From the IMG/VR virus record IMGVR_UViG_3300022205_000002: a stretch of DNA of 59,926 nucleotides, one strand, 5' to 3'. The position numbers were made by a program, and so were the translations under genes. Positions 1-59,926 of the stretch are shown in pieces (positions within the stretch are counted from its first letter, which is position 1; each line of letters opens with the position of its first letter). Source of the DNA: a virus. The notes below the pieces were generated by a model that was not told where the DNA came from, ran no database searches, and saw only the letters and a program-made list of their open reading frames with translations.

Positions 1-127
1 AAGAGGCATGATGTCGGCGGCCTTGTAAAGCTGACCGGTCTCATACATTGCGGATTTAATCTCTGCCGCAATCTGCGGAGTGAGCAAGAATCCGCCTTCA
101 CTAGATACCAAAGTATTAGAGCCAGAC
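1..127. repeat. Terminal direct repeat (contig-end overlap) identical to 59800-59926. Indicates a circular or circularly permuted genome.
   Basis: aagaggcatgatgtcggcgg...agtattagagccagac occurs exactly at both ends. The capsid reading frame is continuous across the join. Unique length is 59,799 bp. Confidence 0.95.
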
Positions 128-441
128 GGCGCTTTGATCTTCCAATTCTTTTCCAGCGCTTCAGCAAAATCAACTTTTACCTTCACGTCATTGGCGGCCT
201 TGGCCACCATGGTGAAAAACTGACCAGCGTCTTTAACAAACTCCGGCTCCGGCTCCTTCACTTCAATAGTGGTTTTGTCGGTATTAATATTTTTCTCGTT
301 CACGGTTTTATTAATGTCCTCAAGTTTCTTGTTGACTTCGTCTTTTACGGCTGCGATAGCGTCGGCCTGTTTCTTTCCCAAGACTTCAACAGTCTCCTCC
401 ATCGCTCCCTTGAGAACGCTTTCAAGTTCCTTTTTATCCAT
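1..441 (-). CDS. Major capsid protein, N-terminal part. The gene wraps the contig junction and continues at 59799..58975, about 421 aa in total.
   Basis: Minus-strand ATG at 441 with AAGGA about 11 nt upstream. I translated it by hand: MDKKELESVLKGAMEE...KAPSGSNTLVSSEGGFLLTPQ, with no stop down to base 1 and in phase with the 58975..59910 ORF. Confidence 0.85.
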   Translation of the reverse strand, partial: MDKKELESVLKGAMEETVEVLGKKQADAIAAVKDEVNKKLEDINKTVNEKNINTDKTTIEVKEPEPEFVKDAGQFFTMVAKAANDVKVKVDFAEALEKNWKIKAPSGSNTLVSSEGGFLLTPQIAAEIKSAMYETGQLYKAADIMPL

Positions 442-544
442 GTTAAATTAATCCTTACAATAAATTTATACTTGCATCTAATGCTCTAAAACATCGCCAA
501 TGCTGTAACTATGCGGCCTGATATTTTTCAATACCTCCAGCCAG

Positions 545-1981
545 TTAATCCAAAATTCCAAGTGAGCGCTTTATCTCACTATTAACAATGTCCTTAATAG
601 TATCAGCGCTCAATTGTTGATCACTTACTTTTTTTGTAAATCCTGATAATATTTCTTTTACATCATCAATACTTATTGTATCATGATTTTTATCCTCTAT
701 TTGCTCTTCGGTCATAATTTCTTTAGTTTGTGCGTCATCATCCTGTTTTACAACTTCAGGCTCCGCTTCCTTGCCTTCGACAAGGCTATTGATCATCGTC
801 GAGGCTTCGCTCATTTTCGATGATACACTTTTAAGCAATGTAATATTCTTGCCAGATAACTCGCGCCCAGCTTTTGCAATAACTTCTTCAGTTTCGCCTA
901 TTGCGTCAATGTAATCTCTATAAGATTTTCTAACGTATACTTCTTCAACCGCAACGGGATCAGTTAGAGTTACTGAATCGTTTTCCCTGCTATACGAATA
1001 ATCATAGTGCCAATATTTCGAACTGGTATCGTTAATAACAGCGTCGAATCCTATAATGCAAGAACCGCTAGTAGGCGTATTTGGGAAAATATCCTCAATG
1101 TAAACGTGGCGTTCACCTTCGGGAGTGCGCATTAACTCGGCCCTTATTTTCTCCATAATATCGAATATCGACATGAGGCCGCCAAGGCTTAGTCCCTTCA
1201 ATGTGGCTTCGGTGTAGCTTTTAATCGGGTGATCATCCGCCCATTTAACCGCCTTTTCCTTTGTCCAGCCATCGGATTTTGGGAAGCGGTAACTTTGCAG
1301 ACTTGTGGCAGTCTTGCCTTTTAGCTTGCCGATAATGCCGAATACTTTTGGCTTGTCTTTCTTTACTGTAATCCTGCGAAACGAATCCTTTTCAAACTCG
1401 CTTGGATTTTTAAGGCGTACTCTTATCTCGTTTTCGGTTTCTTCCGGCTCCGGTTTGTTAATAGCTATAATTTCCTTTAGCGCCGAATCTAGCGCTTTGG
1501 TTTTGATAGCGCCGCTGTTAACACGCTCTACAAGCGCATCGGGACAAGACGGGATCGAAACACAGGATATTTCAAGCAATTTAACGCTGTTATAAATTCT
1601 TTTAACTGTTTTTCCTTTCACCTCTTCCCATTCCAACGGCTGAAAGCCTACGCTAAAGGCATTCAACGCGCCCTCTTTGTATAGCTGATATACTTCTCTG
1701 CCCGCTTCCGTATCCGCAAATTTTGGTTTGAATAGTAGACCGTTGGCATTTGTTTTAGTCCACATTGCAGTTCCGACAGGCAGACGGCTATAATCATGGA
1801 ACAAAAGAATGATAGGATTCTTCTTGTATTCGTCTAGGTTCCACGCGTCGGCCTTGATTACCTCGCCGTCACGGTCTACGACTTCCTTCGACGCGTACGC
1901 TACAAAGCTGCGCTCCTTGTCGTTAAACTCTTTTTGCGTTACGCTGATATCTTCATCAGTGGTAATAAAAAATTTATCCAT
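545..1981 (-). CDS. Prohead serine protease (HK97/S78-like) with a ~300-aa C-terminal extension that may act as scaffold
   Basis: 478 aa. The N-terminal region FVAYASKEVVDRDGEVI...PIILLFHDYSRLPVGTA...NAFSVGFQP fits the HK97-family prohead protease pattern. It lies between the MuF-like and capsid genes, and no separate scaffold ORF is present. Confidence 0.8.
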   Translation of the reverse strand: MDKFFITTDEDISVTQKEFNDKERSFVAYASKEVVDRDGEVIKADAWNLDEYKKNPIILLFHDYSRLPVGTAMWTKTNANGLLFKPKFADTEAGREVYQLYKEGALNAFSVGFQPLEWEEVKGKTVKRIYNSVKLLEISCVSIPSCPDALVERVNSGAIKTKALDSALKEIIAINKPEPEETENEIRVRLKNPSEFEKDSFRRITVKKDKPKVFGIIGKLKGKTATSLQSYRFPKSDGWTKEKAVKWADDHPIKSYTEATLKGLSLGGLMSIFDIMEKIRAELMRTPEGERHVYIEDIFPNTPTSGSCIIGFDAVINDTSSKYWHYDYSYSRENDSVTLTDPVAVEEVYVRKSYRDYIDAIGETEEVIAKAGRELSGKNITLLKSVSSKMSEASTMINSLVEGKEAEPEVVKQDDDAQTKEIMTEEQIEDKNHDTISIDDVKEILSGFTKKVSDQQLSADTIKDIVNSEIKRSLGILD

Positions 1982-1989
1982 TATTTATC

Positions 1990-2787
1990 CTAATCAATAA
2001 TTGCTATTGTTGTACATCTACAATTTATAATATTGCCAGCGGAGCCGCTTGGATCGCCGGGAAACATTAGTATCTCACCGCCTACATTAAATCCTTTATC
2101 GACGCGAGCTATCATCATATGAGCGTCGGCGTGGTCTGGCCTGTCACGTCCATCAAGCGTAGCCAACCATTGATTTTTTTCAATGTCATTTTGTCTGTAT
2201 GTCTCATATGATGTACCGTTGTAAGTTCCTATAACTTCGGTTCTTGCTATAGTAGTAGCCCTGTAGTTACTTGCATCGTCAAATACTGACTGTATACGCA
2301 TTGCCATAAGGTTAATACTATCGCCCGCATCGATGCCGCGCTGTAATTGCAGTTTGATAGCGTCTTCAGTAGTTATATTTATATCTACTATTTTATCTAA
2401 TTTATTATACATCATTTTTAAAACGTCGGGATTCAGTATATCGAATGAACCACTTAATATCTGCGCTGTAGCGGCTCCGGACGTTAATACAATGTCGTTA
2501 TAGATATCGTCAAGTGTTTCCTTAAGCAAATCAGCCCAATACTTTTTATCAGCAAGCGCGCGTTCCGCATCTTCAATTGACTTTGATTTACGATGTAGCG
2601 CTTTTAGCGTCGCCGCTTCTTGCTCTTTGAAATAAACGCGTAATTGCTTGATGAATTGCTTTTCAAACTTGCTGGTGTTCTTATCGAATGACTTCGTATG
2701 AGCATTGAAAAAGCTAGCGAGTTCTTTAGATATAGAGCTAGCTATAAGCGTTTCCAACGATATGTTATGAATCTGACAGCTTGCCAT
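1990..2787 (-). CDS. Head morphogenesis protein, SPP1 gp7 / Mu F family
   Basis: 265 aa. The C-terminal ARTEVIGTYNG...DGRDRPDHADAH...NCRCTTIAI signature matches this family. It lies directly after the portal gene. Confidence 0.8.
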   Translation of the reverse strand: MASCQIHNISLETLIASSISKELASFFNAHTKSFDKNTSKFEKQFIKQLRVYFKEQEAATLKALHRKSKSIEDAERALADKKYWADLLKETLDDIYNDIVLTSGAATAQILSGSFDILNPDVLKMMYNKLDKIVDINITTEDAIKLQLQRGIDAGDSINLMAMRIQSVFDDASNYRATTIARTEVIGTYNGTSYETYRQNDIEKNQWLATLDGRDRPDHADAHMMIARVDKGFNVGGEILMFPGDPSGSAGNIINCRCTTIAIID

Positions 2788-4159
2788 ACATCATTTCTCG
2801 TACTTGTTTAGCTACAGATTTAGCGTAACCCTTTGCGCCTTCTTCGGAACCAATGTTAATATTACCGGTGCTTTGAAACGGTGGCACAACGTCACCTTGA
2901 TCCGGCGGTAAAGGCTCCAAGCCGTCACGGCTGCGCAATTCATTACGAGTACGCAAGCCTGTGCGTATTAGGCTTACATCCTCTTTAAGTTTGTACTCCT
3001 TGTCCTCTGGTATTGGATTATCATAAGCCGCCACAATACGCGAATCAAAATCAGGGATAAGTTTCTCGTTTAGTTTCTCTTGCTCTATTATCAGGTTGGG
3101 ATAAATAGTATCTCGCAAGAACTGCGTATCCGCCGCGTCGGTATTGGCTTTGATAAGTGACGGGTCAAACTTGGTAATCGGTACGCCATATACTCCAGCT
3201 ATAGTGTTTCTTACTTGTATATCGCTTTCAATGTAGTGCAGTTCCTGCGGGGTCATCGTTAACTTGTACGGCTCTAATCCGTTTGACAGTATCGCAGGTT
3301 CACCAGAGCGGCCAGACATGAAACTATACTTTTCTTTCCATCGCTGGATGATGCGCTCAGCTTCCACGTCATTGATACGATCATTCAGCTTCAACACTAC
3401 TTCGGGTATAGCCTTGTTATAGAATAAATCCCTGTTGAATTTATCCATGTAATACTGGAGCGTCACGGTATCGACTATAGCGGCCATTGGTGATTGACCA
3501 TAGAACAAATCACCCGGCGTGTGATTCTTGAAGTGTATTACTTCGCTTTCATCGAAAAAAGTAACGTCTGCGCCATTACGCAATTCATACCCTGCTATGA
3601 ATTTTTCCTTGCTTGGTATTACTCGCATGTTAGGAACTGGAAGCGGCCAAAGCTTTACAGGTCTACCAGCGCCGTTCTTGACTTTGTACCAATACGCGTT
3701 ACCGGTCAAGCTGTACGCTTTCCATTTAAGCATTTTCAAGTCCATCTCGTTCATATGATCGTTGACGTTCTTGAGTAGCTCATATATCGGATGGTCTGTA
3801 AGCTGTACTAACTCGCCTGATTTTCTAAGTAGACGATTGACGGATGGATTATGCGCTTCAAGCCATTCCGCTTGTTTCTTTGAAACGCTTTTATGATTGA
3901 ATATTCTTACTTTGTTATTAGCGCTTTTCATTGTGTAGAGTTTAAGCGGTACAGTACTGGCCGCCACTGCTATTAACTCAACGCAACGATATACCCATTT
4001 AATATTGGATTCTATTTGCGCTTGGAAATCTTGACTGCTGTATATGGGCCTGCCTTCCCCCCAACTCGGGATATAGGCAGCGCCTACTCTGGAATCTAGA
4101 GTTGAACTATTTGAACTGGATGAAGCTTTACTATTAAAAATTTTATCGAATAGCCACAT
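2765..4159 (-). CDS. Portal protein (HK97-family-like)
   Basis: 464 aa. Called from its position immediately downstream of terL, its size and its portal-like sequence character. Confidence 0.75.
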   Translation of the reverse strand: MWLFDKIFNSKASSSSNSSTLDSRVGAAYIPSWGEGRPIYSSQDFQAQIESNIKWVYRCVELIAVAASTVPLKLYTMKSANNKVRIFNHKSVSKKQAEWLEAHNPSVNRLLRKSGELVQLTDHPIYELLKNVNDHMNEMDLKMLKWKAYSLTGNAYWYKVKNGAGRPVKLWPLPVPNMRVIPSKEKFIAGYELRNGADVTFFDESEVIHFKNHTPGDLFYGQSPMAAIVDTVTLQYYMDKFNRDLFYNKAIPEVVLKLNDRINDVEAERIIQRWKEKYSFMSGRSGEPAILSNGLEPYKLTMTPQELHYIESDIQVRNTIAGVYGVPITKFDPSLIKANTDAADTQFLRDTIYPNLIIEQEKLNEKLIPDFDSRIVAAYDNPIPEDKEYKLKEDVSLIRTGLRTRNELRSRDGLEPLPPDQGDVVPPFQSTGNINIGSEEGAKGYAKSVAKQVREMMYGKLSDS

Positions 4160-4218
4160 TTAATATCTTCAATGTTATAAGTTTAATGTATTATAACATA
4201 AAAAACTTTACTTAAATA

Positions 4219-5586
4219 TCAGTATATAAAAGTTCTATCGCGAAGATAATTAAGCCCATGGACAAACGCATCCACTTGATCGTCGTGCGGCGCTCGCGGG
4301 AAGCGCTCCAGTTCTTCAACAAAGTCATTTAACCAATGCGCCTGTTTCGGTAATAATACGTTGCCGGTCTCTACCATTGTACTAACAGCATTCGCTCGCG
4401 CCTCTTTATCAGTATCAGCTTTTACCGCCTTGACCGGTATCAGTGTTGAATCCTTTAAATCTTGTATCAAGCTTTGTCCGCTTGCCTTGTCCTCTATTAA
4501 AGTAACGAATGGATTGTATTGCTCCACCAATGCTAGAAACTCACGCTTCAATTCCGGGAAGTCGCAACGCTTGCGCAATACGTGGACAACGTATATTTTA
4601 TTTTCTGATTTGATGAACACAACTCCGACGCTGTAATCATTGCTTGCGCCTTTTTTAAACGCAGTATCCCATGATATTACGATGTTATCTATTTTTTCTT
4701 TTGGCAGTTGATCGTAGTAATTCCAGTATGAGCGCTTGAATATTGCGCCCTCCTCGGCTATAGGCTTGCCCTGAAATAACCCGGCAAATTCTTTGCCCAG
4801 AATAGTTTTAAGTTTTAATAGCTTTTCAATCGGGTATCGATCAGGACAAAGCGCTTCACCTTCTGCCCTGCCCAACGGGTCATCCTTTTCCGCTATCGCC
4901 GGTAAATTTATAACCGTGTAATTGGCCGCGTCTTCACTATCCAGTATCTTGCCCACAAGATCGCTATAGTTCCAGCGTGTCATTGTTATGACTAACCGCG
5001 CGTCCGGCTCAAGCCTTGTAAACAAGTCGTCAGTGAACCAGTCATATATTTTTTCTTGATATATCTTGCTGTCCGCCTCTTCCCTGTTTTTAACTGGATC
5101 GTCTATCAAGACTAAATCGCCGCCTTCGCCTGTCACACCGCCGCCAACGCCAACGGCGAGTAAGCCACCGCCAGACATGGTGTCCCATTCATTGACGGCC
5201 TTACGGTCTTTTGACAACGCTACAAGCGGCGCTACTATAGCTTTTATCTTGCGTGAAAATTTATTGGCTCGTGTCTGGTTATAAGCCGCTATGATTACGC
5301 GCTTATCCGGATGCTCAACTAAAAACTTGGCCGCAAGTCTGATTGTGATAGTTTCGGTTTTGCTATGGCGGGGCGGAGTGCTGAATATTACTTGCTTTAA
5401 ATCGCCAGACAGGATGCGCTCAAGATAAGGATATAAATATAACTGGTGTTTCCAATCCCATATCCAACTAGTGCCATCGTTGTTTATAGGGCTAGTGCGA
5501 ATGCAAAAATCCTGATATGATTCCGTTGTTTTACTCGCAGGCGATAAACCGTCTATCACCTGCTGCAATGATTCCAGTAGTAGCAT
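4219..5586 (-). CDS. terL: Terminase large subunit
   Basis: 455 aa. Walker-A-like STPPRHSKTE, Walker-B LVLIDDP, and the C-terminal RNaseH-like nuclease motifs IEDKASGQS and HDDQVDAF. Confidence 0.9.
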   Translation of the reverse strand: MLLLESLQQVIDGLSPASKTTESYQDFCIRTSPINNDGTSWIWDWKHQLYLYPYLERILSGDLKQVIFSTPPRHSKTETITIRLAAKFLVEHPDKRVIIAAYNQTRANKFSRKIKAIVAPLVALSKDRKAVNEWDTMSGGGLLAVGVGGGVTGEGGDLVLIDDPVKNREEADSKIYQEKIYDWFTDDLFTRLEPDARLVITMTRWNYSDLVGKILDSEDAANYTVINLPAIAEKDDPLGRAEGEALCPDRYPIEKLLKLKTILGKEFAGLFQGKPIAEEGAIFKRSYWNYYDQLPKEKIDNIVISWDTAFKKGASNDYSVGVVFIKSENKIYVVHVLRKRCDFPELKREFLALVEQYNPFVTLIEDKASGQSLIQDLKDSTLIPVKAVKADTDKEARANAVSTMVETGNVLLPKQAHWLNDFVEELERFPRAPHDDQVDAFVHGLNYLRDRTFIY

Positions 5587-5591
5587 TTATA

Positions 5592-6269
5592 CTATTGTTC
5601 AAGCGGCTTTGACAAGCGCCCCATTAAACCGGTCAAGCCTGTAGCGATGTTTTCAAGTGTAGACGTGTCATTAACGTTGTCTTTGATCACGTTTACAATA
5701 TGCGCCATGAGCGTGCTTGCTTGCGTTGTCGTGATTATCTGTCCCATCTCAACATAACGCTTGCGCTCCGACTCTACAAGCTTCTTGCGTTGCTCTGCTA
5801 CCAGATAGACTTCCTGCCATACTTTATAATCTTTGTATCCGTCATTCACTATGCTGAAAATACGCTCTAATTCCGTGTCTAAGGCGTTTTCATTTTCGGC
5901 CTTATATTTCTTCACGGATCGTTGTAACTCTTGCCACAACGCGCCTGACTCGCCTACATCCAGCGATCCAAACAGTTCTATCAACCTGCTATCGATTAAG
6001 CCTATCTCATTACGCAGTGTAAGAAGTTCGGTATCATTTAACGCGGTCTCGTAATTTTCTAAAAGTCGCTTCGGTAAAAACTTTGAGTACTTGCCGTGTT
6101 TAAAGCTTGGGTGACTTGGACCACCTGCCAGACTTTCACCACCGTGAAGACGGCAAACATTACGGCCAACCGATGCGGCGCGGCCACATTGCTTCCCTGT
6201 TTGTCTTGTGCGGGCTTTACATTGATTTTTTAAAATTCGTTTTCGCTTCGGCTTATTTTCGTCGGGCAT
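5592..6269 (-). CDS. Putative terminase small subunit / DNA-recognition protein
   Basis: 225 aa. It is the first gene of the late arm, directly upstream of terL. The N-terminus is basic and Cys-rich (CKARTRQTGKQCGRAASVGRNVCRLHGG) and the rest is helical. The assignment rests on position only. Confidence 0.4.
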   Translation of the reverse strand: MPDENKPKRKRILKNQCKARTRQTGKQCGRAASVGRNVCRLHGGESLAGGPSHPSFKHGKYSKFLPKRLLENYETALNDTELLTLRNEIGLIDSRLIELFGSLDVGESGALWQELQRSVKKYKAENENALDTELERIFSIVNDGYKDYKVWQEVYLVAEQRKKLVESERKRYVEMGQIITTTQASTLMAHIVNVIKDNVNDTSTLENIATGLTGLMGRLSKPLEQ

Positions 6270-6354
6270 ACACTCTCACTATTCACATATAGACTAAAGG
6301 TTATGATACTAGTATAACCTAAAAGTTATGGATAGAAAAATTTATTTTTTATTG

Positions 6355-6385
6355 TTGACAACGTGGGCGGGTTCTGTGCTATACT
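6355..6385 (+). promoter_or_regulatory. Sigma70-like promoter candidate facing the non-coding hub
   Basis: TTGACA (6355-6360), a 19-nt spacer, then an extended -10 TGcTATACT (6377-6385). The spacer is longer than optimal and no plus-strand ORF lies downstream. Confidence 0.25.
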
Positions 6386-6420
6386 TCATTTTGTTGTTAC
6401 GCGAATAAAATAACTAAGAC

Positions 6421-6612
6421 ATATTGCATAATATTGCATAATATTTCATATTGGCAACATATTGGCATGCCAATATGAATCAACCCATTGAAAACTAAAA
6501 AGTTAAGCCCCGATTTTTGCCTGTATATTGGCATACTATATATATAGGGCAAAAAGAAAAATAAAAAAATTTTTTTTCAAAACTGCCAATATGCCAATAT
6601 GCCAATATGATA
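6421..6612. promoter_or_regulatory. Motif cluster of hub 1: ATATTGCATA direct repeats, ATATTGGCA/TGCCAATAT sites in both orientations, an A/T tract, and a 3x TGCCAATA tandem
   Basis: ATATTGCATA x2 plus ATATTTCATA at 6421-6450. ATATTGGCA at 6448, 6459 and 6525. Perfect palindrome CATATTGGCATGCCAATATG at 6458-6477. TGCCAATA x3 with 8-nt period at 6584-6608. Bases 6535-6610 are about 85-90% identical to 39657-39733. Confidence 0.6.
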
Positions 6613-6655
6613 GCCTCTAACCTATTATATATAAAGGGATTAACTCATATTGGCT

Positions 6656-6750
6656 CCATATTACTACTATTATTACCGCCTTTTTTGAACACTATCGTAT
6701 TGAAAATAAAAGCCTTTTAGTTTTATCACCCATATTACTACTATTATTAC
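6656..6750. repeat. Pair of 21-bp direct repeats, CCATATTACTACTATTATTAC
   Basis: Exact copies at 6656-6676 and 6730-6750, inside the 575-bp non-coding hub. Confidence 0.85.
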
Positions 6751-6865
6751 TTTTAGTCAAAACCAACAAAAAAGCGTAAATAAAACAAACATCACGCTCT
6801 ATCTACGCTTATCCTACCGGATTAGTAGGAATTCTTTAATCCCACTCTAAAGGGCCTAATTTCTC

Positions 6866-7285
6866 TCACTCTGCCAAAATCTCTATTAGTTTACGCTCCA
6901 GCGCGCACAATATTTTTTGATTGTAGACACCTCCAGCAACACGAGAAGATTGTATTTCATTTAAAACTTCCCTTAACCCAGCACAATAACCATCAGTATA
7001 ACTACCATGTGGAGTATAATCCGTTGTGGGTTCATCGCCTAAATAACGCCTAGTTTGATCTTCGATTACACCGCCGGTAGCGTATCTACTAGTATAAATA
7101 TCATTGATAGCAGACCTAAGATTTTTTATATGACGGTAAAGTACATACATCAATAGACCGCCAATTATTACAACTACCATGAGCATAAAAATATCATAAG
7201 CCATCATCTTTTGTGTGTCCACTATCATATCTAAATCACCAAGTAACTCATGTAATTTTTTGCTTATCTCTTCTTCAGTCTTCAT
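6866..7285 (-). CDS. Hypothetical membrane protein (139 aa)
   Basis: One central hydrophobic helix, FMLMVVVIIGGLLMYVLY. It is the last gene of the early arm. Confidence 0.55.
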   Translation of the reverse strand: MKTEEEISKKLHELLGDLDMIVDTQKMMAYDIFMLMVVVIIGGLLMYVLYRHIKNLRSAINDIYTSRYATGGVIEDQTRRYLGDEPTTDYTPHGSYTDGYCAGLREVLNEIQSSRVAGGVYNQKILCALERKLIEILAE

Positions 7286-7307
7286 AGCTAAACGTCCTCT
7301 TTTTAGT

Positions 7308-7784
7308 TTAATCGTCGTCTTGTGTAAATTTCCCCCACACCAGATAAGCTAAAGCTTCTGAATATTTATCGTATAATGGCCCTTTTTTAACTTTAAAGCT
7401 ATTCATATTATCCATGATATCCTCTATTTTTATCGGCTTAGTGACCGCGTTATTGCTAACAATATTCAAATATTCCATGTAATCCTGCCCCGATTTTCTA
7501 GTTAGAATGTCAACATCTTTCGCGACTTCATCACTAAATAATTCATTTAAGTGTTCTATAGTCAAGTCTGTATCCTCTACCACATCATGTAATAGCGCAA
7601 CCGTAGCAACATAATATTGCTTGCTCACTATAAATTTACGTGCGACCCTGACGGGGTGAATCACATACGGCAGCCCAGCGTCCAGACTTCCGCAGGGCAC
7701 ATTTCGCCGCTTCTGTCCGTCATGCTTTTTAATTACCAGTTCCAATGCATCTAACATCATGGAAATATAATCACTATTTTTCAT
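7308..7784 (-). CDS. HD-domain protein, small alarmone ((p)ppGpp/(p)ppApp) hydrolase-like (RelA/SpoT hydrolase family)
   Basis: 158 aa. HDGQKRR...PYVIHPVRVA...ALLHDVVEDTDLT...FSDEVAKDVDILTRK matches the SpoT/Mesh1-type HD hydrolase motif order. Confidence 0.7.
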   Translation of the reverse strand: MKNSDYISMMLDALELVIKKHDGQKRRNVPCGSLDAGLPYVIHPVRVARKFIVSKQYYVATVALLHDVVEDTDLTIEHLNELFSDEVAKDVDILTRKSGQDYMEYLNIVSNNAVTKPIKIEDIMDNMNSFKVKKGPLYDKYSEALAYLVWGKFTQDDD

Positions 7785-8008
7785 ACATCCTCCTCTTCAA
7801 TAATCAATGTCACATTGATTTTCCTTACAGGCAATTCATCTGGATGCCAAAATTCCTCTTCACTTTTAGAAAGCTGCCCAGTATACATATGATCTATAAA
7901 GATGGCATGCTCAAGATCCTCAGCATCCACAGTAACACTATCCTCCATCACAGTATTTTTCGCAATATATCCCGTGAACGTTTTCTTTACCAGCTGTTTA
8001 GTCTTCAT
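7781..8008 (-). CDS. Hypothetical protein (75 aa), paralog of 8011..8241
   Basis: MKTKQLVKKTFTGYIAKN... versus MASKQLVKKTFIGYIAKH..., and both end ...KI(N/K)VTLI(I/V)EE. A tandem duplicate. Confidence 0.6.
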   Translation of the reverse strand: MKTKQLVKKTFTGYIAKNTVMEDSVTVDAEDLEHAIFIDHMYTGQLSKSEEEFWHPDELPVRKINVTLIIEEEDV

Positions 8009-8010
8009 AG

Positions 8011-8241
8011 CTAAACCTCCTCAACAATCAATGTTACCTTGATTTTTCTCGCTGGCACATCGTCGGGATGCTGAAATTTATCCTTGCTTTTATAAAGCGG
8101 TCTAACATACGCACTATTTATTGTAAAGATAGCGTACTCACAGTTTTTTATATCAACTACCACAGTATCACTGTCTTCCACCACAACATGCTTTGCAATG
8201 TACCCTATGAACGTTTTCTTTACCAGCTGTTTACTTGCCAT
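8011..8241 (-). CDS. Hypothetical protein (76 aa), paralog of 7781..8008
   Basis: Tandem duplicate, as described for 7781..8008. Confidence 0.6.
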   Translation of the reverse strand: MASKQLVKKTFIGYIAKHVVVEDSDTVVVDIKNCEYAIFTINSAYVRPLYKSKDKFQHPDDVPARKIKVTLIVEEV

Positions 8242-8250
8242 AATATATCC

Positions 8251-8475
8251 TTACCTCCTTAAACCAATTTTATTACCGTCCTCTTTCCATTCCGTCATAT
8301 CAAGAACCCAACTAAGCGCTTTAAACTGCTCAAGCTTAACCTTGCAGGAATTGCGCAGCGCCGCCGATGTAGTGTAATGTCCTCTTTTAAGCATGTCATC
8401 CTGTAAGATCATGCCTTTTTCTATGTACTCTTTTAGTTCATCGATTTTGTCACTCACTTCTTTTTTAGTTTTCAT
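8251..8475 (-). CDS. Hypothetical protein (74 aa)
   Basis: ORF in the co-directional gene chain. No motif recognised. Confidence 0.5.
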   Translation of the reverse strand: MKTKKEVSDKIDELKEYIEKGMILQDDMLKRGHYTTSAALRNSCKVKLEQFKALSWVLDMTEWKEDGNKIGLRR

Positions 8476-8758
8476 TTTTCAATTCTCCCTTTTTCCTGTG
8501 CTTCTTCGCTATAATCTCGGCCTCATATGCGCATTTTTTGCAAGAATAATACTTATCCCCTAACCCAGAATACATATGTCCATCCGGTATTACCTCAACA
8601 CTGCCGCCCATGCAATATATACACATTTCCAAATCACAACCGCAGCAGATTTTAATATCCGAACGCTTCCCCAAGATGCGATTGCAATGATCGCAACGTA
8701 TTTCCTCTTCTTTTATCAATATGCGATCACAATGATCACAACGTATTTCCTCACTCAT
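8465..8758 (-). CDS. Cys-rich zinc-ribbon-like protein (97 aa) with an internal repeat
   Basis: EEIRCDHCDRIL and EEIRCDHCNRIL are duplicated, followed by CCGC...CIYC...CKKC. Confidence 0.55.
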   Translation of the reverse strand: MSEEIRCDHCDRILIKEEEIRCDHCNRILGKRSDIKICCGCDLEMCIYCMGGSVEVIPDGHMYSGLGDKYYSCKKCAYEAEIIAKKHRKKGELKNEN

Positions 8759-8760
8759 AC

Positions 8761-9639
8761 CTAACTCGCTTTCTTTATAAAATCAAAACCCGGAACATCG
8801 ATAAAATGCGCATGTCCTCCGTGGGCTATAGCGAACGGCAACGGTGGCATTTCATTATAGTGCAAGTAATATGCGACTTGGTGAAAGTGAGACAGGAACA
8901 TTTTAACAGCGTAGCGTCGCGCCCTTGCGTGAATATGCGCCGGTGGCAATTTTCCAGCGGTATAGTATTTATAAGCGTCGGTATCTTTGCCTATTCGCTT
9001 ATTAGCCAGTACCGCTTCGGCTTGCGCTTTAAACGCCAACGTATCATTAAGCGCTATCTCTTTCAGCTTTTTAGTTTTGTAAAGTTTGCCATAAAATGAC
9101 TTTTCATTATTTGAAGTCTTTACGAACGCCTCGCCCATCTTCCAGCATAGCGCTTTCAGTTCAGCGTTCCATGGCCGCTTCTGTCCTTTCTCCCATTTTT
9201 GTATACGCTCATTCGGCATGCCCTGATACTCTTGGCACGGGCCGTTTATACCGGCGTAACTCCATATGTGACCCGCCGTAGGCGCTTTGGTTATATCGAT
9301 ATGGGCTATCAATCCGGCGGCGATCACCGGCCCGATTCCTATATTATTCCTTGCCCATTGTCCCAGTTCACTACTTTTAGTGTAAATATCTAATGCAAGT
9401 TTTATCTGGTTTTCCAGTGTGTGATTGTTTTTACTGAACCAATTTAACACCTCGTGTGGCTCTGTAGATTCCTGCAAACTGCGAATCTGGTTATCTGTCA
9501 TGATGCGCCTGTCTTGCATTGCGTAGTATGAAGCGACAAGGAAGCGCGCCTCATTGATGCTGATACCGCTAAGCGCTTTTTTCAAGTCCTTATTCAGTTT
9601 TACTACTGATTCCAATTCTGTCTGCTCTGTTGTATTCAT
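8761..9639 (-). CDS. Helix-hairpin-helix protein resembling only the C-terminal (Transposase_20) domain of IS110-family recombinases
   Basis: 292 aa. NIGIGPVIAAGLIAHIDITKAPTAGHIWSYAGINGP...KRPWNAELKALCWKMGEAFVK resembles the IS110/IS116/IS902 C-terminal pattern. No DEDD/RuvC-like N-terminal domain was recognised, and the Ser-Gly region is replaced by an insertion. Confidence 0.35.
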   Translation of the reverse strand: MNTTEQTELESVVKLNKDLKKALSGISINEARFLVASYYAMQDRRIMTDNQIRSLQESTEPHEVLNWFSKNNHTLENQIKLALDIYTKSSELGQWARNNIGIGPVIAAGLIAHIDITKAPTAGHIWSYAGINGPCQEYQGMPNERIQKWEKGQKRPWNAELKALCWKMGEAFVKTSNNEKSFYGKLYKTKKLKEIALNDTLAFKAQAEAVLANKRIGKDTDAYKYYTAGKLPPAHIHARARRYAVKMFLSHFHQVAYYLHYNEMPPLPFAIAHGGHAHFIDVPGFDFIKKAS

Positions 9640-9678
9640 TCTAGTTTCTCCTTTATTTATGATTGTTTGTTTTCTTCA

Positions 9679-10068
9679 TTATCTGCCACAACAGCTCCAC
9701 CAACTACTCTTCTGTGAACTATCATTTTTATTATTTTTCATAGCCATCTTCTGTGATAACTTTAACGCTTCTTCGGCTTTTTGTTGTTCACGACGGTTAA
9801 ATTCTTTTGCTTTAACTATATGCTCCTCCCACGTTTCGATATAACTTTCCTTGCTCGTATGAATAAAGTTTGAATCTACGTCATACACTTTAATTAGAAC
9901 ATCATCACTGCCGTTTATAAGTTGCAAGGCAACATCGAAGGCGTTTACAGCATTCACTATAGCAGGGCATCTATTGTATACACCATGTGGAATAGACATA
10001 TAATTTTCGTAGTCGTTCTTGGTGGATTCAAAGACATAAACCAATTGTCCAACTTTAAACTTACTCAT
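9679..10068 (-). CDS. Hypothetical protein (129 aa), N-terminal paralog of 25703..26056
   Basis: MSKFKVGQLVYV... versus MSKFEVGQIVYV.... AAGGAG sits upstream of the ATG. Confidence 0.6.
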   Translation of the reverse strand: MSKFKVGQLVYVFESTKNDYENYMSIPHGVYNRCPAIVNAVNAFDVALQLINGSDDVLIKVYDVDSNFIHTSKESYIETWEEHIVKAKEFNRREQQKAEEALKLSQKMAMKNNKNDSSQKSSWWSCCGR

Positions 10069-10111
10069 TATTTCTCCTTTATTTATGATTGTTTATTTTC
10101 TTCATTGTTCC

Positions 10112-10276
10112 CTAGTCGTGTATTTCCAACCATACGCAGGGTTCTTTTTCTTCTGTCACAGTCACGGCAATTATCCTGTTAACGCACTGCCCGCATCCCT
10201 CCGCCCATACTTCCATATCTTCGTCCAGTTCTGATAGTTGCGCTATCAATTCCTTGACCGTTATGGCTTTACTCAT
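10112..10276 (-). CDS. Hypothetical protein (54 aa)
   Basis: I chose the internal ATG at 10276 (MSKAITVKEL...), which overlaps the upstream stop as TAATG and has GGAGG upstream. Confidence 0.5.
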   Translation of the reverse strand: MSKAITVKELIAQLSELDEDMEVWAEGCGQCVNRIIAVTVTEEKEPCVWLEIHD

Positions 10277-10446
10277 TATTTCGCCTCCTTTTCCGTCCGC
10301 AACCATTCCCGCATTATATAAGAATCCGTTATATCTTCAGCAGCGCATTCTGAACAGATATAGACGTTCTTATCTTTCCCTATAGCCATAGAATACTCGT
10401 CGAGAACATTACCACAAGAACATTTATTATCTTTATTGTCTATCAT
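10276..10446 (-). CDS. Small Cys-containing protein (56 aa), below the ORF-track cutoff
   Basis: Hand translation: MIDNKDNKCSCGNVLDEYSMAIGKDKNVYICSECAAEDITDSYIMREWLRTEKEAK. GGAGGTG sits upstream of the ATG at 10446. Confidence 0.45.
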   Translation of the reverse strand: MIDNKDNKCSCGNVLDEYSMAIGKDKNVYICSECAAEDITDSYIMREWLRTEKEAK

Positions 10447-10559
10447 TATTTCACCTCCACATTGTTAGTTATGTCAACCGTCAAACGTTTTTTGACAGTT
10501 GATATTATCCAAAGGTTAGTTCTACTCATACTTACAAACCCACCGCATTGTTCCATGTA

Positions 10560-10796
10560 CTACTCCAGTCTATAACTATAAGTTCTATAACTATAAGTTT
10601 CGTATTTTACATCATTAAAAATTGGCGCATTATCTTCCCACCATTTTTTACAGCCTTCACAATAACTAGAAAAAGGGGAAGAAGGAATAAAGTTTAAACC
10701 CTTTCCGCAGGTCTGGCACCAGAAATTAGCGTAGATATCAAGTGGGTTAAGACCGCACCTCTTGATAACATTCATATGCCAGTTAATTATGCTCAT
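10560..10796 (-). CDS. Cys-rich small protein (78 aa)
   Basis: Start taken at MSIINWHM (ATG 10796), which overlaps the upstream stop as ATGA. CQTC...CEGC pairs suggest a zinc ribbon. Confidence 0.5.
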   Translation of the reverse strand: MSIINWHMNVIKRCGLNPLDIYANFWCQTCGKGLNFIPSSPFSSYCEGCKKWWEDNAPIFNDVKYETYSYRTYSYRLE

Positions 10797-11115
10797 TCCA
10801 CATCCTCCCCTTTGGCTTTGGCTATTATTTTTTCCATGCACTGTATATCTCTAAAAAGCCACTCACGATCTGCTTTAGTTACTTCTCTCTGCAACCTCAT
10901 AAATGCGTAAAACTTACACAAATGGGCCCTAGCCAATATCAACGCCTCCAACATATCCGGCGCGGCGGCTATGAGATAAGCATTTGCTTTGCTTTGTTTT
11001 CTTTATCATCTTCAGTGGTATCATCTAAAGCATAACAGGAGGCTACATGCCGCCTATCTTTAGATCGGACGTGTAAATTAGAAACCCACCAAGGCCCCGG
11101 TGTATGCTTACTCAT
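10793..11115 (-). pseudogene. Frameshifted gene of the 'TPGPW ... ANAxLIAAAPDMLEAL' small phage protein type, split by a 5-nt tandem duplication
   Basis: Frame 1 reads MSKHTPGPWWVSNL...DDKENKAKQMLIS* (10969..11115). The next frame reads ...KANAYLIAAAPDMLEALILARAHL...GEDVE* and ends at 10793. The junction sequence is AAAGCAAAGCAAAT, and removing one AAAGC unit restores a single ~105-aa ORF. Confidence 0.6.
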
Positions 11116-11392
11116 CTTCCCCACCTTTCTTTAGTTTCATCAATAATAGTTCAGGTGTCCACGGCTCAATAAAAGCCGGATAGAAACAACCGCCCAATTC
11201 AAGCCCTGTCTTTCGCTTCACTCTCCATTTGCGTGCACCCTCATCCTCATCATTTACTATAATCAAGGTTTTGGTTATTCGTGTGACTTTAGCCGAGTAC
11301 CAGATCGTCTCATCATCTTCGTTTTCACTTAACAGAACCTTATCGCCAACCTTCAGTCCGGCCAGCCATTCTTTATACTTCTTATTCATCAT
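11108..11392 (-). CDS. Hypothetical protein (94 aa)
   Basis: Co-directional ORF. No motif recognised. Confidence 0.55.
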   Translation of the reverse strand: MMNKKYKEWLAGLKVGDKVLLSENEDDETIWYSAKVTRITKTLIIVNDEDEGARKWRVKRKTGLELGGCFYPAFIEPWTPELLLMKLKKGGEDE

Positions 11393-11397
11393 ACCTC

Positions 11398-11694
11398 TTA
11401 TTCATCCTCCCCACTTTCCGACATTAGAGTGTCAATTCTGTCCTCTATCCCTGTCATTTTCTGAAAATGATATTCGTGGCACAACCTCAAGACCTCCAGT
11501 TCTGTAAGCGCCTTGTCCGCCGTAAACTTGGCGCTATGGTCTTCTTTGGGATGGTAACGCAAAACCTCTTGCTCACTATAACTATCAGCCTGGATGCTTA
11601 TGCGCCCCACCGTATACGCTCTATAATTACCCGTCTCCGGATAGAACACATAGAACGTATCACCAACCGCAAATTTCTGTGTAATCGTTTTCAT
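11398..11694 (-). CDS. Hypothetical protein (98 aa)
   Basis: Start taken at MKTITQKF, preceded by AAAGGTGAATAGT. The same start context is used by 11708..11932. Confidence 0.55.
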   Translation of the reverse strand: MKTITQKFAVGDTFYVFYPETGNYRAYTVGRISIQADSYSEQEVLRYHPKEDHSAKFTADKALTELEVLRLCHEYHFQKMTGIEDRIDTLMSESGEDE

Positions 11695-11707
11695 ACTATT
11701 CACCTTT

Positions 11708-11932
11708 CTATAATCTCTTCAACATGTTTTGCGCTTCCTCTTCTGATAGGAAAACGCGATTAAACGGCATATAAAATCCCGTACTAGCAAGCTCATACGT
11801 AGTAGCATAATTGTGATTGGTAATTATTCTTGTATGAATTGCTTTGACATTATCAATAACAATATACGGTACTCCACTATCCCCTACAACTATCACATAG
11901 ACCTTTGTTCCTGTTTCTGGCATGTTGCTCAT
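11708..11932 (-). CDS. Hypothetical protein (74 aa)
   Basis: Start taken at the ATG after AAAGGTGAATAGT. The track's first 'M' is a GTG that overlaps the upstream stop. Confidence 0.55.
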   Translation of the reverse strand: MSNMPETGTKVYVIVVGDSGVPYIVIDNVKAIHTRIITNHNYATTYELASTGFYMPFNRVFLSEEEAQNMLKRL

Positions 11933-11933
11933 A

Positions 11934-12164
11934 CTATTCACCTTTCTTTAATGCGTTTTGCGCCTTGTTAATCATTACCATAATTTCATCAGGCGGCTCT
12001 ATAACATAGCTTTCATGATGACCATGCCCTACCCTAGAGTTTGTAGTTTTGTCCGGGTCTAGGTTAGCGGATACATATTTCTCAAAATACCTTATATCGT
12101 TTATTGCGATATATAAAGCTCCCTGTGAGGAGGTAGTCAACCGCACAAATCCTATTTTGTTCAC
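11934..12164 (-). CDS. Hypothetical protein (76 aa from GTG)
   Basis: GGAGG sits 6 nt upstream of GTG 12164, which overlaps the upstream stop by 4 nt. The track's ATG at 12194 would overlap by 34 nt. Confidence 0.45.
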   Translation of the reverse strand: MNKIGFVRLTTSSQGALYIAINDIRYFEKYVSANLDPDKTTNSRVGHGHHESYVIEPPDEIMVMINKAQNALKKGE

Positions 12165-12364
12165 ACCTTCCCTCCTCTTATCTCTGTATAACAATCATTA
12201 TACCCTTGGTTATAGCTTTTGCTCTTTTCCTCAAGCAGGAATTTTAGCAATTCATCATCAATCATTTTCAGGCGTTTTGCCCAGTCAAGATAAGACGCGC
12301 CCAGCTGTTCCTTAAACGTCTTATTGACCACGGAGTTTAACCGCTCTTTAATATCGTTACTCAT
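12161..12364 (-). CDS. Hypothetical protein (67 aa)
   Basis: The first ORF downstream of the iteron array. Confidence 0.5.
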   Translation of the reverse strand: MSNDIKERLNSVVNKTFKEQLGASYLDWAKRLKMIDDELLKFLLEEKSKSYNQGYNDCYTEIRGGKV

Positions 12365-12388
12365 TTTTTCCTCATGTTATTGTTATAG

Positions 12389-12647
12389 GTCATTCATGTT
12401 TTTTGTTACTATCTTAAGCTATGATTCATTCTCGCTTTTCTGTTACCATCTAGGGGCATGATTCATTCTCGCTTTTCTGTTACCATCACTTAGCTTGATT
12501 CATTCGCATTTTATGTTACTGTCTCATATTCTGATTCATTCTGTTAAATGTTACTCTCCGGTATCTGATTCATTCCTGATTAATGTTGCTATCTTTTTGC
12601 CTGATTCATTCCCTGATCTTGTTACTATTTCCACACCTGATTACTTA
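12389..12647. repeat. Iteron array: about 8 direct bipartite repeats, TGATTCATTC-N7-9-TGTTAC, with a 33-37 bp period
   Basis: TGATTCATTC starts at 12422, 12459, 12496, 12532, 12566 and 12602, with degenerate copies at 12389 and 12638. TGTTAC follows 17-19 nt later. Units 2 and 3 are identical over 30 bp. The array fills a 280-bp non-coding gap. Confidence 0.85.
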
Positions 12648-12977
12648 TAACGCTGTCCAACATTCCGGTTTTTCAGCGTTAATATATTTGATAATTTCCT
12701 CTATCAAATTAATATCGTGATATCGTAAAAGCGCGTTAATGATAACAGTATCCATCGGCCCTGTCACTTTGAAAAAGTTATCATCATAGCTGAATTCAGT
12801 TATCTTGTATTTCAAGTCCTGTATGTCAATCAGGAACCCGCGCTCATGGCATGTACAAGTAGCGTCGTGGCTTTTTACTTCCCGTGTCACCATAACCGTA
12901 AATTCAAGTCTGTGGCGCTCTATTCGATTGTTCACTCTCGTCTTGATATTGAAGTCAAGATTTATTTCCTGTTCCAT
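12645..12977 (-). CDS. Hypothetical protein (110 aa)
   Basis: Start taken at MEQEINL (ATG 12977), with GGGAGA upstream. Confidence 0.5.
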   Translation of the reverse strand: MEQEINLDFNIKTRVNNRIERHRLEFTVMVTREVKSHDATCTCHERGFLIDIQDLKYKITEFSYDDNFFKVTGPMDTVIINALLRYHDINLIEEIIKYINAEKPECWTAL

Positions 12978-12994
12978 TTTATTCTCCCTATATA

Positions 12995-13312
12995 TTATAG
13001 TATCTTTTTCCACCACGGCAAAGCCCTATCTTCTAGTATTTCCAGAAGACTAAGCCCTTCTTTACGGATAACCTGTATACGATGCCTCGGCTTTATTTCG
13101 CAGCTTTCAAAGTACCGCTCAAGAATAGGTCTATATACTAGCCCTGTAGTTTCATTCCAACTTGGGTTATCGTCTTTTTCGGGGATATCATATCCCAAGT
13201 TTTTAAGATGGGTAAAAATATCATCTATTGTTATTCCGTTGAACCCTGCATCCCTTCCCATTCTAAGAACGTCGAGCGTAGGGTCAATCTTTTTCTCCAT
13301 CTTATTCTCCAT
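12995..13312 (-). CDS. Hypothetical protein (105 aa)
   Basis: Co-directional ORF. No motif recognised. Confidence 0.5.
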   Translation of the reverse strand: MENKMEKKIDPTLDVLRMGRDAGFNGITIDDIFTHLKNLGYDIPEKDDNPSWNETTGLVYRPILERYFESCEIKPRHRIQVIRKEGLSLLEILEDRALPWWKKIL

Positions 13313-13329
13313 TATTCTATTGTTCGTTA

Positions 13330-13533
13330 TCAGTCATAAGACCAGAGCGACATTAAAAGCCACATATCGAACAAGTCCTGTTGAGTGCGCGTTGTCTTGC
13401 ATTTATCAAGCGTGTCCCTGTCGCTGTACGCTTGATTAAACAAGTCAAGCTCTTTATTCAATCGCGCCTCGTTAATTTGATGCCTTGCCAAAGTTTCCGC
13501 CTTTTCTTCATCCGTCAATTTCAGTGTTTCCAT
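13330..13533 (-). CDS. Hypothetical protein (67 aa)
   Basis: Co-directional ORF. No motif recognised. Confidence 0.5.
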   Translation of the reverse strand: METLKLTDEEKAETLARHQINEARLNKELDLFNQAYSDRDTLDKCKTTRTQQDLFDMWLLMSLWSYD

Positions 13534-13554
13534 TTGTTCTCCCGTATGTTATAA

Positions 13555-13980
13555 TTATTGATTGCATCCCGGCCATGGCCGTTTATCTTTAGTCCCGCCG
13601 AAGTACGGCCTTGCCATATTCTTTTCTATCAAAAGTGTTGACAGATTCACATTGTTTATGATAAGCTCGCCAACTGCGCGTCCGGCGTACTTGCCTAAAA
13701 TAACCTTATCTACTATAACACGCGGGCCGTGTTTTGCGATATAGGCTTTTACAAACTCCTTCGCTTGTAAGCCTTGTCTTTTTTCGCATAGGTTCTTTGT
13801 CCGCGATTCTGGCGTGTCGATGCCGTAAAGGCGCAAATCGATCATTTGAACCAATCCCGGCCATAGTTCCACCGCCACCGTGATGGTATCTGCATCTTTT
13901 GCTTTGATCACTGTAGCGTTGTACGGCCCATACGCCGGGTTACTCGCCGCCAGCAATACAAATAACATTATAGTTTTCAT
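13555..13980 (-). CDS. Secreted thermonuclease (staphylococcal nuclease, SNase)-like protein
   Basis: 141 aa. N-terminal signal-like MKTIMLFVLLAASNPAYG, then KDADTITV...DLRLYGIDTPE, typical of SNase-fold nucleases. Confidence 0.6.
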   Translation of the reverse strand: MKTIMLFVLLAASNPAYGPYNATVIKAKDADTITVAVELWPGLVQMIDLRLYGIDTPESRTKNLCEKRQGLQAKEFVKAYIAKHGPRVIVDKVILGKYAGRAVGELIINNVNLSTLLIEKNMARPYFGGTKDKRPWPGCNQ

Positions 13981-13999
13981 TTATCTTTACCGGTTTTAG

Positions 14000-14200
14000 T
14001 TAAAAATTAGATTCTTCTCGTGGTTTGTTGGATGCGCTTATATGATGCAAGTCTACCTTTCGCGCCAATCCTACATGTATCATCTTCTTGCAATGAATAC
14101 AAGGAAGATGGAAGTATGCTGATCCGTAAAATTCTACATTATCGATAGCTTGGGATAGAATACAATTTTCTTTTCCGCAATGTGGGCACTTGTTTTCCAT
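14000..14200 (-). CDS. Zinc-ribbon protein (66 aa)
   Basis: MENKCPHCGKENC...LPCIHCKK. Start taken at the ATG at 14200. Confidence 0.5.
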   Translation of the reverse strand: MENKCPHCGKENCILSQAIDNVEFYGSAYFHLPCIHCKKMIHVGLARKVDLHHISASNKPREESNF

Positions 14201-14205
14201 GATCT

Positions 14206-14427
14206 TTACTCCCAATAAAGTTTGCCGGACATAGCCCCGCGCACCGGTGTTAGTCCAAGGCTTTTCATGGCCTGATGCTTTTGCGCTTTCCAGATGTTAG
14301 CGCCTTTACGCTTTGCGCATGCTGAACACAATTCCAGCCCGTGTTCTTCGCGTATCGGCTCAACATCTTTAGTGCAGGGCTTTCGCAATCCCTCGATTTT
14401 GCGTGTTCCATCGTTTGCGCATTTCAT
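14206..14427 (-). CDS. Small Cys-containing protein (73 aa), paralog of 14632..14829
   Basis: Shares the N-terminus MKCANDGTRKI(E/T)GLRKPC with its paralog. Confidence 0.55.
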   Translation of the reverse strand: MKCANDGTRKIEGLRKPCTKDVEPIREEHGLELCSACAKRKGANIWKAQKHQAMKSLGLTPVRGAMSGKLYWE

Positions 14428-14654
14428 GATTTCACCGTCCTTTTATATCCTTGATAAGAAAACAGGGCTTCCCATTTACTACCGCACTCTAAGCAAACAT
14501 ATGAGCGGCTTACTGTCTCAAAGTCGATCATATACAAGCTGGCATCGGGGGTATCATCCGGGTCTGGATCAGTTTCATCGCTATGACAGTTTGGGCAAGT
14601 GAATGAATTCTCGTGTGTGAATTCACTTTCATTAAACTCTTTCGTCTTTTCCAT
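14424..14654 (-). CDS. Zinc-ribbon protein (76 aa)
   Basis: Start taken at MEKTKEF. CPNC...CLEC pairs are present. Confidence 0.5.
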   Translation of the reverse strand: MEKTKEFNESEFTHENSFTCPNCHSDETDPDPDDTPDASLYMIDFETVSRSYVCLECGSKWEALFSYQGYKRTVKS

Positions 14655-14829
14655 GATCTTGTTCTCTCTGTTTTGAAAGATTAGCATTGCGTCTTTTTTG
14701 ACACGCAGGACAAAGGCCGTTCCATTTCCCGGCGGCTTTCATTTGTGATTCAAGCCACTCCGATATGTTTCGCTCGCAGGGCTTTCGCAGTCCTGTGATT
14801 TTGCGTGTTCCGTCATTCGCACATTTCAT
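14632..14829 (-). CDS. Small Cys-containing protein (65 aa), paralog of 14206..14427
   Basis: MKCANDGTRKITGLRKPC...CPACQKRR. Confidence 0.55.
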   Translation of the reverse strand: MKCANDGTRKITGLRKPCERNISEWLESQMKAAGKWNGLCPACQKRRNANLSKQREQDHGKDERV

Positions 14830-14895
14830 GATCTTATTCTCCTTTATCGTTATACCGCCGGGGTTTCCCCCGGCCAGTGGCTTTGTTGGGTTGGC

Positions 14896-15099
14896 TTACT
14901 CTGTGATTCGGTCGATTACCCAAGTGATATCACTTTCATCATAAGAGCCGCATAGCTCCCGTGCGGCTTCATTAGCATACTCTTTGGCTAGCCTTTTTAT
15001 TTCCTCTTTGCTGGTCTTTTCCAAGTCTACACCTTCGACTTCAAAGCCATAAGCGATAATATGGACCAGCTCTTCTCTTGTGATTTCGTTCTTTTCCAT
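14896..15099 (-). CDS. Hypothetical protein (67 aa)
   Basis: Start taken at MEKNEITREEL (ATG 15099), just downstream of promoter/leader cassette copy A. Confidence 0.5.
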   Translation of the reverse strand: MEKNEITREELVHIIAYGFEVEGVDLEKTSKEEIKRLAKEYANEAARELCGSYDESDITWVIDRITE

Positions 15100-15100
15100 G

Positions 15101-15172
15101 ATCTTAACCCCTTTTAAATTGTTATTGTTTCTCATATCTATATACAATACACTATTCATGCCAAAGCCAACA
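15101..15172 (-). promoter_or_regulatory. Conserved promoter/leader cassette, copy A (minus orientation)
   Basis: The reverse complement reads TTGGCTTTGGCATGAATAGTGTATTGTATATAGATATGAGAAAC...AAAAGGGGTTAAGATCATG. It shares TTTGGCA(Y)G..GTGTAT..TATATA..TATGAGAAAC..GGGG(A/T)TAAGAT with copies B and C. Confidence 0.45.
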
Positions 15173-15320
15173 ATCAATAAATTCAATCACTTAGCAAAGC
15201 AGCGTTATCGAAACATTGAATAAAACGTTTAACAGTATAACGAAACGATAGCCAAAACGTTCAATTGTGCATATCCTGGAAACTGGCTGTTATGTAACTG
15301 CTTGTAAATCAATGGTTTAT

Positions 15321-15401
15321 ATTTTTGGTATTTTGGCATGGTGTATGCAACTATATATAAGTATGAGAAACGAGAATAACGAAAAAGGAAAAGGGGATAA
15401 G
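15321..15401 (+). promoter_or_regulatory. Conserved promoter/leader cassette, copy B (plus orientation)
   Basis: TTGGCA (15333-15338), a 17-nt spacer, TATAAG (15356-15361), then TATGAGAAACGAG...GGAAAAGGGGATAAG and the ATG at 15402. Confidence 0.5.
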
Positions 15402-15584
15402 ATGGACTATACAAAATACAACAACATGATAGACGGAACCATGGTGGGCGTTTATGAGTGGACTGATAAACACGGTAATAAAACATACGAGGCGACGACA
15501 TTCGCACAGACGAAAACTTTTAAGACTGCCAGTGCGGCCTTGAAGTGGTTTGAGCGACATGCCCCAAAGTCTTTGCTTAAGTAA
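15402..15584 (+). CDS. Hypothetical protein (60 aa)
   Basis: Start taken at MDYTKYNN, directly after the conserved GGGGATAAG leader. Confidence 0.5.
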   Translation: MDYTKYNNMIDGTMVGVYEWTDKHGNKTYEATTFAQTKTFKTASAALKWFERHAPKSLLK

Positions 15585-15588
15585 GATC

Positions 15589-15900
15589 ATGAGCGCAATA
15601 AACTATGAAAAGCTGTATAGAGCGTGGGGGATAACTGCGACTGTTAAAAAACATCCGGAAGGGCATAAAGATACATGGTTGATCAGCTTTAGCTTTGGAA
15701 CTTCCAACATTATCTGCTGCGAATGGTGGAAGATAGACGGTAAGCCAAGATGGGAAAATGTTTTGACGCATTACATACAGCGCATAAACGAAGGCTCCTC
15801 AACATCTTTATGCAAAGATATAGAGAATGAATTGTGCATCATTCAAAAACCCTATCATTTTGGTATTTTGGCACGAATAGTGTATCTATATAAGGTATGA
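15589..15900 (+). CDS. Hypothetical protein (103 aa)
   Basis: Start taken at MSAINYEK. Its 3' end reads through cassette copy C. Confidence 0.45.
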   Translation: MSAINYEKLYRAWGITATVKKHPEGHKDTWLISFSFGTSNIICCEWWKIDGKPRWENVLTHYIQRINEGSSTSLCKDIENELCIIQKPYHFGILARIVYLYKV

Positions 15901-15935
15901 GAAACGAGCAGAATAATAAAGGAAAAGGGGATAAG
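15856..15935 (+). promoter_or_regulatory. Conserved promoter/leader cassette, copy C (plus orientation)
   Basis: TTTTGGTATTTTGGCACGAATAGTGTATCTATATAAGGTATGAGAAACGAG...GGAAAAGGGGATAAG, then the ATG at 15936. Confidence 0.45.
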
Positions 15936-16127
15936 ATGAAACAGAATAAAAAAGTAAGCTTTGTAAAAGCTATCTTAAAAAACAATAATGACATGTGGAA
16001 CATCTATAGCGGTATTACAAAGTCGCCGAAGGTTTTGGACACAATTATCAATAGCGCGTTGGAAAACAATCTGCATCGCATGAACAGCACTATTACGATT
16101 GCATATATCGCTTACATGACTAAATAA
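15936..16127 (+). CDS. Hypothetical protein (63 aa)
   Basis: Start taken at MKQNKKVSF, after the conserved leader. Confidence 0.5.
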   Translation: MKQNKKVSFVKAILKNNNDMWNIYSGITKSPKVLDTIINSALENNLHRMNSTITIAYIAYMTK

Positions 16128-16142
16128 GGAAAAAGGGATAAG

Positions 16143-16316
16143 ATGAGCAAGCGAATAAAAGAGCTAAAAGATAAAATCGAAAACTTGGAACTACGAGTAA
16201 ACGCAACGGCTCCGGGAACTCCGCTTCGCTACAGCGTCAAGCTAATAAATGAAATGCGCGAAGCCCAGATGGAGTTGGATGCTTGGACGGATCAACCCTG
16301 TAAAGATGACGAATAA
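16143..16316 (+). CDS. Hypothetical coiled-coil protein (57 aa), below the track cutoff
   Basis: Hand translation: MSKRIKELKDKIENLELRVNATAPGTPLRYSVKLINEMREAQMELDAWTDQPCKDDE. Preceded by GGAAAAAGGGATAAG. Confidence 0.45.
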   Translation: MSKRIKELKDKIENLELRVNATAPGTPLRYSVKLINEMREAQMELDAWTDQPCKDDE

Positions 16317-16335
16317 AGGAAAAGAGAATAAGGCG

Positions 16336-16602
16336 ATGGAATGGAACATCAATCACAAGATTAATGCTAGGCGCGATAACTATTATCTGCGCTTGTGTGA
16401 TTATAAGCGCATTTATTCCAAAATACAAGACACGCTCAACAATGATGGGATTGTACGGATTGTAAGTTACGGACATGTTCTGGAATGCTCTAAGAAGCAC
16501 GCTAGCATGTTTAGTTATAATTCTGGTGGTGTTTACATCGTAAGAGGGAAACGCCGCGAATCTATTATTGGCTGCACCATTGAACACTATAGCAATAAAT
16601 AA
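16336..16602 (+). CDS. Hypothetical protein (88 aa)
   Basis: Start taken at MEWNINHK, preceded by AGGAAAAGAGAATAAGG. Confidence 0.5.
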   Translation: MEWNINHKINARRDNYYLRLCDYKRIYSKIQDTLNNDGIVRIVSYGHVLECSKKHASMFSYNSGGVYIVRGKRRESIIGCTIEHYSNK

Positions 16603-16613
16603 AAGAGGCGTAA

Positions 16614-16793
16614 ATGAAAGATTTTGACTGGGAAAAAGCTAAAAAGGATATCAAGGTCAGGCTTGATAAGTATGAGATTAACGGCAGCAATAAGTTGGTC
16701 ATGGAGCTTATGGTCTTGATGCGGGTTAGCTATGATAAGGGTTATGATGATGGAGCTAATAGCGATTTTGACGTATACGATGATTATACATAA
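16614..16793 (+). CDS. Hypothetical protein (59 aa), below the track cutoff
   Basis: Hand translation: MKDFDWEKAKKDIKVRLDKYEINGSNKLVMELMVLMRVSYDKGYDDGANSDFDVYDDYT. AAGAGG sits upstream. Confidence 0.45.
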   Translation: MKDFDWEKAKKDIKVRLDKYEINGSNKLVMELMVLMRVSYDKGYDDGANSDFDVYDDYT

Positions 16794-16808
16794 AAGGAGA
16801 ATAAGACA

Positions 16809-17165
16809 ATGAGTTGGGACGTGTATTTAAAGGATCCTGTGACATATGAAACCATAGTTTTTGACACACCCCATTATATGAGGGGAGGTACTTATCAGGT
16901 GGGAGGTGCTAATGAAGCCTGGCTTAATATCACGTATAATTATAGCAAACATTTTAAAATAATCGACAAGGATCGAGGGATTCACAAACTGCAGGGTTTA
17001 TCTGGAGCGGAAAGTTTACCGTTGCTGAATAAAGCAATAAGCGTTTTAGATGACGATGCCGATCCGGACTATTGGGCACCAACAGAAGGTAATGCAAAGC
17101 GTGCATTGCTTCAACTTAAAGCGATGGCATGTATGCGGCCCGATGGAATATGGGAAGTAATTTAA
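16809..17165 (+). CDS. Hypothetical protein (118 aa)
   Basis: AAGGAGA sits upstream of the ATG. No motif recognised. Confidence 0.6.
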   Translation: MSWDVYLKDPVTYETIVFDTPHYMRGGTYQVGGANEAWLNITYNYSKHFKIIDKDRGIHKLQGLSGAESLPLLNKAISVLDDDADPDYWAPTEGNAKRALLQLKAMACMRPDGIWEVI

Positions 17166-17235
17166 GATATAATACATAAATCTCGCGCTTGAATGTGATA
17201 CAATAATGAATCTTCGCGCAAGTGCGTGAAGTGAC

Positions 17236-17280
17236 GGCGCGGGTGAGGTTATCCCCCTCTCCTCCCCGCGCCTATTTTTT
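17236..17280 (+). terminator. Rho-independent terminator
   Basis: GGCGCGGGTGAGG (17236-17248) pairs with CCTCCCCGCGCC (17261-17272) over 12 bp with one bulge, followed by TATTTTTT. Confidence 0.7.
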
Positions 17281-17298
17281 ATCAAGGTATAATAGAAT

Positions 17299-18750
17299 AT
17301 GAAAACTAAACCGTACAAACACCAAACCGAAGCGCTGGAACTAAGCAAAGATAAACAAGTCTTCGCGCTGTTCGCAGAGCAAGGAACCGGTAAAACAAAA
17401 ATAACTATTGATACTATAGAGTATTTATATAACAGTAATAAAATAAACAGCGTTGTTATAATAGCGCCAAATGGCGTTAATCGCGCGTGGCTTGATGAAC
17501 AGATACCGCTTCACTTCGGCATTGATGAATATCATCATCACTTGTGGACGGGCAAGCGAACGCAACGCGCGCTTGAATCGTGGACAATGTTTGAAGGTGT
17601 CGCCGCTACTCATATCAAGATTCTATCGATCCACATTGACGCTGTTATCACAAAACACGGATATCAAGCAATAGAAAAATTTCTCAAGAATCATAACAGC
17701 CTGTTAGTGCTGGATGAGTCGCACAAGATAAAGAACCCGAAAGCGCTTCGCACAAAGAAAATCATAGCGCTTGGGAAACTGGCGCAATACAAACGCATCC
17801 TGACCGGCACGCCTGTTACTCAAAACATAGGCGATCTATACTCACAATTTGCATTTATGGATATAGACATCTTCGGTCATAAAAGCTACTTTACATTTTA
17901 TCGGCGCTACATGAACGAAACCGTGGGATACGGCCCCGGCGGACGGACGTTTACAAAATTTGATGGTATACGGAATAAAGAAGAACTGTTCGATATCATG
18001 AAGCCATACTCATACCGCGTGTTAAAAAAGGATTGTCTTGACCTGCCGGACAAGGTATACAAAACCATCTATGTGGAACTGGACGGCAAACAGCGCACCT
18101 TATACGATACACTAAAAACCGAATTTATGATAGCGATTGATAATAATGAAATAACGGCAGCCACCGCATTAACAAGGCTTGCCAAAATGCAACAGATAAT
18201 TGGAGGGTTTGTTCATGATACAGAAAATAATATCAGCCATAAAATTTGCGATACTCCGATACCGCGTCTGGAAGTTATACAGGATATTATTGAAGGTGAG
18301 GCGCAAGAATCAAAAATTATCATCTGGGCAAAATACCGATATGAAATAAAACTTATAGTTGAATATCTGATATCCGCCGGTCACAACCGGCGCTCCATAC
18401 TCGAATACCACGGCGGCATAAACAGGGATATAAGAGCGGAAAATCTGATAGCATTCCAGAATGACGCTGAAAACAAACACAAGTTTTTTATCAGTACCGC
18501 GCAAACCGGAGGGACTGGGTTAAACCTCACTTCAGCCAATACCGTAATTTATTACTCCAATTCATTCAGCCTTGAAGCGCGTTCACAAAGTGAAGATAGA
18601 TGCCACCGCGCCGGACAGGTCAATAAAGTAACGTATTACGATATACAGGCGATCAATACGGTGGATAAGCATATCATTGATATATTGAGGAACAAGCAAG
18701 ACATAGCAGATATGGTAACAAGTAACGTCCAGCGCTTCTTACACGACTAA
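17299..18750 (+). CDS. SNF2-family (SF2) helicase/ATPase
   Basis: 483 aa. LFAEQGTGKT (motif I), LVLDESHKIKN (motif II), ILTGTPVTQN (motif III), GGTGLNLTSANTVIYY, and SQSEDRCHRAGQ (motif VI). Confidence 0.85.
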   Translation: MKTKPYKHQTEALELSKDKQVFALFAEQGTGKTKITIDTIEYLYNSNKINSVVIIAPNGVNRAWLDEQIPLHFGIDEYHHHLWTGKRTQRALESWTMFEGVAATHIKILSIHIDAVITKHGYQAIEKFLKNHNSLLVLDESHKIKNPKALRTKKIIALGKLAQYKRILTGTPVTQNIGDLYSQFAFMDIDIFGHKSYFTFYRRYMNETVGYGPGGRTFTKFDGIRNKEELFDIMKPYSYRVLKKDCLDLPDKVYKTIYVELDGKQRTLYDTLKTEFMIAIDNNEITAATALTRLAKMQQIIGGFVHDTENNISHKICDTPIPRLEVIQDIIEGEAQESKIIIWAKYRYEIKLIVEYLISAGHNRRSILEYHGGINRDIRAENLIAFQNDAENKHKFFISTAQTGGTGLNLTSANTVIYYSNSFSLEARSQSEDRCHRAGQVNKVTYYDIQAINTVDKHIIDILRNKQDIADMVTSNVQRFLHD

Positions 18751-19146
18751 AAAATCAAGCCAGTCTTTAGCATTGTACTTGTTAAGCTTTTTAATAGATG
18801 TAGTATGATGCGGCATTACTTCTTGATAATCATCAATAACGCACGATCCATCCATGAATTTATACGTGTACAGCGTATCACCTATTACAACGCAAACAAA
18901 GCCAGCGCCACCGTTATCTACAAGGCTTTTGAGCCACAGGCATTCACGCTTCCATGATGCGGGATTTTTAGTGCCTAGCGTCTTAGGCGGTCTGTCAAAT
19001 GCCTTTAGTTCTATCCATATATTACGGCCTTTGTAGCAAATAAACAGGTCTGGCGTTCCTACGCCTGCGCCATTCTCTATTTTAGAGACGTGACACCACG
19101 GCGCTATTGCGTCTACAATGCTGGTTTTTAGTGTCGCTTCTTTCAT
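18739..19146 (-). CDS. PD-(D/E)xK nuclease, VRR-NUC-like
   Basis: 135 aa. GVGTPDLFICYKGRNIWIELKAF fits the PD...E-x-K core. It converges tail-to-tail with the SNF2 gene, overlapping by 12 bp. Confidence 0.55.
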   Translation of the reverse strand: MKEATLKTSIVDAIAPWCHVSKIENGAGVGTPDLFICYKGRNIWIELKAFDRPPKTLGTKNPASWKRECLWLKSLVDNGGAGFVCVVIGDTLYTYKFMDGSCVIDDYQEVMPHHTTSIKKLNKYNAKDWLDFLVV

Positions 19147-19232
19147 TCATCACCTTTAATTTTTAGCAAGCCACAGATATATTACAGCTATCCATAACCA
19201 AAAATGACTACATTCCATATTCGTTTAATTCC

Positions 19233-19760
19233 TCACGGTACTTTTGGCAAATGTTTTTTCTCGACTTCTTTATACCACTGCTCCGACGATCCGCAGTTGC
19301 GCCACATTGCATACGCCAAGTCTGCCACACTTCCTCTATGGAGCGGATATGGGTATGTTTTATTTGAATTAAATATTATATGCTCTGCCCATTCGCGAGG
19401 CGCATTAAAATATCTGCACATATGATATGCTGCATTCTCGTTCCTGCCGGTTTTATCACGATCGACTATTGAGCGCGCCCATTCCAAAGAACATCCTTCG
19501 TACTCAAGTAAAGCGATGGTTGCGCCAGAAATATCGCCTGTTGTTGATTGCTCAATATACTGTTTTATATCTTCCATCAATTCCGGATATACATCTATAA
19601 ATATGTTCCAGTCAATATAATAATCGTAGTCAAAATCATCCTGAGTTTCATCATAATACCGCTTCCATAACTTTTTAGTATCGACATTAAAGTATTCTGC
19701 CAATTCTCTGGCGAATTCATACGTAAAAGAGTAAGGCATATCAGGTTTATTCTTGGTCAT
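19233..19760 (-). CDS. Hypothetical acidic protein (175 aa)
   Basis: D/E/Y-rich segment DETQDDFDYDYYIDW. No catalytic motif recognised. Confidence 0.55.
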   Translation of the reverse strand: MTKNKPDMPYSFTYEFARELAEYFNVDTKKLWKRYYDETQDDFDYDYYIDWNIFIDVYPELMEDIKQYIEQSTTGDISGATIALLEYEGCSLEWARSIVDRDKTGRNENAAYHMCRYFNAPREWAEHIIFNSNKTYPYPLHRGSVADLAYAMWRNCGSSEQWYKEVEKKHLPKVP

Positions 19761-19772
19761 GTTTTCATTCCC

Positions 19773-19916
19773 TTAATTCCTAGAAAAGATGCCGCCGCCG
19801 TTAGTGTATATATCTACCGCTCTTTTAAAGCCGTCGCGCCTGCCGCTACGATATCCTATGTTATACTGTGAATAGCACAGTGCTAATGTATATAATATAA
19901 AGATTATTGTTGTCAT
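19773..19916 (-). CDS. Small hydrophobic-N-terminus protein (47 aa), below the track cutoff
   Basis: Hand translation: MTTIIFILYTLALCYSQYNIGYRSGRRDGFKRAVDIYTNGGGIFSRN. Its ATG overlaps the upstream stop as ATGA. Confidence 0.35.
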   Translation of the reverse strand: MTTIIFILYTLALCYSQYNIGYRSGRRDGFKRAVDIYTNGGGIFSRN

Positions 19917-20149
19917 TCCTTCCACTCCTCATATATTATAAACCCTGAATCTCTGCATTTCTTCGTTCTAACAGGCCTGCCATTTTGGCGTTTTATAAGC
20001 TCATTAAACTTAGTGCAGTTATCTATTGATCTCGATACCCAAAATATAGGCATCAATGTAATATACGGACAATTACGCGATGTTACAACATTGATGCGAT
20101 GATTACAATATTTTTTAGTGATGATAGCATCTTTCTTAATCGTTGTCAT
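19913..20149 (-). CDS. Hypothetical protein (78 aa)
   Basis: Co-directional ORF, start/stop-coupled with its neighbours. Confidence 0.5.
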   Translation of the reverse strand: MTTIKKDAIITKKYCNHRINVVTSRNCPYITLMPIFWVSRSIDNCTKFNELIKRQNGRPVRTKKCRDSGFIIYEEWKE

Positions 20150-20379
20150 CCCTTCTCCCCTTCCCCAAACTTAATCGATATAGTTACTTTCACAGGTGGC
20201 CAATCAGGCGTTGACCAATTTGATCTCTTGCCTCGTTTTTTGTATACATTAAAAGAATTGTCTATTATCAATATGCCTGTAAAGCTATACTTCACTTGAT
20301 ACATTGGATAACACTCAAATACAGATTTACCAACCCAGCCGGTTATGGTCTTATCTTCATTTGGTTTCTTCTTGCTCAT
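20146..20379 (-). CDS. Hypothetical protein (77 aa)
   Basis: Co-directional ORF. No motif recognised. Confidence 0.5.
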   Translation of the reverse strand: MSKKKPNEDKTITGWVGKSVFECYPMYQVKYSFTGILIIDNSFNVYKKRGKRSNWSTPDWPPVKVTISIKFGEGEKG

Positions 20380-20385
20380 AATCCA

Positions 20386-20577
20386 TTATCCTTTTGTTAT
20401 AATTATTCGTTTCGCTTTCCAGTCTGAACAAGTGCGGTCTTCATATACGTGAAATTCATTAGTCACAAAAACATGGCGCTGTTCATCTTGATAATCCCTG
20501 CAAATCCCTACGCGTTTGCCGTCAATCGTAAAAGCTTGATAATGCCAAAACGCGCAATTATTACACGTCATCGTCAT
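20386..20577 (-). CDS. Hypothetical Cys-containing protein (63 aa)
   Basis: Co-directional ORF. No motif recognised. Confidence 0.5.
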   Translation of the reverse strand: MTMTCNNCAFWHYQAFTIDGKRVGICRDYQDEQRHVFVTNEFHVYEDRTCSDWKAKRIIITKG

Positions 20578-20741
20578 GACATGGCCTCCACCAATGCAGT
20601 CACGATAGCGCGTCCGAAGTCATAACCGTAAATAGCGCAAGATACTATCACACCTGCGAATATAGCAAGTATTATAACGCCGGGTATTAATCTTATCAAA
20701 ACGATAAGCGCTTCAACTGTGTCCCTTGATTTTTTACTCAT
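20574..20741 (-). CDS. Small membrane protein (55 aa)
   Basis: Start taken at MSKKSRDT, overlapping the polA stop. Hydrophobic stretch LIPGVIILAIFAGVIVSCAIYG. Confidence 0.5.
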   Translation of the reverse strand: MSKKSRDTVEALIVLIRLIPGVIILAIFAGVIVSCAIYGYDFGRAIVTALVEAMS

Positions 20742-22633
20742 TTCAATTCTCCCCAATTATCACCTTCTGCAATGTCTACCTTGAGCGGAACCGATAGATT
20801 AACCGCGTTTTCCATGATGTATTTTACCTCCTGTATCGCGTCTTTACCAGCCTTATTTTGTGGCATACTGAAAATCAATTCATCGTGAACGGTCAACAAC
20901 GGCGCTCCCAATACGTCACATACACCACTTTCATAAATATTCACCATCGCCATTTTCAAAATATCAGCGGCGCTACCTTGAATAACTCGATTCAATGCGG
21001 TATAGGTATACGAGCGCTGTATCTGCCTTCCCCACGCTTCAAGCGCTTCCGGCTTTGACAACGGATCGACTTTGGTTTTACTGTATTGCTTCGGCTCCCA
21101 TTTGTTAAAGCGTGACCGGCGGCCTAGTAAAGTTTTTACATATCCTCGGTTTTGCGCTACTTCCGTCGCCTGTTCCGCAAGTTGTGACGCAAATGGAAAA
21201 TGTTTGGCGTATTCCTGTTTAAGCGCTTTTGCATCATCAACAGAACGATTAAGACTTTTAGCAAGCGCATATATACCCATACCGTAAACTATGCCGAAGT
21301 TAAGATTCTTTCCCGGCTTCCGGTCTACATCAAGCAAGTCCGCTACAAATTGATGTATATCCGTGTCCGCGTCTTCCCTGTAACGCCGCTTCAATTCATT
21401 AGCTACCGCGTCATTACCAAGGTGAACAAGATACCTATACTCAATTTGCGAGTAGTCTAGTCCTGTAAGTTTCTCGCCTTCATCCGGCAAGAACATTGAA
21501 CGCGTTAACGGGCCTAGTTCTTCATCCCTTGCCGGTACGTTCTGCAAGTTAGGATTGCTGGAACTGAAGCGGCCAGACCTTGCGCCCAATGGATTGAATT
21601 CAGGATGTATCCTGTCATTACTCGTATAGCCAAAAATATAACCGTTGATAAAGGTACTAAGGAATTTTTTCCACTTACGTAAATTTAATATTGTGTCCGT
21701 TACTTCATGCGTGTGATTAGCTAAAAAGGTATGAGTGAATGACGGTTCATTGCTTTTAGCGGTCATCTTGTAATCAAGTTTCAGCGCATCAAACAGCCGC
21801 GCCAAATCCGTAGACGCGTCGACGTTTACACCAAACCCGGCTATATTGTCAAGTATTTTTTGATCATTAATAATCCGTTGTTGTAATTCTTCTTGCAATT
21901 GTTTCGCTTTTGTGGTATTAACGCGTATTCCACGCATGCGCATATCCACAAGCATATTGACAAGACGCATTTCAGTTTGAAAACACAAGGATAAATTTTC
22001 CCTATCCATCACAGTTTGTTGATGCTTCATAATGCGCAACGGTAAATCCACGTCACTTTCCGCGTACGGCCCTACGACACTGGCGGGAGCGCGCCATATA
22101 TTTTTAGCTTGTTCCTTGCGCTCTGGCGCTCCGCCGAAGTGTTCCGCGCAATACTTATACATCAAGTCTTCGGTTTTGTTTTCGTTAAGATATTTTTCAC
22201 CTAGATAATTTAAACTTGCGCGTCTTGATTCATCTATAAGCCATTCCGCCGTATGCGTACAGTAAAACGCGCCGTTCATCGTCACGCCTTCCTTGCGTAA
22301 CCACCCTACATCGTATATAATATTTGCGCCTACTTTCAATTGTTCCGGTCTTGATAGTTCGGTATTTAACCAGCGTAACACCGTATCAGCGTCAAGATTC
22401 GCGCCTGTCTCGTGGCGTATAGGGAAGTATTGCCTGTATCCATCATCCGTACCTATTGATATCCCCGCTACAAAACCATTACCAGTAGCCCAGCCCGGCC
22501 CCTTCTCAATGATATCGGGATCGCAGGTTTCCGTATCTACGGCTATGATTTTAGCGCTTGATAGACTGGGCAGGTCTTGCGGCATTGTCCAATTGGTATC
22601 AAATCTTTTTTCACCAAATATTGATTTTTGCAT
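20738..22633 (-). CDS. polA: Family A DNA polymerase (Pol I-like) with an N-terminal 3'-5' exonuclease-like region
   Basis: 631 aa. IAVDTETCD (Exo I-like), RSGRFSSSNPNLQNVPAR, DYSQIEYRYL (motif A), KNLNFGIVYGMG (motif B), and VHDELIF (motif C). Confidence 0.9.
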   Translation of the reverse strand: MQKSIFGEKRFDTNWTMPQDLPSLSSAKIIAVDTETCDPDIIEKGPGWATGNGFVAGISIGTDDGYRQYFPIRHETGANLDADTVLRWLNTELSRPEQLKVGANIIYDVGWLRKEGVTMNGAFYCTHTAEWLIDESRRASLNYLGEKYLNENKTEDLMYKYCAEHFGGAPERKEQAKNIWRAPASVVGPYAESDVDLPLRIMKHQQTVMDRENLSLCFQTEMRLVNMLVDMRMRGIRVNTTKAKQLQEELQQRIINDQKILDNIAGFGVNVDASTDLARLFDALKLDYKMTAKSNEPSFTHTFLANHTHEVTDTILNLRKWKKFLSTFINGYIFGYTSNDRIHPEFNPLGARSGRFSSSNPNLQNVPARDEELGPLTRSMFLPDEGEKLTGLDYSQIEYRYLVHLGNDAVANELKRRYREDADTDIHQFVADLLDVDRKPGKNLNFGIVYGMGIYALAKSLNRSVDDAKALKQEYAKHFPFASQLAEQATEVAQNRGYVKTLLGRRSRFNKWEPKQYSKTKVDPLSKPEALEAWGRQIQRSYTYTALNRVIQGSAADILKMAMVNIYESGVCDVLGAPLLTVHDELIFSMPQNKAGKDAIQEVKYIMENAVNLSVPLKVDIAEGDNWGELK

Positions 22634-22639
22634 TATGTT

Positions 22640-23413
22640 TTATTTCTCTTTGTTGATACTGTCAAGTATAGCGTAACCAAGCAATTCCACAATTTGTGGG
22701 ACTACGGCGTTTCCACAGACTCCAAGTCTGTCCACCCCTCCGGAAAACCCATCATCATCTCGTAAGCTGACGCGATCTGTCTGAAGTTCATCCCGCTTAT
22801 AGCGAAGTAATAAAGAGGCCTGATTGTCGACGTTCTTTTTATTAATGATTTGTGCATCGATATTATTTTGAAGCGTTGAGCGACCATGGAACATGTCTTC
22901 GTAGGGGTAGGCAATAATCCAGACTCTATCTCGTATTTGCGGGGAGCCAACATAGTAAGCTGGTATACAGTGCCATTCCGCATCATACCCGATCGTGGCC
23001 AAGTCCCCAAGAACTCGTCCAAACCAGCGTCCGTTATCTCCTGAAAGCAAGGCTGGCACGTTTTCCACGATTGCGAATTGTGGTCGTATTTCGCTAATGA
23101 GTCTTTTAAGTTCACCCCACAATCCTGATCGCTCCCCTGAAATTCCGGCTTGTTTTCCGGCGGTTGATAAGTCTTGGCAGGGGAATCCACCTGTGACAAT
23201 GTCGGGAATAATTCCATCTGATTCAAGTTTTTCTTTGGTGACATTTCTTATATCCTCATATATAGGCACATCCGGCCAATGCTTCTTTAATACTTTTTGT
23301 GCGGATGGTTCAATTTCACAGAAAGCTACGGTTTCAAAACCGCCCGTTCTCTCAAGTCCAAGAGAGAATCCGCCTATCCCCGAAAACAAATCAAGGATTT
23401 TTAACTTTTGCAT
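22640..23413 (-). CDS. dcm: DNA (cytosine-5)-methyltransferase, short-TRD type
   Basis: 257 aa. LFSGIGG (I), GGFPCQDLS (IV), ENVPALL (VI), SPQIRDRVWIIA (VIII), and RLGVCGNAVVPQI (X). Confidence 0.85.
   Translation of the reverse strand: MQKLKILDLFSGIGGFSLGLERTGGFETVAFCEIEPSAQKVLKKHWPDVPIYEDIRNVTKEKLESDGIIPDIVTGGFPCQDLSTAGKQAGISGERSGLWGELKRLISEIRPQFAIVENVPALLSGDNGRWFGRVLGDLATIGYDAEWHCIPAYYVGSPQIRDRVWIIAYPYEDMFHGRSTLQNNIDAQIINKKNVDNQASLLLRYKRDELQTDRVSLRDDDGFSGGVDRLGVCGNAVVPQIVELLGYAILDSINKEK
22702..23244 (-). CDS. 180-codon ORF fully embedded in dcm in a different sense frame. Its status (overprinted gene or chance ORF) is unresolved.
   Basis: It has its own GAGGA 8 nt upstream of ATG 23244. 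The translation contains TWPRSGMMRNGTVYQL, ESGLLPTPTKT and MMMGFPEGWTDL. It is the longest same-strand overlapping ORF in the track; the others are 79 aa or shorter. Confidence 0.3.
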   Translation of the reverse strand: MSPKKNLNQMELFPTLSQVDSPAKTYQPPENKPEFQGSDQDCGVNLKDSLAKYDHNSQSWKTCQPCFQEITDAGLDEFLGTWPRSGMMRNGTVYQLTMLAPRKYEIESGLLPTPTKTCSMVAQRFKIISMHKSLIKRTSTIRPLYYFAISGMNFRQIASAYEMMMGFPEGWTDLESVETP

Positions 23414-23419
23414 TATGTT

Positions 23420-23614
23420 TTATTTCCCGTCATCCTCGTATATATGATTCTTAAGATACGCCAGCAAGGCCTTTAGTTCTTCTACCGTTGTGCGCGGTAC
23501 TCTATTAACATATTTATCCCCAATGTAATTAGGTTTGATACTCTCCAATTCTTTCAGTAATTTTGTTATAACGTTTTTCAACATGCCAGCGTCTACAGTG
23601 TTAGTTTCACTCAT
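23420..23614 (-). CDS. Hypothetical protein (64 aa)
   Basis: Co-directional ORF. No motif recognised. Confidence 0.5.
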   Translation of the reverse strand: MSETNTVDAGMLKNVITKLLKELESIKPNYIGDKYVNRVPRTTVEELKALLAYLKNHIYEDDGK

Positions 23615-23632
23615 TGCTTTATTCCTTTTCTT

Positions 23633-23941
23633 TTAGTTATTTGTCAGCTCTAGTGTTGTATCAGCGTCATAAACAGTAGCTTCTTCAGCACGTAATATCA
23701 ATGTAGAATAAAGACTATCAAAAGCAGCCTTGCGAGAACTAAACATATCACTGTGTCTGCATTCCACTACGCCTCCATTCAGCGTCTTAAAGGTATAATA
23801 TGTTTCAGTAGATCCGGGTTTTTTATGCACGCCTATTATACGCGTTTTTATAATAACGTAACACGTTATACCTGTTTCTTTTGTCATTTGAGGAAAAAGA
23901 CTCTTAGCATAAACAATACTGCCAATTTTAAAATTTTTCAT
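23633..23941 (-). CDS. Hypothetical protein (102 aa)
   Basis: The N-terminus MKNFKIGSIVYA resembles the MSKFxVGQxVYV family at 9679 and 25703. Confidence 0.55.
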   Translation of the reverse strand: MKNFKIGSIVYAKSLFPQMTKETGITCYVIIKTRIIGVHKKPGSTETYYTFKTLNGGVVECRHSDMFSSRKAAFDSLYSTLILRAEEATVYDADTTLELTNN

Positions 23942-23944
23942 AAT

Positions 23945-24799
23945 TTACAACACTACCTTTCTTACATCGATTACTTTGTAATCCTCTACCACAACGACGC
24001 AATAACCAAGCTCAACAGGCCGTAACATCATCCGTTCTGCATAACCCGATACGCCTCTATCACCGTATAACTTAACCATGCTTCCAGTATTAGCATACCA
24101 ACGATGATCAGGATGGATATACTTAGTGGTTCCCGGATCAGTGACATAACCTTGTGTAATTTTCTTTCCATCATCTATCAAATATAACTCGTGTTTGGGT
24201 TCAACAACTATAAGTTTATGAGTATGGCCCATGGCCATAACCTTGCAATCTCCGGCCAAGTATTGCAGTTTCATTTTTAAATTAGCCTGTAGATTCGCAT
24301 CGCGCTGTATAGGGTCTTTCGCCGCCGATTTAACAGCGCCGTTGCCATGAGTAACAAATATTTTATACTTGATTTTTTCTTCAGAATCTGTTATTACATA
24401 CTTCGCGCTGTACGTGCCGAACGGAACATTTAATTCCTTGCATACCAGTTCCTTGATGAAATTGCCGACCTTGAGCCAGCGCAAATCGTGGTTACCTTCG
24501 TGAATACCAAGCAAGCGTTTTGCCTTGGCGAGCGGTGTTAGTTTGTCTATAACGCCTTGGTATTGGCGCAGTGTGACCGATTTATCAGGGTCAACACTAT
24601 CAGCTTGATAACGCTTGTCATCAACCGCTATCGCTTCCACCGTGTCGCCACCGTGAATCATATAACGGTTTGATTTTGACATCACGTAATCAATAACGTT
24701 TGCTATACCGTGTTTGTATTGAAGCGCTGAACCTTCGTGCCAGTCACTGGTAAGTATTATTTCCGCCGATTTAGGAAGCTTGCATTTTATCAATTCCAT
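23945..24799 (-). CDS. Calcineurin-like metallophosphoesterase (phosphatase or nuclease)
   Basis: 284 aa. SDWHEG, HGGDT, EGNHD, THGNG and MGHTHK occur in the canonical order. Confidence 0.8.
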   Translation of the reverse strand: MELIKCKLPKSAEIILTSDWHEGSALQYKHGIANVIDYVMSKSNRYMIHGGDTVEAIAVDDKRYQADSVDPDKSVTLRQYQGVIDKLTPLAKAKRLLGIHEGNHDLRWLKVGNFIKELVCKELNVPFGTYSAKYVITDSEEKIKYKIFVTHGNGAVKSAAKDPIQRDANLQANLKMKLQYLAGDCKVMAMGHTHKLIVVEPKHELYLIDDGKKITQGYVTDPGTTKYIHPDHRWYANTGSMVKLYGDRGVSGYAERMMLRPVELGYCVVVVEDYKVIDVRKVVL

Positions 24800-24801
24800 C
24801 T

Positions 24802-25200
24802 TTATTCCCTTTCCGCTATTGATTTACGTATGTTGTTTAACATCTCCTCATATTTATCTTTTATTACAGAATTGTGAGTAGTCATATATTTTTTTATCCC
24901 CTGAATCAAATAATCAGAAGTAGCAAACAACTCGCATTCATAATAAGTGTACCCTGAATCAGTGCCGCCATTGTGTAACTCTAACTCATAATAGTACGTA
25001 TTACTTGACGTATCATAGCCGATCTTTCTGATTGTTCCGTGTGCATATTTATATGAGTGCAAACAGCATGCATATCTATCGCCGTTAGCATTTACTTTAC
25101 CTATATTAGGATCGTGTGTATACACAACGTGTATACCGTATACACTTTGCCCAAATTTATACTTCGGCTGCTTGATTTCAATTTGTTGTGTATTTTCCAT
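24802..25200 (-). CDS. Hypothetical protein (132 aa)
   Basis: Co-directional ORF. No motif recognised. Confidence 0.55.
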   Translation of the reverse strand: MENTQQIEIKQPKYKFGQSVYGIHVVYTHDPNIGKVNANGDRYACCLHSYKYAHGTIRKIGYDTSSNTYYYELELHNGGTDSGYTYYECELFATSDYLIQGIKKYMTTHNSVIKDKYEEMLNNIRKSIAERE

Positions 25201-25202
25201 AG

Positions 25203-25508
25203 TTATTCCTTTCTGTATCCTTGGTTTATCATTCGTATAGCATAATTATATTCACGGCATTTTATACATATCACATGGTCGCCGTCATAGTTACTGTTGA
25301 GTTTATCCCCGCATCGATTACAACGCGTCTTATCCGCTTTGTTAATAGCCCGTCTGCGTCGGCTCCGTGCCGTTTCCTGCTTGTGGCATCGTTCACAAGT
25401 CGAATGCTGTAGATAAAGAGCGCCGCCGCATTCAGTGCATTGCCGGTTTAGTCTGCGTCTTGCGCGGCGTTCCTTTCTGTACTCGCTATGGGTTTTGCGC
25501 TGTTTCAT
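25203..25508 (-). CDS. Arg-rich, Cys-rich zinc-finger-like protein (101 aa)
   Basis: CTECGG...CERCHK...CNRCGD...CIKC, with RKERRARRRL and RSRRRRA stretches. Confidence 0.55.
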   Translation of the reverse strand: MKQRKTHSEYRKERRARRRLNRQCTECGGALYLQHSTCERCHKQETARSRRRRAINKADKTRCNRCGDKLNSNYDGDHVICIKCREYNYAIRMINQGYRKE

Positions 25509-25674
25509 TGTGAGTAAGGTTTTCGTCTATCGCTTCAATTATTTTAGTCAACGCCATGTCACAACAAACATTCTCGCCATTGCTGGATAACTGATACGCT
25601 TCATAAATAATCTTGTCCCGTATATCATTAAGCGCTTTGTTGTATCCCGTCTCAAAGATCACATCACCTGTCAT
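25486..25674 (-). CDS. Hypothetical protein (62 aa)
   Basis: Co-directional ORF. No motif recognised. Confidence 0.45.
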   Translation of the reverse strand: MTGDVIFETGYNKALNDIRDKIIYEAYQLSSNGENVCCDMALTKIIEAIDENLTHNETAQNP

Positions 25675-25702
25675 TGTTCTTTATCTCCTTTTTGTTTCTT
25701 CA

Positions 25703-26056
25703 TCACCATAGCCGCCACCATGGCCACAGATCTTTAATATCTTCGTTAGTTTTCCTTATTTCCTCTTCGCGTTCTTTTTCGGCTTCTTCCTTTTTGTCAT
25801 GTTCCTTCCACCGCTTTTTTATGCGCTCCATCTTTTCTAAATAATAACTATTGTCTAAACCTATATGGATATGTTTATCATCATGTTTAAAAGCGTACTC
25901 TTCATCTTTCACACGCCCTTTAACATACCTCAACACAATATATTCATGGTTCATGGCGCTGACTACTGCCATACCATCAAAGCGTTGATCAAATCCATGT
26001 TCAGGGTTCGTGATTTGACATACATACACAATCTGTCCGACTTCGAATTTACTCAT
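25703..26056 (-). CDS. Hypothetical protein (117 aa), N-terminal paralog of 9679..10068
   Basis: MSKFEVGQIVYV... with a charged C-terminal tail. Confidence 0.6.
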   Translation of the reverse strand: MSKFEVGQIVYVCQITNPEHGFDQRFDGMAVVSAMNHEYIVLRYVKGRVKDEEYAFKHDDKHIHIGLDNSYYLEKMERIKKRWKEHDKKEEAEKEREEEIRKTNEDIKDLWPWWRLW

Positions 26057-26303
26057 TGTTCTTTATCCTTCCATGTAACGTTTGAAGATTAGCCCAAAAG
26101 TGAGCAGGGCGACCGACAATCTCCTCAAGCTTTACTGCTACATCTTGAGTAATCGGCACTTTTCCCTCAAGTATTCCGTTAATAACGGTCTCCTCAATCC
26201 CAGCCTTGGCAGCTAAATCCTTCGACGACATATGTAAAAATTCAAGATAATCCTCCAGAACTTCTCCGGGCGTGGCTAAACTACTCATTTCCCCGTGTTC
26301 CAT
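26049..26303 (-). CDS. HTH transcriptional regulator, XRE/HigA-antidote-like
   Basis: 84 aa. PGEVLEDYLEFLHMSSKDLAAKAGIEETVINGILEGKVPITQDVAVKLEEIVGRPAHFWANLQ. An alternative start at 26288 is possible. Confidence 0.7.
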   Translation of the reverse strand: MEHGEMSSLATPGEVLEDYLEFLHMSSKDLAAKAGIEETVINGILEGKVPITQDVAVKLEEIVGRPAHFWANLQTLHGRIKNNE

Positions 26304-26545
26304 TTCTGCCTCGCTTTGTTTATATCCACCATGAGCGCCATAACTTCTTTCGTGCAGTGATACTTGTCACCATCATATGTAAATATGATAGATTTGTAAT
26401 CATCGTGAAACGGATGAACGCTTTCCTTGATGCACTTTATATCATTGACGTTAATACACACTATATGATGTGCAGATTTTGAGGAAACAGTCCCGTAAAC
26501 CTCAATCGCTATCATATATCCAACCATCTCTTCGTTGTTTTCCAT
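26285..26545 (-). CDS. Hypothetical protein (86 aa)
   Basis: Co-directional ORF, coupled to its neighbours. Confidence 0.5.
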   Translation of the reverse strand: MENNEEMVGYMIAIEVYGTVSSKSAHHIVCINVNDIKCIKESVHPFHDDYKSIIFTYDGDKYHCTKEVMALMVDINKARQKWNTGK

Positions 26546-26727
26546 TAGTCGTCCTCCCTATGTTTTTTCCTATTCCACAAAAAAGAGCAATACCATTTAG
26601 CTCCACAATCACATTCATAACTTGCATATCTTGCCTGATGGTAACTTGCATATTTTCTCTCATCCCATGATCCACGTACCTTTTTTCCACATTCAGGGCA
26701 GATATTGGGTTCTTGCTCGTTTTCCAT
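26545..26727 (-). CDS. Zinc-ribbon protein (60 aa)
   Basis: CPECGKK...YECDCGAKWYC. Confidence 0.5.
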   Translation of the reverse strand: MENEQEPNICPECGKKVRGSWDERKYASYHQARYASYECDCGAKWYCSFLWNRKKHREDD

Positions 26728-26957
26728 TATTCAACTCTCCTATTCGATTGTACTGCGTACCAGTTAAAAGCGCGTCGCCATACAAATGACCTGCCTATTG
26801 ATATGACGGTATAAAAACAAGTCACCTCGAACGCGGTTTTGATATTAACGTCAAATCCCCATAGCGGCAATATATAAATTGTAGCAAGCCATGAAACTCC
26901 AAAACCAGACGTTGTATTTAATATCGCTTCTACAAGCGACTCTTTCCTAGTTTGCAT
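26727..26957 (-). CDS. Small membrane protein (76 aa)
   Basis: Two hydrophobic segments, GFGVSWLATIYILPLWGF and CFYTVISIGRSFVW. Confidence 0.5.
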   Translation of the reverse strand: MQTRKESLVEAILNTTSGFGVSWLATIYILPLWGFDVNIKTAFEVTCFYTVISIGRSFVWRRAFNWYAVQSNRRVE

Positions 26958-26966
26958 TATGTTCTG

Positions 26967-27182
26967 TTATCTATAAAATGATCTGTTTATGGTTTGTACC
27001 AATTCCGTCAATTCTTCTTTTGTGAAATACGACATAGACGATTCATGCCAACGCTCCAATTCATCTCGCAAAGATATTATCTTGTCGCGTAGTTCTGTTT
27101 CCGTTATATCATCCTCCATCAATCTCTTGGCTTTCCTGAAAGTCTCGCCGTTGTCTGTCCATAGATTTTTAAGTGATATCAT
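26967..27182 (-). CDS. Hypothetical protein (71 aa)
   Basis: Co-directional ORF. No motif recognised. Confidence 0.5.
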   Translation of the reverse strand: MISLKNLWTDNGETFRKAKRLMEDDITETELRDKIISLRDELERWHESSMSYFTKEELTELVQTINRSFYR

Positions 27183-28081
27183 TTTGAACCTCCTGTTTTT
27201 TCCTTCAGTAGTGACACCATATTAATTTGCTTACTCATGGCGTTTTCCATATTTTTCACGGCCATTTTATAGTAACTCTCTTTCAACTCAACGCCTATAA
27301 ATTTCCTGCCTTCATTAACCGCCACAAAGCCCTCGGAGCCTATCCCCATGAACGGCGAATATACAACATCGTCTGGCCGTGTCCACAATTCCATGGCGCG
27401 CTGTATCACGTCAAGTTGAAGTGGGCAGATATGGCGTTCGTCATTGTTATCTCGTGCGCTTCTGTATTGTAGTGTATTGCTTGGGTTAATGTCCATCCAG
27501 ACGGGTGAAGCGTACTCCTGCCAGACCGCTACAGGAAACGATTCATTGGTATGAGTGACAGGCTTGATATTTTCGCCTGGCTTGCGCATCGTCACAAGGT
27601 AATCAGGGATACCTTGCCGACTCATGCACGAATCCTTTTTAAGCTGTTTATGTAGCAATCCCAGCGCCTTTGTTCTCTGCATCGCTGTAACCGGGTCTTT
27701 CCATATACAAACTTCACTATGAAAAATCCAACCTTCCTCTATGAACATGCGAATCAATTCGCCGCGAAAATCACGGATACCTATAAAGCCATCGCGCTGT
27801 TTCGATGTAGGCAGGTTCATACAGTGAAAAGATAACAAGCGGCCCGGCGCTGTTACCCTGAATAGTTCTTTAACCAAGAAGCGGAATTGTATATAAAATT
27901 CCTGTTCTGTTTTGCAGTTGCCCATGTCGTATTCACTGTTGCTGTACACATACAGCGATGAAAACGGCGGCGAGAAAATAGTATAATCTATACTGTTTTC
28001 AGGTAGCGCCGAAGTCACGTTAACGCAATCGGCATTATACAAAGTGTAATTGTCTGTGGTGATCTGATCCAGTACTTTCAT
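27179..28081 (-). CDS. DNA methyltransferase, N4-cytosine/N6-adenine family (beta-class motif order)
   Basis: 300 aa. Motif IV IFSPPF is near the N-terminus. The AdoMet motif HICPLQLDV...VVYSPFMGIGSEG...FIGVELK is near the C-terminus. Confidence 0.8.
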   Translation of the reverse strand: MKVLDQITTDNYTLYNADCVNVTSALPENSIDYTIFSPPFSSLYVYSNSEYDMGNCKTEQEFYIQFRFLVKELFRVTAPGRLLSFHCMNLPTSKQRDGFIGIRDFRGELIRMFIEEGWIFHSEVCIWKDPVTAMQRTKALGLLHKQLKKDSCMSRQGIPDYLVTMRKPGENIKPVTHTNESFPVAVWQEYASPVWMDINPSNTLQYRSARDNNDERHICPLQLDVIQRAMELWTRPDDVVYSPFMGIGSEGFVAVNEGRKFIGVELKESYYKMAVKNMENAMSKQINMVSLLKEKTGGSK

Positions 28082-28093
28082 TCTATTTATTCC

Positions 28094-28921
28094 TTATTTA
28101 AATAACGATTCTTGCATGATAGGCCTTATAAAAATACCGTTATTTTTAGGCCAGTATTCCATAACTTTGACATTATGATAATTTATCAGCGAATGATTCT
28201 GCAATAACTCTACTCTACTAGTGCCTGAAAAATCAAGTAAAAAATCATCGAATAGTTTTTTATTATTCTCGCTTAAATTATTGTAGTGATTGCTATCATG
28301 TTTATAACCCTTGCCTATAAAAATTCCTTTGCCGCTGATCGTTAAAACATGGCCCGCCCTACTTCCGAAACTCCAAGTTGATGAATCCACACTATAAAAG
28401 GGAAAGTCATTTAACAACTTACGGCGCGATATCCCGAAGCCGTGTATTTTTATTTTAGGTTTTCCAGAAGTATCACAAACATGATTAAATAACGACATTA
28501 GAAATTTATATTTAGCCTGACTTTTAAGCCTTGTCATATTCCCTACCGCTAGATATTTATAACCGGTTTCTATATATTTATCAAGCCACTTAAAGTCACA
28601 CCCTGCATGAAAAACAGGGATAGGATAAATTCCCAAACGTTCTAATTCAATTTGGTTCTGGTATGTAATATCAGGATTGTTTGCTGGATCATCTATATTA
28701 GCATATAGTTGTATATTGTTATCTTTTATAAAATTAGCATAATCTGGTAGATTTACTTTCAGCCCTGTTTTACGCGCCGTATATGTTCCTGAATCTAAAA
28801 AGAAGTTATTTTGATGCGTTTTCAATGCCTTTATAGCTTTATTTTTATAGGCGTACGATTCTAGTACAGGGAAATTATCAAAGAATGAATCCCCGCTGGC
28901 CGATGCGTAGTATAAAATCAT
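28094..28921 (-). CDS. dpdA: DpdA-like DNA transglycosylase (TGT superfamily) for 7-deazaguanine insertion
   Basis: 275 aa. FFLDSGTYTA...PIPVFHAG...YLAVGNM...IHGFGIS...YSVDSSTW fits the phage DpdA motif order. It is translationally coupled to queE. Confidence 0.7.
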   Translation of the reverse strand: MILYYASASGDSFFDNFPVLESYAYKNKAIKALKTHQNNFFLDSGTYTARKTGLKVNLPDYANFIKDNNIQLYANIDDPANNPDITYQNQIELERLGIYPIPVFHAGCDFKWLDKYIETGYKYLAVGNMTRLKSQAKYKFLMSLFNHVCDTSGKPKIKIHGFGISRRKLLNDFPFYSVDSSTWSFGSRAGHVLTISGKGIFIGKGYKHDSNHYNNLSENNKKLFDDFLLDFSGTSRVELLQNHSLINYHNVKVMEYWPKNNGIFIRPIMQESLFK

Positions 28922-29535
28922 CTTATGCCTATATATTTATGGCCTTGCAACGAAAGCCTAACGCGATACAATTTACAAAGCTCCACTGTTTTCGATATAT
29001 TATGAAGATTATCGATATCACTTTTTACCAGCATAGGCTGAAGGAATACACCCTTGTTAGTCATAGGCGGAGGAACTAACCGTTTGGGTATAGGACTATT
29101 ATTAAATTCATAATTACAATCAATTAAATACTTCCAGTAAACAGCGTGATTCAAATAATATTCATTAACTTTATTGGTTTTAGGGGATACAACAATATCA
29201 CATTTATTTAATGTTTCTAGTTTAATATGAGCGTCGGGAGGGAGTACACCGTTAGTTTCTATTTGTACTTTGCCATACGGTAATAACGCTTCAATTAGAT
29301 ATGATATATTTTGTTTAAAAGGCTCCCCGCCTGTTATAACAAAAAAACTATTAACGCTGCATAGATCAATGGCATGCAGTATATCGCTTGTTGACATTGA
29401 AGTATAATCTACGTGATCAGTATCACAGAATTCACAAGTTAAATTACATCCGCTTAATCTTATGAACGTAGCAGGAACACCTGTAAACGGGCCTTCGCAT
29501 TGGATACTATAAAATATTTCGTTTACATTTAACAT
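28918..29535 (-). CDS. queE: 7-carboxy-7-deazaguanine synthase (radical SAM)
   Basis: 205 aa. NEIFYSIQCEGPFTGVPATFIRLSGCNLTCEFCDTDH closely parallels the N-terminus of bacterial QueE. Confidence 0.85.
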   Translation of the reverse strand: MLNVNEIFYSIQCEGPFTGVPATFIRLSGCNLTCEFCDTDHVDYTSMSTSDILHAIDLCSVNSFFVITGGEPFKQNISYLIEALLPYGKVQIETNGVLPPDAHIKLETLNKCDIVVSPKTNKVNEYYLNHAVYWKYLIDCNYEFNNSPIPKRLVPPPMTNKGVFLQPMLVKSDIDNLHNISKTVELCKLYRVRLSLQGHKYIGIR

Positions 29536-29954
29536 TATATAGAGGCTCCATATTCAGCATACGCTGATGATGTTTCCCACAATCGTATATTCAGCCAGTT
29601 CAAGTTATCGTGATTGCGCAAACCAAGTCTAAACAACTGCCACAAATTAGTGACTATATTTTCTGCTGTAGGAATATAATCAACTATAACTATTTTTAAC
29701 ATCAAGTTTTTTATTTCACTTATTAACGGGTCATCTTCGCTTATTATCAAAGCATGATCTAATGGAGCCGTAACAGCCATTATAATATTTTTTAAATCTT
29801 TAAAATCTAACAAAAATCCATTCTGTTTATCAAGTACTCCGCCTATAGTAACTTCCAGTTTATAGCTATGGCCGTGAATATTGCAGCAAGCTCCATCATA
29901 GTTAAATAATCTATGCGCCATTTCTATATTGTAAATTTTTGTTATTTTGAGCAT
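29535..29954 (-). CDS. queD: 6-carboxy-5,6,7,8-tetrahydropterin synthase
   Basis: 139 aa. EMAHRL...CCNIHGHSYKLEVTIGG...LLDFKDLK fits the QueD/PTPS family pattern. Confidence 0.85.
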   Translation of the reverse strand: MLKITKIYNIEMAHRLFNYDGACCNIHGHSYKLEVTIGGVLDKQNGFLLDFKDLKNIIMAVTAPLDHALIISEDDPLISEIKNLMLKIVIVDYIPTAENIVTNLWQLFRLGLRNHDNLNWLNIRLWETSSAYAEYGASI

Positions 29955-31327
29955 AAAAACTCCGGTATGTTTAAAGTCTTTTCAGGTTTATATTGTGTCA
30001 CTCCGCGAGAAGTATTGCTTATTTCCCGCTCCATGTACCCGCGCATTTGCTGTATCATTTGTCTTGACATTTCATCCATTTGTAACTCTTTGCGCTTGAG
30101 ATTATGCGCAATCGCTCCCTCCGCTTCTGATCCTATAACGTGAACATGTACAGGCTTATTCTGGCCGAAACGCCAACAGCGCCGAATCGCTTGATAAAAC
30201 TGCTCCCACGAATCCGACAAGCCTACAAATACCATGTTGTTACAATGCTGCCAGTTCATGCCAAAGCCTGCTATACTCGGTTTGGTTATCAGTACCCGCA
30301 GTTTACCGTCGGTAAAATTATCTATAGTGGTTTCTTTCCATTCAATCTTATCCGCTCCCTTTACCGCTTGCGCATCGCTTATTTGTTTATCAAGTAAATC
30401 TGATTCAGTGTTCAAATGACACCATACTAGAAATGATTCACTAGAATTATTAACGATATCAGCGCATTTATTAACGCGGTCATGCAGTGATTCGCGCTTT
30501 GCTTTATTGCGTCCCTGTAGTCCGGGTTCCATTATCGGAAACAGAAAACCTTCAGCCGGTTTTGATTCCACAATATGCTCGTGAATAATCATATCCGGCA
30601 AACTATAGCCTTCATCATCAAACCCAATATCAGACGGTTTCTTGATGCATACCGCCCAACTCGCCAGCCATTCCCAGAATTTAATTCTGCCGTGGCCCTT
30701 TAATCGCCATTTATTTGTATCCCCTCCATCATGAGTAAAGTACATAGCCAGCATTTCCGTCATTGTCATCAAGCCTAAAAACTCCGCCTGATTGCCTAGC
30801 TCCATATGGTCATTAGGTGATGGCGTTGCCGTGCATGACAATTTATAGGGAGTTTCAATACACGCGTCGATGAGCGCTTTTCTTATCTTGCCCTCTTGAT
30901 GTTTTATTATGCTGGATTCATCAAGTACAACGCCACTGAATATTGACAAGTCAAACTTGCCGATCATTTCATAGTTAGTTATATTTATACCATCAATAAC
31001 TTGACTCTGCGCCCTGCAATAATTTATTCCGTCAATGCCAAACTTCTCACCTTCGTGAATCGTTTGATGGGCAACGCAAAGCGGCGCTATAATCAATACT
31101 GGTTTATTGGTTTTGATATAGACATGCTTGGCCCATTCCAATTGCATTATTGTTTTGCCTAGTCCGGTATCGGCGAATATAGCGGCCTTGCCTTTTTTCA
31201 GCGCCCACTTTACTATAGCTTTTTGGAATGGAAACAGTCCGTTATTTAACGCGCTTTCATCAACATCAAAACCAGCCAACTCGAACGCTACAAGCTTTGA
31301 CGTAACGAATTTATCATACTCATTCAT
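29942..31327 (-). CDS. SNF2/DEAD-like SF2 helicase
   Basis: 461 aa. IFADTGLGKT (I), VVLDESSIIKH (II), SCTATPSPND (III), GFGMNWQHCNNMVFVG, and FYQAIRRCWRFGQ (VI). Confidence 0.85.
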   Translation of the reverse strand: MNEYDKFVTSKLVAFELAGFDVDESALNNGLFPFQKAIVKWALKKGKAAIFADTGLGKTIMQLEWAKHVYIKTNKPVLIIAPLCVAHQTIHEGEKFGIDGINYCRAQSQVIDGINITNYEMIGKFDLSIFSGVVLDESSIIKHQEGKIRKALIDACIETPYKLSCTATPSPNDHMELGNQAEFLGLMTMTEMLAMYFTHDGGDTNKWRLKGHGRIKFWEWLASWAVCIKKPSDIGFDDEGYSLPDMIIHEHIVESKPAEGFLFPIMEPGLQGRNKAKRESLHDRVNKCADIVNNSSESFLVWCHLNTESDLLDKQISDAQAVKGADKIEWKETTIDNFTDGKLRVLITKPSIAGFGMNWQHCNNMVFVGLSDSWEQFYQAIRRCWRFGQNKPVHVHVIGSEAEGAIAHNLKRKELQMDEMSRQMIQQMRGYMEREISNTSRGVTQYKPEKTLNIPEFLCSK

Positions 31328-31342
31328 TATTCTATTACCCGG

Positions 31343-32320
31343 TTATATGTTGACAACAGGCATCATGATAATTTGCAATTGTCCGTATTCATTCGAAAAT
31401 AGCGCCGGAATATTCTTATCCTGCCCTATAGTAAATGTGGTAGTTCCTGCAATGGCTTGTTTAAACCGAGCCAGCGGCAATCCATATTTGTAGGCATTAT
31501 TAAACATATTAATATCATTAATAATTACATCGCCGCTTTGTGATTGCATAATATTGTCTACAAATATAATATTATTATCCGATGTGATATTATCTATAGT
31601 CGTTAACGCTTCCCTGAATTCTGGCGTTATCAGTTTCTTTTCCATCGCTTCCACTTTTGCCGATTGAATCTCAAATACATTTTTCAAGTCTGGAAGCTGT
31701 ACGGCTGGCGCGGCCATTTTAAAATAACAATCATCATCGGATTTAACGTATATAGCGTTGCCATCAGCTTCAAAGCCCTCGATATAATCAATTCTATTTA
31801 CAATCTTGACCAGCGCCGCCGGTATTACCATATCATCAAGCGGTATCACGCTGTTTGTGAGTGTCCCGCCGTCGGTAGCGTACGCTTGATAATCGGATAC
31901 AACTACGTAATTGTACTCACTCAAAGACTTGCCGGAGGGAGTGAACTCTATCACGCTATCCAGCGCCGTCTTGATTAAACGTGAATCGGATTCACTATAA
32001 ATGTTGGTGAACTCGTGAAGCTCCAATTCTGGCGCGTCTTTAGCTACAAGCGGAACCTGTATCCGTGTCTTACCGTCTTTGATGATCAGATTAGAATCTG
32101 TAAGCTTGAATGTCGGGAGCGCTTTACAAGCTGATATCGCTTGTATAAATTTTCTACCCGATACCGCCGCATCAAATGAACTTGGAAACGGTATTGTTAT
32201 ACCGACGATTCCATTATGTGCGTGCGCCTGTCCAGTGCTGTACAGGTATACGTTGTTGTGCTGTTCATCGCTTCCCATGGCGTGCTGTAAATGCGCCACA
32301 CGTTTAATAATTTTTTCCAT
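31343..32320 (-). CDS. DNA polymerase sliding-clamp-like protein (DnaN-like)
   Basis: 325 aa. AYATDGGTL resembles the beta-clamp ATDGHRL motif and the C-terminal LQIIMMPVVNI resembles the clamp ...MPMRL end. It lies within the replication module. I give this moderate confidence only. Confidence 0.45.
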   Translation of the reverse strand: MEKIIKRVAHLQHAMGSDEQHNNVYLYSTGQAHAHNGIVGITIPFPSSFDAAVSGRKFIQAISACKALPTFKLTDSNLIIKDGKTRIQVPLVAKDAPELELHEFTNIYSESDSRLIKTALDSVIEFTPSGKSLSEYNYVVVSDYQAYATDGGTLTNSVIPLDDMVIPAALVKIVNRIDYIEGFEADGNAIYVKSDDDCYFKMAAPAVQLPDLKNVFEIQSAKVEAMEKKLITPEFREALTTIDNITSDNNIIFVDNIMQSQSGDVIINDINMFNNAYKYGLPLARFKQAIAGTTTFTIGQDKNIPALFSNEYGQLQIIMMPVVNI

Positions 32321-32417
32321 TATCTATTCTCCTTTTTCGTCTATTATTTGTTGTAAAGCGTCTTCGATGACACTGTGTATTAGTCTATTTAAGCCTTTCA
32401 TTTTATTCTGTCCATTA

Positions 32418-32627
32418 TCAAAGTCCTATTATTTTCATTCCATTAGGGTATCGTTTTTTACATTTCATAAGCCTAAGTTGCTCGCCTTCATCCACAGAAT
32501 ATTCTATAACATCATTAAATAAATAACATAGCTCTTCCAATTGTCCAAACTTCCGATATCCCATGCAGGGACAACATCCGCAATGCTCTTTTGAATCTGT
32601 TAATATCTGATCTTTCTTATAAATCAT
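32418..32627 (-). CDS. Small Cys-rich protein (69 aa)
   Basis: HCGCCPC...C...C. Overlaps the helicase stop. Confidence 0.45.
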   Translation of the reverse strand: MIYKKDQILTDSKEHCGCCPCMGYRKFGQLEELCYLFNDVIEYSVDEGEQLRLMKCKKRYPNGMKIIGL

Positions 32628-34131
32628 AATAATAATTCCCCTGTGGCTGCATGATAAATAAATTCTGTTTTGCTCTCGTTATTCCTACATAAAAAACACG
32701 ATGTTCAGCATCTGCGTTATATGTCATGGCATTATATGACGTTCGCGCCACGTCTGTCAATAAAAAAATGTTATCAGCTTCGCCGCCCTTCACCCCGTGA
32801 ATTGTATTTATATTTATAATTGGAGTATCGTTCAATGAATAATAATTTCTGATAACACTTTTATAATATTCTTTAACGCCATCGCTTAGTTTAAACGCCT
32901 CGTGCCAAGGCGCGTCCGTCAACAATCCAAATCTATCCTTCAAATCCCACAATGAATAACGGCCATCCTGAATTGTTGACAGTGACTTGTAGCCGCGTTT
33001 AACGCCGACGTTCAGCTTCAGATAATCATAAATTATTTTGATCGTAGCGCTGTCACAGCTTCGGCCATTACGCAAATTTTCCCATGCTTCAATTGCCCGC
33101 GCGTCTTTTTTGTTTATCCCACGGCGGCCTTTAATAGAGTATGGAATTCCAAAATTACGTATATGATCCTCTATATCGCCAAGTAAATAACTGTTACGCG
33201 CAAGAATAAACCACGATTCATCATTGTCAAAAGCTACATCTTCATAACTGTTAAGATGATGGATTGCGCCGTCTCCGACTTCTGACACCGACGCGTAACC
33301 GCTTTTATCATATGTGTTATGGCATCTATCTATAACCTGCTTTGCAAGTTGATGAATCGATGCCGGTACTCTATAGCCTTTTTGCAATACTATCCGTTCG
33401 CCTTGCAAGTCAAGTAAATATTTAGGATCGGCTCCCGTCCATTCATACAGTGCCTGATCAGGATCGCCAGCGATATACACGCGTTTTGCATTCTTGCAAA
33501 AATGATTGATGTAATCCCATTGCATTGGATACAAGTCTTGCGCTTCATCAATTATTACAGCGTCAAGGTATGGCGGTATAGTATCCTTGATAGCGTAATC
33601 AATCATGTCCGTGAAGTCTAGTGAATTTATACTATCTTTATATTCCACATACGCCTTATTGAATTTAAACAACTCCACATATTGACATTCAATATTTTCA
33701 CGCTCCCACGTTTCACGCAATCCCGCTTTGCGCGAGCGCGATAAATGCGACAAGTGTAAAAAGATATCGCCTTTATATTTATTGCCTATCGGTATATCAC
33801 CTTCCGCTATAGCGGTTCTATTCGATATAGGTAAGCCTACCAGTCCGCCAAATTCCTGTAATTGCGAATCCTTCAGCACGTCGTCTTTGCTCAAGCCCAG
33901 TTGATAATACGCCATACTGTGAACAGTCTTAAAAAACTTAAGATCATTCTTGTTAATATTGAAGCGCTTTATAGCTCGCTCCACCGCTTCATTGACGGCT
34001 TTTCTAGTGTATGACATGAACGCTATTTTATCAGGCGATGTTCCATCCGCCAGTTCACGCTCAAGTATATCAAGTAATCGTGTAGTTTTACCAGTTCCCG
34101 GCGGCCCGAAGATTATAGTTGGATTCTGCAT
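32617..34131 (-). CDS. SF1 DNA helicase (UvrD/Rep-like)
   Basis: 504 aa. FGPPGTGKTT (Walker A), VIIDEAQDL (Walker B), YIAGDPDQALY, GYRVPASI, TIHGVKGGEAD, and FYVGITRAKQNLFI. Confidence 0.85.
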   Translation of the reverse strand: MQNPTIIFGPPGTGKTTRLLDILERELADGTSPDKIAFMSYTRKAVNEAVERAIKRFNINKNDLKFFKTVHSMAYYQLGLSKDDVLKDSQLQEFGGLVGLPISNRTAIAEGDIPIGNKYKGDIFLHLSHLSRSRKAGLRETWERENIECQYVELFKFNKAYVEYKDSINSLDFTDMIDYAIKDTIPPYLDAVIIDEAQDLYPMQWDYINHFCKNAKRVYIAGDPDQALYEWTGADPKYLLDLQGERIVLQKGYRVPASIHQLAKQVIDRCHNTYDKSGYASVSEVGDGAIHHLNSYEDVAFDNDESWFILARNSYLLGDIEDHIRNFGIPYSIKGRRGINKKDARAIEAWENLRNGRSCDSATIKIIYDYLKLNVGVKRGYKSLSTIQDGRYSLWDLKDRFGLLTDAPWHEAFKLSDGVKEYYKSVIRNYYSLNDTPIININTIHGVKGGEADNIFLLTDVARTSYNAMTYNADAEHRVFYVGITRAKQNLFIMQPQGNYYYDL

Positions 34132-34133
34132 AA

Positions 34134-35702
34134 TTAAAATGGTGTATCACTTTCAGTTTCAATATTTATATCCGGTATATCTTCATTTTTTAAAATAGAA
34201 TCAAACTTTGATGCTTCTATTTTCCAGACATTGCCCACATTAAACATTTGAACCGGCGCTATCCCTTGGCTTCGTAATTTTGCGTATAATTGAGCGGGTT
34301 TCCATTTACTAAACCAGCGCCCGGCACGGCGTATTATGTAAGCGTAAAACGAATCACTTTTAAAATAATAAGTATTGTCCTGCGCATCGTACCAAGGCTT
34401 GCCTAGTTTCAATTCCTCTTTGCTCTTCGCCTGTACTTTTCCGGTCAAGAATTCCTGCAATTGGTTAAACAGTATACCGTCGGCGCTGGCCTCTTGTGGC
34501 GCTTCAATTTCTTCAATATTCAATAATGCCGTACTAATAAAAGAATGCCACTTTGCTTGCTTGACGAATGGCGGGAGCATATTCAATTGTTCCACGCATT
34601 TTATATTAAATGTCCGTTGTGTCATTAGTTTCTCGGTATCATCTATTTCAAGCCTGCAACGCGAGCCGTCCGGAGTAAGAACATTTAAATACCATATAGG
34701 TGGAATAGTTTTAAGCTTCTGAATACCATCTATCATTATAGATAAATCAATATCCATTTCGTAATCATCACCTATGCCGTATTTACACTTGCGGCATAGT
34801 ACCTTACTACAATGATTAACTAAAGGTTCATCGTTACACTTATAGTAATAACTTTTTTTCTTCAGTCCCTTTATGACGTTCTGCACTTCTTTAGACGTGC
34901 CCGGCTTCATGTACTCAATATTATATTTCTCTACTTTATCTTCCCATGAATCGCTATATTTTTTTCTTGCGAATACGCCAAGACTGAACAGCGCATTATT
35001 ATAATGACTGGTAAAACCGACGCGGGTTAGGTATTGCAGACAAGGCGGAGCGTCCTTGAACTCCTCTTTTGTCTCTATAGTTAATTCTCTTAGTTCTTCC
35101 GCTGTTATTCGCTTCAATTCCGCATAGGTAATAAATTCATTTACGTCCTGTATCGCTTTGCCGTCGCGGACACAATAACGAAGCGTTGTTTTATTCTCGC
35201 CTAGGATACCAAAATAAGGCATGTTTAAAGCGTTGCCTGTATCCTGTTTACTGGCTAGCTTGCTTTGCTTTGGGAAAATTTCCGCGCGGTTAAAACCAAG
35301 ACCTATCGCCAATTCTTCAAGCTTGGCGCGGATATCCTGCGCGTTTATAAAATCCTTTGCGAATATGAACAAGTGTGCGCCGCCTGATTTTGACCGACAC
35401 AAAACAAGCGGTAATTTATGCTCCTGTATTTTCTTCTCTATAACCTTGTGATCAATCGATATATCATCTATATCTATAGCGCCCCACTTTGCGCTGGCAT
35501 TATCGGTAATAGGTATAATACCCAAACCCGATATACCGTCAAGATGATCTTTCCACAGGTCAAGCGTGACAGGTTCATGTTTAACAAACACACTTCCCTT
35601 TACCTTACCATTGTCGGAGTGAGTTATATTAAAGACGCTGTGCGCACGGTCAAGACCTTGAAACAATTTTGATATACGTTGTGTTATTAGTTGGGTTACC
35701 AT
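34134..35702 (-). CDS. Primase-polymerase (archaeo-eukaryotic primase superfamily) with a C-terminal extension
   Basis: 522 aa. WGAIDIDD (DxD) and CRSKSGGAHLFIF (sGGxH) match prim-pol catalytic motifs. A CxxC-containing region follows further on. Confidence 0.7.
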   Translation of the reverse strand: MVTQLITQRISKLFQGLDRAHSVFNITHSDNGKVKGSVFVKHEPVTLDLWKDHLDGISGLGIIPITDNASAKWGAIDIDDISIDHKVIEKKIQEHKLPLVLCRSKSGGAHLFIFAKDFINAQDIRAKLEELAIGLGFNRAEIFPKQSKLASKQDTGNALNMPYFGILGENKTTLRYCVRDGKAIQDVNEFITYAELKRITAEELRELTIETKEEFKDAPPCLQYLTRVGFTSHYNNALFSLGVFARKKYSDSWEDKVEKYNIEYMKPGTSKEVQNVIKGLKKKSYYYKCNDEPLVNHCSKVLCRKCKYGIGDDYEMDIDLSIMIDGIQKLKTIPPIWYLNVLTPDGSRCRLEIDDTEKLMTQRTFNIKCVEQLNMLPPFVKQAKWHSFISTALLNIEEIEAPQEASADGILFNQLQEFLTGKVQAKSKEELKLGKPWYDAQDNTYYFKSDSFYAYIIRRAGRWFSKWKPAQLYAKLRSQGIAPVQMFNVGNVWKIEASKFDSILKNEDIPDINIETESDTPF

Positions 35703-36194
35703 TTATACAAACCACTTATAATATTCTTGCTGTTCTTCCCCAGTGTGGATAATCAATAATGGCATGTCGTTATACACGCGTTGCAGGTTCATAATAATTC
35801 TACCAACTCGCCCATTACCGTCAATGAATGGATGGATATGTTCAAATTCAATATGTGCGCAATGTATTTTAGTATAGTCTATTCTCTGGTACCTGTCTAC
35901 CCATTCTGTAACTAAATCATGAACAATCCACCACGGCGGGCAAATCCTGCCACCAACTATAACGCTACACTCCCTGAATTTTCCTGAAATGTCACGCCTG
36001 ATATTCTTCATAAGCAAATGATGCAATACAAGAATATCAGCGACTCCGACATAACCGCCGTTATGAGTGATTGCGGCTATGCCGTAGTTCCAAGCTTCCA
36101 TAGCGCTGGTTATGGCTTGGTCTGAATATTCCCCTTCGATAGCGTTTGATTCGCGTATAAATTCCTGTAACTCTTCATCCGTGTAGCTGTACAC
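35703..36194 (-). CDS. fic: Fic-domain protein (AMPylase family) with an N-terminal inhibitory motif
   Basis: 163 aa. The Fic core is HPFIDGNGRVGR. The N-terminal SNAIEG matches the (S/T)xxxE(G/N) auto-inhibition helix. Confidence 0.85.
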   Translation of the reverse strand: MYSYTDEELQEFIRESNAIEGEYSDQAITSAMEAWNYGIAAITHNGGYVGVADILVLHHLLMKNIRRDISGKFRECSVIVGGRICPPWWIVHDLVTEWVDRYQRIDYTKIHCAHIEFEHIHPFIDGNGRVGRIIMNLQRVYNDMPLLIIHTGEEQQEYYKWFV

Positions 36195-36245
36195 AACTCC
36201 CTCCTATTCGTGTTATTCATTTTATCCATTTCGCCAGACTATAAA

Positions 36246-36455
36246 CTATGTAAAAACCGCATAATACAACGCAATCAAATAATCACTGATTATGTATATT
36301 GAAAGCAGAGCTGTAATAATTAAAAATTTACCAACGTTTTCCCCTGCTCTAACATGAATATGCAAACTAAAACCGGGGGCACGGGAAGCTCCTAGTGCTA
36401 CAATGATTATAAAAGAGCATAACCAAAGCGTTATTAATTGAAGTACTGTTACCAT
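36246..36455 (-). CDS. Small two-TM membrane protein (69 aa)
   Basis: LITLWLCSFIIIVALGA and FLIITALLSIYIISDYLIALYYAVF. Confidence 0.5.
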   Translation of the reverse strand: MVTVLQLITLWLCSFIIIVALGASRAPGFSLHIHVRAGENVGKFLIITALLSIYIISDYLIALYYAVFT

Positions 36456-36458
36456 GAT

Positions 36459-36926
36459 TCACCTGTTTTTAATCAACGCCATTATTTCGTCTACGGTTTC
36501 TTTGCAACAAATAAGCTCCTCTACACCCCTCACCAATAGAATTGAGTGATATTCTACGTTATGTGACGATATAAATGTAAAGCTTTCGTGGTGTTCTTCT
36601 TTTATAGAATAGATGTCTTCTATGCGAATGCAAATCTGCCTATCCTTTTTGTTATGTAAGAATATGAAATTTTTAACTATAAAGTTATTGACTTCAGCGC
36701 CGTATGAATAAGTGTAAAAAAGCTTGATGTATTTTATTATCTCGGCAACGGTTTCTGAACACTGTAGTGTATTAATATAACCATCACTGTGGTTATATAC
36801 GACTCTTGATTTAAGATCATTATCATAAACGCAATCAATCGATTCAAACAAGCATATATCACTTGCGCGGATATATGCTTTTTTTCCGAGATCGCAATTC
36901 AACAATATAAAGTCGTTCATATTCAC
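36459..36926 (-). CDS. Hypothetical protein (155 aa)
   Basis: Co-directional ORF. No motif recognised. Confidence 0.55.
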   Translation of the reverse strand: MNMNDFILLNCDLGKKAYIRASDICLFESIDCVYDNDLKSRVVYNHSDGYINTLQCSETVAEIIKYIKLFYTYSYGAEVNNFIVKNFIFLHNKKDRQICIRIEDIYSIKEEHHESFTFISSHNVEYHSILLVRGVEELICCKETVDEIMALIKNR

Positions 36927-37258
36927 CTATCCTCGTTGTATTCCGCTTCTTCTTCGGGTGATGCGCCGCCCGTGCCTTCCATCTCATTAAGCTTATCAGC
37001 AAGATACTTTTCCATCGCTTTCCATTTTCTACTTGCGTGCATCGGATCGCCGTCAATGCGTTTGTTTAAATCAATGACGCATTGCTCTAAGTCTTTCAGC
37101 GCTTGATAATAGCCAGTATCATGGCCGAGCCGGAGCAGTACATCGTTGCTGTCCACTTGCGCTGGTGTAGTCATTGTCTTTTCCTTTTTTATAGTTTCTT
37201 GCATTGCATCAACTATGCTTTGGAAAAATGGCGTTACAATTATAGGATACTCACTCAT
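36923..37258 (-). CDS. Hypothetical protein (111 aa)
   Basis: Starts 33 nt downstream of tRNA-like element 1, with AAAGGA upstream. Confidence 0.55.
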   Translation of the reverse strand: MSEYPIIVTPFFQSIVDAMQETIKKEKTMTTPAQVDSNDVLLRLGHDTGYYQALKDLEQCVIDLNKRIDGDPMHASRKWKAMEKYLADKLNEMEGTGGASPEEEAEYNEDR

Positions 37259-37291
37259 TGTTTTATCCTTTCTATACGTTAAATATAAGTT

Positions 37292-37423
37292 AAATCACCG
37301 GGGGCAGGATTCGAACCTGCTTGCAGACCTTCAGTGCCATACAACAGTCTGACCTTAGTAACTTCCGCGATCTCACAGCGGATATGGCTTAAGTCGTGTC
37401 CCACCACGCCGCCCCGGTGATTC
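37292..37423 (-). ncRNA. tRNA-like structured element 1 (not a canonical tRNA)
   Basis: On the minus strand, a 12-bp closing stem forms between GAAUCACCGGGG and CCCCGGUGAUUU. A perfect T-arm GCAGG-UUCGAAU-CCUGC abuts the 3' strand. There is a D-like hairpin CGUG-GUGGGA-CACG and two further hairpins, but no 5-bp/7-nt anticodon arm. Confidence 0.45.
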
Positions 37424-37428
37424 ATAAA

Positions 37429-37620
37429 TCAATCAAACTCCGCCTTGCAGCCGTAACCTTCAAATGCCATGGACTGCGCTTCCGCTCTGGAATAGGCGCG
37501 TAACTCTTTACCGCTTGGGCTTTCGCCGATGTAATACTTTGTCTTGTCTCCAAAGCCTCCCGTGTTCTTTTCGAAAAACTGGATAACCTTTGGTTTTGGT
37601 TTCTTAGTCGTGTTTGTCAT
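37429..37620 (-). CDS. Hypothetical protein (63 aa)
   Basis: Starts 28 nt downstream of tRNA-like element 2, with GAGAGGA upstream. Confidence 0.5.
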   Translation of the reverse strand: MTNTTKKPKPKVIQFFEKNTGGFGDKTKYYIGESPSGKELRAYSRAEAQSMAFEGYGCKAEFD

Positions 37621-37648
37621 TTTATCCTCTCTACGTTAAATATAAAAT

Positions 37649-37763
37649 AAATCACCGGGGGCAGGATTCCCACCCTGCTCCATAGACTTCATAAGGTAGG
37701 ATGAAGTCAGAAGCCATTCGCTTCCTTAACAAACCCAGCGCTACCACGCCGCCCCGGTGATTC
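37649..37763 (-). ncRNA. tRNA-like structured element 2 (same termini as element 1, unrelated core)
   Basis: The 5' ~28 nt and 3' ~20 nt are identical to element 1. The T-loop is degenerate (GCAGG-GUGGGAAU-CCUGC). The core hairpins are GAAGC/GCUUC and an 8-bp GACUUCAU/AUGAAGUC. Confidence 0.4.
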
Positions 37764-37781
37764 ATAAATCTTTATCTCTTC

Positions 37782-38588
37782 TCAAAATGGAGCCGGTTCA
37801 GTTTCAATGTCAACGTCGTGGTTTTCATCCTTGACCACAACACCACCGCCTACAACTGAAGCATTGAATTCCCTGCCGATATTTGCCAGTTCCTTGTTTT
37901 CAACGAAGCCCTGAAAGTCAATCTTGAAACCATACCACGTATTCTTGTCCTTGCTTTCCTTCGCTGTAGTAAGCTTGTAAAGCTGCCACCATGGCGCTAC
38001 CTTAATCGCCTCACCTTTGGCGTTCTTGCTTCGGCAATTCGCTTGAATCGTGTTCCACTGCTTGCTCTTATTGATTTGAGTAGAGCGGAACTTAATCATC
38101 ACTGGCGTGTAATTCTCGCCATCAGCGGATACAAGGCAAGCGTGATATCTGGTATCCACCAGCCGCGTATCTTCACGCGTGATAAATTCTTTCTTGCTGG
38201 TACTGGTATTTTTTATGAACGTCGCGCCCTGAACCTTTGGGTCAGTAGGATCAAGCGTTGTAATGTACTCGCCACTTTCGCCGCGCTCCCATTCAGCATA
38301 CACGCGTTTATAACCGCACGGGATTACAAACAGACCAACGTCGCCGGGAAACAGTTCTTCTGTTACAGTGTTAAAGAACATGCCCGGCCTTGCGCCCTCT
38401 ATATATTTTTCATGGGACGGGTTAGCCACTGGTGTCAGTGATTGCGCAATAATGATATACGGGACTGTCTGGCTTTCCGGATCAAGATTCTCATAACCCA
38501 GTCCCGCATCAGCTTCCATGTCTGCGGCCAAAGCAAGCGCCGTTGTTTCCTTTTTCTCCAGTTCTTTTTTACTCATCCCATTCTCCAT
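37782..38588 (-). CDS. Putative ssDNA-binding protein
   Basis: 268 aa. The acidic C-terminal tail ending in an aromatic residue (DENHDVDIETEPAPF) is a hallmark of SSB/gp2.5-type proteins. It lies at the head of the replication arm. The fold is not verified. Confidence 0.4.
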   Translation of the reverse strand: MENGMSKKELEKKETTALALAADMEADAGLGYENLDPESQTVPYIIIAQSLTPVANPSHEKYIEGARPGMFFNTVTEELFPGDVGLFVIPCGYKRVYAEWERGESGEYITTLDPTDPKVQGATFIKNTSTSKKEFITREDTRLVDTRYHACLVSADGENYTPVMIKFRSTQINKSKQWNTIQANCRSKNAKGEAIKVAPWWQLYKLTTAKESKDKNTWYGFKIDFQGFVENKELANIGREFNASVVGGGVVVKDENHDVDIETEPAPF

Positions 38589-38600
38589 TATTGTAGTTAA

Positions 38601-39179
38601 TTATTTTATGACAGCCGTTTTTAGCTGAATAATCCCTAGTAAATCCGCCGCGTCGCTATTGAGAAACGCTATATTACCGTCGTTGATTTGTTCATTGACA
38701 ACAGCCTTGAGCGTTTGCGGGTGAACGACTTCTTTATTAGTCACCTTGGCGTTAAAGAACCACTCTGCTGAATTTATATAATTCTTAAAAGCGTTTGCGT
38801 TCGCTTTATCATCCTTGCCGAATTTTATCAAGAATTCGTTTTTGATGATATCGCCGAATCCATTTTCATTAAGCCATGCATGCGCGGCGGCCTGATTTTC
38901 TTTTTTGATGTGCGCCAGAATCATGTCCTTGACTATAACGCTGGTCCCGCCGTCAAGGTCAATACGTGACAGCCCAAGCTCTTGCATGAGTTCCGGGATC
39001 GTATCACATACAAGTTCATTCAATTTATTCTTTGTTTCAGTGACGCGGCTTTCCAGCGTATCTAAAACTGCCTTTTGTTTCCTGTATTCATTGACGTAGT
39101 TTGATAGCGCCTCTAGTTTATCGCTTGGCAAACGCAGTTTTGATCCCGTCGATTCGCTCATTGAGGTCTCGTGTGTCAT
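38601..39179 (-). CDS. Hypothetical coiled-coil protein (192 aa)
   Basis: AAGGAGAG sits 8 nt upstream of the ATG. The N-terminal half is helical. A possible recombination accessory protein, judged from position only. Confidence 0.55.
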   Translation of the reverse strand: MTHETSMSESTGSKLRLPSDKLEALSNYVNEYRKQKAVLDTLESRVTETKNKLNELVCDTIPELMQELGLSRIDLDGGTSVIVKDMILAHIKKENQAAAHAWLNENGFGDIIKNEFLIKFGKDDKANANAFKNYINSAEWFFNAKVTNKEVVHPQTLKAVVNEQINDGNIAFLNSDAADLLGIIQLKTAVIK

Positions 39180-39546
39180 TTTTTATTCTCTCCTTATTCT
39201 TAAAATCTAATATCGATTCGTTGTACTCGCTGGTTTTTCTATTCCAGCGCAAAACCTTTATCTTGTCCTGCCGCTCCCTCGCTACAGCTATGACAATTCC
39301 AACCGCGACAGGATCGCCTATCAACAAAATGTAATCGTTTGCGGTTAATTTGTCAAGCGATTTTTTTGCTTGCTGTATCAACCACTCATTTGATTCATCG
39401 TAAACATTGCGCGGCAATATCGCCGGAGTAACCAATTCTCCAAAGGATCGCGCCGGTTCCAAGTCATGAACTTTAACGTATGCTCCGTTTGAATTGCGGC
39501 GCTCTGTCTCCATCGTCACGTAAATCTTAGGTATTGTTTTAGTCAT
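39118..39546 (-). CDS. Hypothetical protein (142 aa), first gene of the early arm
   Basis: The first ORF downstream of hub 2. No motif recognised. Confidence 0.55.
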   Translation of the reverse strand: MTKTIPKIYVTMETERRNSNGAYVKVHDLEPARSFGELVTPAILPRNVYDESNEWLIQQAKKSLDKLTANDYILLIGDPVAVGIVIAVARERQDKIKVLRWNRKTSEYNESILDFKNKERIKNDTRDLNERIDGIKTAFAKR

Positions 39547-39639
39547 AATAATTTTTATTCTAAGCTATTAAATTTTATTGTAAGATTCAATACTATCATA
39601 AATCACCATCTCGGTCAACTAAAAAATTTAAAGGTTTCA

Positions 39640-39733
39640 TATCGCCATATTGCCTACACTATATATAGAGCGAAAAAGAAAAAATAAAAATTTTTTTTTC
39701 AAAACTGCCAATATTGCCAGTATGCCAATATGA
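39640..39733. promoter_or_regulatory. Hub 2 copy of the ~77-bp module (CTATATATA, A/T tract, TGCCAATAT-type triple site)
   Basis: 39657-39733 reads cactatatatagagcgaaaaagaaaaaataaaaatttttttttcaaaactgccaatattgccagtatgccaatatga, about 85-90% identical to 6535-6610. It lies upstream (minus sense) of the first early gene. Confidence 0.6.
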
Positions 39734-39767
39734 AGTCACATAACTATATATTAATAAAAGACTTTTA

Positions 39768-39820
39768 GCATATTGGCAATCGCGAAAGTGCCAGTATGAA
39801 AACCGCGATTGCCAATATGC
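39768..39820 (-). terminator. Perfect 17-bp inverted repeat built from the ATATTGGCA motif. A likely late-operon terminator and/or operator.
   Basis: GCATATTGGCAATCGCG (39768-39784) and CGCGATTGCCAATATGC (39804-39820) flank a 19-nt loop. The repeat begins 5 nt after the holin-like stop. On the minus strand it is followed by CUAAAAGUCUUUUAUU. Confidence 0.45.
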
Positions 39821-39825
39821 GCCGG

Positions 39826-40101
39826 TTATTTATCAACAGTTTTAGGAACTTCGTTCAGTTCAGCGCCTATATTTTTAGCCGCCGCCATAGCTGCATCGAC
39901 TTTGGACTGGCCGAAAACATAGACGGCGGTCACGATGCCAATAACCAGATCAGCGATGTACGGCGCTACCTGATCAACCACAGTAGGCGCAACCGGGCCA
40001 AGATACCTTGTAGCAATAGGCAGCAGGACAATCGCCACCATGGATATCAGGGTCATTTTGAATTTCTTGGAATCAAAAGCCTTTTTGTCATTGTAAAACA
40101 T
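39826..40101 (-). CDS. Holin-like protein (91 aa, two TM segments)
   Basis: MTLISMVAIVLLPIATRYL and IADLVIGIVTAVYVFG, followed by a charged C-terminus. It is the last gene of the late arm. Confidence 0.5.
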   Translation of the reverse strand: MFYNDKKAFDSKKFKMTLISMVAIVLLPIATRYLGPVAPTVVDQVAPYIADLVIGIVTAVYVFGQSKVDAAMAAAKNIGAELNEVPKTVDK

Positions 40102-40102
40102 C

Positions 40103-40522
40103 TTACAAATTCTCCTTATTTTTTATAGTTAATTTAAAAGATTCATACTCTTTTGTTTCTTTATTATACTGATACGCGTATAAATAATTCATAGCTTCGC
40201 GGCTATCACCCAACGCGCGATAACTCGGCTCATCTAGAAACGGAAACACGCCAAGAGCTATACAGCCGGATAATTCTTCAGGATGATTGGCCGGATGAAT
40301 TTCTATATCCGTTCTTTGTGATACGTCCGCCACTTTAAAAAATTTATGTTTACCTGTATTATCAGGATGTACAATATACTCACCTTCGGGAATGCACGAT
40401 TCAAAAGGCTTGTTGTCATCCCAGTTTTTTTCTAATGAATAAGCGAAGAATTTTTCATCAAAGAAAATACCAGAAGTAGCGTTCTTTGTTTCAAATCGTC
40501 GTATCAAGTAAAAATGTTTCAT
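40103..40522 (-). CDS. DUF5675-like protein, a possible cell-wall-active enzyme (endolysin candidate)
   Basis: 139 aa from MKHFYLIRR. ATSGIFF...SLE...SCIPEGEYIV...IEIHPANHPEELSGCIALG gives a His...Cys arrangement reminiscent of YkuD-type L,D-active sites. It is adjacent to the holin-like gene. Confidence 0.45.
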   Translation of the reverse strand: MKHFYLIRRFETKNATSGIFFDEKFFAYSLEKNWDDNKPFESCIPEGEYIVHPDNTGKHKFFKVADVSQRTDIEIHPANHPEELSGCIALGVFPFLDEPSYRALGDSREAMNYLYAYQYNKETKEYESFKLTIKNKENL

Positions 40523-40524
40523 AA

Positions 40525-41271
40525 TCAAAGTAGCTTTATAGACGGATTGATAACAGTGAGCGGGTGATTCTGTCCGGCCTTTCCGGGGAATACGCCGTTG
40601 CCGATTCTTACCCATTCAAGCCTTTTATAACCGCCCCAAGTTTTAGTTTCATTATTGCCACTAAAAATCAAATCTCTTTGGCCGTCACACGATATAACCA
40701 TCGACGCGCTTCTGGTATTCCACGATATAACAACGTCGTAATATTTATCAGGATTGAAATTTATAAGGTTATCTTGATGTTCCATTATAGCGTCGGCGCT
40801 CTCACAATGGCGCTGGCCTTGTCTTATACAAGACGGATCGCCGAAGCGTTGCGATATCAATCTAACCTGTACGTCACGCCCTTCGTTATTGTAAATATGA
40901 AATTGCAGATTTGCTTCGGTGTTATAATTTGTAATACCCATGAGCATAAACAAGAAGCCGTCATTATCGGATGGAAAACTTGAACCGTTCAATCCGTGCA
41001 GTGTAAATCTTATAACGCCGTCATAAGCTCGCGAATCCTTGCCAAAGTCACTATCATCAAACTGAAGGTATCCGCCGTTATTTGGCCCATATATAAATTT
41101 AAAGGTATCCGGCTTGGGTTTGGGCTTTGGCTTGGGTTCCGGTTTTGTATCAGGTTTTTCAGGCTCTGGAATTGGCTTGGTATCCGGCAACGGATCAGGC
41201 TTGGGAGTTTCGGTATTATCACGGACAAAAAACCTTATAAGTAATTGCAGTATTTCAATAAATATTTTCAT
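40525..41271 (-). CDS. Membrane-anchored protein with a Pro/Lys-rich linker and a beta-rich C-terminal domain
   Basis: 248 aa. An N-terminal hydrophobic helix, then ETPKPDPLPDTKPIPEPEKPDTKPEPKPKPKPKPD, then a globular domain. Confidence 0.55.
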   Translation of the reverse strand: MKIFIEILQLLIRFFVRDNTETPKPDPLPDTKPIPEPEKPDTKPEPKPKPKPKPDTFKFIYGPNNGGYLQFDDSDFGKDSRAYDGVIRFTLHGLNGSSFPSDNDGFLFMLMGITNYNTEANLQFHIYNNEGRDVQVRLISQRFGDPSCIRQGQRHCESADAIMEHQDNLINFNPDKYYDVVISWNTRSASMVISCDGQRDLIFSGNNETKTWGGYKRLEWVRIGNGVFPGKAGQNHPLTVINPSIKLL

Positions 41272-41675
41272 GTTTTACTTGCCTCTTCCTTTAAATTTGG
41301 TCTGATTATTTCTATAATTCTTTTTAGCAATATTTCAATCCTACCAAGCTCCGTCTTTACTTGCGCCGCCGTCATTGCATCAACTCGCGCCTGCGTCGCT
41401 TGATCAGTTTCGTTAAGTAGATTCAAGACTTGATTTTTAATAGCGGCCAGCGCCACGTTAGGGCGGTTTATGACTTCCTGCCTTAATGACACTATAGCGT
41501 CTATATCAGCTTGCTGTTTTAGAACTACGGTGTTACCGTCATATTCAAGAAATTCCAGATCACTATGAGGCATTTCTGAAACGTCAACAGCTATAATAGT
41601 AATATCATCGGACGGATATTTATCTTCACCAGCGGATAAAACTTTTCCTGTAATTGTATCTACTCTAACTTTCAT
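41268..41675 (-). CDS. Hypothetical tail-fibre-associated protein (135 aa)
   Basis: Start taken at MKVRVDT, overlapping the upstream stop as ATGA. Confidence 0.5.
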   Translation of the reverse strand: MKVRVDTITGKVLSAGEDKYPSDDITIIAVDVSEMPHSDLEFLEYDGNTVVLKQQADIDAIVSLRQEVINRPNVALAAIKNQVLNLLNETDQATQARVDAMTAAQVKTELGRIEILLKRIIEIIRPNLKEEASKT

Positions 41676-42799
41676 ATACCCTCGTACCAGCCGGAACAAT
41701 ACAATGTTACTGTACCTGTTCCACTGCTTCTTAAATAAGTATGTTGTTGTGAAGTATTCAATATTATATTGAACGTTATAAAATCACTGGCTGCGCCGCC
41801 TATAGGTATATTGGAACCATAACCAGCCGTAGTTGAATACCCCAGATAAAATAAAGCGTTTGCGGTATTGGTTAGAGCCGTTCCACGCATTGCTATGGCT
41901 GTTGCCGGTAATGGCACGGTTGATGTTTGATACGGTGTAACAGTTGTAGCAGTCGCCGCCGATCCGGCGGTTAAATAATTAACAAACGCTAGCATTGATA
42001 TATGATTATCAACCTGCGCCAGTTTCAAAAGATCGCCTGATCCATCGTTATAAGTAGAACTGATGCGCCTTTTATATGTATACCCTGCTGGCATAGTTGG
42101 AGCAGTAGCGCTTAAAGATAGCAAAAGATTACTGCCACTCGTGCCGAAAATAACATATAAATAATATTGAGTTGAGTTAGCTTCAGAGCCTGTATCCAAT
42201 CCACCCGCGCCACTTACTGTCAAATCGACGCTATCACTAAAGCTTTTAATTTCATGCATATTACCATAATCATCATGAACCGTAATAGCGTCGGCGGTAA
42301 CATCTATTTGATACGTGGGATTTGTCACATTGTTAATTACTCGTAGATTACGATAGGAACCACTGGAAGCGTGATCAACAGCGCTATTTGCGGTCAGCGC
42401 CCAATTGCCGGAACCTAAATGGATGAATTCAACAAAATCATTTGCGGCTATCAGGCAATCCTTACCTTGCGGCATTATAAAAGACGTGGCGTTGTGAGTA
42501 AGTGTAAGATTACCAGAGAATTTTACTTTTACAGTAACTCCGGTAGCTATAGAGCTTCCGCCGGAAGTAGTTCCTGCAATACCTGCCACCGTAGTAGTAC
42601 CGGTAACTATAAAATAGTTTTCATCATCTGGAACCGATATACTCGATGCCGACGCGACGTTAGAACCGCCAGACCATTTATGCCTCCCTGTATTATCGTG
42701 AAAAGTATTAGCTAGTCTATTTAAACTATCTACTCTTTCCGGGTGACCTGTTCCAGTTGCGTATTCATTATACCTAATTCTTTTATCAGTATCTGCCAT
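41672..42799 (-). CDS. Tail fibre / receptor-binding-like protein
   Basis: 375 aa, rich in Gly/Thr/Ser/Ala beta-type sequence, at the distal end of the tail module. Confidence 0.45.
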   Translation of the reverse strand: MADTDKRIRYNEYATGTGHPERVDSLNRLANTFHDNTGRHKWSGGSNVASASSISVPDDENYFIVTGTTTVAGIAGTTSGGSSIATGVTVKVKFSGNLTLTHNATSFIMPQGKDCLIAANDFVEFIHLGSGNWALTANSAVDHASSGSYRNLRVINNVTNPTYQIDVTADAITVHDDYGNMHEIKSFSDSVDLTVSGAGGLDTGSEANSTQYYLYVIFGTSGSNLLLSLSATAPTMPAGYTYKRRISSTYNDGSGDLLKLAQVDNHISMLAFVNYLTAGSAATATTVTPYQTSTVPLPATAIAMRGTALTNTANALFYLGYSTTAGYGSNIPIGGAASDFITFNIILNTSQQHTYLRSSGTGTVTLYCSGWYEGI

Positions 42800-42841
42800 T
42801 ATTATATCCTGTTATTATAATAGTTTATTATACCATAATTT

Positions 42842-44140
42842 TTAAGACGGTAATTCATACAACGAACCATCAGGGAATTCATAAGCGGAACCATCGCTAT
42901 ATTGTAGATATCTAGGTACATAATCCCTATCTCCGCAAGCTTTTCTGGAGCCGTCAGCTTGAACAGTACCGTCAGCTTTCCAGCATAGTGTTTTATAAAA
43001 TCCTGTATCTAGGCATCTAAATTCTAGGACACCTTTATTAAAATCGTAGTTTATATCTATAATCTCTAGTATTGCATTGGATAGCGCCATGCCTTCACTA
43101 TCATAAAGTTCATCTATAGATGCTACTACGTAATCCCCGGCGTTAAGATGTACACGTTTGAGCGTATTATCTTTTATATATATTTCCCAAACTTTACTTT
43201 GTGTATTCTGTCTGTTTACTAGTAATGATTGTATATTAACAGCGTCATTAATATTTCTACACCAGTAAAGCGGAAACGCTTCCGACGGCTTGCGCGTACC
43301 GTATATATTTATAGATGCTGTATCGCTTGCGGCGATAGTATCTGTTATGCTATTAAAATCTTTTTTTGCATAATTGTATGAGTACCGTATTGGTATCCTA
43401 TTAAGAATATTTTCATATCTAATATTTGCTGATATGAAACTCATATCGCCTTTATCAATAATGTCCACCACTTCCCCGTATAACTCCAAACTACTTGAAG
43501 TCTTCATACGAAAAACTATTTTATTATTGTTATTGATCAATACCCCGCCGTTAAATGAACTCATCATTAACGTCAATGTTTCCCATATAACATTATCTTC
43601 CACGATAGCGCCAGCGGCGGTATAATCGGCATCAATAAATTTATTTTTTGTTACAGCTTTATACGTTGAATCAATATCTCCATCCGTAACACCGCTATCA
43701 GTCTCATTAACTAGATAATCAATAAGTATATCTACTATGTTCTCCATTAGCACGTTTGAGCCGGGGCTAGTTGGCTTGCCTTTTCCAGTAACTGTTATAT
43801 TACTGTTACTGGTAGGCGATGATGAAAAAGTAATAGATGATATTATACCTTCACTTTCAAAGTTGTGGCTGTGATTAAATGTATAATTTGCCGGGTTCAC
43901 CAATACATCATCATCATATACAGCGATAGAATTTCCATTTGCTACACTCAACGTTTCATGGGAAGCAAAGCAAAAGACCTCCGCCCCCGGCGTTGTATCG
44001 ATACACGGAGCGCTCCAGTTGCCCGTATTACCGTCAGTCATATCACCGTATATTATTGGCAGTCTATCATTAGTATTTTCGGGAGTCGTGTATCTTCCCG
44101 CGCGCGATAGATAGAATGTTTCAAATAAATTATATGACAT
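42842..44140 (-). CDS. Tail tip / baseplate-like protein
   Basis: 432 aa. Called from its position two genes after the tape measure and an N-terminal ...DRLPIIYGDM... motif of the tail-tip type. Confidence 0.45.
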   Translation of the reverse strand: MSYNLFETFYLSRAGRYTTPENTNDRLPIIYGDMTDGNTGNWSAPCIDTTPGAEVFCFASHETLSVANGNSIAVYDDDVLVNPANYTFNHSHNFESEGIISSITFSSSPTSNSNITVTGKGKPTSPGSNVLMENIVDILIDYLVNETDSGVTDGDIDSTYKAVTKNKFIDADYTAAGAIVEDNVIWETLTLMMSSFNGGVLINNNNKIVFRMKTSSSLELYGEVVDIIDKGDMSFISANIRYENILNRIPIRYSYNYAKKDFNSITDTIAASDTASINIYGTRKPSEAFPLYWCRNINDAVNIQSLLVNRQNTQSKVWEIYIKDNTLKRVHLNAGDYVVASIDELYDSEGMALSNAILEIIDINYDFNKGVLEFRCLDTGFYKTLCWKADGTVQADGSRKACGDRDYVPRYLQYSDGSAYEFPDGSLYELPS

Positions 44141-44141
44141 A

Positions 44142-44645
44142 TCAGGCTTCTATTGCTGTAAGACTTACCAGCGTTTGAGTTAGTTGTATATCGGTTATAA
44201 TACCACGAAATAATATTATATGTTCCGACGCGTCGATATCCTCAAAACCAAGCTTTAAATATAATGGCCTTGATATAAAAGGTTCAGAAGCCATCAAAGC
44301 GCTTAACTTTAAATCCGTATTATCAAGTGTGACCGTAAATGATCCTTGGCGCTTGCTGGAAAAGGCAGATAATAAATCCTGTTGTTTCGCCGCTATTGTA
44401 TCCGTCAATCTTCCATACTGTTTTACGCGTTTATCGCGAGATAACATATAAACATCGCCACCAGCCAGTACAGTACCATCAGCCAACCAAGTACCGTCAG
44501 CAAGGCGGCCCACACTTATAGCGTCTTCTGATACTGATTCTTCAGCATACGCTCGTGTTCCCATATGCGTTTTTATTTCTATATAAGCTTCGGGTGATTC
44601 GCCTCTTAATACTCTATTATGAAAATTTATAGACGTATTAATCAT
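44142..44645 (-). CDS. Tail structural protein (167 aa)
   Basis: Coupled to its neighbours within the tail module. Confidence 0.5.
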   Translation of the reverse strand: MINTSINFHNRVLRGESPEAYIEIKTHMGTRAYAEESVSEDAISVGRLADGTWLADGTVLAGGDVYMLSRDKRVKQYGRLTDTIAAKQQDLLSAFSSKRQGSFTVTLDNTDLKLSALMASEPFISRPLYLKLGFEDIDASEHIILFRGIITDIQLTQTLVSLTAIEA

Positions 44646-45736
44646 GAGCTTGTTTTTGCTACCTCTATCATATCGACCGGTATATTGTAGTATTTTACCG
44701 AAGCATTATTAAATACAAGTGTCGCAGATAGAGTATCAAATTCCATCAACCAAAAGTCATTAGTATTATTAGCGTCCAAGTTATACCATACCGGATTTAT
44801 TGTCTCCGCCGTCTTATTCGTTATTGTAGTAAGCATAGTTTCAAACGATGTTAAATCGGTATCGGTTACATAACTATAAGTACCTTTTATAGTATTCCTT
44901 ATACCGTGAAAACGTTTTCTAACATTGCCGTATTCGTTTTCCTCATCCAATATACTTAAACGTTTAGCTCGCGTATGTTTTTGGTCTATGGTCTTTGACG
45001 GCTGAAAATATTCACCTAGAAATATTTCACCAATTTTTAAAAATCCGTCGCTGTTTCCTATGTCTGTTATTGATAATCGCACAAAGCGTAAAGTCGGAGA
45101 AGAGGCCAGATACTGTAATATTTTTTCAGACTTCCAAGTTATAGATTCTGAAAATGTTGGAGCGCCCCAGCTATCAGTTGCATTAGCTTCAAGAAGTATA
45201 GTAGCGCCGCTAGTAAAATTATGATCACCTATTATTAGAGTGCTGAAAGTTTGCGCGGTTCCGATATCAAAGACAAGGCGTATAGTTGAGGACGCGTCTA
45301 CGCTTCTATATTGTGTATCCCTGTCATAGTCGTATAGTTTACTACTGGAAAACCGGTTGACAGTTTTAAAATACCACTTGTCATACAAGTTAAAATCGTT
45401 TCCAGTTCCGGATTGAAACGTGATATAAACGCCGTTATTAAGTAGTATAGGCGTTGCGGCTGTCGCTACTCCTTCAGCTTCCCAGCCTACACTATCGCTG
45501 TTTTTCCATTTAAATGTGGCTTGCGCTATTTCCGCTCCGGCGGTCACATCATCTATTTCTATAGTATAACTTAAATCCTTATCCTGATTATAAGTTCCGG
45601 AAGTTGTCATTGTAGCGCTTCCGGCTCCATCCTTTAACGTAGAGCTGATAATACCATCGGTAACAGAAGATGGAGTTATAGTTGTAGATGTATTTATAAG
45701 ATTGTTGTATAAAAATCTTGAATATCCAGTTGCCAT
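44642..45736 (-). CDS. Distal tail protein candidate (364 aa)
   Basis: Immediately follows the tape measure gene, with its start overlapping that gene's stop. Confidence 0.45.
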   Translation of the reverse strand: MATGYSRFLYNNLINTSTTITPSSVTDGIISSTLKDGAGSATMTTSGTYNQDKDLSYTIEIDDVTAGAEIAQATFKWKNSDSVGWEAEGVATAATPILLNNGVYITFQSGTGNDFNLYDKWYFKTVNRFSSSKLYDYDRDTQYRSVDASSTIRLVFDIGTAQTFSTLIIGDHNFTSGATILLEANATDSWGAPTFSESITWKSEKILQYLASSPTLRFVRLSITDIGNSDGFLKIGEIFLGEYFQPSKTIDQKHTRAKRLSILDEENEYGNVRKRFHGIRNTIKGTYSYVTDTDLTSFETMLTTITNKTAETINPVWYNLDANNTNDFWLMEFDTLSATLVFNNASVKYYNIPVDMIEVAKTSS

Positions 45737-48700
45737 TATCTTAATCCGTGCGTCATAAGTTTACGCTTTCTTAAGCCTATCTCTATAGCGTCCAATAGTT
45801 CCATTTCACTAACGACCGTGCCGCCCACGTTTACAACGATGCTCGGCATCGAATTTAACGGCCTCACTTCTTCCGGCCCGCTCTCGCCTATCATGGCAAG
45901 TGTAGGCTTGTCAACAATTCCACCATTTCCAAGTTGTGGTATGAATAGATCAGCGCCACCTCCAAAACTGGCCGCCCCTGCTCCGGGAGCCACTCCAGCT
46001 GCATGCTTGAACATATTATTATTAGAGCTATGGCCTATTAAATCCCATACTCTGTCTATAGCTTCGCGCCACATTTCACCCCACCAGTTATTATTGGATC
46101 CACCGCCGCCTCCTATAATTTTATTTATAGTATCGCCGATATCTCCCAATATACTAGCAGTACCAGATATTCCACCAAGTCCTAAAGAGTTAGCTACATC
46201 TTTTGTCAATACAAATTCACCCGGAGTTAGCATTGCTGGCACACTATCAGAATTGCCTACTCCCGGAACTGGCCCGCCTTGTGAGAATGACAGAAATGGT
46301 ATATCAATATTAAGCATTTTTTCAATGCTACCTTGTCCGCCGTACTTTCCCCAATCTATTTTTAACTGTAATAACTTTTTAAAATCAAATGTCTTTTTAA
46401 CCTGCTCCCATAGATTGCCTATAGCATTTTTAGCGGAAGACCATATTTGTCCGCCTTTTTCTTTAACCCATGTCCACAATTGACTAGTAAGATTGCCTAT
46501 CGCCGTTTTAATACTCTCCCAAGCCTTGGGGCCTTTGTCTTTTATCCATTCCCATATTCTACTAAGACCGTTCACAATAGCCTTATAAGTAACCTCCAGT
46601 GATACAAGAACGGAGCGATACAAGGATGTTATTAACCTAGGTATCATTTCAATTATAGCGTCTATCAAGGTTCCAGCTAGATCAGTTATCATGTCTGATA
46701 ACTCTGGCGACATGTCAGTTAATGCGTCTATAATATCCGGTATTTTACTTATTATTGACGTTATAAGCGTCATAACTATTTTCAATAGCGCCGGTATTAT
46801 TAGATGTATATTGTCTATAATAAAATCTATTAACGCCATTATAATATCTACGATAGCGGCCACTATAATATCAAGATTATCAACAATAGCCTGAAGCAAT
46901 GTTTTAATTATTTGCACAAATACAGGTATAAGTTTTTTAACAAGTTTTACAAGACTATCGATTATATCCGGTAAATACTCTATCGTCTTGTCTATAAATG
47001 TCGGTATTTCAGATATAAGATAATCAATAATATCCATAATAGCTGGAATTATCTTATCAAGATTGTCACCCAGCGCTTTAATAAACGATTTTATTATATT
47101 TAAAAATGCCGGTAATATCTTAGGTATTCCAGATACAAGAGCGTCAATTATAGCTCCAGCGTTATCGGCTATTGCTTGCGCCACTTTCGGCGCTGCTTCG
47201 ATTATACGATTTATAATATTGGGCAAGTCGGCGGCCAGACTGTCAAGCGCTTCAGGAAATGATTCAACACTATTGGCCAAGTCCTCAAAGAATCCGCGCA
47301 TTTTTTGAGGCAATGTAATAATGGTATCAAAAGCGCTTATCAATACATTATAAAGCATAGTAACGCCTTGCTCTAATGTATTGAGCATATAAGATACACC
47401 GCTAGTCAAACCATCTATCAGACTTGTTGTCAATTGGCCCGCCATGTCACTGACTAAAAGTATACCGGCGGCCTTTGATTCCCCGAATGCGCCTACCAGC
47501 GCCGTTGTCATTTTACCGCGTATACTACTTATCAAATCTCTAACGCTGGTGTTATATCCGCCGTAAAACTTACCTAAATCAACGGCGGCTTTTACTCTTA
47601 TCCCCTTTGCTGATCGTCGCTCAAGATCATGAAAGAAACTTTCAAATTCATCCCTGCCATGCTCAACGCTATCGGTTATACTTTTCTTATAGCCTTCCTC
47701 ATCCCAAGGATTGACCATCTTCATTTTATTTATTTCATGAATAGCGCCGGACAAATCCACGTAAGCAGCCGTTAGTTTTTTAACCGCGCTAGATGATGCG
47801 CTACTAGCGCCAACAACTGCGTTTTTCTTAGCGGTTTCGGCGGTTTTTGTATCTCTTAAATCCCTGTTTCTAGCTCCCGCCATATTGGCGTAGAAATTTT
47901 CGCCTATCTTGTCCAAACCTTCAAAAGTAATAGCGCCCTGCGCGCCTATTTCCTTGAATCCCTCTGCTGTTTCTTCAGCGGTTTTAGATACCGCATCCGA
48001 TACGCCAGATATTTTATTTCTAAACTGTTCTATAGAAATAGTGATATCTTTTAAAGCGGAATCCATTCCCGGTATTTTCGAGAGCGCTTTTAAAAATATT
48101 TCTACCGCTAAAACCGCTCCTTCAAACGCTCCGACAAGGCCTATAATGACGGCATCCATCAATAATCTTATGCCTTGAGTAACCCACTTTATGGATGTAA
48201 TAATTCCTATTAATACTTTACTGAATACGATACCGCCGTTAACAGCTAGCTCCAATCCTGTAGAGAATATCCCGGATAATGTTCCGCCACTTCTGTTTAC
48301 TTCATCATTAAAAAATCCAACCGTATCAGTAAGCACTCGGATAATAGCCCTGCCAGAATCGGCTTCGGTAAACGCTCCGCCCATAGATAACATCAAACCT
48401 TCAAAAGCGGAGGATAACAGCGTTACATCACCCCAGAAAGTATCAAGTTTAATGCGCGCCATTTTTTCAGCGCTCCCGGCGGCTCTATCGTTTTGTTCCG
48501 CAAGTGCGGCCATTGCGTCAGCGGCGGATTTTGCGGCCAACGCTGAACTAAAAGTGAATCTGCCAAATATATCCTGCGCGGCGGCGGCATCAATATTCTT
48601 TTCTTTCATATCCTTGAGAATATCGATAAAGGGCCTCATAGCGCCGTCGGCTGTCTTTAAAGTAATGCCGTATTTACTTAGAGCGTCTTGCGCTTTTCCT

Positions 48701-49497
48701 ACTGATTCTCCGTTTTCATCAATCGCGTCACTCGCTCCATTGGCGGCTGTAATAAGACGCGATAACATTTGTTTGTAGGCTTGGCCCGCCGTTTCCGCTT
48801 TTATACCCTGATTAGCCATACCTCCAAGTACGGCGGCCACTTGCTCTATAGTCTCACCCGTTGCAGCTGCTACTGGCCCTGCTATTCTTAACGCTCCAGC
48901 CAACTCCAGAATATTTGTATTGGAGCGGCTGGCGGTATTGGCCATCACGTCATTGACGCGGTTCAACTGATCTATCTCTAGTCCCATTCCGCCAAGTACA
49001 TTTGTAGCAAGGTCGGCAGCTGTGGCGATATCAATGCCACCAGCGGCGGCAAGATTCAAAACTCCGGGCAATGCGGCCATGGATTGTGTTGCATTCAATC
49101 CAGCCATACCTAGAAACTTTAGAGCATCGGCGGATTGCGTCGCAGTAAATACCGTAGTCTTGCCCATGGTTTGAGCAAGCGCCGACATGTCTTCGAAATT
49201 CTTACCTGTAGCGCCTGTAATAGCTGCCACATCCGCCATCGCTTGCTCAAAGTTGGCGGCGGTAGTTACCATAGCTCGGCTGAATTTAGCCAACTCGCCA
49301 ATTGCGAAAACAGCAGCTAAAGATTTCCCTACTTTTAACGCCATGCCGGTAAAACTGGCGCTAACTTTTTTCTCTATTCCTGCGCTAGTACCTTCAACTT
49401 GCGCTTTAGTCTTATTTAAATCTCTTTTAAGCGCTCCGGTATCTATACCGACTTTTAGTATCAGTTCGCCAAGTTCAGCGCCGCCGTCTAAAGCCAT
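45736..49497 (-). CDS. Tape measure protein
   Basis: 1253 aa, Ala/Gly/Ile-rich and helical, directly after the chaperone frameshift pair. Confidence 0.9.
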   Translation of the reverse strand: MALDGGAELGELILKVGIDTGALKRDLNKTKAQVEGTSAGIEKKVSASFTGMALKVGKSLAAVFAIGELAKFSRAMVTTAANFEQAMADVAAITGATGKNFEDMSALAQTMGKTTVFTATQSADALKFLGMAGLNATQSMAALPGVLNLAAAGGIDIATAADLATNVLGGMGLEIDQLNRVNDVMANTASRSNTNILELAGALRIAGPVAAATGETIEQVAAVLGGMANQGIKAETAGQAYKQMLSRLITAANGASDAIDENGESVGKAQDALSKYGITLKTADGAMRPFIDILKDMKEKNIDAAAAQDIFGRFTFSSALAAKSAADAMAALAEQNDRAAGSAEKMARIKLDTFWGDVTLLSSAFEGLMLSMGGAFTEADSGRAIIRVLTDTVGFFNDEVNRSGGTLSGIFSTGLELAVNGGIVFSKVLIGIITSIKWVTQGIRLLMDAVIIGLVGAFEGAVLAVEIFLKALSKIPGMDSALKDITISIEQFRNKISGVSDAVSKTAEETAEGFKEIGAQGAITFEGLDKIGENFYANMAGARNRDLRDTKTAETAKKNAVVGASSASSSAVKKLTAAYVDLSGAIHEINKMKMVNPWDEEGYKKSITDSVEHGRDEFESFFHDLERRSAKGIRVKAAVDLGKFYGGYNTSVRDLISSIRGKMTTALVGAFGESKAAGILLVSDMAGQLTTSLIDGLTSGVSYMLNTLEQGVTMLYNVLISAFDTIITLPQKMRGFFEDLANSVESFPEALDSLAADLPNIINRIIEAAPKVAQAIADNAGAIIDALVSGIPKILPAFLNIIKSFIKALGDNLDKIIPAIMDIIDYLISEIPTFIDKTIEYLPDIIDSLVKLVKKLIPVFVQIIKTLLQAIVDNLDIIVAAIVDIIMALIDFIIDNIHLIIPALLKIVMTLITSIISKIPDIIDALTDMSPELSDMITDLAGTLIDAIIEMIPRLITSLYRSVLVSLEVTYKAIVNGLSRIWEWIKDKGPKAWESIKTAIGNLTSQLWTWVKEKGGQIWSSAKNAIGNLWEQVKKTFDFKKLLQLKIDWGKYGGQGSIEKMLNIDIPFLSFSQGGPVPGVGNSDSVPAMLTPGEFVLTKDVANSLGLGGISGTASILGDIGDTINKIIGGGGGSNNNWWGEMWREAIDRVWDLIGHSSNNNMFKHAAGVAPGAGAASFGGGADLFIPQLGNGGIVDKPTLAMIGESGPEEVRPLNSMPSIVVNVGGTVVSEMELLDAIEIGLRKRKLMTHGLR

Positions 49498-49781
49498 TAT
49501 TTTTTACTTTCAACAGGTATAGGATAATATTTACTTCTCATAAATTTTATTATATCATCCTTTCCCAGTACAGGCTTTGTGGCCTTGTCTGTATTAAGCG
49601 TTGGTTTTTTACCAAATAAACAGCCTTGAACATTAGCTATTTGAGCTAATAAAAACATGGCCTGTTCAAACGTCAACTTGTCTATTTCATCTATAGTAAA
49701 ACCGTAAAAATGGGATAGACCAGCATAGAAAAATCGCCAGTCTAGGGATTCCCCTCCTGCTTCCTTTTGCGGGCTTTTCCC
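49497..49781 (-). CDS. -1 frameshift extension of the tail assembly chaperone (gpGT-like product)
   Basis: Slippery heptamer G_GGA_AAA (49781-49775) lies in the zero frame of 49742..50197. I checked by hand that the -1 frame is open from there (GKSPQKEAGGESLDWRFFYAGL...) to TAA at 49499-49497, which overlaps the tape-measure ATG. Confidence 0.65.
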   Translation of the reverse strand, partial: GKSPQKEAGGESLDWRFFYAGLSHFYGFTIDEIDKLTFEQAMFLLAQIANVQGCLFGKKPTLNTDKATKPVLGKDDIIKFMRSKYYPIPVESKK

Positions 49782-50197
49782 TCGGTCGCTTCTCCAGAGA
49801 TTGTTTCACCAACTTCTGTATTGAGTAGGCGCTGAAATGAAGTCATCATTTCTTTAATGCTATCAGTTGTAAGCATGGATATAAATTTATCATGCGTAAG
49901 TTCCGGGTGATTGATGTTAAGACATGTCCAAGCGGTATACAGACCGCCGTCAACGGTAGTCATAAAAGCTTCTGTGTCCTTATCGGTAACAGGCTTTAAG
50001 GTTTCCTTCACTATGTCGGCGCGTTCAGGACATTCCGGCAAAGTCTTGATTAACTCGGCGGCCTTTTCGATATTTTTACTTCTTACATACGAGCCTATTT
50101 TTTTAAATCCGCCCAAAGTAAGAGCGGACATTTTATAAGTTTTATCGCCAAGCTTTATATCAATTCCACTGGAGGCTGTACTCATGAGGTCATTCAT
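49742..50197 (-). CDS. Tail assembly chaperone (gpG-like)
   Basis: 151 aa. It lies immediately upstream of the tape measure and carries the slippery site near its 3' end. Confidence 0.65.
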   Translation of the reverse strand: MNDLMSTASSGIDIKLGDKTYKMSALTLGGFKKIGSYVRSKNIEKAAELIKTLPECPERADIVKETLKPVTDKDTEAFMTTVDGGLYTAWTCLNINHPELTHDKFISMLTTDSIKEMMTSFQRLLNTEVGETISGEATEGKARKRKQEGNP

Positions 50198-50199
50198 TA

Positions 50200-50523
50200 T
50201 TAATTCTCCTGTTTTTCAATCATAAAATTACTAGTTATTAATTTATTAAGCTCATTCGATCCGGGAAATATTATTACATTTTCCGAAGCTATTAACACCT
50301 CTTCATTATTTTCTATAACGAAGAATTTAGCTAAACATTTATTACCATCAATCTTGTCATTGAGCCACCACGTTTTGGCGGACGCAAACCATACCGATTT
50401 GGGAGCGGTTCCGGTTTTTACAGGCTTAAGGCCGATAGTCCATTGAATGAATCCACCGACTTTAATATTATTAACTATAAGTAACCCGTAATCGCCAGAC
50501 CTGCCTACGCTACTTTTATCCAT
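50200..50523 (-). CDS. Hypothetical tail-module protein (107 aa)
   Basis: Lies between the tube-like paralog and the chaperone. Confidence 0.5.
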   Translation of the reverse strand: MDKSSVGRSGDYGLLIVNNIKVGGFIQWTIGLKPVKTGTAPKSVWFASAKTWWLNDKIDGNKCLAKFFVIENNEEVLIASENVIIFPGSNELNKLITSNFMIEKQEN

Positions 50524-50526
50524 CTA

Positions 50527-51330
50527 CTACGCTGTAGGCTGTTCAAGCGGCCCTGTACCCTGAAAAGAATAATCATAAGTAACTGGGCTTCCCTTATCGG
50601 TACTCGCAGCAAGTCCGGTTATGACAGCCTGTCCACTCCATAGCGTTGTATCAGTAGTGTACTTTTCAGATAGCGCAAGATACTGAATAGAACCTATAGA
50701 CAAAGGCGCTCCTTCTTTCTGACCGCTAAAAGAGCCGCTCCACTGCGATACTCCAGCTATAAACTCCGACACCCCGTCACTTTGAAAATCTGTAGTATCA
50801 GCAGCGTCTACAGTGTAATCAATAGACCAAGTACCAATACCGGCGGTTTCGGCAAGAGCGTAAACGCTATCAACATCGAAAGTACCATCAGCAAGATCAG
50901 TTTGCTGATACAGACCAATAGATATTACAGAACCAAGCAAGGACGGATCAGACAGGCGCAGGACGCAATGCTTCCATACGTTGGCCGTTAGCGCCGGTAT
51001 CAGCAAATCCTCAAGAGGCGACGCTAGGGAGCCTGTATCGTCAATCTGGAAACGTAGATCACCCGCCGAAGTATTGACGCTTGATCGAATCCAAAAACTT
51101 ACAGCGTGATAAGCTGTAAGATTAAGCGAGACGACTTCGGACATTAGAATAGTAGTAGCTCCCACCGTTGTGGTAGTAGCTCTAACAGCGCTCCCGCCAT
51201 TTATATCCATGCCGGTAGTAGTAGACAACGCAACGCCACCGGTTACGGTTTCATTCCAAGTATCTTCGCAATCTTCCATCAACAATTGGGAGCCGAACGC
51301 GCGCCCTGTTTTTCCGTGAATAGCGGCCAT
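50527..51330 (-). CDS. Tail-tube-like protein, long paralog with an inserted ~145-aa domain
   Basis: 267 aa. The N-terminus MAAIHGKTG and the C-terminal ~110 aa (GIGTWSIDYTVDAADTTDFQSDGVSEFIAGVSQWSGSFSG...YDYSFQGTGPL) are shared with 51351..51719. Confidence 0.5.
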   Translation of the reverse strand: MAAIHGKTGRAFGSQLLMEDCEDTWNETVTGGVALSTTTGMDINGGSAVRATTTTVGATTILMSEVVSLNLTAYHAVSFWIRSSVNTSAGDLRFQIDDTGSLASPLEDLLIPALTANVWKHCVLRLSDPSLLGSVISIGLYQQTDLADGTFDVDSVYALAETAGIGTWSIDYTVDAADTTDFQSDGVSEFIAGVSQWSGSFSGQKEGAPLSIGSIQYLALSEKYTTDTTLWSGQAVITGLAASTDKGSPVTYDYSFQGTGPLEQPTA

Positions 51331-51350
51331 TATAAATCCTTTATACTAAG

Positions 51351-51719
51351 TTACGCAGTCGGTATTGTAAGAGCGCCAGTGCCCTGAAAAGAATAATCAT
51401 AAGCTACAGGACTTCCCTTGTCTGTGCTGGCTGCAAGTCCGGTTATGATAGCCTGTCCACTGAAAAGCTGATTGGCCGTATCAGATTCCTTAAGCACAAG
51501 AGCAATTTCAGAACCAATGGTCAAAGGCGCGCCGTCCTTCATTCCACTAAAAGAACCGCTCCATTGCGATACTCCAGCTATAAATTCTGATACTCCGTCA
51601 CTTTGAAAATCTGTAGTATCATCAGCGTTTACAGTATAGTCAACAGACCAAGTACCTATACCATTTACTTCAGAGCCGCCAACTGTAACAGCGCCTGATT
51701 TTCCGTGTAAAGCCGCCAT
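51351..51719 (-). CDS. Major tail tube protein candidate (122 aa)
   Basis: MAALHGKSG...GIGTWSVDYTVNADDTTDFQSDGVSEFIAGVSQWSGSFSG.... It lies after the tail-terminator-like gene and has an AT-rich promoter-like upstream region. Confidence 0.5.
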   Translation of the reverse strand: MAALHGKSGAVTVGGSEVNGIGTWSVDYTVNADDTTDFQSDGVSEFIAGVSQWSGSFSGMKDGAPLTIGSEIALVLKESDTANQLFSGQAIITGLAASTDKGSPVAYDYSFQGTGALTIPTA

Positions 51720-51781
51720 TTAAATAATCCTTATATAAAATTTATAATAGCATTTAATTACATTGTTTATTATCTATTGTA

Positions 51782-52204
51782 TCATATTTTTTGTATTAAA
51801 ATATCATACGTAGAAATTCCTTGTCTTATCTGATCATCGTCGGGTATTTGCAAATCAGCGCTTGAGCGCTCGCATACTATACTATTCCAGCCAGTTACTG
51901 TTAAGGATGTATAATCCATTAACGCATGGAGCGAAGATAGATACGATAGCATGCTAGTAGCGGACGAAGCTTTATCAAATACGGATACTTGTACTTGTAT
52001 AGCTTCAAAAGCGGTATTAAATGTATATTGCGGCACGTCACTAACAAAGAAGTAAACGCAATAAGGAAACGTTACAGGCAGGCTTCCGTCAGCGCTTTTA
52101 TATTCTTCAAAATATATGCGCCCGCCCATGGCGGTATTGAATGCTCCAGCCGACGTTAATTTGTTATATACCGCCGTCGCCAAAGGTTCTAAACCTGTAC
52201 TCAT
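51782..52204 (-). CDS. Tail terminator / tail completion protein candidate (DUF3168-like)
   Basis: 140 aa. Called from its N-terminal ...AVYNKLTSAGAFNTAMGGRIYFE... pattern and its position before the tube gene. Confidence 0.45.
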   Translation of the reverse strand: MSTGLEPLATAVYNKLTSAGAFNTAMGGRIYFEEYKSADGSLPVTFPYCVYFFVSDVPQYTFNTAFEAIQVQVSVFDKASSATSMLSYLSSLHALMDYTSLTVTGWNSIVCERSSADLQIPDDDQIRQGISTYDILIQKI

Positions 52205-52590
52205 TTACCAAAACCTTTATTTAATAATTTCCTTATTTTAGTAATAGACTCCTTGAACGCTGGGCGCATATACGGCCTAGGCTGTATACCTCGTGAAGTT
52301 CCGAATTCATGATAAGGCGCATAAAAAACATTGGTTCCAACGTGCGCTATTGCCTTGTTACCTTCTTTTGGCGGCGCTTTAACGGTATCTCTTCCGAACG
52401 GAACAGAGCCAAAATTTGTTATATAATTGATACTACTTCGTAACCGCCCGGTGTCAACAATGCGCTTTCGAGTTATAACCTTTTTTATAGCTCCAACAAG
52501 ATACAGCGCCGCAGTTACTACATTTTTTTGCGCTTGCGCTTCTGTAGCGCTTGCTATCTTGGTTCCATTCCACGTTTTAAACTTTGCCAT
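52201..52590 (-). CDS. HK97 gp10-family tail/neck component
   Basis: 129 aa. DTGRLRSSI ... FYAPYHEFGTSRG matches the gp10-family pattern. Confidence 0.6.
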   Translation of the reverse strand: MAKFKTWNGTKIASATEAQAQKNVVTAALYLVGAIKKVITRKRIVDTGRLRSSINYITNFGSVPFGRDTVKAPPKEGNKAIAHVGTNVFYAPYHEFGTSRGIQPRPYMRPAFKESITKIRKLLNKGFGK

Positions 52591-52596
52591 TTTGCG

Positions 52597-52911
52597 TTAA
52601 GGCAGTAAAGCGTAATCAGTAGCTAGTTGTGTTTTAAGATCACCATACGCCGCTATTATTTGCGCTTTCTGGGCAGTCGTTAAAACTATGGTTTGATTGC
52701 CTATTGTGACATTCTCTATTTTGTGGCGCTGAACAAGCGCTATCATTTTATTGATGCCTTGCTTCATTTTATAAAGCGCCGCAAGAATAACGTCATGGTC
52801 TACAGCTTGCGCTTGAGCATTGTTAACACCAATCATCAACACGCTGTTATATGAGAGTGTAGTATTAAAAACTAAAAATAACGATAGTGTTAGAATAACT
52901 ATTTTTTTCAT
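52597..52911 (-). CDS. Small secreted protein (104 aa) embedded in the virion module
   Basis: Signal-like N-terminus MKKIVILTLSLFLVFNTTLS...AQAQA. Confidence 0.5.
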   Translation of the reverse strand: MKKIVILTLSLFLVFNTTLSYNSVLMIGVNNAQAQAVDHDVILAALYKMKQGINKMIALVQRHKIENVTIGNQTIVLTTAQKAQIIAAYGDLKTQLATDYALLP

Positions 52912-52925
52912 ATTATTTCCCTTAA

Positions 52926-53915
52926 TTAAAATGCGTTAAGCGTTGCGCGTTTCCACGTATTTGTGGTAGTACAAATATAAATATAACTAGTATCCCACGC
53001 CATCTCGCCGGTATTACAAGCTTCGGCGGAAGTGGCGGGAGTTCTGGCCGTTCTGATGCGAATAGTATCCGCGTTTACATCCAGCGCTTCAGTGGGAGCG
53101 TTAGTTCCGGCTCCTATTTTTCCAGCGAAATAATTATCCGATCCTGAATTAGAGGCGTAAATATCGTAGCAAGTTGTGGCGCATGTAGCAGTATCCAGAT
53201 ACAATCCGTAATAATTTGTTGAATTGACTCCCGTAGTGTATATTGCTCTTACGTTCGTTAGTGAACCTCCGGCTTTTACGAAGTTAAGATGTGCGCCATA
53301 ATTATTTGTTGATGCGCCTGTGCCTGTTCCTGAATTGCCTATAGTGGCATACAAGCCTCTTAGCACAGCTACCGTTGCATTACTGCGATTATACGCCTGA
53401 AACCATGCACCATTTAATGCGGATGTATTTCCGAACGCTCCACCGTTGGTATTCTGTATAAGTCCATTAATACCATATTTTGCGTACGATCCCCCGTTGG
53501 AATTGTTATCTGTATGAACAAAATTCAAACCATAAACAGCGTTGTAATTTCCGCTATCCTGGACTAGGTAGAAAGCGGCGGCGGAAGTCTCGGCGGCGGT
53601 GTCTATCAACGTGAAGTGATTACGAGATAGCTCTGTAGTAGCACCAAAAGTGACTGGCCCCTCAACTCGTAACCCATCCGTTGGCGCTGTTTGCGCCCCT
53701 GCGTATGTGCCACCGATTACAATATCAGAAGCTTCGGCGGTTCCTGCATGGCTTCGCAGTTGTAACAGCGTAGCTTTGTATGCTACGGAACTTTGTTCAG
53801 TAGGATAAATATCAGCGTCACTAGTGGATGGTAGCGCCGGAATATCTGTAAGTTTAATAGCGTGAGCATTGGTCGCTAAAAATATTGAACATAAAATAAA
53901 TATATATTTTTTCAT
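52926..53915 (-). CDS. Signal-peptide-bearing Gly/Asn/Thr-rich protein (329 aa), fibre-like
   Basis: MKKYIFILCSIFLATNAHA followed by repetitive G/N/T/A sequence. The C-terminus is CNTGEMAWDTSYIYICTTTNTWKRATL. Confidence 0.5.
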   Translation of the reverse strand: MKKYIFILCSIFLATNAHAIKLTDIPALPSTSDADIYPTEQSSVAYKATLLQLRSHAGTAEASDIVIGGTYAGAQTAPTDGLRVEGPVTFGATTELSRNHFTLIDTAAETSAAAFYLVQDSGNYNAVYGLNFVHTDNNSNGGSYAKYGINGLIQNTNGGAFGNTSALNGAWFQAYNRSNATVAVLRGLYATIGNSGTGTGASTNNYGAHLNFVKAGGSLTNVRAIYTTGVNSTNYYGLYLDTATCATTCYDIYASNSGSDNYFAGKIGAGTNAPTEALDVNADTIRIRTARTPATSAEACNTGEMAWDTSYIYICTTTNTWKRATLNAF

Positions 53916-54238
53916 TATCTGACCTCGCGCAATATAACCTTGTAAAAGAAATTTATATGCATAGGATGTAACACCGCTTTAACTTCCAATGTTTTTGAAC
54001 CGTATATAATCTGATCCTGCGTTAATATAGTTCTTCCACTTACTTCTATATACATATTATACATTGTATCAGTGGTGTCTTTATTATAACGTTGCGCTTC
54101 ATCTTCGCGCATCGGATTAAGTATGGCGTTAAACGTCTCTACAGTTCCAAAACTTTCAGTATATCCACCAAGTCCGTCTGGTGTTCTTGTAGCTCGTTTC
54201 TGTGTAACCGTTACTCGCGGCCCTAAAAGTGGCGGCAT
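53915..54238 (-). CDS. Head closure protein candidate (SPP1 gp16-like)
   Basis: 107 aa. Called from size, position after the connector protein, and the ...TPDGLGGYTESF...AILNPMRE... pattern. Confidence 0.5.
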   Translation of the reverse strand: MPPLLGPRVTVTQKRATRTPDGLGGYTESFGTVETFNAILNPMREDEAQRYNKDTTDTMYNMYIEVSGRTILTQDQIIYGSKTLEVKAVLHPMHINFFYKVILREVR

Positions 54239-54239
54239 A

Positions 54240-55130
54240 TTATAAAGACCTGTTTCTATATAAATCCAAAACTACAGCTATATCCGGCGGTAATTCAGCG
54301 CCGCTGGAACTGGTGGAAGTACCGTCGTAAGTAATGGAGTAATCGGATATACTAAAAGATTTAACGCCTACCGCTCCGCTTGATAGTCGTGAATACCACA
54401 AGTTAATAAGCGATAGCATGCCTTGCTTTAAATCATTGGGCAACGTTGAAGCGCTATAACCGGCGGTATAATTAACGTATAAATTATTATATACCCTTGA
54501 CCTGAAATAATTACCTTGTGCAGTGGATGAATAATAGTCGTAATCGTATCTATCATCATAGTAGCCGCTAATGACTACAGCACTGGAATCTATCAATTTG
54601 TAGAATACGTTTGTTTCTACAATACCCAAATAAACATTGGTTCCATTTAATGCGCTTTGTCCGAAGTCCTCCACAAGTTCTGTGGATATAATAGAGCCAT
54701 AAGCGCTTTGGCCAAGACTGGCCGTCCAGCCGTTACCCAGCGTATTTATCTGATTGACAACAGCCGTTAAAGTAGTGTAAGTAGCAAAATCCACCGTTTG
54801 AGTGGTGGTGTTATAAATCAATGTAACACCGGTTGAAGTAACTTGAACTGTAGCGATGGAATAGGCGTTACTATTTGATATGTACATTACATCGAGTAGA
54901 CCTTTGCCCATTTTACTAATGGCGGTTACGGGATAATTTTTTAGTACAATATCTCCGCCTCTATAATCCGTTATTACCTCTTTATAACTTGCTGATTCAA
55001 AGTTTCTATTGCAATAAGTTTTAACATAGGCTTCAACGGCGTTATGCGCACGCGCGACGTTGCCGTAACTATCATCAGCCGATAATTGCAGATACTTTAA
55101 TACATCGTTAGCAAGACTTAAAATTGCCAT
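54240..55130 (-). CDS. Head-tail connector protein (gp6-like N-terminus) with an extended C-terminal domain
   Basis: 296 aa. The N-terminal LSLANDVLKYLQLSADDSYGNVARAHNAVEAYVKTYCNRNF resembles gp6-type adaptor N-termini. Confidence 0.45.
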   Translation of the reverse strand: MAILSLANDVLKYLQLSADDSYGNVARAHNAVEAYVKTYCNRNFESASYKEVITDYRGGDIVLKNYPVTAISKMGKGLLDVMYISNSNAYSIATVQVTSTGVTLIYNTTTQTVDFATYTTLTAVVNQINTLGNGWTASLGQSAYGSIISTELVEDFGQSALNGTNVYLGIVETNVFYKLIDSSAVVISGYYDDRYDYDYYSSTAQGNYFRSRVYNNLYVNYTAGYSASTLPNDLKQGMLSLINLWYSRLSSGAVGVKSFSISDYSITYDGTSTSSSGAELPPDIAVVLDLYRNRSL

Positions 55131-55406
55131 TTATTTTAATCCGACCTTGGCTAAAAGACTACTAAAAATTATACCCAATACTGAAGCCGCTCCAATAGTC
55201 TTGTTGACTTTTGCGTTTAGTTCGGCGATAGCTTCAACAGACTTATTACAGCCTCTACTATCTATCATATCAAGTTTTGTTTTAATAACATCTATCGCGG
55301 TTTCAGTCCTTGCCGTTCTAGTGTTTATTGCATCCAGTTTTTGTAGCAGTGTATCGATATCCCTATCTGACATTGTATCCTCTTGTTTAATACTATTATA
55401 CATCAC
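55131..55406 (-). CDS. Coiled-coil protein with a C-terminal TM anchor (91 aa)
   Basis: ...IGAASVLGIIFSSLLAKVGLK at the C-terminus. Confidence 0.5.
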   Translation of the reverse strand: MMYNSIKQEDTMSDRDIDTLLQKLDAINTRTARTETAIDVIKTKLDMIDSRGCNKSVEAIAELNAKVNKTIGAASVLGIIFSSLLAKVGLK

Positions 55407-55414
55407 TTTATTAC

Positions 55415-57019
55415 CTAATCAAATTCTACCCAAGATATATGCGCATAAACTCCAGCGTTGCCAGTTAGGGATTGCGCGAAAATAACGAAACATTCTGAAT
55501 TTGTAGAATCGTAGTTTTGCGACAGATATCTATGCTGATCCAATTTATCCCCTACTATTTCCGTCCCGCCTCCTCCTTTACCGGCGGAACCGGCAGCAAT
55601 ATACCCTTCTTCAATTTTGTGAGTAGGATTTCCGGTTATAGCGGTTATATTTGTACTGTACTCGCAAGCGCTCCCGTCGCCAGCGTCCGCCCATGTGGCG
55701 GTTATTCCTGTAGGGTCGTGCAAATGGCGCACTTCATAATGAAGGGAGTTACCGGTAGCGAAAGCGCTCATATTAGACAACTCAACAGTTACTCTATTAG
55801 CGCCGCCTTTAGGATGTGTATTTTTTAAACGCAACGCCAATATAGGATATTCGGCAGCGGCATCTATGTTTCTTACTGTAATATCATTTGATACTGAAAA
55901 GCCTAATCCATTAGGATTGTCACCTTCACTGGAAACTAGCGCTGTACAAATCTCCGACATTGTATAAACGCTTGCGGTTCCGCCGGTATTTGTAATTTCA
56001 AAGCGTACAGGAAGTGATGGCGTAGAGGAGTAAGCTGTACTTATAACATTGGAATATAAAAATTCATGAGCTACATATTTTTTACCGTTGTAAAAAAATC
56101 CGCATCTTACACGGCCAGTGCCTTGCCACTGAAAATCGATTATAAGGAATTGTACGTTTGTAAAATCAAGATTCAATCGACTAGGCCCTGTACCGTCCAT
56201 CTTGTCCATATTCCACGCGGACTGTAAAACCTGCGTATCTACAGGACTGCCTGACGTGCTGGAGCGCACAGTAAAACTTATACCACTTGTTGTTTGCTCT
56301 AAGAATATACCATTTTCTAAGTCAAAGTAACCAACTCTGCGGCGGATATTAGTAACAGCTGCGCCAAATAAAAACGTTACCCCTAGTTCCTGCGCTTTAC
56401 CGGGTATATAAGTGAAGTATCTATGAGTTTGTCTAACCGCTTGATCACCGTTATTTATACCGGCCTGCAAGATAACCGACGCTGTATTGCGGTCATGGGA
56501 TACGTGGGAGCCGGTATTAAACGTTGTAACTGTAGCGGATGCGCCGCTTATACTTCCGGTTATTGTTTCCCCCGCTACAAAGTCATTATGATTTACAATA
56601 TAGGTTATTGTAAGAGCGCCAGCATCAACCGCCGTTACAGTTCCGATGTTTCCGCTAGTTCCGCCTGTTATCGTCTCTGCAACTTGAAAAGGCCCGGCGG
56701 TAACAGTTCCATGAACTATGATAGCGCCGACTATTGGTTCTTCCCATAATGCCTCGTGCCTATCGTGAATATTTTTATTATCAAATATATTAATAGGTCT
56801 TGCTACACTTAATCTACCAAATGAGTCCACCGATTCCGTGTCATCAAATGATATTTTTGTATTCGTGTTATGACGTAGCCACTCGGAACCATTATAGATA
56901 TAATTGGTTCCAGTATCGGTTTCAAAGAAATAAGAGCCTACGTCTTTTGTATCTAGACTTGGCTTAGTATCGGACGATAACCCGACATAGCGCCTTATAT
57001 CATCCTCTAAATAAGCCAT
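55415..57019 (-). CDS. Large virion-associated protein (534 aa), function unknown
   Basis: N-terminal GLSSDTKPSLDTKDVGSYFFETDTGTNYIYNGSEWL is a fibre/decoration-type motif. The rest is beta-rich. Confidence 0.55.
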   Translation of the reverse strand: MAYLEDDIRRYVGLSSDTKPSLDTKDVGSYFFETDTGTNYIYNGSEWLRHNTNTKISFDDTESVDSFGRLSVARPINIFDNKNIHDRHEALWEEPIVGAIIVHGTVTAGPFQVAETITGGTSGNIGTVTAVDAGALTITYIVNHNDFVAGETITGSISGASATVTTFNTGSHVSHDRNTASVILQAGINNGDQAVRQTHRYFTYIPGKAQELGVTFLFGAAVTNIRRRVGYFDLENGIFLEQTTSGISFTVRSSTSGSPVDTQVLQSAWNMDKMDGTGPSRLNLDFTNVQFLIIDFQWQGTGRVRCGFFYNGKKYVAHEFLYSNVISTAYSSTPSLPVRFEITNTGGTASVYTMSEICTALVSSEGDNPNGLGFSVSNDITVRNIDAAAEYPILALRLKNTHPKGGANRVTVELSNMSAFATGNSLHYEVRHLHDPTGITATWADAGDGSACEYSTNITAITGNPTHKIEEGYIAAGSAGKGGGGTEIVGDKLDQHRYLSQNYDSTNSECFVIFAQSLTGNAGVYAHISWVEFD

Positions 57020-57026
57020 AGCTTGA

Positions 57027-57470
57027 TCACGCGCCTACATAGTAAATTATAATCTGCCCTTGCTTACTGTTGCCCGCATTGGTTACATTGATAGTAAGTA
57101 TATCGTTCACATAAACATTATTACTTGTTCCAGTGTAAACAACGCTTACTTCTTCGGTTACTGTAGCGCTTCTATTTGCGCCCAGTCCCTGTATAACATC
57201 GATACCCTCATCATCAGTAATAGTGATATCGTAAAGAGCAGTTGGAGCGGTAGCGCTTGGATCGGTAACAACTTTTACTATACGGCCATTGATTCTTTTT
57301 GTAGAACCTGAAACCGCGCCGGTAGTATCATCACTAACCCAATCAATATAGATAACTTTTACCGGCTGACTTTCAGCGCTATAAGTTATCGTAGTGCTGG
57401 AACCGGCGGCATAGGCGACACCATAAAACAGCGCTATTACTGAAAATAAAACTAATATACAATTTCTCAT
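57027..57470 (-). CDS. Signal-peptide protein (147 aa) in the head module
   Basis: MRNCILVLFSVIALFYGVAYAAG.... Confidence 0.5.
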   Translation of the reverse strand: MRNCILVLFSVIALFYGVAYAAGSSTTITYSAESQPVKVIYIDWVSDDTTGAVSGSTKRINGRIVKVVTDPSATAPTALYDITITDDEGIDVIQGLGANRSATVTEEVSVVYTGTSNNVYVNDILTINVTNAGNSKQGQIIIYYVGA

Positions 57471-57480
57471 TTACTAAACT

Positions 57481-57540
57481 TTCAAAATAACCCTGCTAGC
57501 GGCCCACGAGATTTAACGCTCATGGGCAAGGCTAGCAGGG
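57481..57540 (-). terminator. Rho-independent terminator (long interrupted hairpin plus U-tract on the minus strand)
   Basis: CCCTGCTAGC (57491-57500) pairs with GCTAGCAGGG (57531-57540). An inner stem GCCCACGAG/CTCATGGGC forms with a G-U pair on the minus strand. It is followed by UUAUUUUGAA. Confidence 0.7.
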
Positions 57541-57547
57541 CGCAATT

Positions 57548-58219
57548 TTACGATTCGGTAACAGTTACAGTAATAGCGCCAAGGTCAACATCAGTAGCCG
57601 CAGCCGTTGTGCCAGTAAGCAAAACATAAAACGCTTCATCAGCCGCCACAACTTCGGGAGTTGCCAGCGTTTTACTAGACGACACTTTGGTGTCAGCGGT
57701 AACACTCACCTGCGTAATAGCGCCAATATTGGCATTGGCAAAATCAGCCGCCGCCGCAGTGCGCTTATACAAAACCGCATCCAAAGTAACAGCGCCGCCA
57801 GCGCTTTCAATCTGCGCATTGACTTTAAAGCTGGTAATAGTATCCCCAACTTTAAGGCCGGTAATCAGCACTACAAGAGTGGAACCAGTCTGCGACGCGG
57901 GAAGCGTAGCAAGGTGGCCCACGTCAACAGCGCCGCCGCCAACAGTCCATCCAGCCGTCGCGCCGACTTTGGGATAAGCGCTAACAATGCGCTCCTGCCC
58001 AGTGCGCACAATTCCGCCGGTCATGGTAAGACCACTAGTATTAATCTCAACAATAGTAGCCTTGGTAGATTTGTTGCGATACTGCAACGCGCCGCTTGAC
58101 CAATTGCCCTCAATTAGCGGCATACCAGTACCGCTAATAGCATGCGCGGTAATAGTACCTATAACTAGTACAGCCGCGATAGCAATAGTAGCTATCGGCC
58201 ATTCACTAAATCGTTTCAT
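57548..58219 (-). CDS. Head-module protein with an N-terminal signal/anchor (223 aa)
   Basis: Start taken at MKRFSEWPIATIAIAAVLVIGTITAHA. The rest is Ala/Thr/Gly/Val-rich beta sequence. Confidence 0.5.
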   Translation of the reverse strand: MKRFSEWPIATIAIAAVLVIGTITAHAISGTGMPLIEGNWSSGALQYRNKSTKATIVEINTSGLTMTGGIVRTGQERIVSAYPKVGATAGWTVGGGAVDVGHLATLPASQTGSTLVVLITGLKVGDTITSFKVNAQIESAGGAVTLDAVLYKRTAAAADFANANIGAITQVSVTADTKVSSSKTLATPEVVAADEAFYVLLTGTTAAATDVDLGAITVTVTES

Positions 58220-58430
58220 CTTCCATCCTTTTATTTTTAGGTTTTGGCCCACGTTTCCTAGGCCCTTCCACCTTAGAATGAAGAGCCGCCATAAATGACG
58301 GCTCTTCCTGAAATGCCATTCTAAACGCTTCTTTGGGCAAGCTGACAAACATACCCGCCGGATAGTAAACACCATCCAGCTTTGTAGGATACTGCAATAT
58401 CAACTTTACCTCGTTAGTCAAGTCTCGCAT
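58206..58430 (-). CDS. Hypothetical protein (74 aa) with a basic C-terminus
   Basis: ...GPRKRGPKPKNKR.... Confidence 0.45.
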   Translation of the reverse strand: MRDLTNEVKLILQYPTKLDGVYYPAGMFVSLPKEAFRMAFQEEPSFMAALHSKVEGPRKRGPKPKNKRMEDETI

Positions 58431-58440
58431 GGTTCACCTA

Positions 58441-58911
58441 TTACGACTGCAAGCTGATCGGAGTTGCCTGTTTGATCTTGCCACGGCTGCCAATTCCGAT
58501 AACACCAACCACCGTAGCAACGCCGGGATCAGACATTTTGACCTGAACAAAATCCATACCGTCGGTCAATTCCTGCGAATCTACTTCAACCAGATACATG
58601 ATATTGGTAGTAGCTCCGTCAGTAGCAACGCCAGTAGCGGCGACGGCTGTAAGAGCGCCCCAATCATCTACCAAGGTAGTAGCGGTCTTGCGATATCTAA
58701 AAGCGATATCCGCCGTTCCGGTTCCGGTATTGGTGGAAGCGTTAGCGACTGTAATAGTGCTGGCTCCGCCGTGGGTTCCGATACTGATAATAAAAGTTAT
58801 ACGATCATAATTAGCCATGGACAGCCAATCAGAAGCGACACCAGCAGTGTTAATGTCAACCGGTGCAGCGGCCTGAGTGATCTGATTTTCCTGTGAAAAA
58901 ATTCCGCTCAT
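58441..58911 (-). CDS. Capsid-associated (decoration-like) protein candidate (156 aa)
   Basis: Immediately downstream of the capsid gene, with AAGGAG upstream. Beta-rich. Confidence 0.45.
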   Translation of the reverse strand: MSGIFSQENQITQAAAPVDINTAGVASDWLSMANYDRITFIISIGTHGGASTITVANASTNTGTGTADIAFRYRKTATTLVDDWGALTAVAATGVATDGATTNIMYLVEVDSQELTDGMDFVQVKMSDPGVATVVGVIGIGSRGKIKQATPISLQS

Positions 58912-58934
58912 TTAAACTATCTCCTTATAAATTT

Positions 58935-58966
58935 GTTACCGGCCTAACATAAGCCAGACCGGTAAC
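58935..58966 (-). terminator. Hairpin after the capsid gene (attenuator/terminator candidate)
   Basis: GTTACCGG (58935-58942) pairs with CCGGTAAC (58959-58966). Only a weak U-tract follows (AAAUUUAU). Confidence 0.3.
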
Positions 58967-58974
58967 ATTAATTG

Positions 58975-59926
58975 TTACGCCCTAGCGTCAAGAGTCACAA
59001 AGCTGGAAAGCCTATCGCCAGCATTAGCATTCTCCGGGGTAATCTGCTGCGCCAGCTTAGGCATACCGTTAATCCTCCAAGTAAATCTAAACATATGCTC
59101 ATTGGTATTAAACAGCACGTGCATAGATTCCGCCGCTTCGATTCCGCCCTTCTCTACCATCAAATACTCGTTCATGTTAGCGAGTATAATGTCGCCCTTG
59201 TCACCAAGCTTCGGACAAGCGTTGGTAGGAATAACGGGAAGTCCCAGCAAAGTAGCGTATGGAGTACCGGACATGCCACCTTCGGGCAAATACACGGGAG
59301 CGCCGCCAGTTCCTACGGCCATGACAAGGTTACGCAGTTCTTTCCTAGCGAACGGGTTAACGTGCCAAGCTGCGCCGGTCAAATAATCCGGGTCAAAAAT
59401 GTCAAACATTTTATCAATGTTTTCCTTGACAATAGTATCAGCTGGCTGTAGGTTTTCCTTAGCCACCGACACGGTGGAAGAAGCGTTGATAATACCAAGG
59501 CACTGGCCAGAACCGGTCCCCTGAATTATTTCACGATCCACCTTTTTATTCATGGCCTTTGGCGCGTCGTTCATGATCATGCGCTGGAGCGCCACCGCAT
59601 CGCCAAGAAGCTGCCTAGTAACAGGGACGCGAACCATCATATCCTTGACGGCAAGTTCACGCTCCCTAAACTGCGGCTTGGATGTAGTAGCGGCGACACC
59701 CTCATTCACACGGTACGCCACAATGCCGTTATAACTACCAGCGGTAGAGCGATCCTCGTTAACCGCCTCAACCCAGACGTAACGATCATTGCTACCGCCA
59801 AGAGGCATGATGTCGGCGGCCTTGTAAAGCTGACCGGTCTCATACATTGCGGATTTAATCTCTGCCGCAATCTGCGGAGTGAGCAAGAATCCGCCTTCAC
59901 TAGATACCAAAGTATTAGAGCCAGAC
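58975..59926 (-). CDS. Major capsid protein, HK97 fold, C-terminal part (continues from 441..1 across the contig junction)
   Basis: ...LVSSEGGFLLTPQIAAEIKSAMYETGQLYK...GGAPVYLPEGGMSGTPYATLLGLPV... is typical of the HK97 family. The track's 'M' at 59910 is an internal TTG. Confidence 0.9.
   Translation of the reverse strand, partial: SGSNTLVSSEGGFLLTPQIAAEIKSAMYETGQLYKAADIMPLGGSNDRYVWVEAVNEDRSTAGSYNGIVAYRVNEGVAATTSKPQFRERELAVKDMMVRVPVTRQLLGDAVALQRMIMNDAPKAMNKKVDREIIQGTGSGQCLGIINASSTVSVAKENLQPADTIVKENIDKMFDIFDPDYLTGAAWHVNPFARKELRNLVMAVGTGGAPVYLPEGGMSGTPYATLLGLPVIPTNACPKLGDKGDIILANMNEYLMVEKGGIEAAESMHVLFNTNEHMFRFTWRINGMPKLAQQITPENANAGDRLSSFVTLDARA
59800..59926. repeat. Terminal direct repeat, second copy of bases 1-127
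   Basis: An exact 127-bp match to the start of the window. Confidence 0.95.

What the first reader, a model, noticed from the sequence alone, without database searches (positions are those of the whole stretch)
37292..37763. Two tRNA-like structured elements with identical complementary termini and unrelated cores, each just upstream of a small early ORF
Read on the minus strand, both elements begin GAAUCACCGGGGCGGCGUGGU and end AAUCCUGCCCCCGGUGAUUU. The ends pair into an 11-12 bp closing stem (37292-37303 with 37412-37423, and 37649-37660 with 37752-37763). Element 1 has a textbook tRNA T-arm (GCAGG-UUCGAAU-CCUGC) abutting the 3' strand, plus a D-like hairpin (CGUG-GUGGGA-CACG). Its ~75-nt interior holds two other hairpins (UCCGC/GCGGA and CAGACU/GGUCUG) and no 5-bp/7-nt anticodon arm. 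Element 2 keeps the termini, but its T-loop is degenerate and its core is unrelated (GAAGC/GCUUC and an 8-bp GACUUCAU/AUGAAGUC hairpin). The flanks are conserved too: GAUUUAUGAA upstream and UAUAUUUAACGUA..AGA..GGAUAAAA-AUG downstream. Conserved ends with fully diverged cores point to selection on the fold or the ends, not on a peptide. Possible roles are RNase P/Z-type processing signals in the early polycistronic transcript, stable tRNA-mimic sRNAs (phage T4 encodes two stable tRNA-like RNAs of unknown function), decoys for tRNA-targeting host defences, or tRNA-derived recombination sites. A Fic gene lies three genes downstream.
Basis: partly seen in the sequence, partly recalled or inferred. 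Interest (0 to 1): 0.7.

Follow-up and report, generated by a model that had tools for sequence, protein, structure and literature searches.

The report
Phage tRNA-shaped RNA elements between genes
Two ~110-130-base elements between small genes of an uncultured 59.8-kb phage imitate the acceptor, D and T arms of a tRNA but have no anticodon arm; a second, distantly related phage carries two more with identical ends and unrelated middles, so this is a small new family of phage tRNA mimics whose role is untested.

Summary
On the minus strand, E1 (37296-37419) and E2 (37653-37759) share an identical 28-nt 5' block and 21-nt 3' block that pair into a 13-14-bp closing stem. Their cores are unrelated.

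They are not ordinary tRNAs. ARAGORN and Rfam find nothing at normal thresholds. ARAGORN's "intron-containing tRNA-Asn" call for E1 recurs in 34% of versions with a shuffled core.

One metagenomic relative, L168, carries two more elements (La, Lb) with again different cores. All four share an invariant CACCGGGGCGGCGTGG ... CCCCCGGTGATT, although the adjacent homologous gene is only 39% identical in protein. Lb is a clean five-helix cloverleaf shaped like a class-II tRNA, and its T-stem shows compensatory changes relative to E1. E2 and La have degenerate T-loops. A syntenic relative, L177, has no such elements.

Best reading (inferred, not shown): the elements are transcribed between cistrons and handled by host tRNA-processing enzymes (RNase P, RNase Z or E). 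This would cut the operon mRNA and release stable tRNA-shaped RNAs, as with T4 species 1 RNA and plant-mitochondrial t-elements. The invariant ends suggest a partner that reads sequence. Rival readings are a tRNA-mimic decoy, DNA recombination linkers, a generic mRNA structure, and decaying tRNA genes. I class it as a new variant of a known kind, of moderate interest.

The parts
37296..37419 (-). E1: tRNA-shaped element, from the 5' strand CACCGGGG to the 3' strand CCCCGGTG (8-bp acceptor-like stem). With leader/trailer pairing the closing stem extends to 37291-37424.
   Evidence: (110 bits with model R1)
37403..37430 (-). E1 5' conserved block GATTTATGAATCACCGGGGCGGCGTGGT: leader, acceptor 5' strand, connector and D-stem 5' strand. 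The 16 nt CACCGGGGCGGCGTGG are invariant in all four family members.
   Evidence: (D10)
37395..37408 (-). E1 D-like hairpin CGUG-GUGGGA-CACG, with GG in the loop
37321..37394 (-). E1 variable core. It holds hairpins UCCGC/GCGGA (37364-37382) and CAGACU/GGUCUG (37324-37351). Alone it is no more structured than shuffles (z +0.25).
37304..37320 (-). E1 canonical T-arm GCAGG-UUCGAAU-CCUGC (G53-C61, U54, A58 present). Together with the following CCCCGG it is identical to the 3' ends of real tRNA-Leu, Tyr and Asn genes (plus single Ser and Met calls).
37256..37295 (-). E1 AU-rich trailer with the conserved UAUAUUUAACGUA, then the ribosome-binding site AAAGGA and the AUG of orf111
   Evidence: (D15)
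37653..37759 (-). E2: second element with the same termini and an unrelated core. The closing stem extends to 37647-37765.
   Evidence: (106 bits)
37743..37770 (-). E2 5' conserved block, identical to that of E1
   Evidence: (D10)
37738..37749 (-). E2 shifted D-like hairpin GCG-UGGUAG-CGC. In the MFE fold it is a 6-bp helix that stacks directly on the closing stem.
37685..37724 (-). E2 core hairpins GAAGC-GAAUG-GCUUC (37710-37724) and GACUUCAU-CCUACCUU-AUGAAGUC (37685-37708). The core folds with z -1.9.
37661..37678 (-). E2 degenerate T-arm: stem GCAGG/CCUGC kept, 8-nt loop GUGGGAAU without the T-loop consensus
37618..37652 (-). E2 AU-rich trailer with UAUAUUUAACGUA, ribosome-binding site GAGAGGA and the AUG of orf63
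37429..37620 (-). orf63, the small gene flanked by E2 and E1. Its homologue in L168 (39% identity) is also followed by an element (La). The last ~18 nt are identical between the two phages.
36923..37258 (-). orf111, the first gene downstream of E1; no known family

Best explanation
E1 and E2 belong to a small family of tRNA-shaped RNA modules found in phages. Each has an acceptor-like closing stem stacked on a T-arm, a D-like hairpin with GG in its loop, and two variable hairpins where the anticodon and variable arms would sit. This is a non-canonical, class-II-like cloverleaf with no anticodon arm. The modules are transcribed on the sense strand, as part of a polycistronic mRNA, between the stop codon of one small gene and the ribosome-binding site of the next.

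Proposed mechanism, all inferred:
1. The host tRNA-maturation machinery recognises the acceptor/T-arm helix and the D/T elbow.
2. RNase P cuts at the 5' side, just after the upstream stop codon.
3. RNase Z, or RNase E in the AU-rich trailer, cuts at the 3' side.
4. The operon transcript is thereby punctuated into separate mRNAs, and a 105-125-nt tRNA-shaped RNA is released that may persist as a stable species.

The acceptor strands, the connector and the D-stem 5' strand are invariant in sequence rather than merely complementary. I therefore infer that a sequence-reading partner also binds the module or the released RNA. It could be a synthetase-like or other tRNA-binding host protein, a defence nuclease, or a phage protein.

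Shown: the anatomy, its conservation, its strand and its position. Inferred: transcription, cleavage, stability and the partner.
For: 1. The repeat is real and not chance: both terminal words occur twice, 0 expected, and the folds have z -3.5 and -6.0.
2. tRNA-specific features sit in the right geometry on the coding strand only. E1 and Lb have T-arms with the UUCGAAU / UUCGAUA loop, G53-C61, U54 and A58, directly abutting a 7-8-bp acceptor-like stem. All four D loops contain GG. With shuffled cores a 5-bp T-stem in register arises at about 0.02 per element and a T-loop match at about 0.002.
3. The E1 T-stem GCAGG/CCUGC becomes GUGGG/CCCAC in Lb, two double compensatory changes with the T-loop kept, and GUAGG/CCUGC (a G.U pair) in La. 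Several helices contain G.U pairs, which only work in sense-strand RNA (what the sequence shows directly).
4. Four elements in two phages share an invariant 16-nt block and a 12-nt block. The flanking orthologous gene is only 39% identical and the phages share otherwise only Fic.
5. No conserved peptide exists: the frames differ between copies.
6. The position is always stop codon, then at most ~25 nt, then the element, then an AU-rich tract, then a ribosome-binding site and AUG. This fits a punctuation signal. AU-rich trailers are the usual RNase E entry sites in bacterial tRNA precursors (established knowledge; cf. PMC2190699).
7. Precedents exist. T4 rnaC has the same build and the same weak Rfam tRNA-Sec score: 17.5 bits, against 16.3 for E1 and 19.4 for Lb. 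Plant-mitochondrial t-elements with the GGTTCRANYCC motif are cut by RNase P/Z to form mRNA ends and stable t-element RNAs (PMC1920247).
8. The cores of E2, La and Lb are more structured than shuffles (z -1.9, -1.5, -3.0).
Against: - There are no expression or cleavage data.
- There are only four sequences, and formal covariation is not significant (133 of 500 shuffles reach the observed value).
- E2 and La lack a T-loop consensus, and the E1 core is not unusually structured. The tRNA elbow is therefore not uniformly maintained.
- RNase P and RNase Z read shape, not sequence, so they do not explain the invariant acceptor and D-5' block.
- Pairing of leader with trailer (13-14 bp in E1 and E2) is expected to hinder RNase P (established knowledge).
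- The connector is 3 nt and position 8 is C rather than U, so the fold may differ from a true L-shape.
- The elements are dispensable: a syntenic relative lacks them.
- The host, and hence its processing enzymes, is unknown.
Confidence: 0.45

Rival explanations
1. Trans-acting tRNA mimic. The released RNA, or the module within the mRNA, is the functional product. It would act as a decoy or sponge that occupies a protein reading the acceptor end of a particular tRNA, such as a tRNA-targeting anti-phage nuclease or transferase, an aminoacyl-tRNA synthetase, the CCA-adding enzyme or EF-Tu. The middle of the molecule would be free to vary. Processing would only be the way it is made.
For: - Sequence-level invariance of both acceptor strands, the 3' neighbour base, the connector and the D-stem 5' strand in all four copies, despite 39% protein identity next door. 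This pattern is expected for identity elements read by a protein.
- The cores are unconstrained in sequence.
- The 3' module is identical to that of real class-II tRNAs and tRNA-Asn.
- T4 makes abundant stable tRNA-like RNAs of still unknown role (PMC3014915).
- Phage counter-measures against tRNA-directed defences are an active theme (PMC12851939, listed).
Against: - No anticodon arm is present, so anticodon nucleases are not plausible targets.
- E2 and La have lost the T-loop.
- No CCA is encoded.
- There is no evidence of abundance or stability.
- No tRNA-directed defence is known for the unknown host.
- The elements are absent from the syntenic relative L177.
Confidence: 0.2
2. DNA-level recombination linkers. 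The invariant blocks would be short homology or recognition sites at the borders of small accessory-gene cassettes. They would promote shuffling of these genes between phages, as with PeSL cassettes of T4-type phages, lambdoid boundary sequences or integron attC sites. The tRNA-like look would be a relic of their origin.
For: - The blocks are invariant in sequence, with no covariation in 10 closing-stem pairs.
- The elements flank small accessory ORFs in a hypervariable region. Distant relatives join the gp34-like gene directly to the primase gene. The syntenic L177 has other small ORFs there and no elements.
- Two otherwise unrelated phages share only orf63, Fic and the elements.
- Nucleotide identity peaks at the end of orf63 and at both blocks.
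- The same genome has other repeated intergenic cassettes in front of small genes (D5, D8 and D18).
Against: - This reading does not explain the strand-specific T-loop consensus, the GG in every D loop, the T-stem compensatory changes, the G.U pairs or the structured cores.
- No integrase or site-specific recombinase lies nearby; the only 'transposase'-like ORF is 28 kb away.
- The attC R'' box is not found at the opposite end of any element, and the R' box is absent in La and imperfect in Lb (sequence inspection).
- There are no target-site duplications.
- Blocks of 12-28 nt are short for homologous recombination.
Confidence: 0.12
3. A generic cis-acting mRNA structure not read as a tRNA. It could be an intercistronic stabiliser or barrier to exonucleases, a partial terminator or attenuator, or a device tuning translation of the next gene.
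For: - The closing stem is very stable and GC-rich, and is followed by a U-rich tract: AUUUAUUUUAUAUUU in E2 and AUUUGUUUUUAA in Lb.
- It always lies 25-45 nt upstream of the next start codon.
- E2 and La work without a T-loop.
Against: - The terminator scan does not call the closing stems.
- The ribosome-binding sites are not sequestered in the folds.
- A simple hairpin would serve such roles, so nothing would require the T-arm, the D-loop GG or invariant sequence.
Confidence: 0.1
4. Decaying tRNA genes: pseudogenes left from an ancestral phage tRNA cluster.
For: - The E1 3' module is identical to real tRNA genes.
- E2 and La look like damaged versions. La has a ~28-nt insertion inside the T-loop.
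- The cores drift freely.
Against: - Pseudogenes would not keep 28 nt invariant while the neighbouring gene fell to 39% identity.
- All four share one acceptor stem, unlike a set of different tRNAs.
- None keeps an anticodon arm.
- U8 is absent.
- The phage has no intact tRNA gene.
Confidence: 0.06
5. Real but unusual decoding tRNAs, for example carrying short introns or expanded arms.
For: - With introns allowed, ARAGORN calls E1 tRNA-Asn(GUU) with a 36-nt insert and a loop CUGUUGU that has U33 and a purine at position 37.
- The contig is deposited in an archaeal (Nitrosopumilus) MAG, and archaea splice tRNA introns.
Against: - The same ARAGORN mode calls a tRNA in 103 of 300 E1 versions with shuffled cores, and also 'finds' tRNAs spanning two elements with 328-397-nt 'introns'.
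- The insert is not at position 37/38.
- E2 and La give no call.
- Rfam tRNA models do not reach threshold.
- The gene content is that of a bacterial tailed phage with Shine-Dalgarno sites.
Confidence: 0.03

Closest known systems
Bacteriophage T4 species 1 RNA (rnaC; with rnaD, the two stable RNAs of the T4 tRNA region)
   Same: It is a phage-encoded RNA of about 120-140 nt with paired termini. A canonical T-arm (CCGGG-UUCGAAU-CCCGG) abuts the 3' strand, and internal hairpins replace an anticodon arm. It gets only a weak Rfam tRNA-Sec hit, 17.5 bits against 16.3 and 19.4 here. Its role is unknown (PMC3014915).
   Different: There is no sequence similarity: model R1 does not hit the T4 locus. 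T4 rnaC lies inside a cluster of eight real tRNA genes. The present elements sit singly between protein-coding genes of a phage with no tRNA genes. They form a family with invariant ends and unrelated cores.
t-elements of plant mitochondria (tRNA-like processing signals)
   Same: They are non-canonical cloverleaves that keep the GGTTCRANYCC T-arm motif. They are embedded next to mRNAs and are cut by RNase P and RNase Z, which makes mRNA 5'/3' ends and a stable small RNA (PMC1920247). E1 carries the motif exactly (GGTTCGAATCC).
   Different: They occur in organelles, not phages, and are not homologous. Cleavage has been shown experimentally there and is only inferred here. t-elements are not reported to share invariant acceptor sequences.
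Bacterial Y RNAs (YrlA)
   Same: They contain a tRNA-like module with a T-arm, a D-arm and an acceptor-like stem. Some have the very same T-arm sequence, for example the Chitinophaga locus L105.
   Different: The topology is circularly permuted. In the YrlA-type loci found here the acceptor stem is closed by a loop; by published description (my knowledge) the RNA ends lie in the Ro-binding helix and the gene follows rsr. Here the acceptor stem is open and holds the RNA ends. No rsr was seen and there is no Rfam hit.
tmRNA
   Same: The ends pair in an acceptor stem next to a T-arm, and the interior is non-tRNA.
   Different: There is no G3.U70, no tag reading frame and no pseudoknot series. The size is about 110-130 nt. 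ARAGORN tmRNA mode and Rfam are negative.
Viral tRNA-like precursors processed by host tRNA enzymes (gammaherpesvirus 68 TMERs; the MALAT1/mascRNA module)
   Same: A tRNA-shaped module embedded in a longer transcript recruits RNase P or RNase Z to define the ends of the neighbouring RNA and is itself released (from my own knowledge, not tested here).
   Different: These are eukaryotic systems and are not homologous.
PeSL mobile regulatory cassettes of T4-type phages, and integron attC sites
   Same: They are repeated, structured intergenic sequences that bracket small accessory ORFs in hypervariable regions. attC sites have conserved ends with variable middles (from my own knowledge).
   Different: No promoter consensus was found within the conserved flank. 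There is no IntI and no R''/R' boxes at both ends. The tRNA-specific features have no counterpart in those systems.

Membership tests
Canonical tRNA (Rfam RF00005 / ARAGORN) | Detected by tRNA finders or the covariance model at normal thresholds | tested here: not met
   ARAGORN finds 0 genes in the window and in the L168 region. Rfam at gathering thresholds gives 0 hits. At E<=10 only tRNA-Sec appears, at 16.3 and 19.4 bits against a gathering score of 47.
Canonical tRNA (Rfam RF00005 / ARAGORN) | Anticodon arm: 5-bp stem with a 7-nt loop, U33 and a purine at 37, one nucleotide after the D-arm | tested here: not met
   None of the four has one in place. The E1 candidate needs 36 nt removed at a non-canonical site. 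Shuffled cores give such calls in 34% of trials.
Canonical tRNA (Rfam RF00005 / ARAGORN) | T-arm: 5-bp stem ending in G53-C61, loop U54-U55-C56-R57-A58, directly 5' of the acceptor 3' strand | tested here: met
   Met by E1 (GCAGG-UUCGAAU-CCUGC) and Lb (GUGGG-UUCGAUA-CCCAC). Not met by E2 (8-nt loop GUGGGAAU) or La (about 28-nt insertion in the loop).
Canonical tRNA (Rfam RF00005 / ARAGORN) | 7-bp acceptor stem, 2-nt connector with U8, 4-bp D stem (3 bp in bacterial class-II tRNAs), A14 | tested here: not met
   The acceptor is 7-8 bp. The connector reads C-G-G (3 nt, with C at position 8) before the CGUG/CACG stem, and G replaces A14 (sequence).
Intron-containing (archaeal-type) tRNA | Intron at 37/38 or in a bulge-helix-bulge motif; host with a splicing endonuclease | tested here: not met
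   ARAGORN places the insert between the 5' strand of the stem and the loop. The false-positive rate is 29-34%. The phage gene content is of bacterial-phage type. The bulge-helix-bulge motif was not formally modelled.
tmRNA | tRNA-like domain with G3.U70, a tag ORF with resume codon, pseudoknots; detected by ARAGORN -m or Rfam | tested here: not met
   ARAGORN tmRNA search is negative. Rfam is negative. All acceptor pairs are Watson-Crick.
YrlA / bacterial Y RNA | Acceptor-like stem closed by a loop, RNA termini in a Ro-binding helix, gene next to rsr | tested here: not met
   The acceptor stem is open and bounded by genes. Contrast the loop-closed acceptor in L105 and L098. No Rfam hit. No TROVE/rsr gene was seen among the ORFs annotated, but that annotation is not exhaustive.
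T4 rnaC-type stable tRNA-like phage RNA | Phage RNA of about 120-140 nt with a terminal stem, a canonical T-arm abutting the 3' strand, and no anticodon arm | tested here: met
   The fold and Rfam behaviour of T4 rnaC match those of E1 and Lb.
T4 rnaC-type stable tRNA-like phage RNA | Sequence homology to rnaC/rnaD; location in a tRNA gene cluster | tested here: not met
   Model R1 finds nothing in the T4 locus L182. The window has no tRNA genes.
T4 rnaC-type stable tRNA-like phage RNA | Accumulates as a stable processed RNA in infected cells | not testable with these tools
   No expression data are available and the host is unknown.
t-element-type processing signal | Non-canonical cloverleaf with the T-arm motif GGTTCRANYCC, placed at mRNA boundaries | tested here: met
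   E1 has GGTTCGAATCC. Lb has GGTTCGATACC, one mismatch at the Y position. All four lie between a stop codon and the next ribosome-binding site. The motif definition comes from PMC1920247.
t-element-type processing signal | Cleavage by RNase P at the 5' end and RNase Z at the 3' end | not testable with these tools
   This needs in vitro cleavage assays or end mapping.
Integron attC site | R''(RYYYAAC)/R'(GTTRRRY) boxes at the two ends; an IntI integrase | tested here: not met
   GTTAAAT occurs only on one side of E1 and E2. It is absent in La and imperfect in Lb (sequence). No integrase was found.
MITE | Terminal inverted repeats, target-site duplication, and copies similar along their whole length | tested here: not met
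   Inverted termini are present, but there are no duplications at the borders and the cores are unrelated.
PeSL-like mobile regulatory cassette | Repeated promoter plus stem-loop flanking ORFs of a hyperplastic region | tested here: inconclusive
   The location fits. No convincing sigma-70-type promoter lies in the conserved flank, but phage-specific promoters cannot be excluded.

The most novel reading that the evidence does not exclude
The family is a natural 'tRNA scaffold'. An invariant acceptor/D/T frame would be matured by host tRNA enzymes and read sequence-specifically by one partner, for example an anticodon-independent synthetase or a defence enzyme that acts on tRNA acceptor ends. 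The frame would display interchangeable hairpins. Each copy would then be either a different decoy or effector RNA, or a sponge that protects host tRNAs during infection. This would be an RNA-based anti-defence or host-takeover device, and it could also explain the T4 species 1/2 RNAs.
Probability: 0.15. Interest if true: 0.85.

Novelty: new variant of a known kind. Interest (0 to 1): 0.58.

Why it matters
Phage tRNA genes are well studied. Phage RNAs that copy only the acceptor/T-arm side of a tRNA are known essentially from T4 (rnaC and rnaD), and their role has stayed unknown for about 50 years.

Here the same design recurs in an unrelated marine or sediment phage lineage that has no tRNA genes at all. 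It lies between protein-coding genes, and its ends are held invariant while everything else changes. That pattern separates which parts of the mimic are under selection (acceptor strands, connector, D-stem 5' strand, T-stem pairing) from which are free. It yields directly testable predictions: RNase P/Z cleavage sites, a stable RNA of about 110-125 nt, and a sequence-specific binding partner.

If processing is confirmed, this would be a bacterial-virus counterpart of mitochondrial tRNA punctuation and t-elements. If a partner is found, it may reveal a new RNA-based way for phages to deal with tRNA-directed host functions.

Practically, gene callers currently annotate E1 as a 48-aa hypothetical protein, which is spurious.

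Tried and rejected
1. Ordinary tRNA or tmRNA: ARAGORN and Rfam are negative.
2. Intron-containing tRNA: ARAGORN -i calls E1 tRNA-Asn with a 36-nt insert. It also of 300 E1 versions and 88 of 300 Lb versions with shuffled cores, and 'tRNAs' spanning two elements. Rejected.
3. Exact-word scans of IMG/VR (8 scans) gave only chance matches in coding DNA or distant protein relatives without elements.
4. blastn against deposited phages found nothing for the region. For Lb it found only short T-arm matches to phage tRNA-Cys genes.
5. The genome-contig scan with the 3' module returned real tRNA-Leu, Tyr and Asn genes (with single Ser and Met calls), archaeal intron-bearing tRNAs, one tRNA with an insertion and YrlA-type loci, but no family member.
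6. Protein anchors. The gp34-like protein and orf63 have no close relatives except the same phage. Nine contigs with Fic homologues hold no element, by regex and by covariance model R1.
7. Antisense or guide idea: the cores show no more complementarity to their own genomes than shuffles do.
8. Conserved leader peptide (MNHRGGVV): rejected, because frames differ in L168.
9. attC, MITE, retron, YrlA and self-cleaving ribozyme readings: defining features are absent (see membership tests; Rfam).
10. A link to phage enzymes acting on tRNA: no CCA-adding enzyme or RNA ligase was found among the ORFs annotated. A DpdA/TGT-like gene exists, but it belongs to the usual 7-deazaguanine DNA-modification set.
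11. The small flanking proteins have no PDB, Pfam, PHROG or PADLOC assignment.
Full report
**Observation.** Read on the minus strand, the window holds two elements. E1 spans 37296-37419, or 37291-37424 with leader/trailer pairing. E2 spans 37653-37759, or 37647-37765. They share an identical 28-nt 5' block, GATTTATGAATCACCGGGGCGGCGTGGT, and an identical 21-nt 3' block, AATCCTGCCCCCGGTGATTTA. An AU-rich trailer with a further conserved stretch follows, then the ribosome-binding site and AUG of the next gene (D10 and D15). Each terminal word occurs exactly twice in 59.9 kb, with none expected from shuffles. The ends pair into stems of 13 and 14 bp. The whole elements fold far better than shuffles, with z -3.5 and -6.0.

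**Context.** The window is a complete, circularly assembled 59.8-kb tailed-phage genome, with a 127-nt terminal overlap. Nearly all genes are on the minus strand.
- Identified genes include a T4-type large terminase, portal, MuF, prohead protease, tape measure, family-A DNA polymerase, SNF2 and UvrD helicases, an AEP primase, DNA methylases and a DpdA/QueD/QueE set.
- It is deposited inside a 'Nitrosopumilus' MAG, but everything about it is bacterial-phage-like.
- No nucleotide-level relative exists among deposited phages.
- The gene order on the minus strand is: gp32-like, DUF7307, gp34-like, E2, orf63, E1, orf111, orf155, orf69, Fic, primase, helicase.
- In distant relatives the gp34-like gene is followed directly by the primase gene. 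In a syntenic relative, L177, other small ORFs and a Fic gene fill this space and no element is present.
- The elements therefore sit in a hypervariable accessory region, about 2 kb downstream of a promoter-like, repeat-rich intergenic region.

**Not a tRNA, tmRNA or known RNA family.** ARAGORN finds no tRNA or tmRNA in the window. Rfam finds nothing at gathering thresholds. Locally at E<=10 it gives only a tRNA-Sec hit of 16.3 bits against a gathering score of 47.
- With introns allowed, ARAGORN calls E1 a tRNA-Asn(GUU) with a 36-nt insert at a non-canonical position. It calls E2 only at relaxed scores.
- A control removes the weight of that call. When only the core of E1 is shuffled, the same mode still calls a tRNA in 103 of 300 cases (88 of 300 for Lb). 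It even assembles 'tRNAs' from the 5' half of one element and the 3' half of the next.
- The call therefore reflects only the intact acceptor stem and T-arm.

**Relatives.** Other copies of the same phage from four samples are at least 99.7% identical and carry no informative variation in the elements. Eight IMG/VR scans found no family member.
- A metagenome scan for the paired termini gave nine chance hits in GC-rich coding DNA and one true relative, L168. L168 is a 5.9-kb contig with GC 0.42.
- L168 carries two elements, La and Lb, again separated by a small ORF.
- La follows a homologue of orf63 with 39% protein identity, so E1 and La occupy orthologous positions. The two phages otherwise share only Fic, at 54% identity.
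- All four elements have CACCGGGGCGGCGTGG and CCCCCGGTGATT without a single change. Their cores cannot be aligned. Nucleotide identity along the orthologous stretch peaks at the end of orf63 and at the two blocks.
- The upstream AUG and reading frame are not conserved, so no peptide is involved.
- Covariance model R1, built from the four elements, finds only these four (99-110 bits) in the window and 31 other loci.

**Anatomy across the family.** Lb folds by minimum free energy alone into a five-helix cloverleaf. It has a closing stem, a 2-nt connector (C-G in the MFE, which adds a G.U pair to the D stem; 3 nt, C-G-G, in the CGUG/CACG register used for the other elements), and a D-arm with an 11-nt loop containing GG. 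Two hairpins follow, then the T-arm GUGGG-UUCGAUA-CCCAC, then the 3' strand. This is the shape of a class-II tRNA, except that the arm at the anticodon position has an 11-nt loop.
- Relative to E1 (GCAGG/CCUGC), the Lb T-stem shows two double compensatory changes with the T-loop kept. La has GUAGG/CCUGC, with one G.U pair.
- Three of the four elements keep CACG opposite the invariant CGUG. All four D loops contain GG.
- With shuffled cores, a T-stem in register arises in about 2% of trials, a T-loop match in about 0.2% and a D stem in about 25%.
- E2 and La are degenerate mimics. E2 has an 8-nt loop without the T-loop consensus and a shifted D hairpin. La carries an insertion of about 28 nt inside the T-loop.
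- The cores of E2, La and Lb fold better than shuffles (z -1.9, -1.5, -3.0). The core of E1 does not (z +0.25).
- Formal covariation on four sequences is not significant.
- Several helices use G.U pairs, and the T-loop and D-loop signatures exist only on the coding strand. This points to sense-strand RNA rather than DNA.

**Origin of the 3' module.** The 23-nt T-arm plus acceptor 3' strand of E1 is identical to the 3' ends of genuine tRNA-Leu(CAA), tRNA-Tyr(GUA) and tRNA-Asn(GUU) genes, plus single tRNA-Ser and tRNA-Met calls, in many bacteria and archaea. The 5' side is not tRNA-like in detail. It has C instead of U8, a 3-nt connector and G at position 14. The elements are therefore mimics, not recent copies of a tRNA gene.

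Some of the non-tRNA hits from that scan proved to be YrlA-type Y-RNA loci, in which the acceptor stem is closed by a loop. That topology is the circular permutation of the one seen here, which excludes membership in that family.

**What it most likely does.** The features that are kept are the ones bacterial tRNA-maturation enzymes use (established knowledge): a 12-13-bp coaxial acceptor/T helix, the D/T elbow in E1 and Lb, and an AU-rich single-stranded trailer. The position is strictly intercistronic.
- The best-supported reading is that RNase P cuts at the 5' boundary and RNase Z or RNase E cuts at the 3' side. This would split the operon mRNA and release a tRNA-shaped RNA.
- Two precedents support it. 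T4 species 1 RNA (rnaC) has the same build and scores the same way in Rfam; its role is unknown (PMC3014915). Plant-mitochondrial t-elements are shown experimentally to work in this way (PMC1920247).
- Processing enzymes read shape, so they cannot explain why ten closing-stem pairs, the connector and the D-stem 5' strand never vary while the neighbouring gene diverged to 39% identity. That invariance calls for a partner that reads sequence. This keeps the decoy or mimic reading alive. It is also the main argument for the DNA-level rival, in which the blocks are recombination linkers at cassette borders.
- I put the processing-module reading at 0.45, a trans-acting mimic at 0.20, recombination linkers at 0.12, a generic mRNA structure at 0.10, decaying tRNA genes at 0.06 and true unusual tRNAs at 0.03.
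- No core shows excess complementarity to its own genome, so a cis antisense or guide role is unsupported.

**Novelty and verdict.** The family is absent from Rfam, from deposited phages and from IMG/VR. It is so far known from two phages only. In kind it belongs with the phage and organellar tRNA-like RNAs, T4 rnaC and the t-elements. It is a new variant for three reasons: it lies between protein-coding genes of a phage without tRNA genes, it occurs in several copies, and it combines sequence-invariant ends with unrelated cores. It is real, conserved and unexplained, but the evidence base is four sequences and no expression data. Interest is moderate (0.58). The decisive work is end mapping, RNase P/Z cleavage, a charging test, a search for a binding partner and a wider covariance-model search.

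Noticed in passing
window 1-127 and 59800-59926: An identical 127-nt terminal repeat indicates a circular, complete 59.8-kb phage assembly. The contig is deposited within a 'Nitrosopumilus sp.' MAG although its genes are of bacterial-phage type, so it is probably mis-binned.
   Followed up: partly
window 6440-6660 and 39560-39830: Two intergenic regions share an ~80-nt block. It has many ATATTGGCA/TGCCAATAT repeats, an A/T-run palindrome and CTATATATATAG. These are probably regulatory regions at the heads of two transcription units. The second is upstream of the gene block that carries E2 and E1 (D13/D16, 55, 102, 103).
   Followed up: partly
window 12386-12647: Five copies of a 36-46-nt repeat (TGATTCATTC...GTTACTATCT) lie where the minus- and plus-strand gene blocks diverge. 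They may be iterons or operators (D2/D6).
   Followed up: no
window 15318-16351 (+ strand): Three or four small plus-strand genes are each preceded by the same repeated upstream cassette: TATATTTTTGGTATTTTGGCA..., then GTATGAGAAACGAG...AAAGGAAAAGGGGATAAGATG. This is reminiscent of PeSL-type repeated promoter/RBS cassettes (D5/D8/D18).
   Followed up: no
window 28094-29954: A DpdA/queuine tRNA-ribosyltransferase-like gene (28094-28921), a QueE-like radical-SAM gene (28918-29535) and QueD/PTPS (29535-29954) form the usual phage 7-deazaguanine DNA-modification set. The syntenic relative L177 lacks them.
   Followed up: partly
window 8761-9639: A 292-aa ORF matches PHROG 4285, annotated 'transposase' (E 4e-55). 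It has a weak hit to the C-terminal domain of IS110-family transposases. It lies far from the elements.
   Followed up: no
window 37279-37425 (L043 7152-7298): Gene callers annotate E1 as a 48-aa protein. The ORF is not conserved in frame in L168, so the annotation is spurious.
   Followed up: yes
window 50528-50841 and 51352-51662: There is a partial tandem duplication (79-86% identity) between two adjacent genes in the tail/structural region (D1/D4).
   Followed up: no
L105 3600-4700 (Chitinophaga fulva); L098, L103, L123, L126, L064: Arrays or single copies of a T-arm, a loop-closed acceptor and a D-arm lie right after a protein gene. I judged these to be YrlA-type Y-RNA loci, from their anatomy and from recalling the upstream protein's C-terminus as Ro60/Rsr-like; I did not check that protein against any family library. 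Rfam did not score them at gathering thresholds.
   Followed up: partly
L076 275-410 and L153 2988-3123: Bacterial genes of about 125-136 nt have the same T-arm and a GGCCGGGG/CCCCGGCC acceptor. L153 scores as a tRNA (48 bits) despite an insertion of about 45 nt, so it is an insertion-bearing bacterial tRNA.
   Followed up: partly
L183/L184 5652-6683: An unrelated 56-60-kb phage carrying a Fic homologue encodes a CCA-adding-enzyme-like protein, an RNA ligase and RlaP, a tRNA-repair-type gene set.
   Followed up: no
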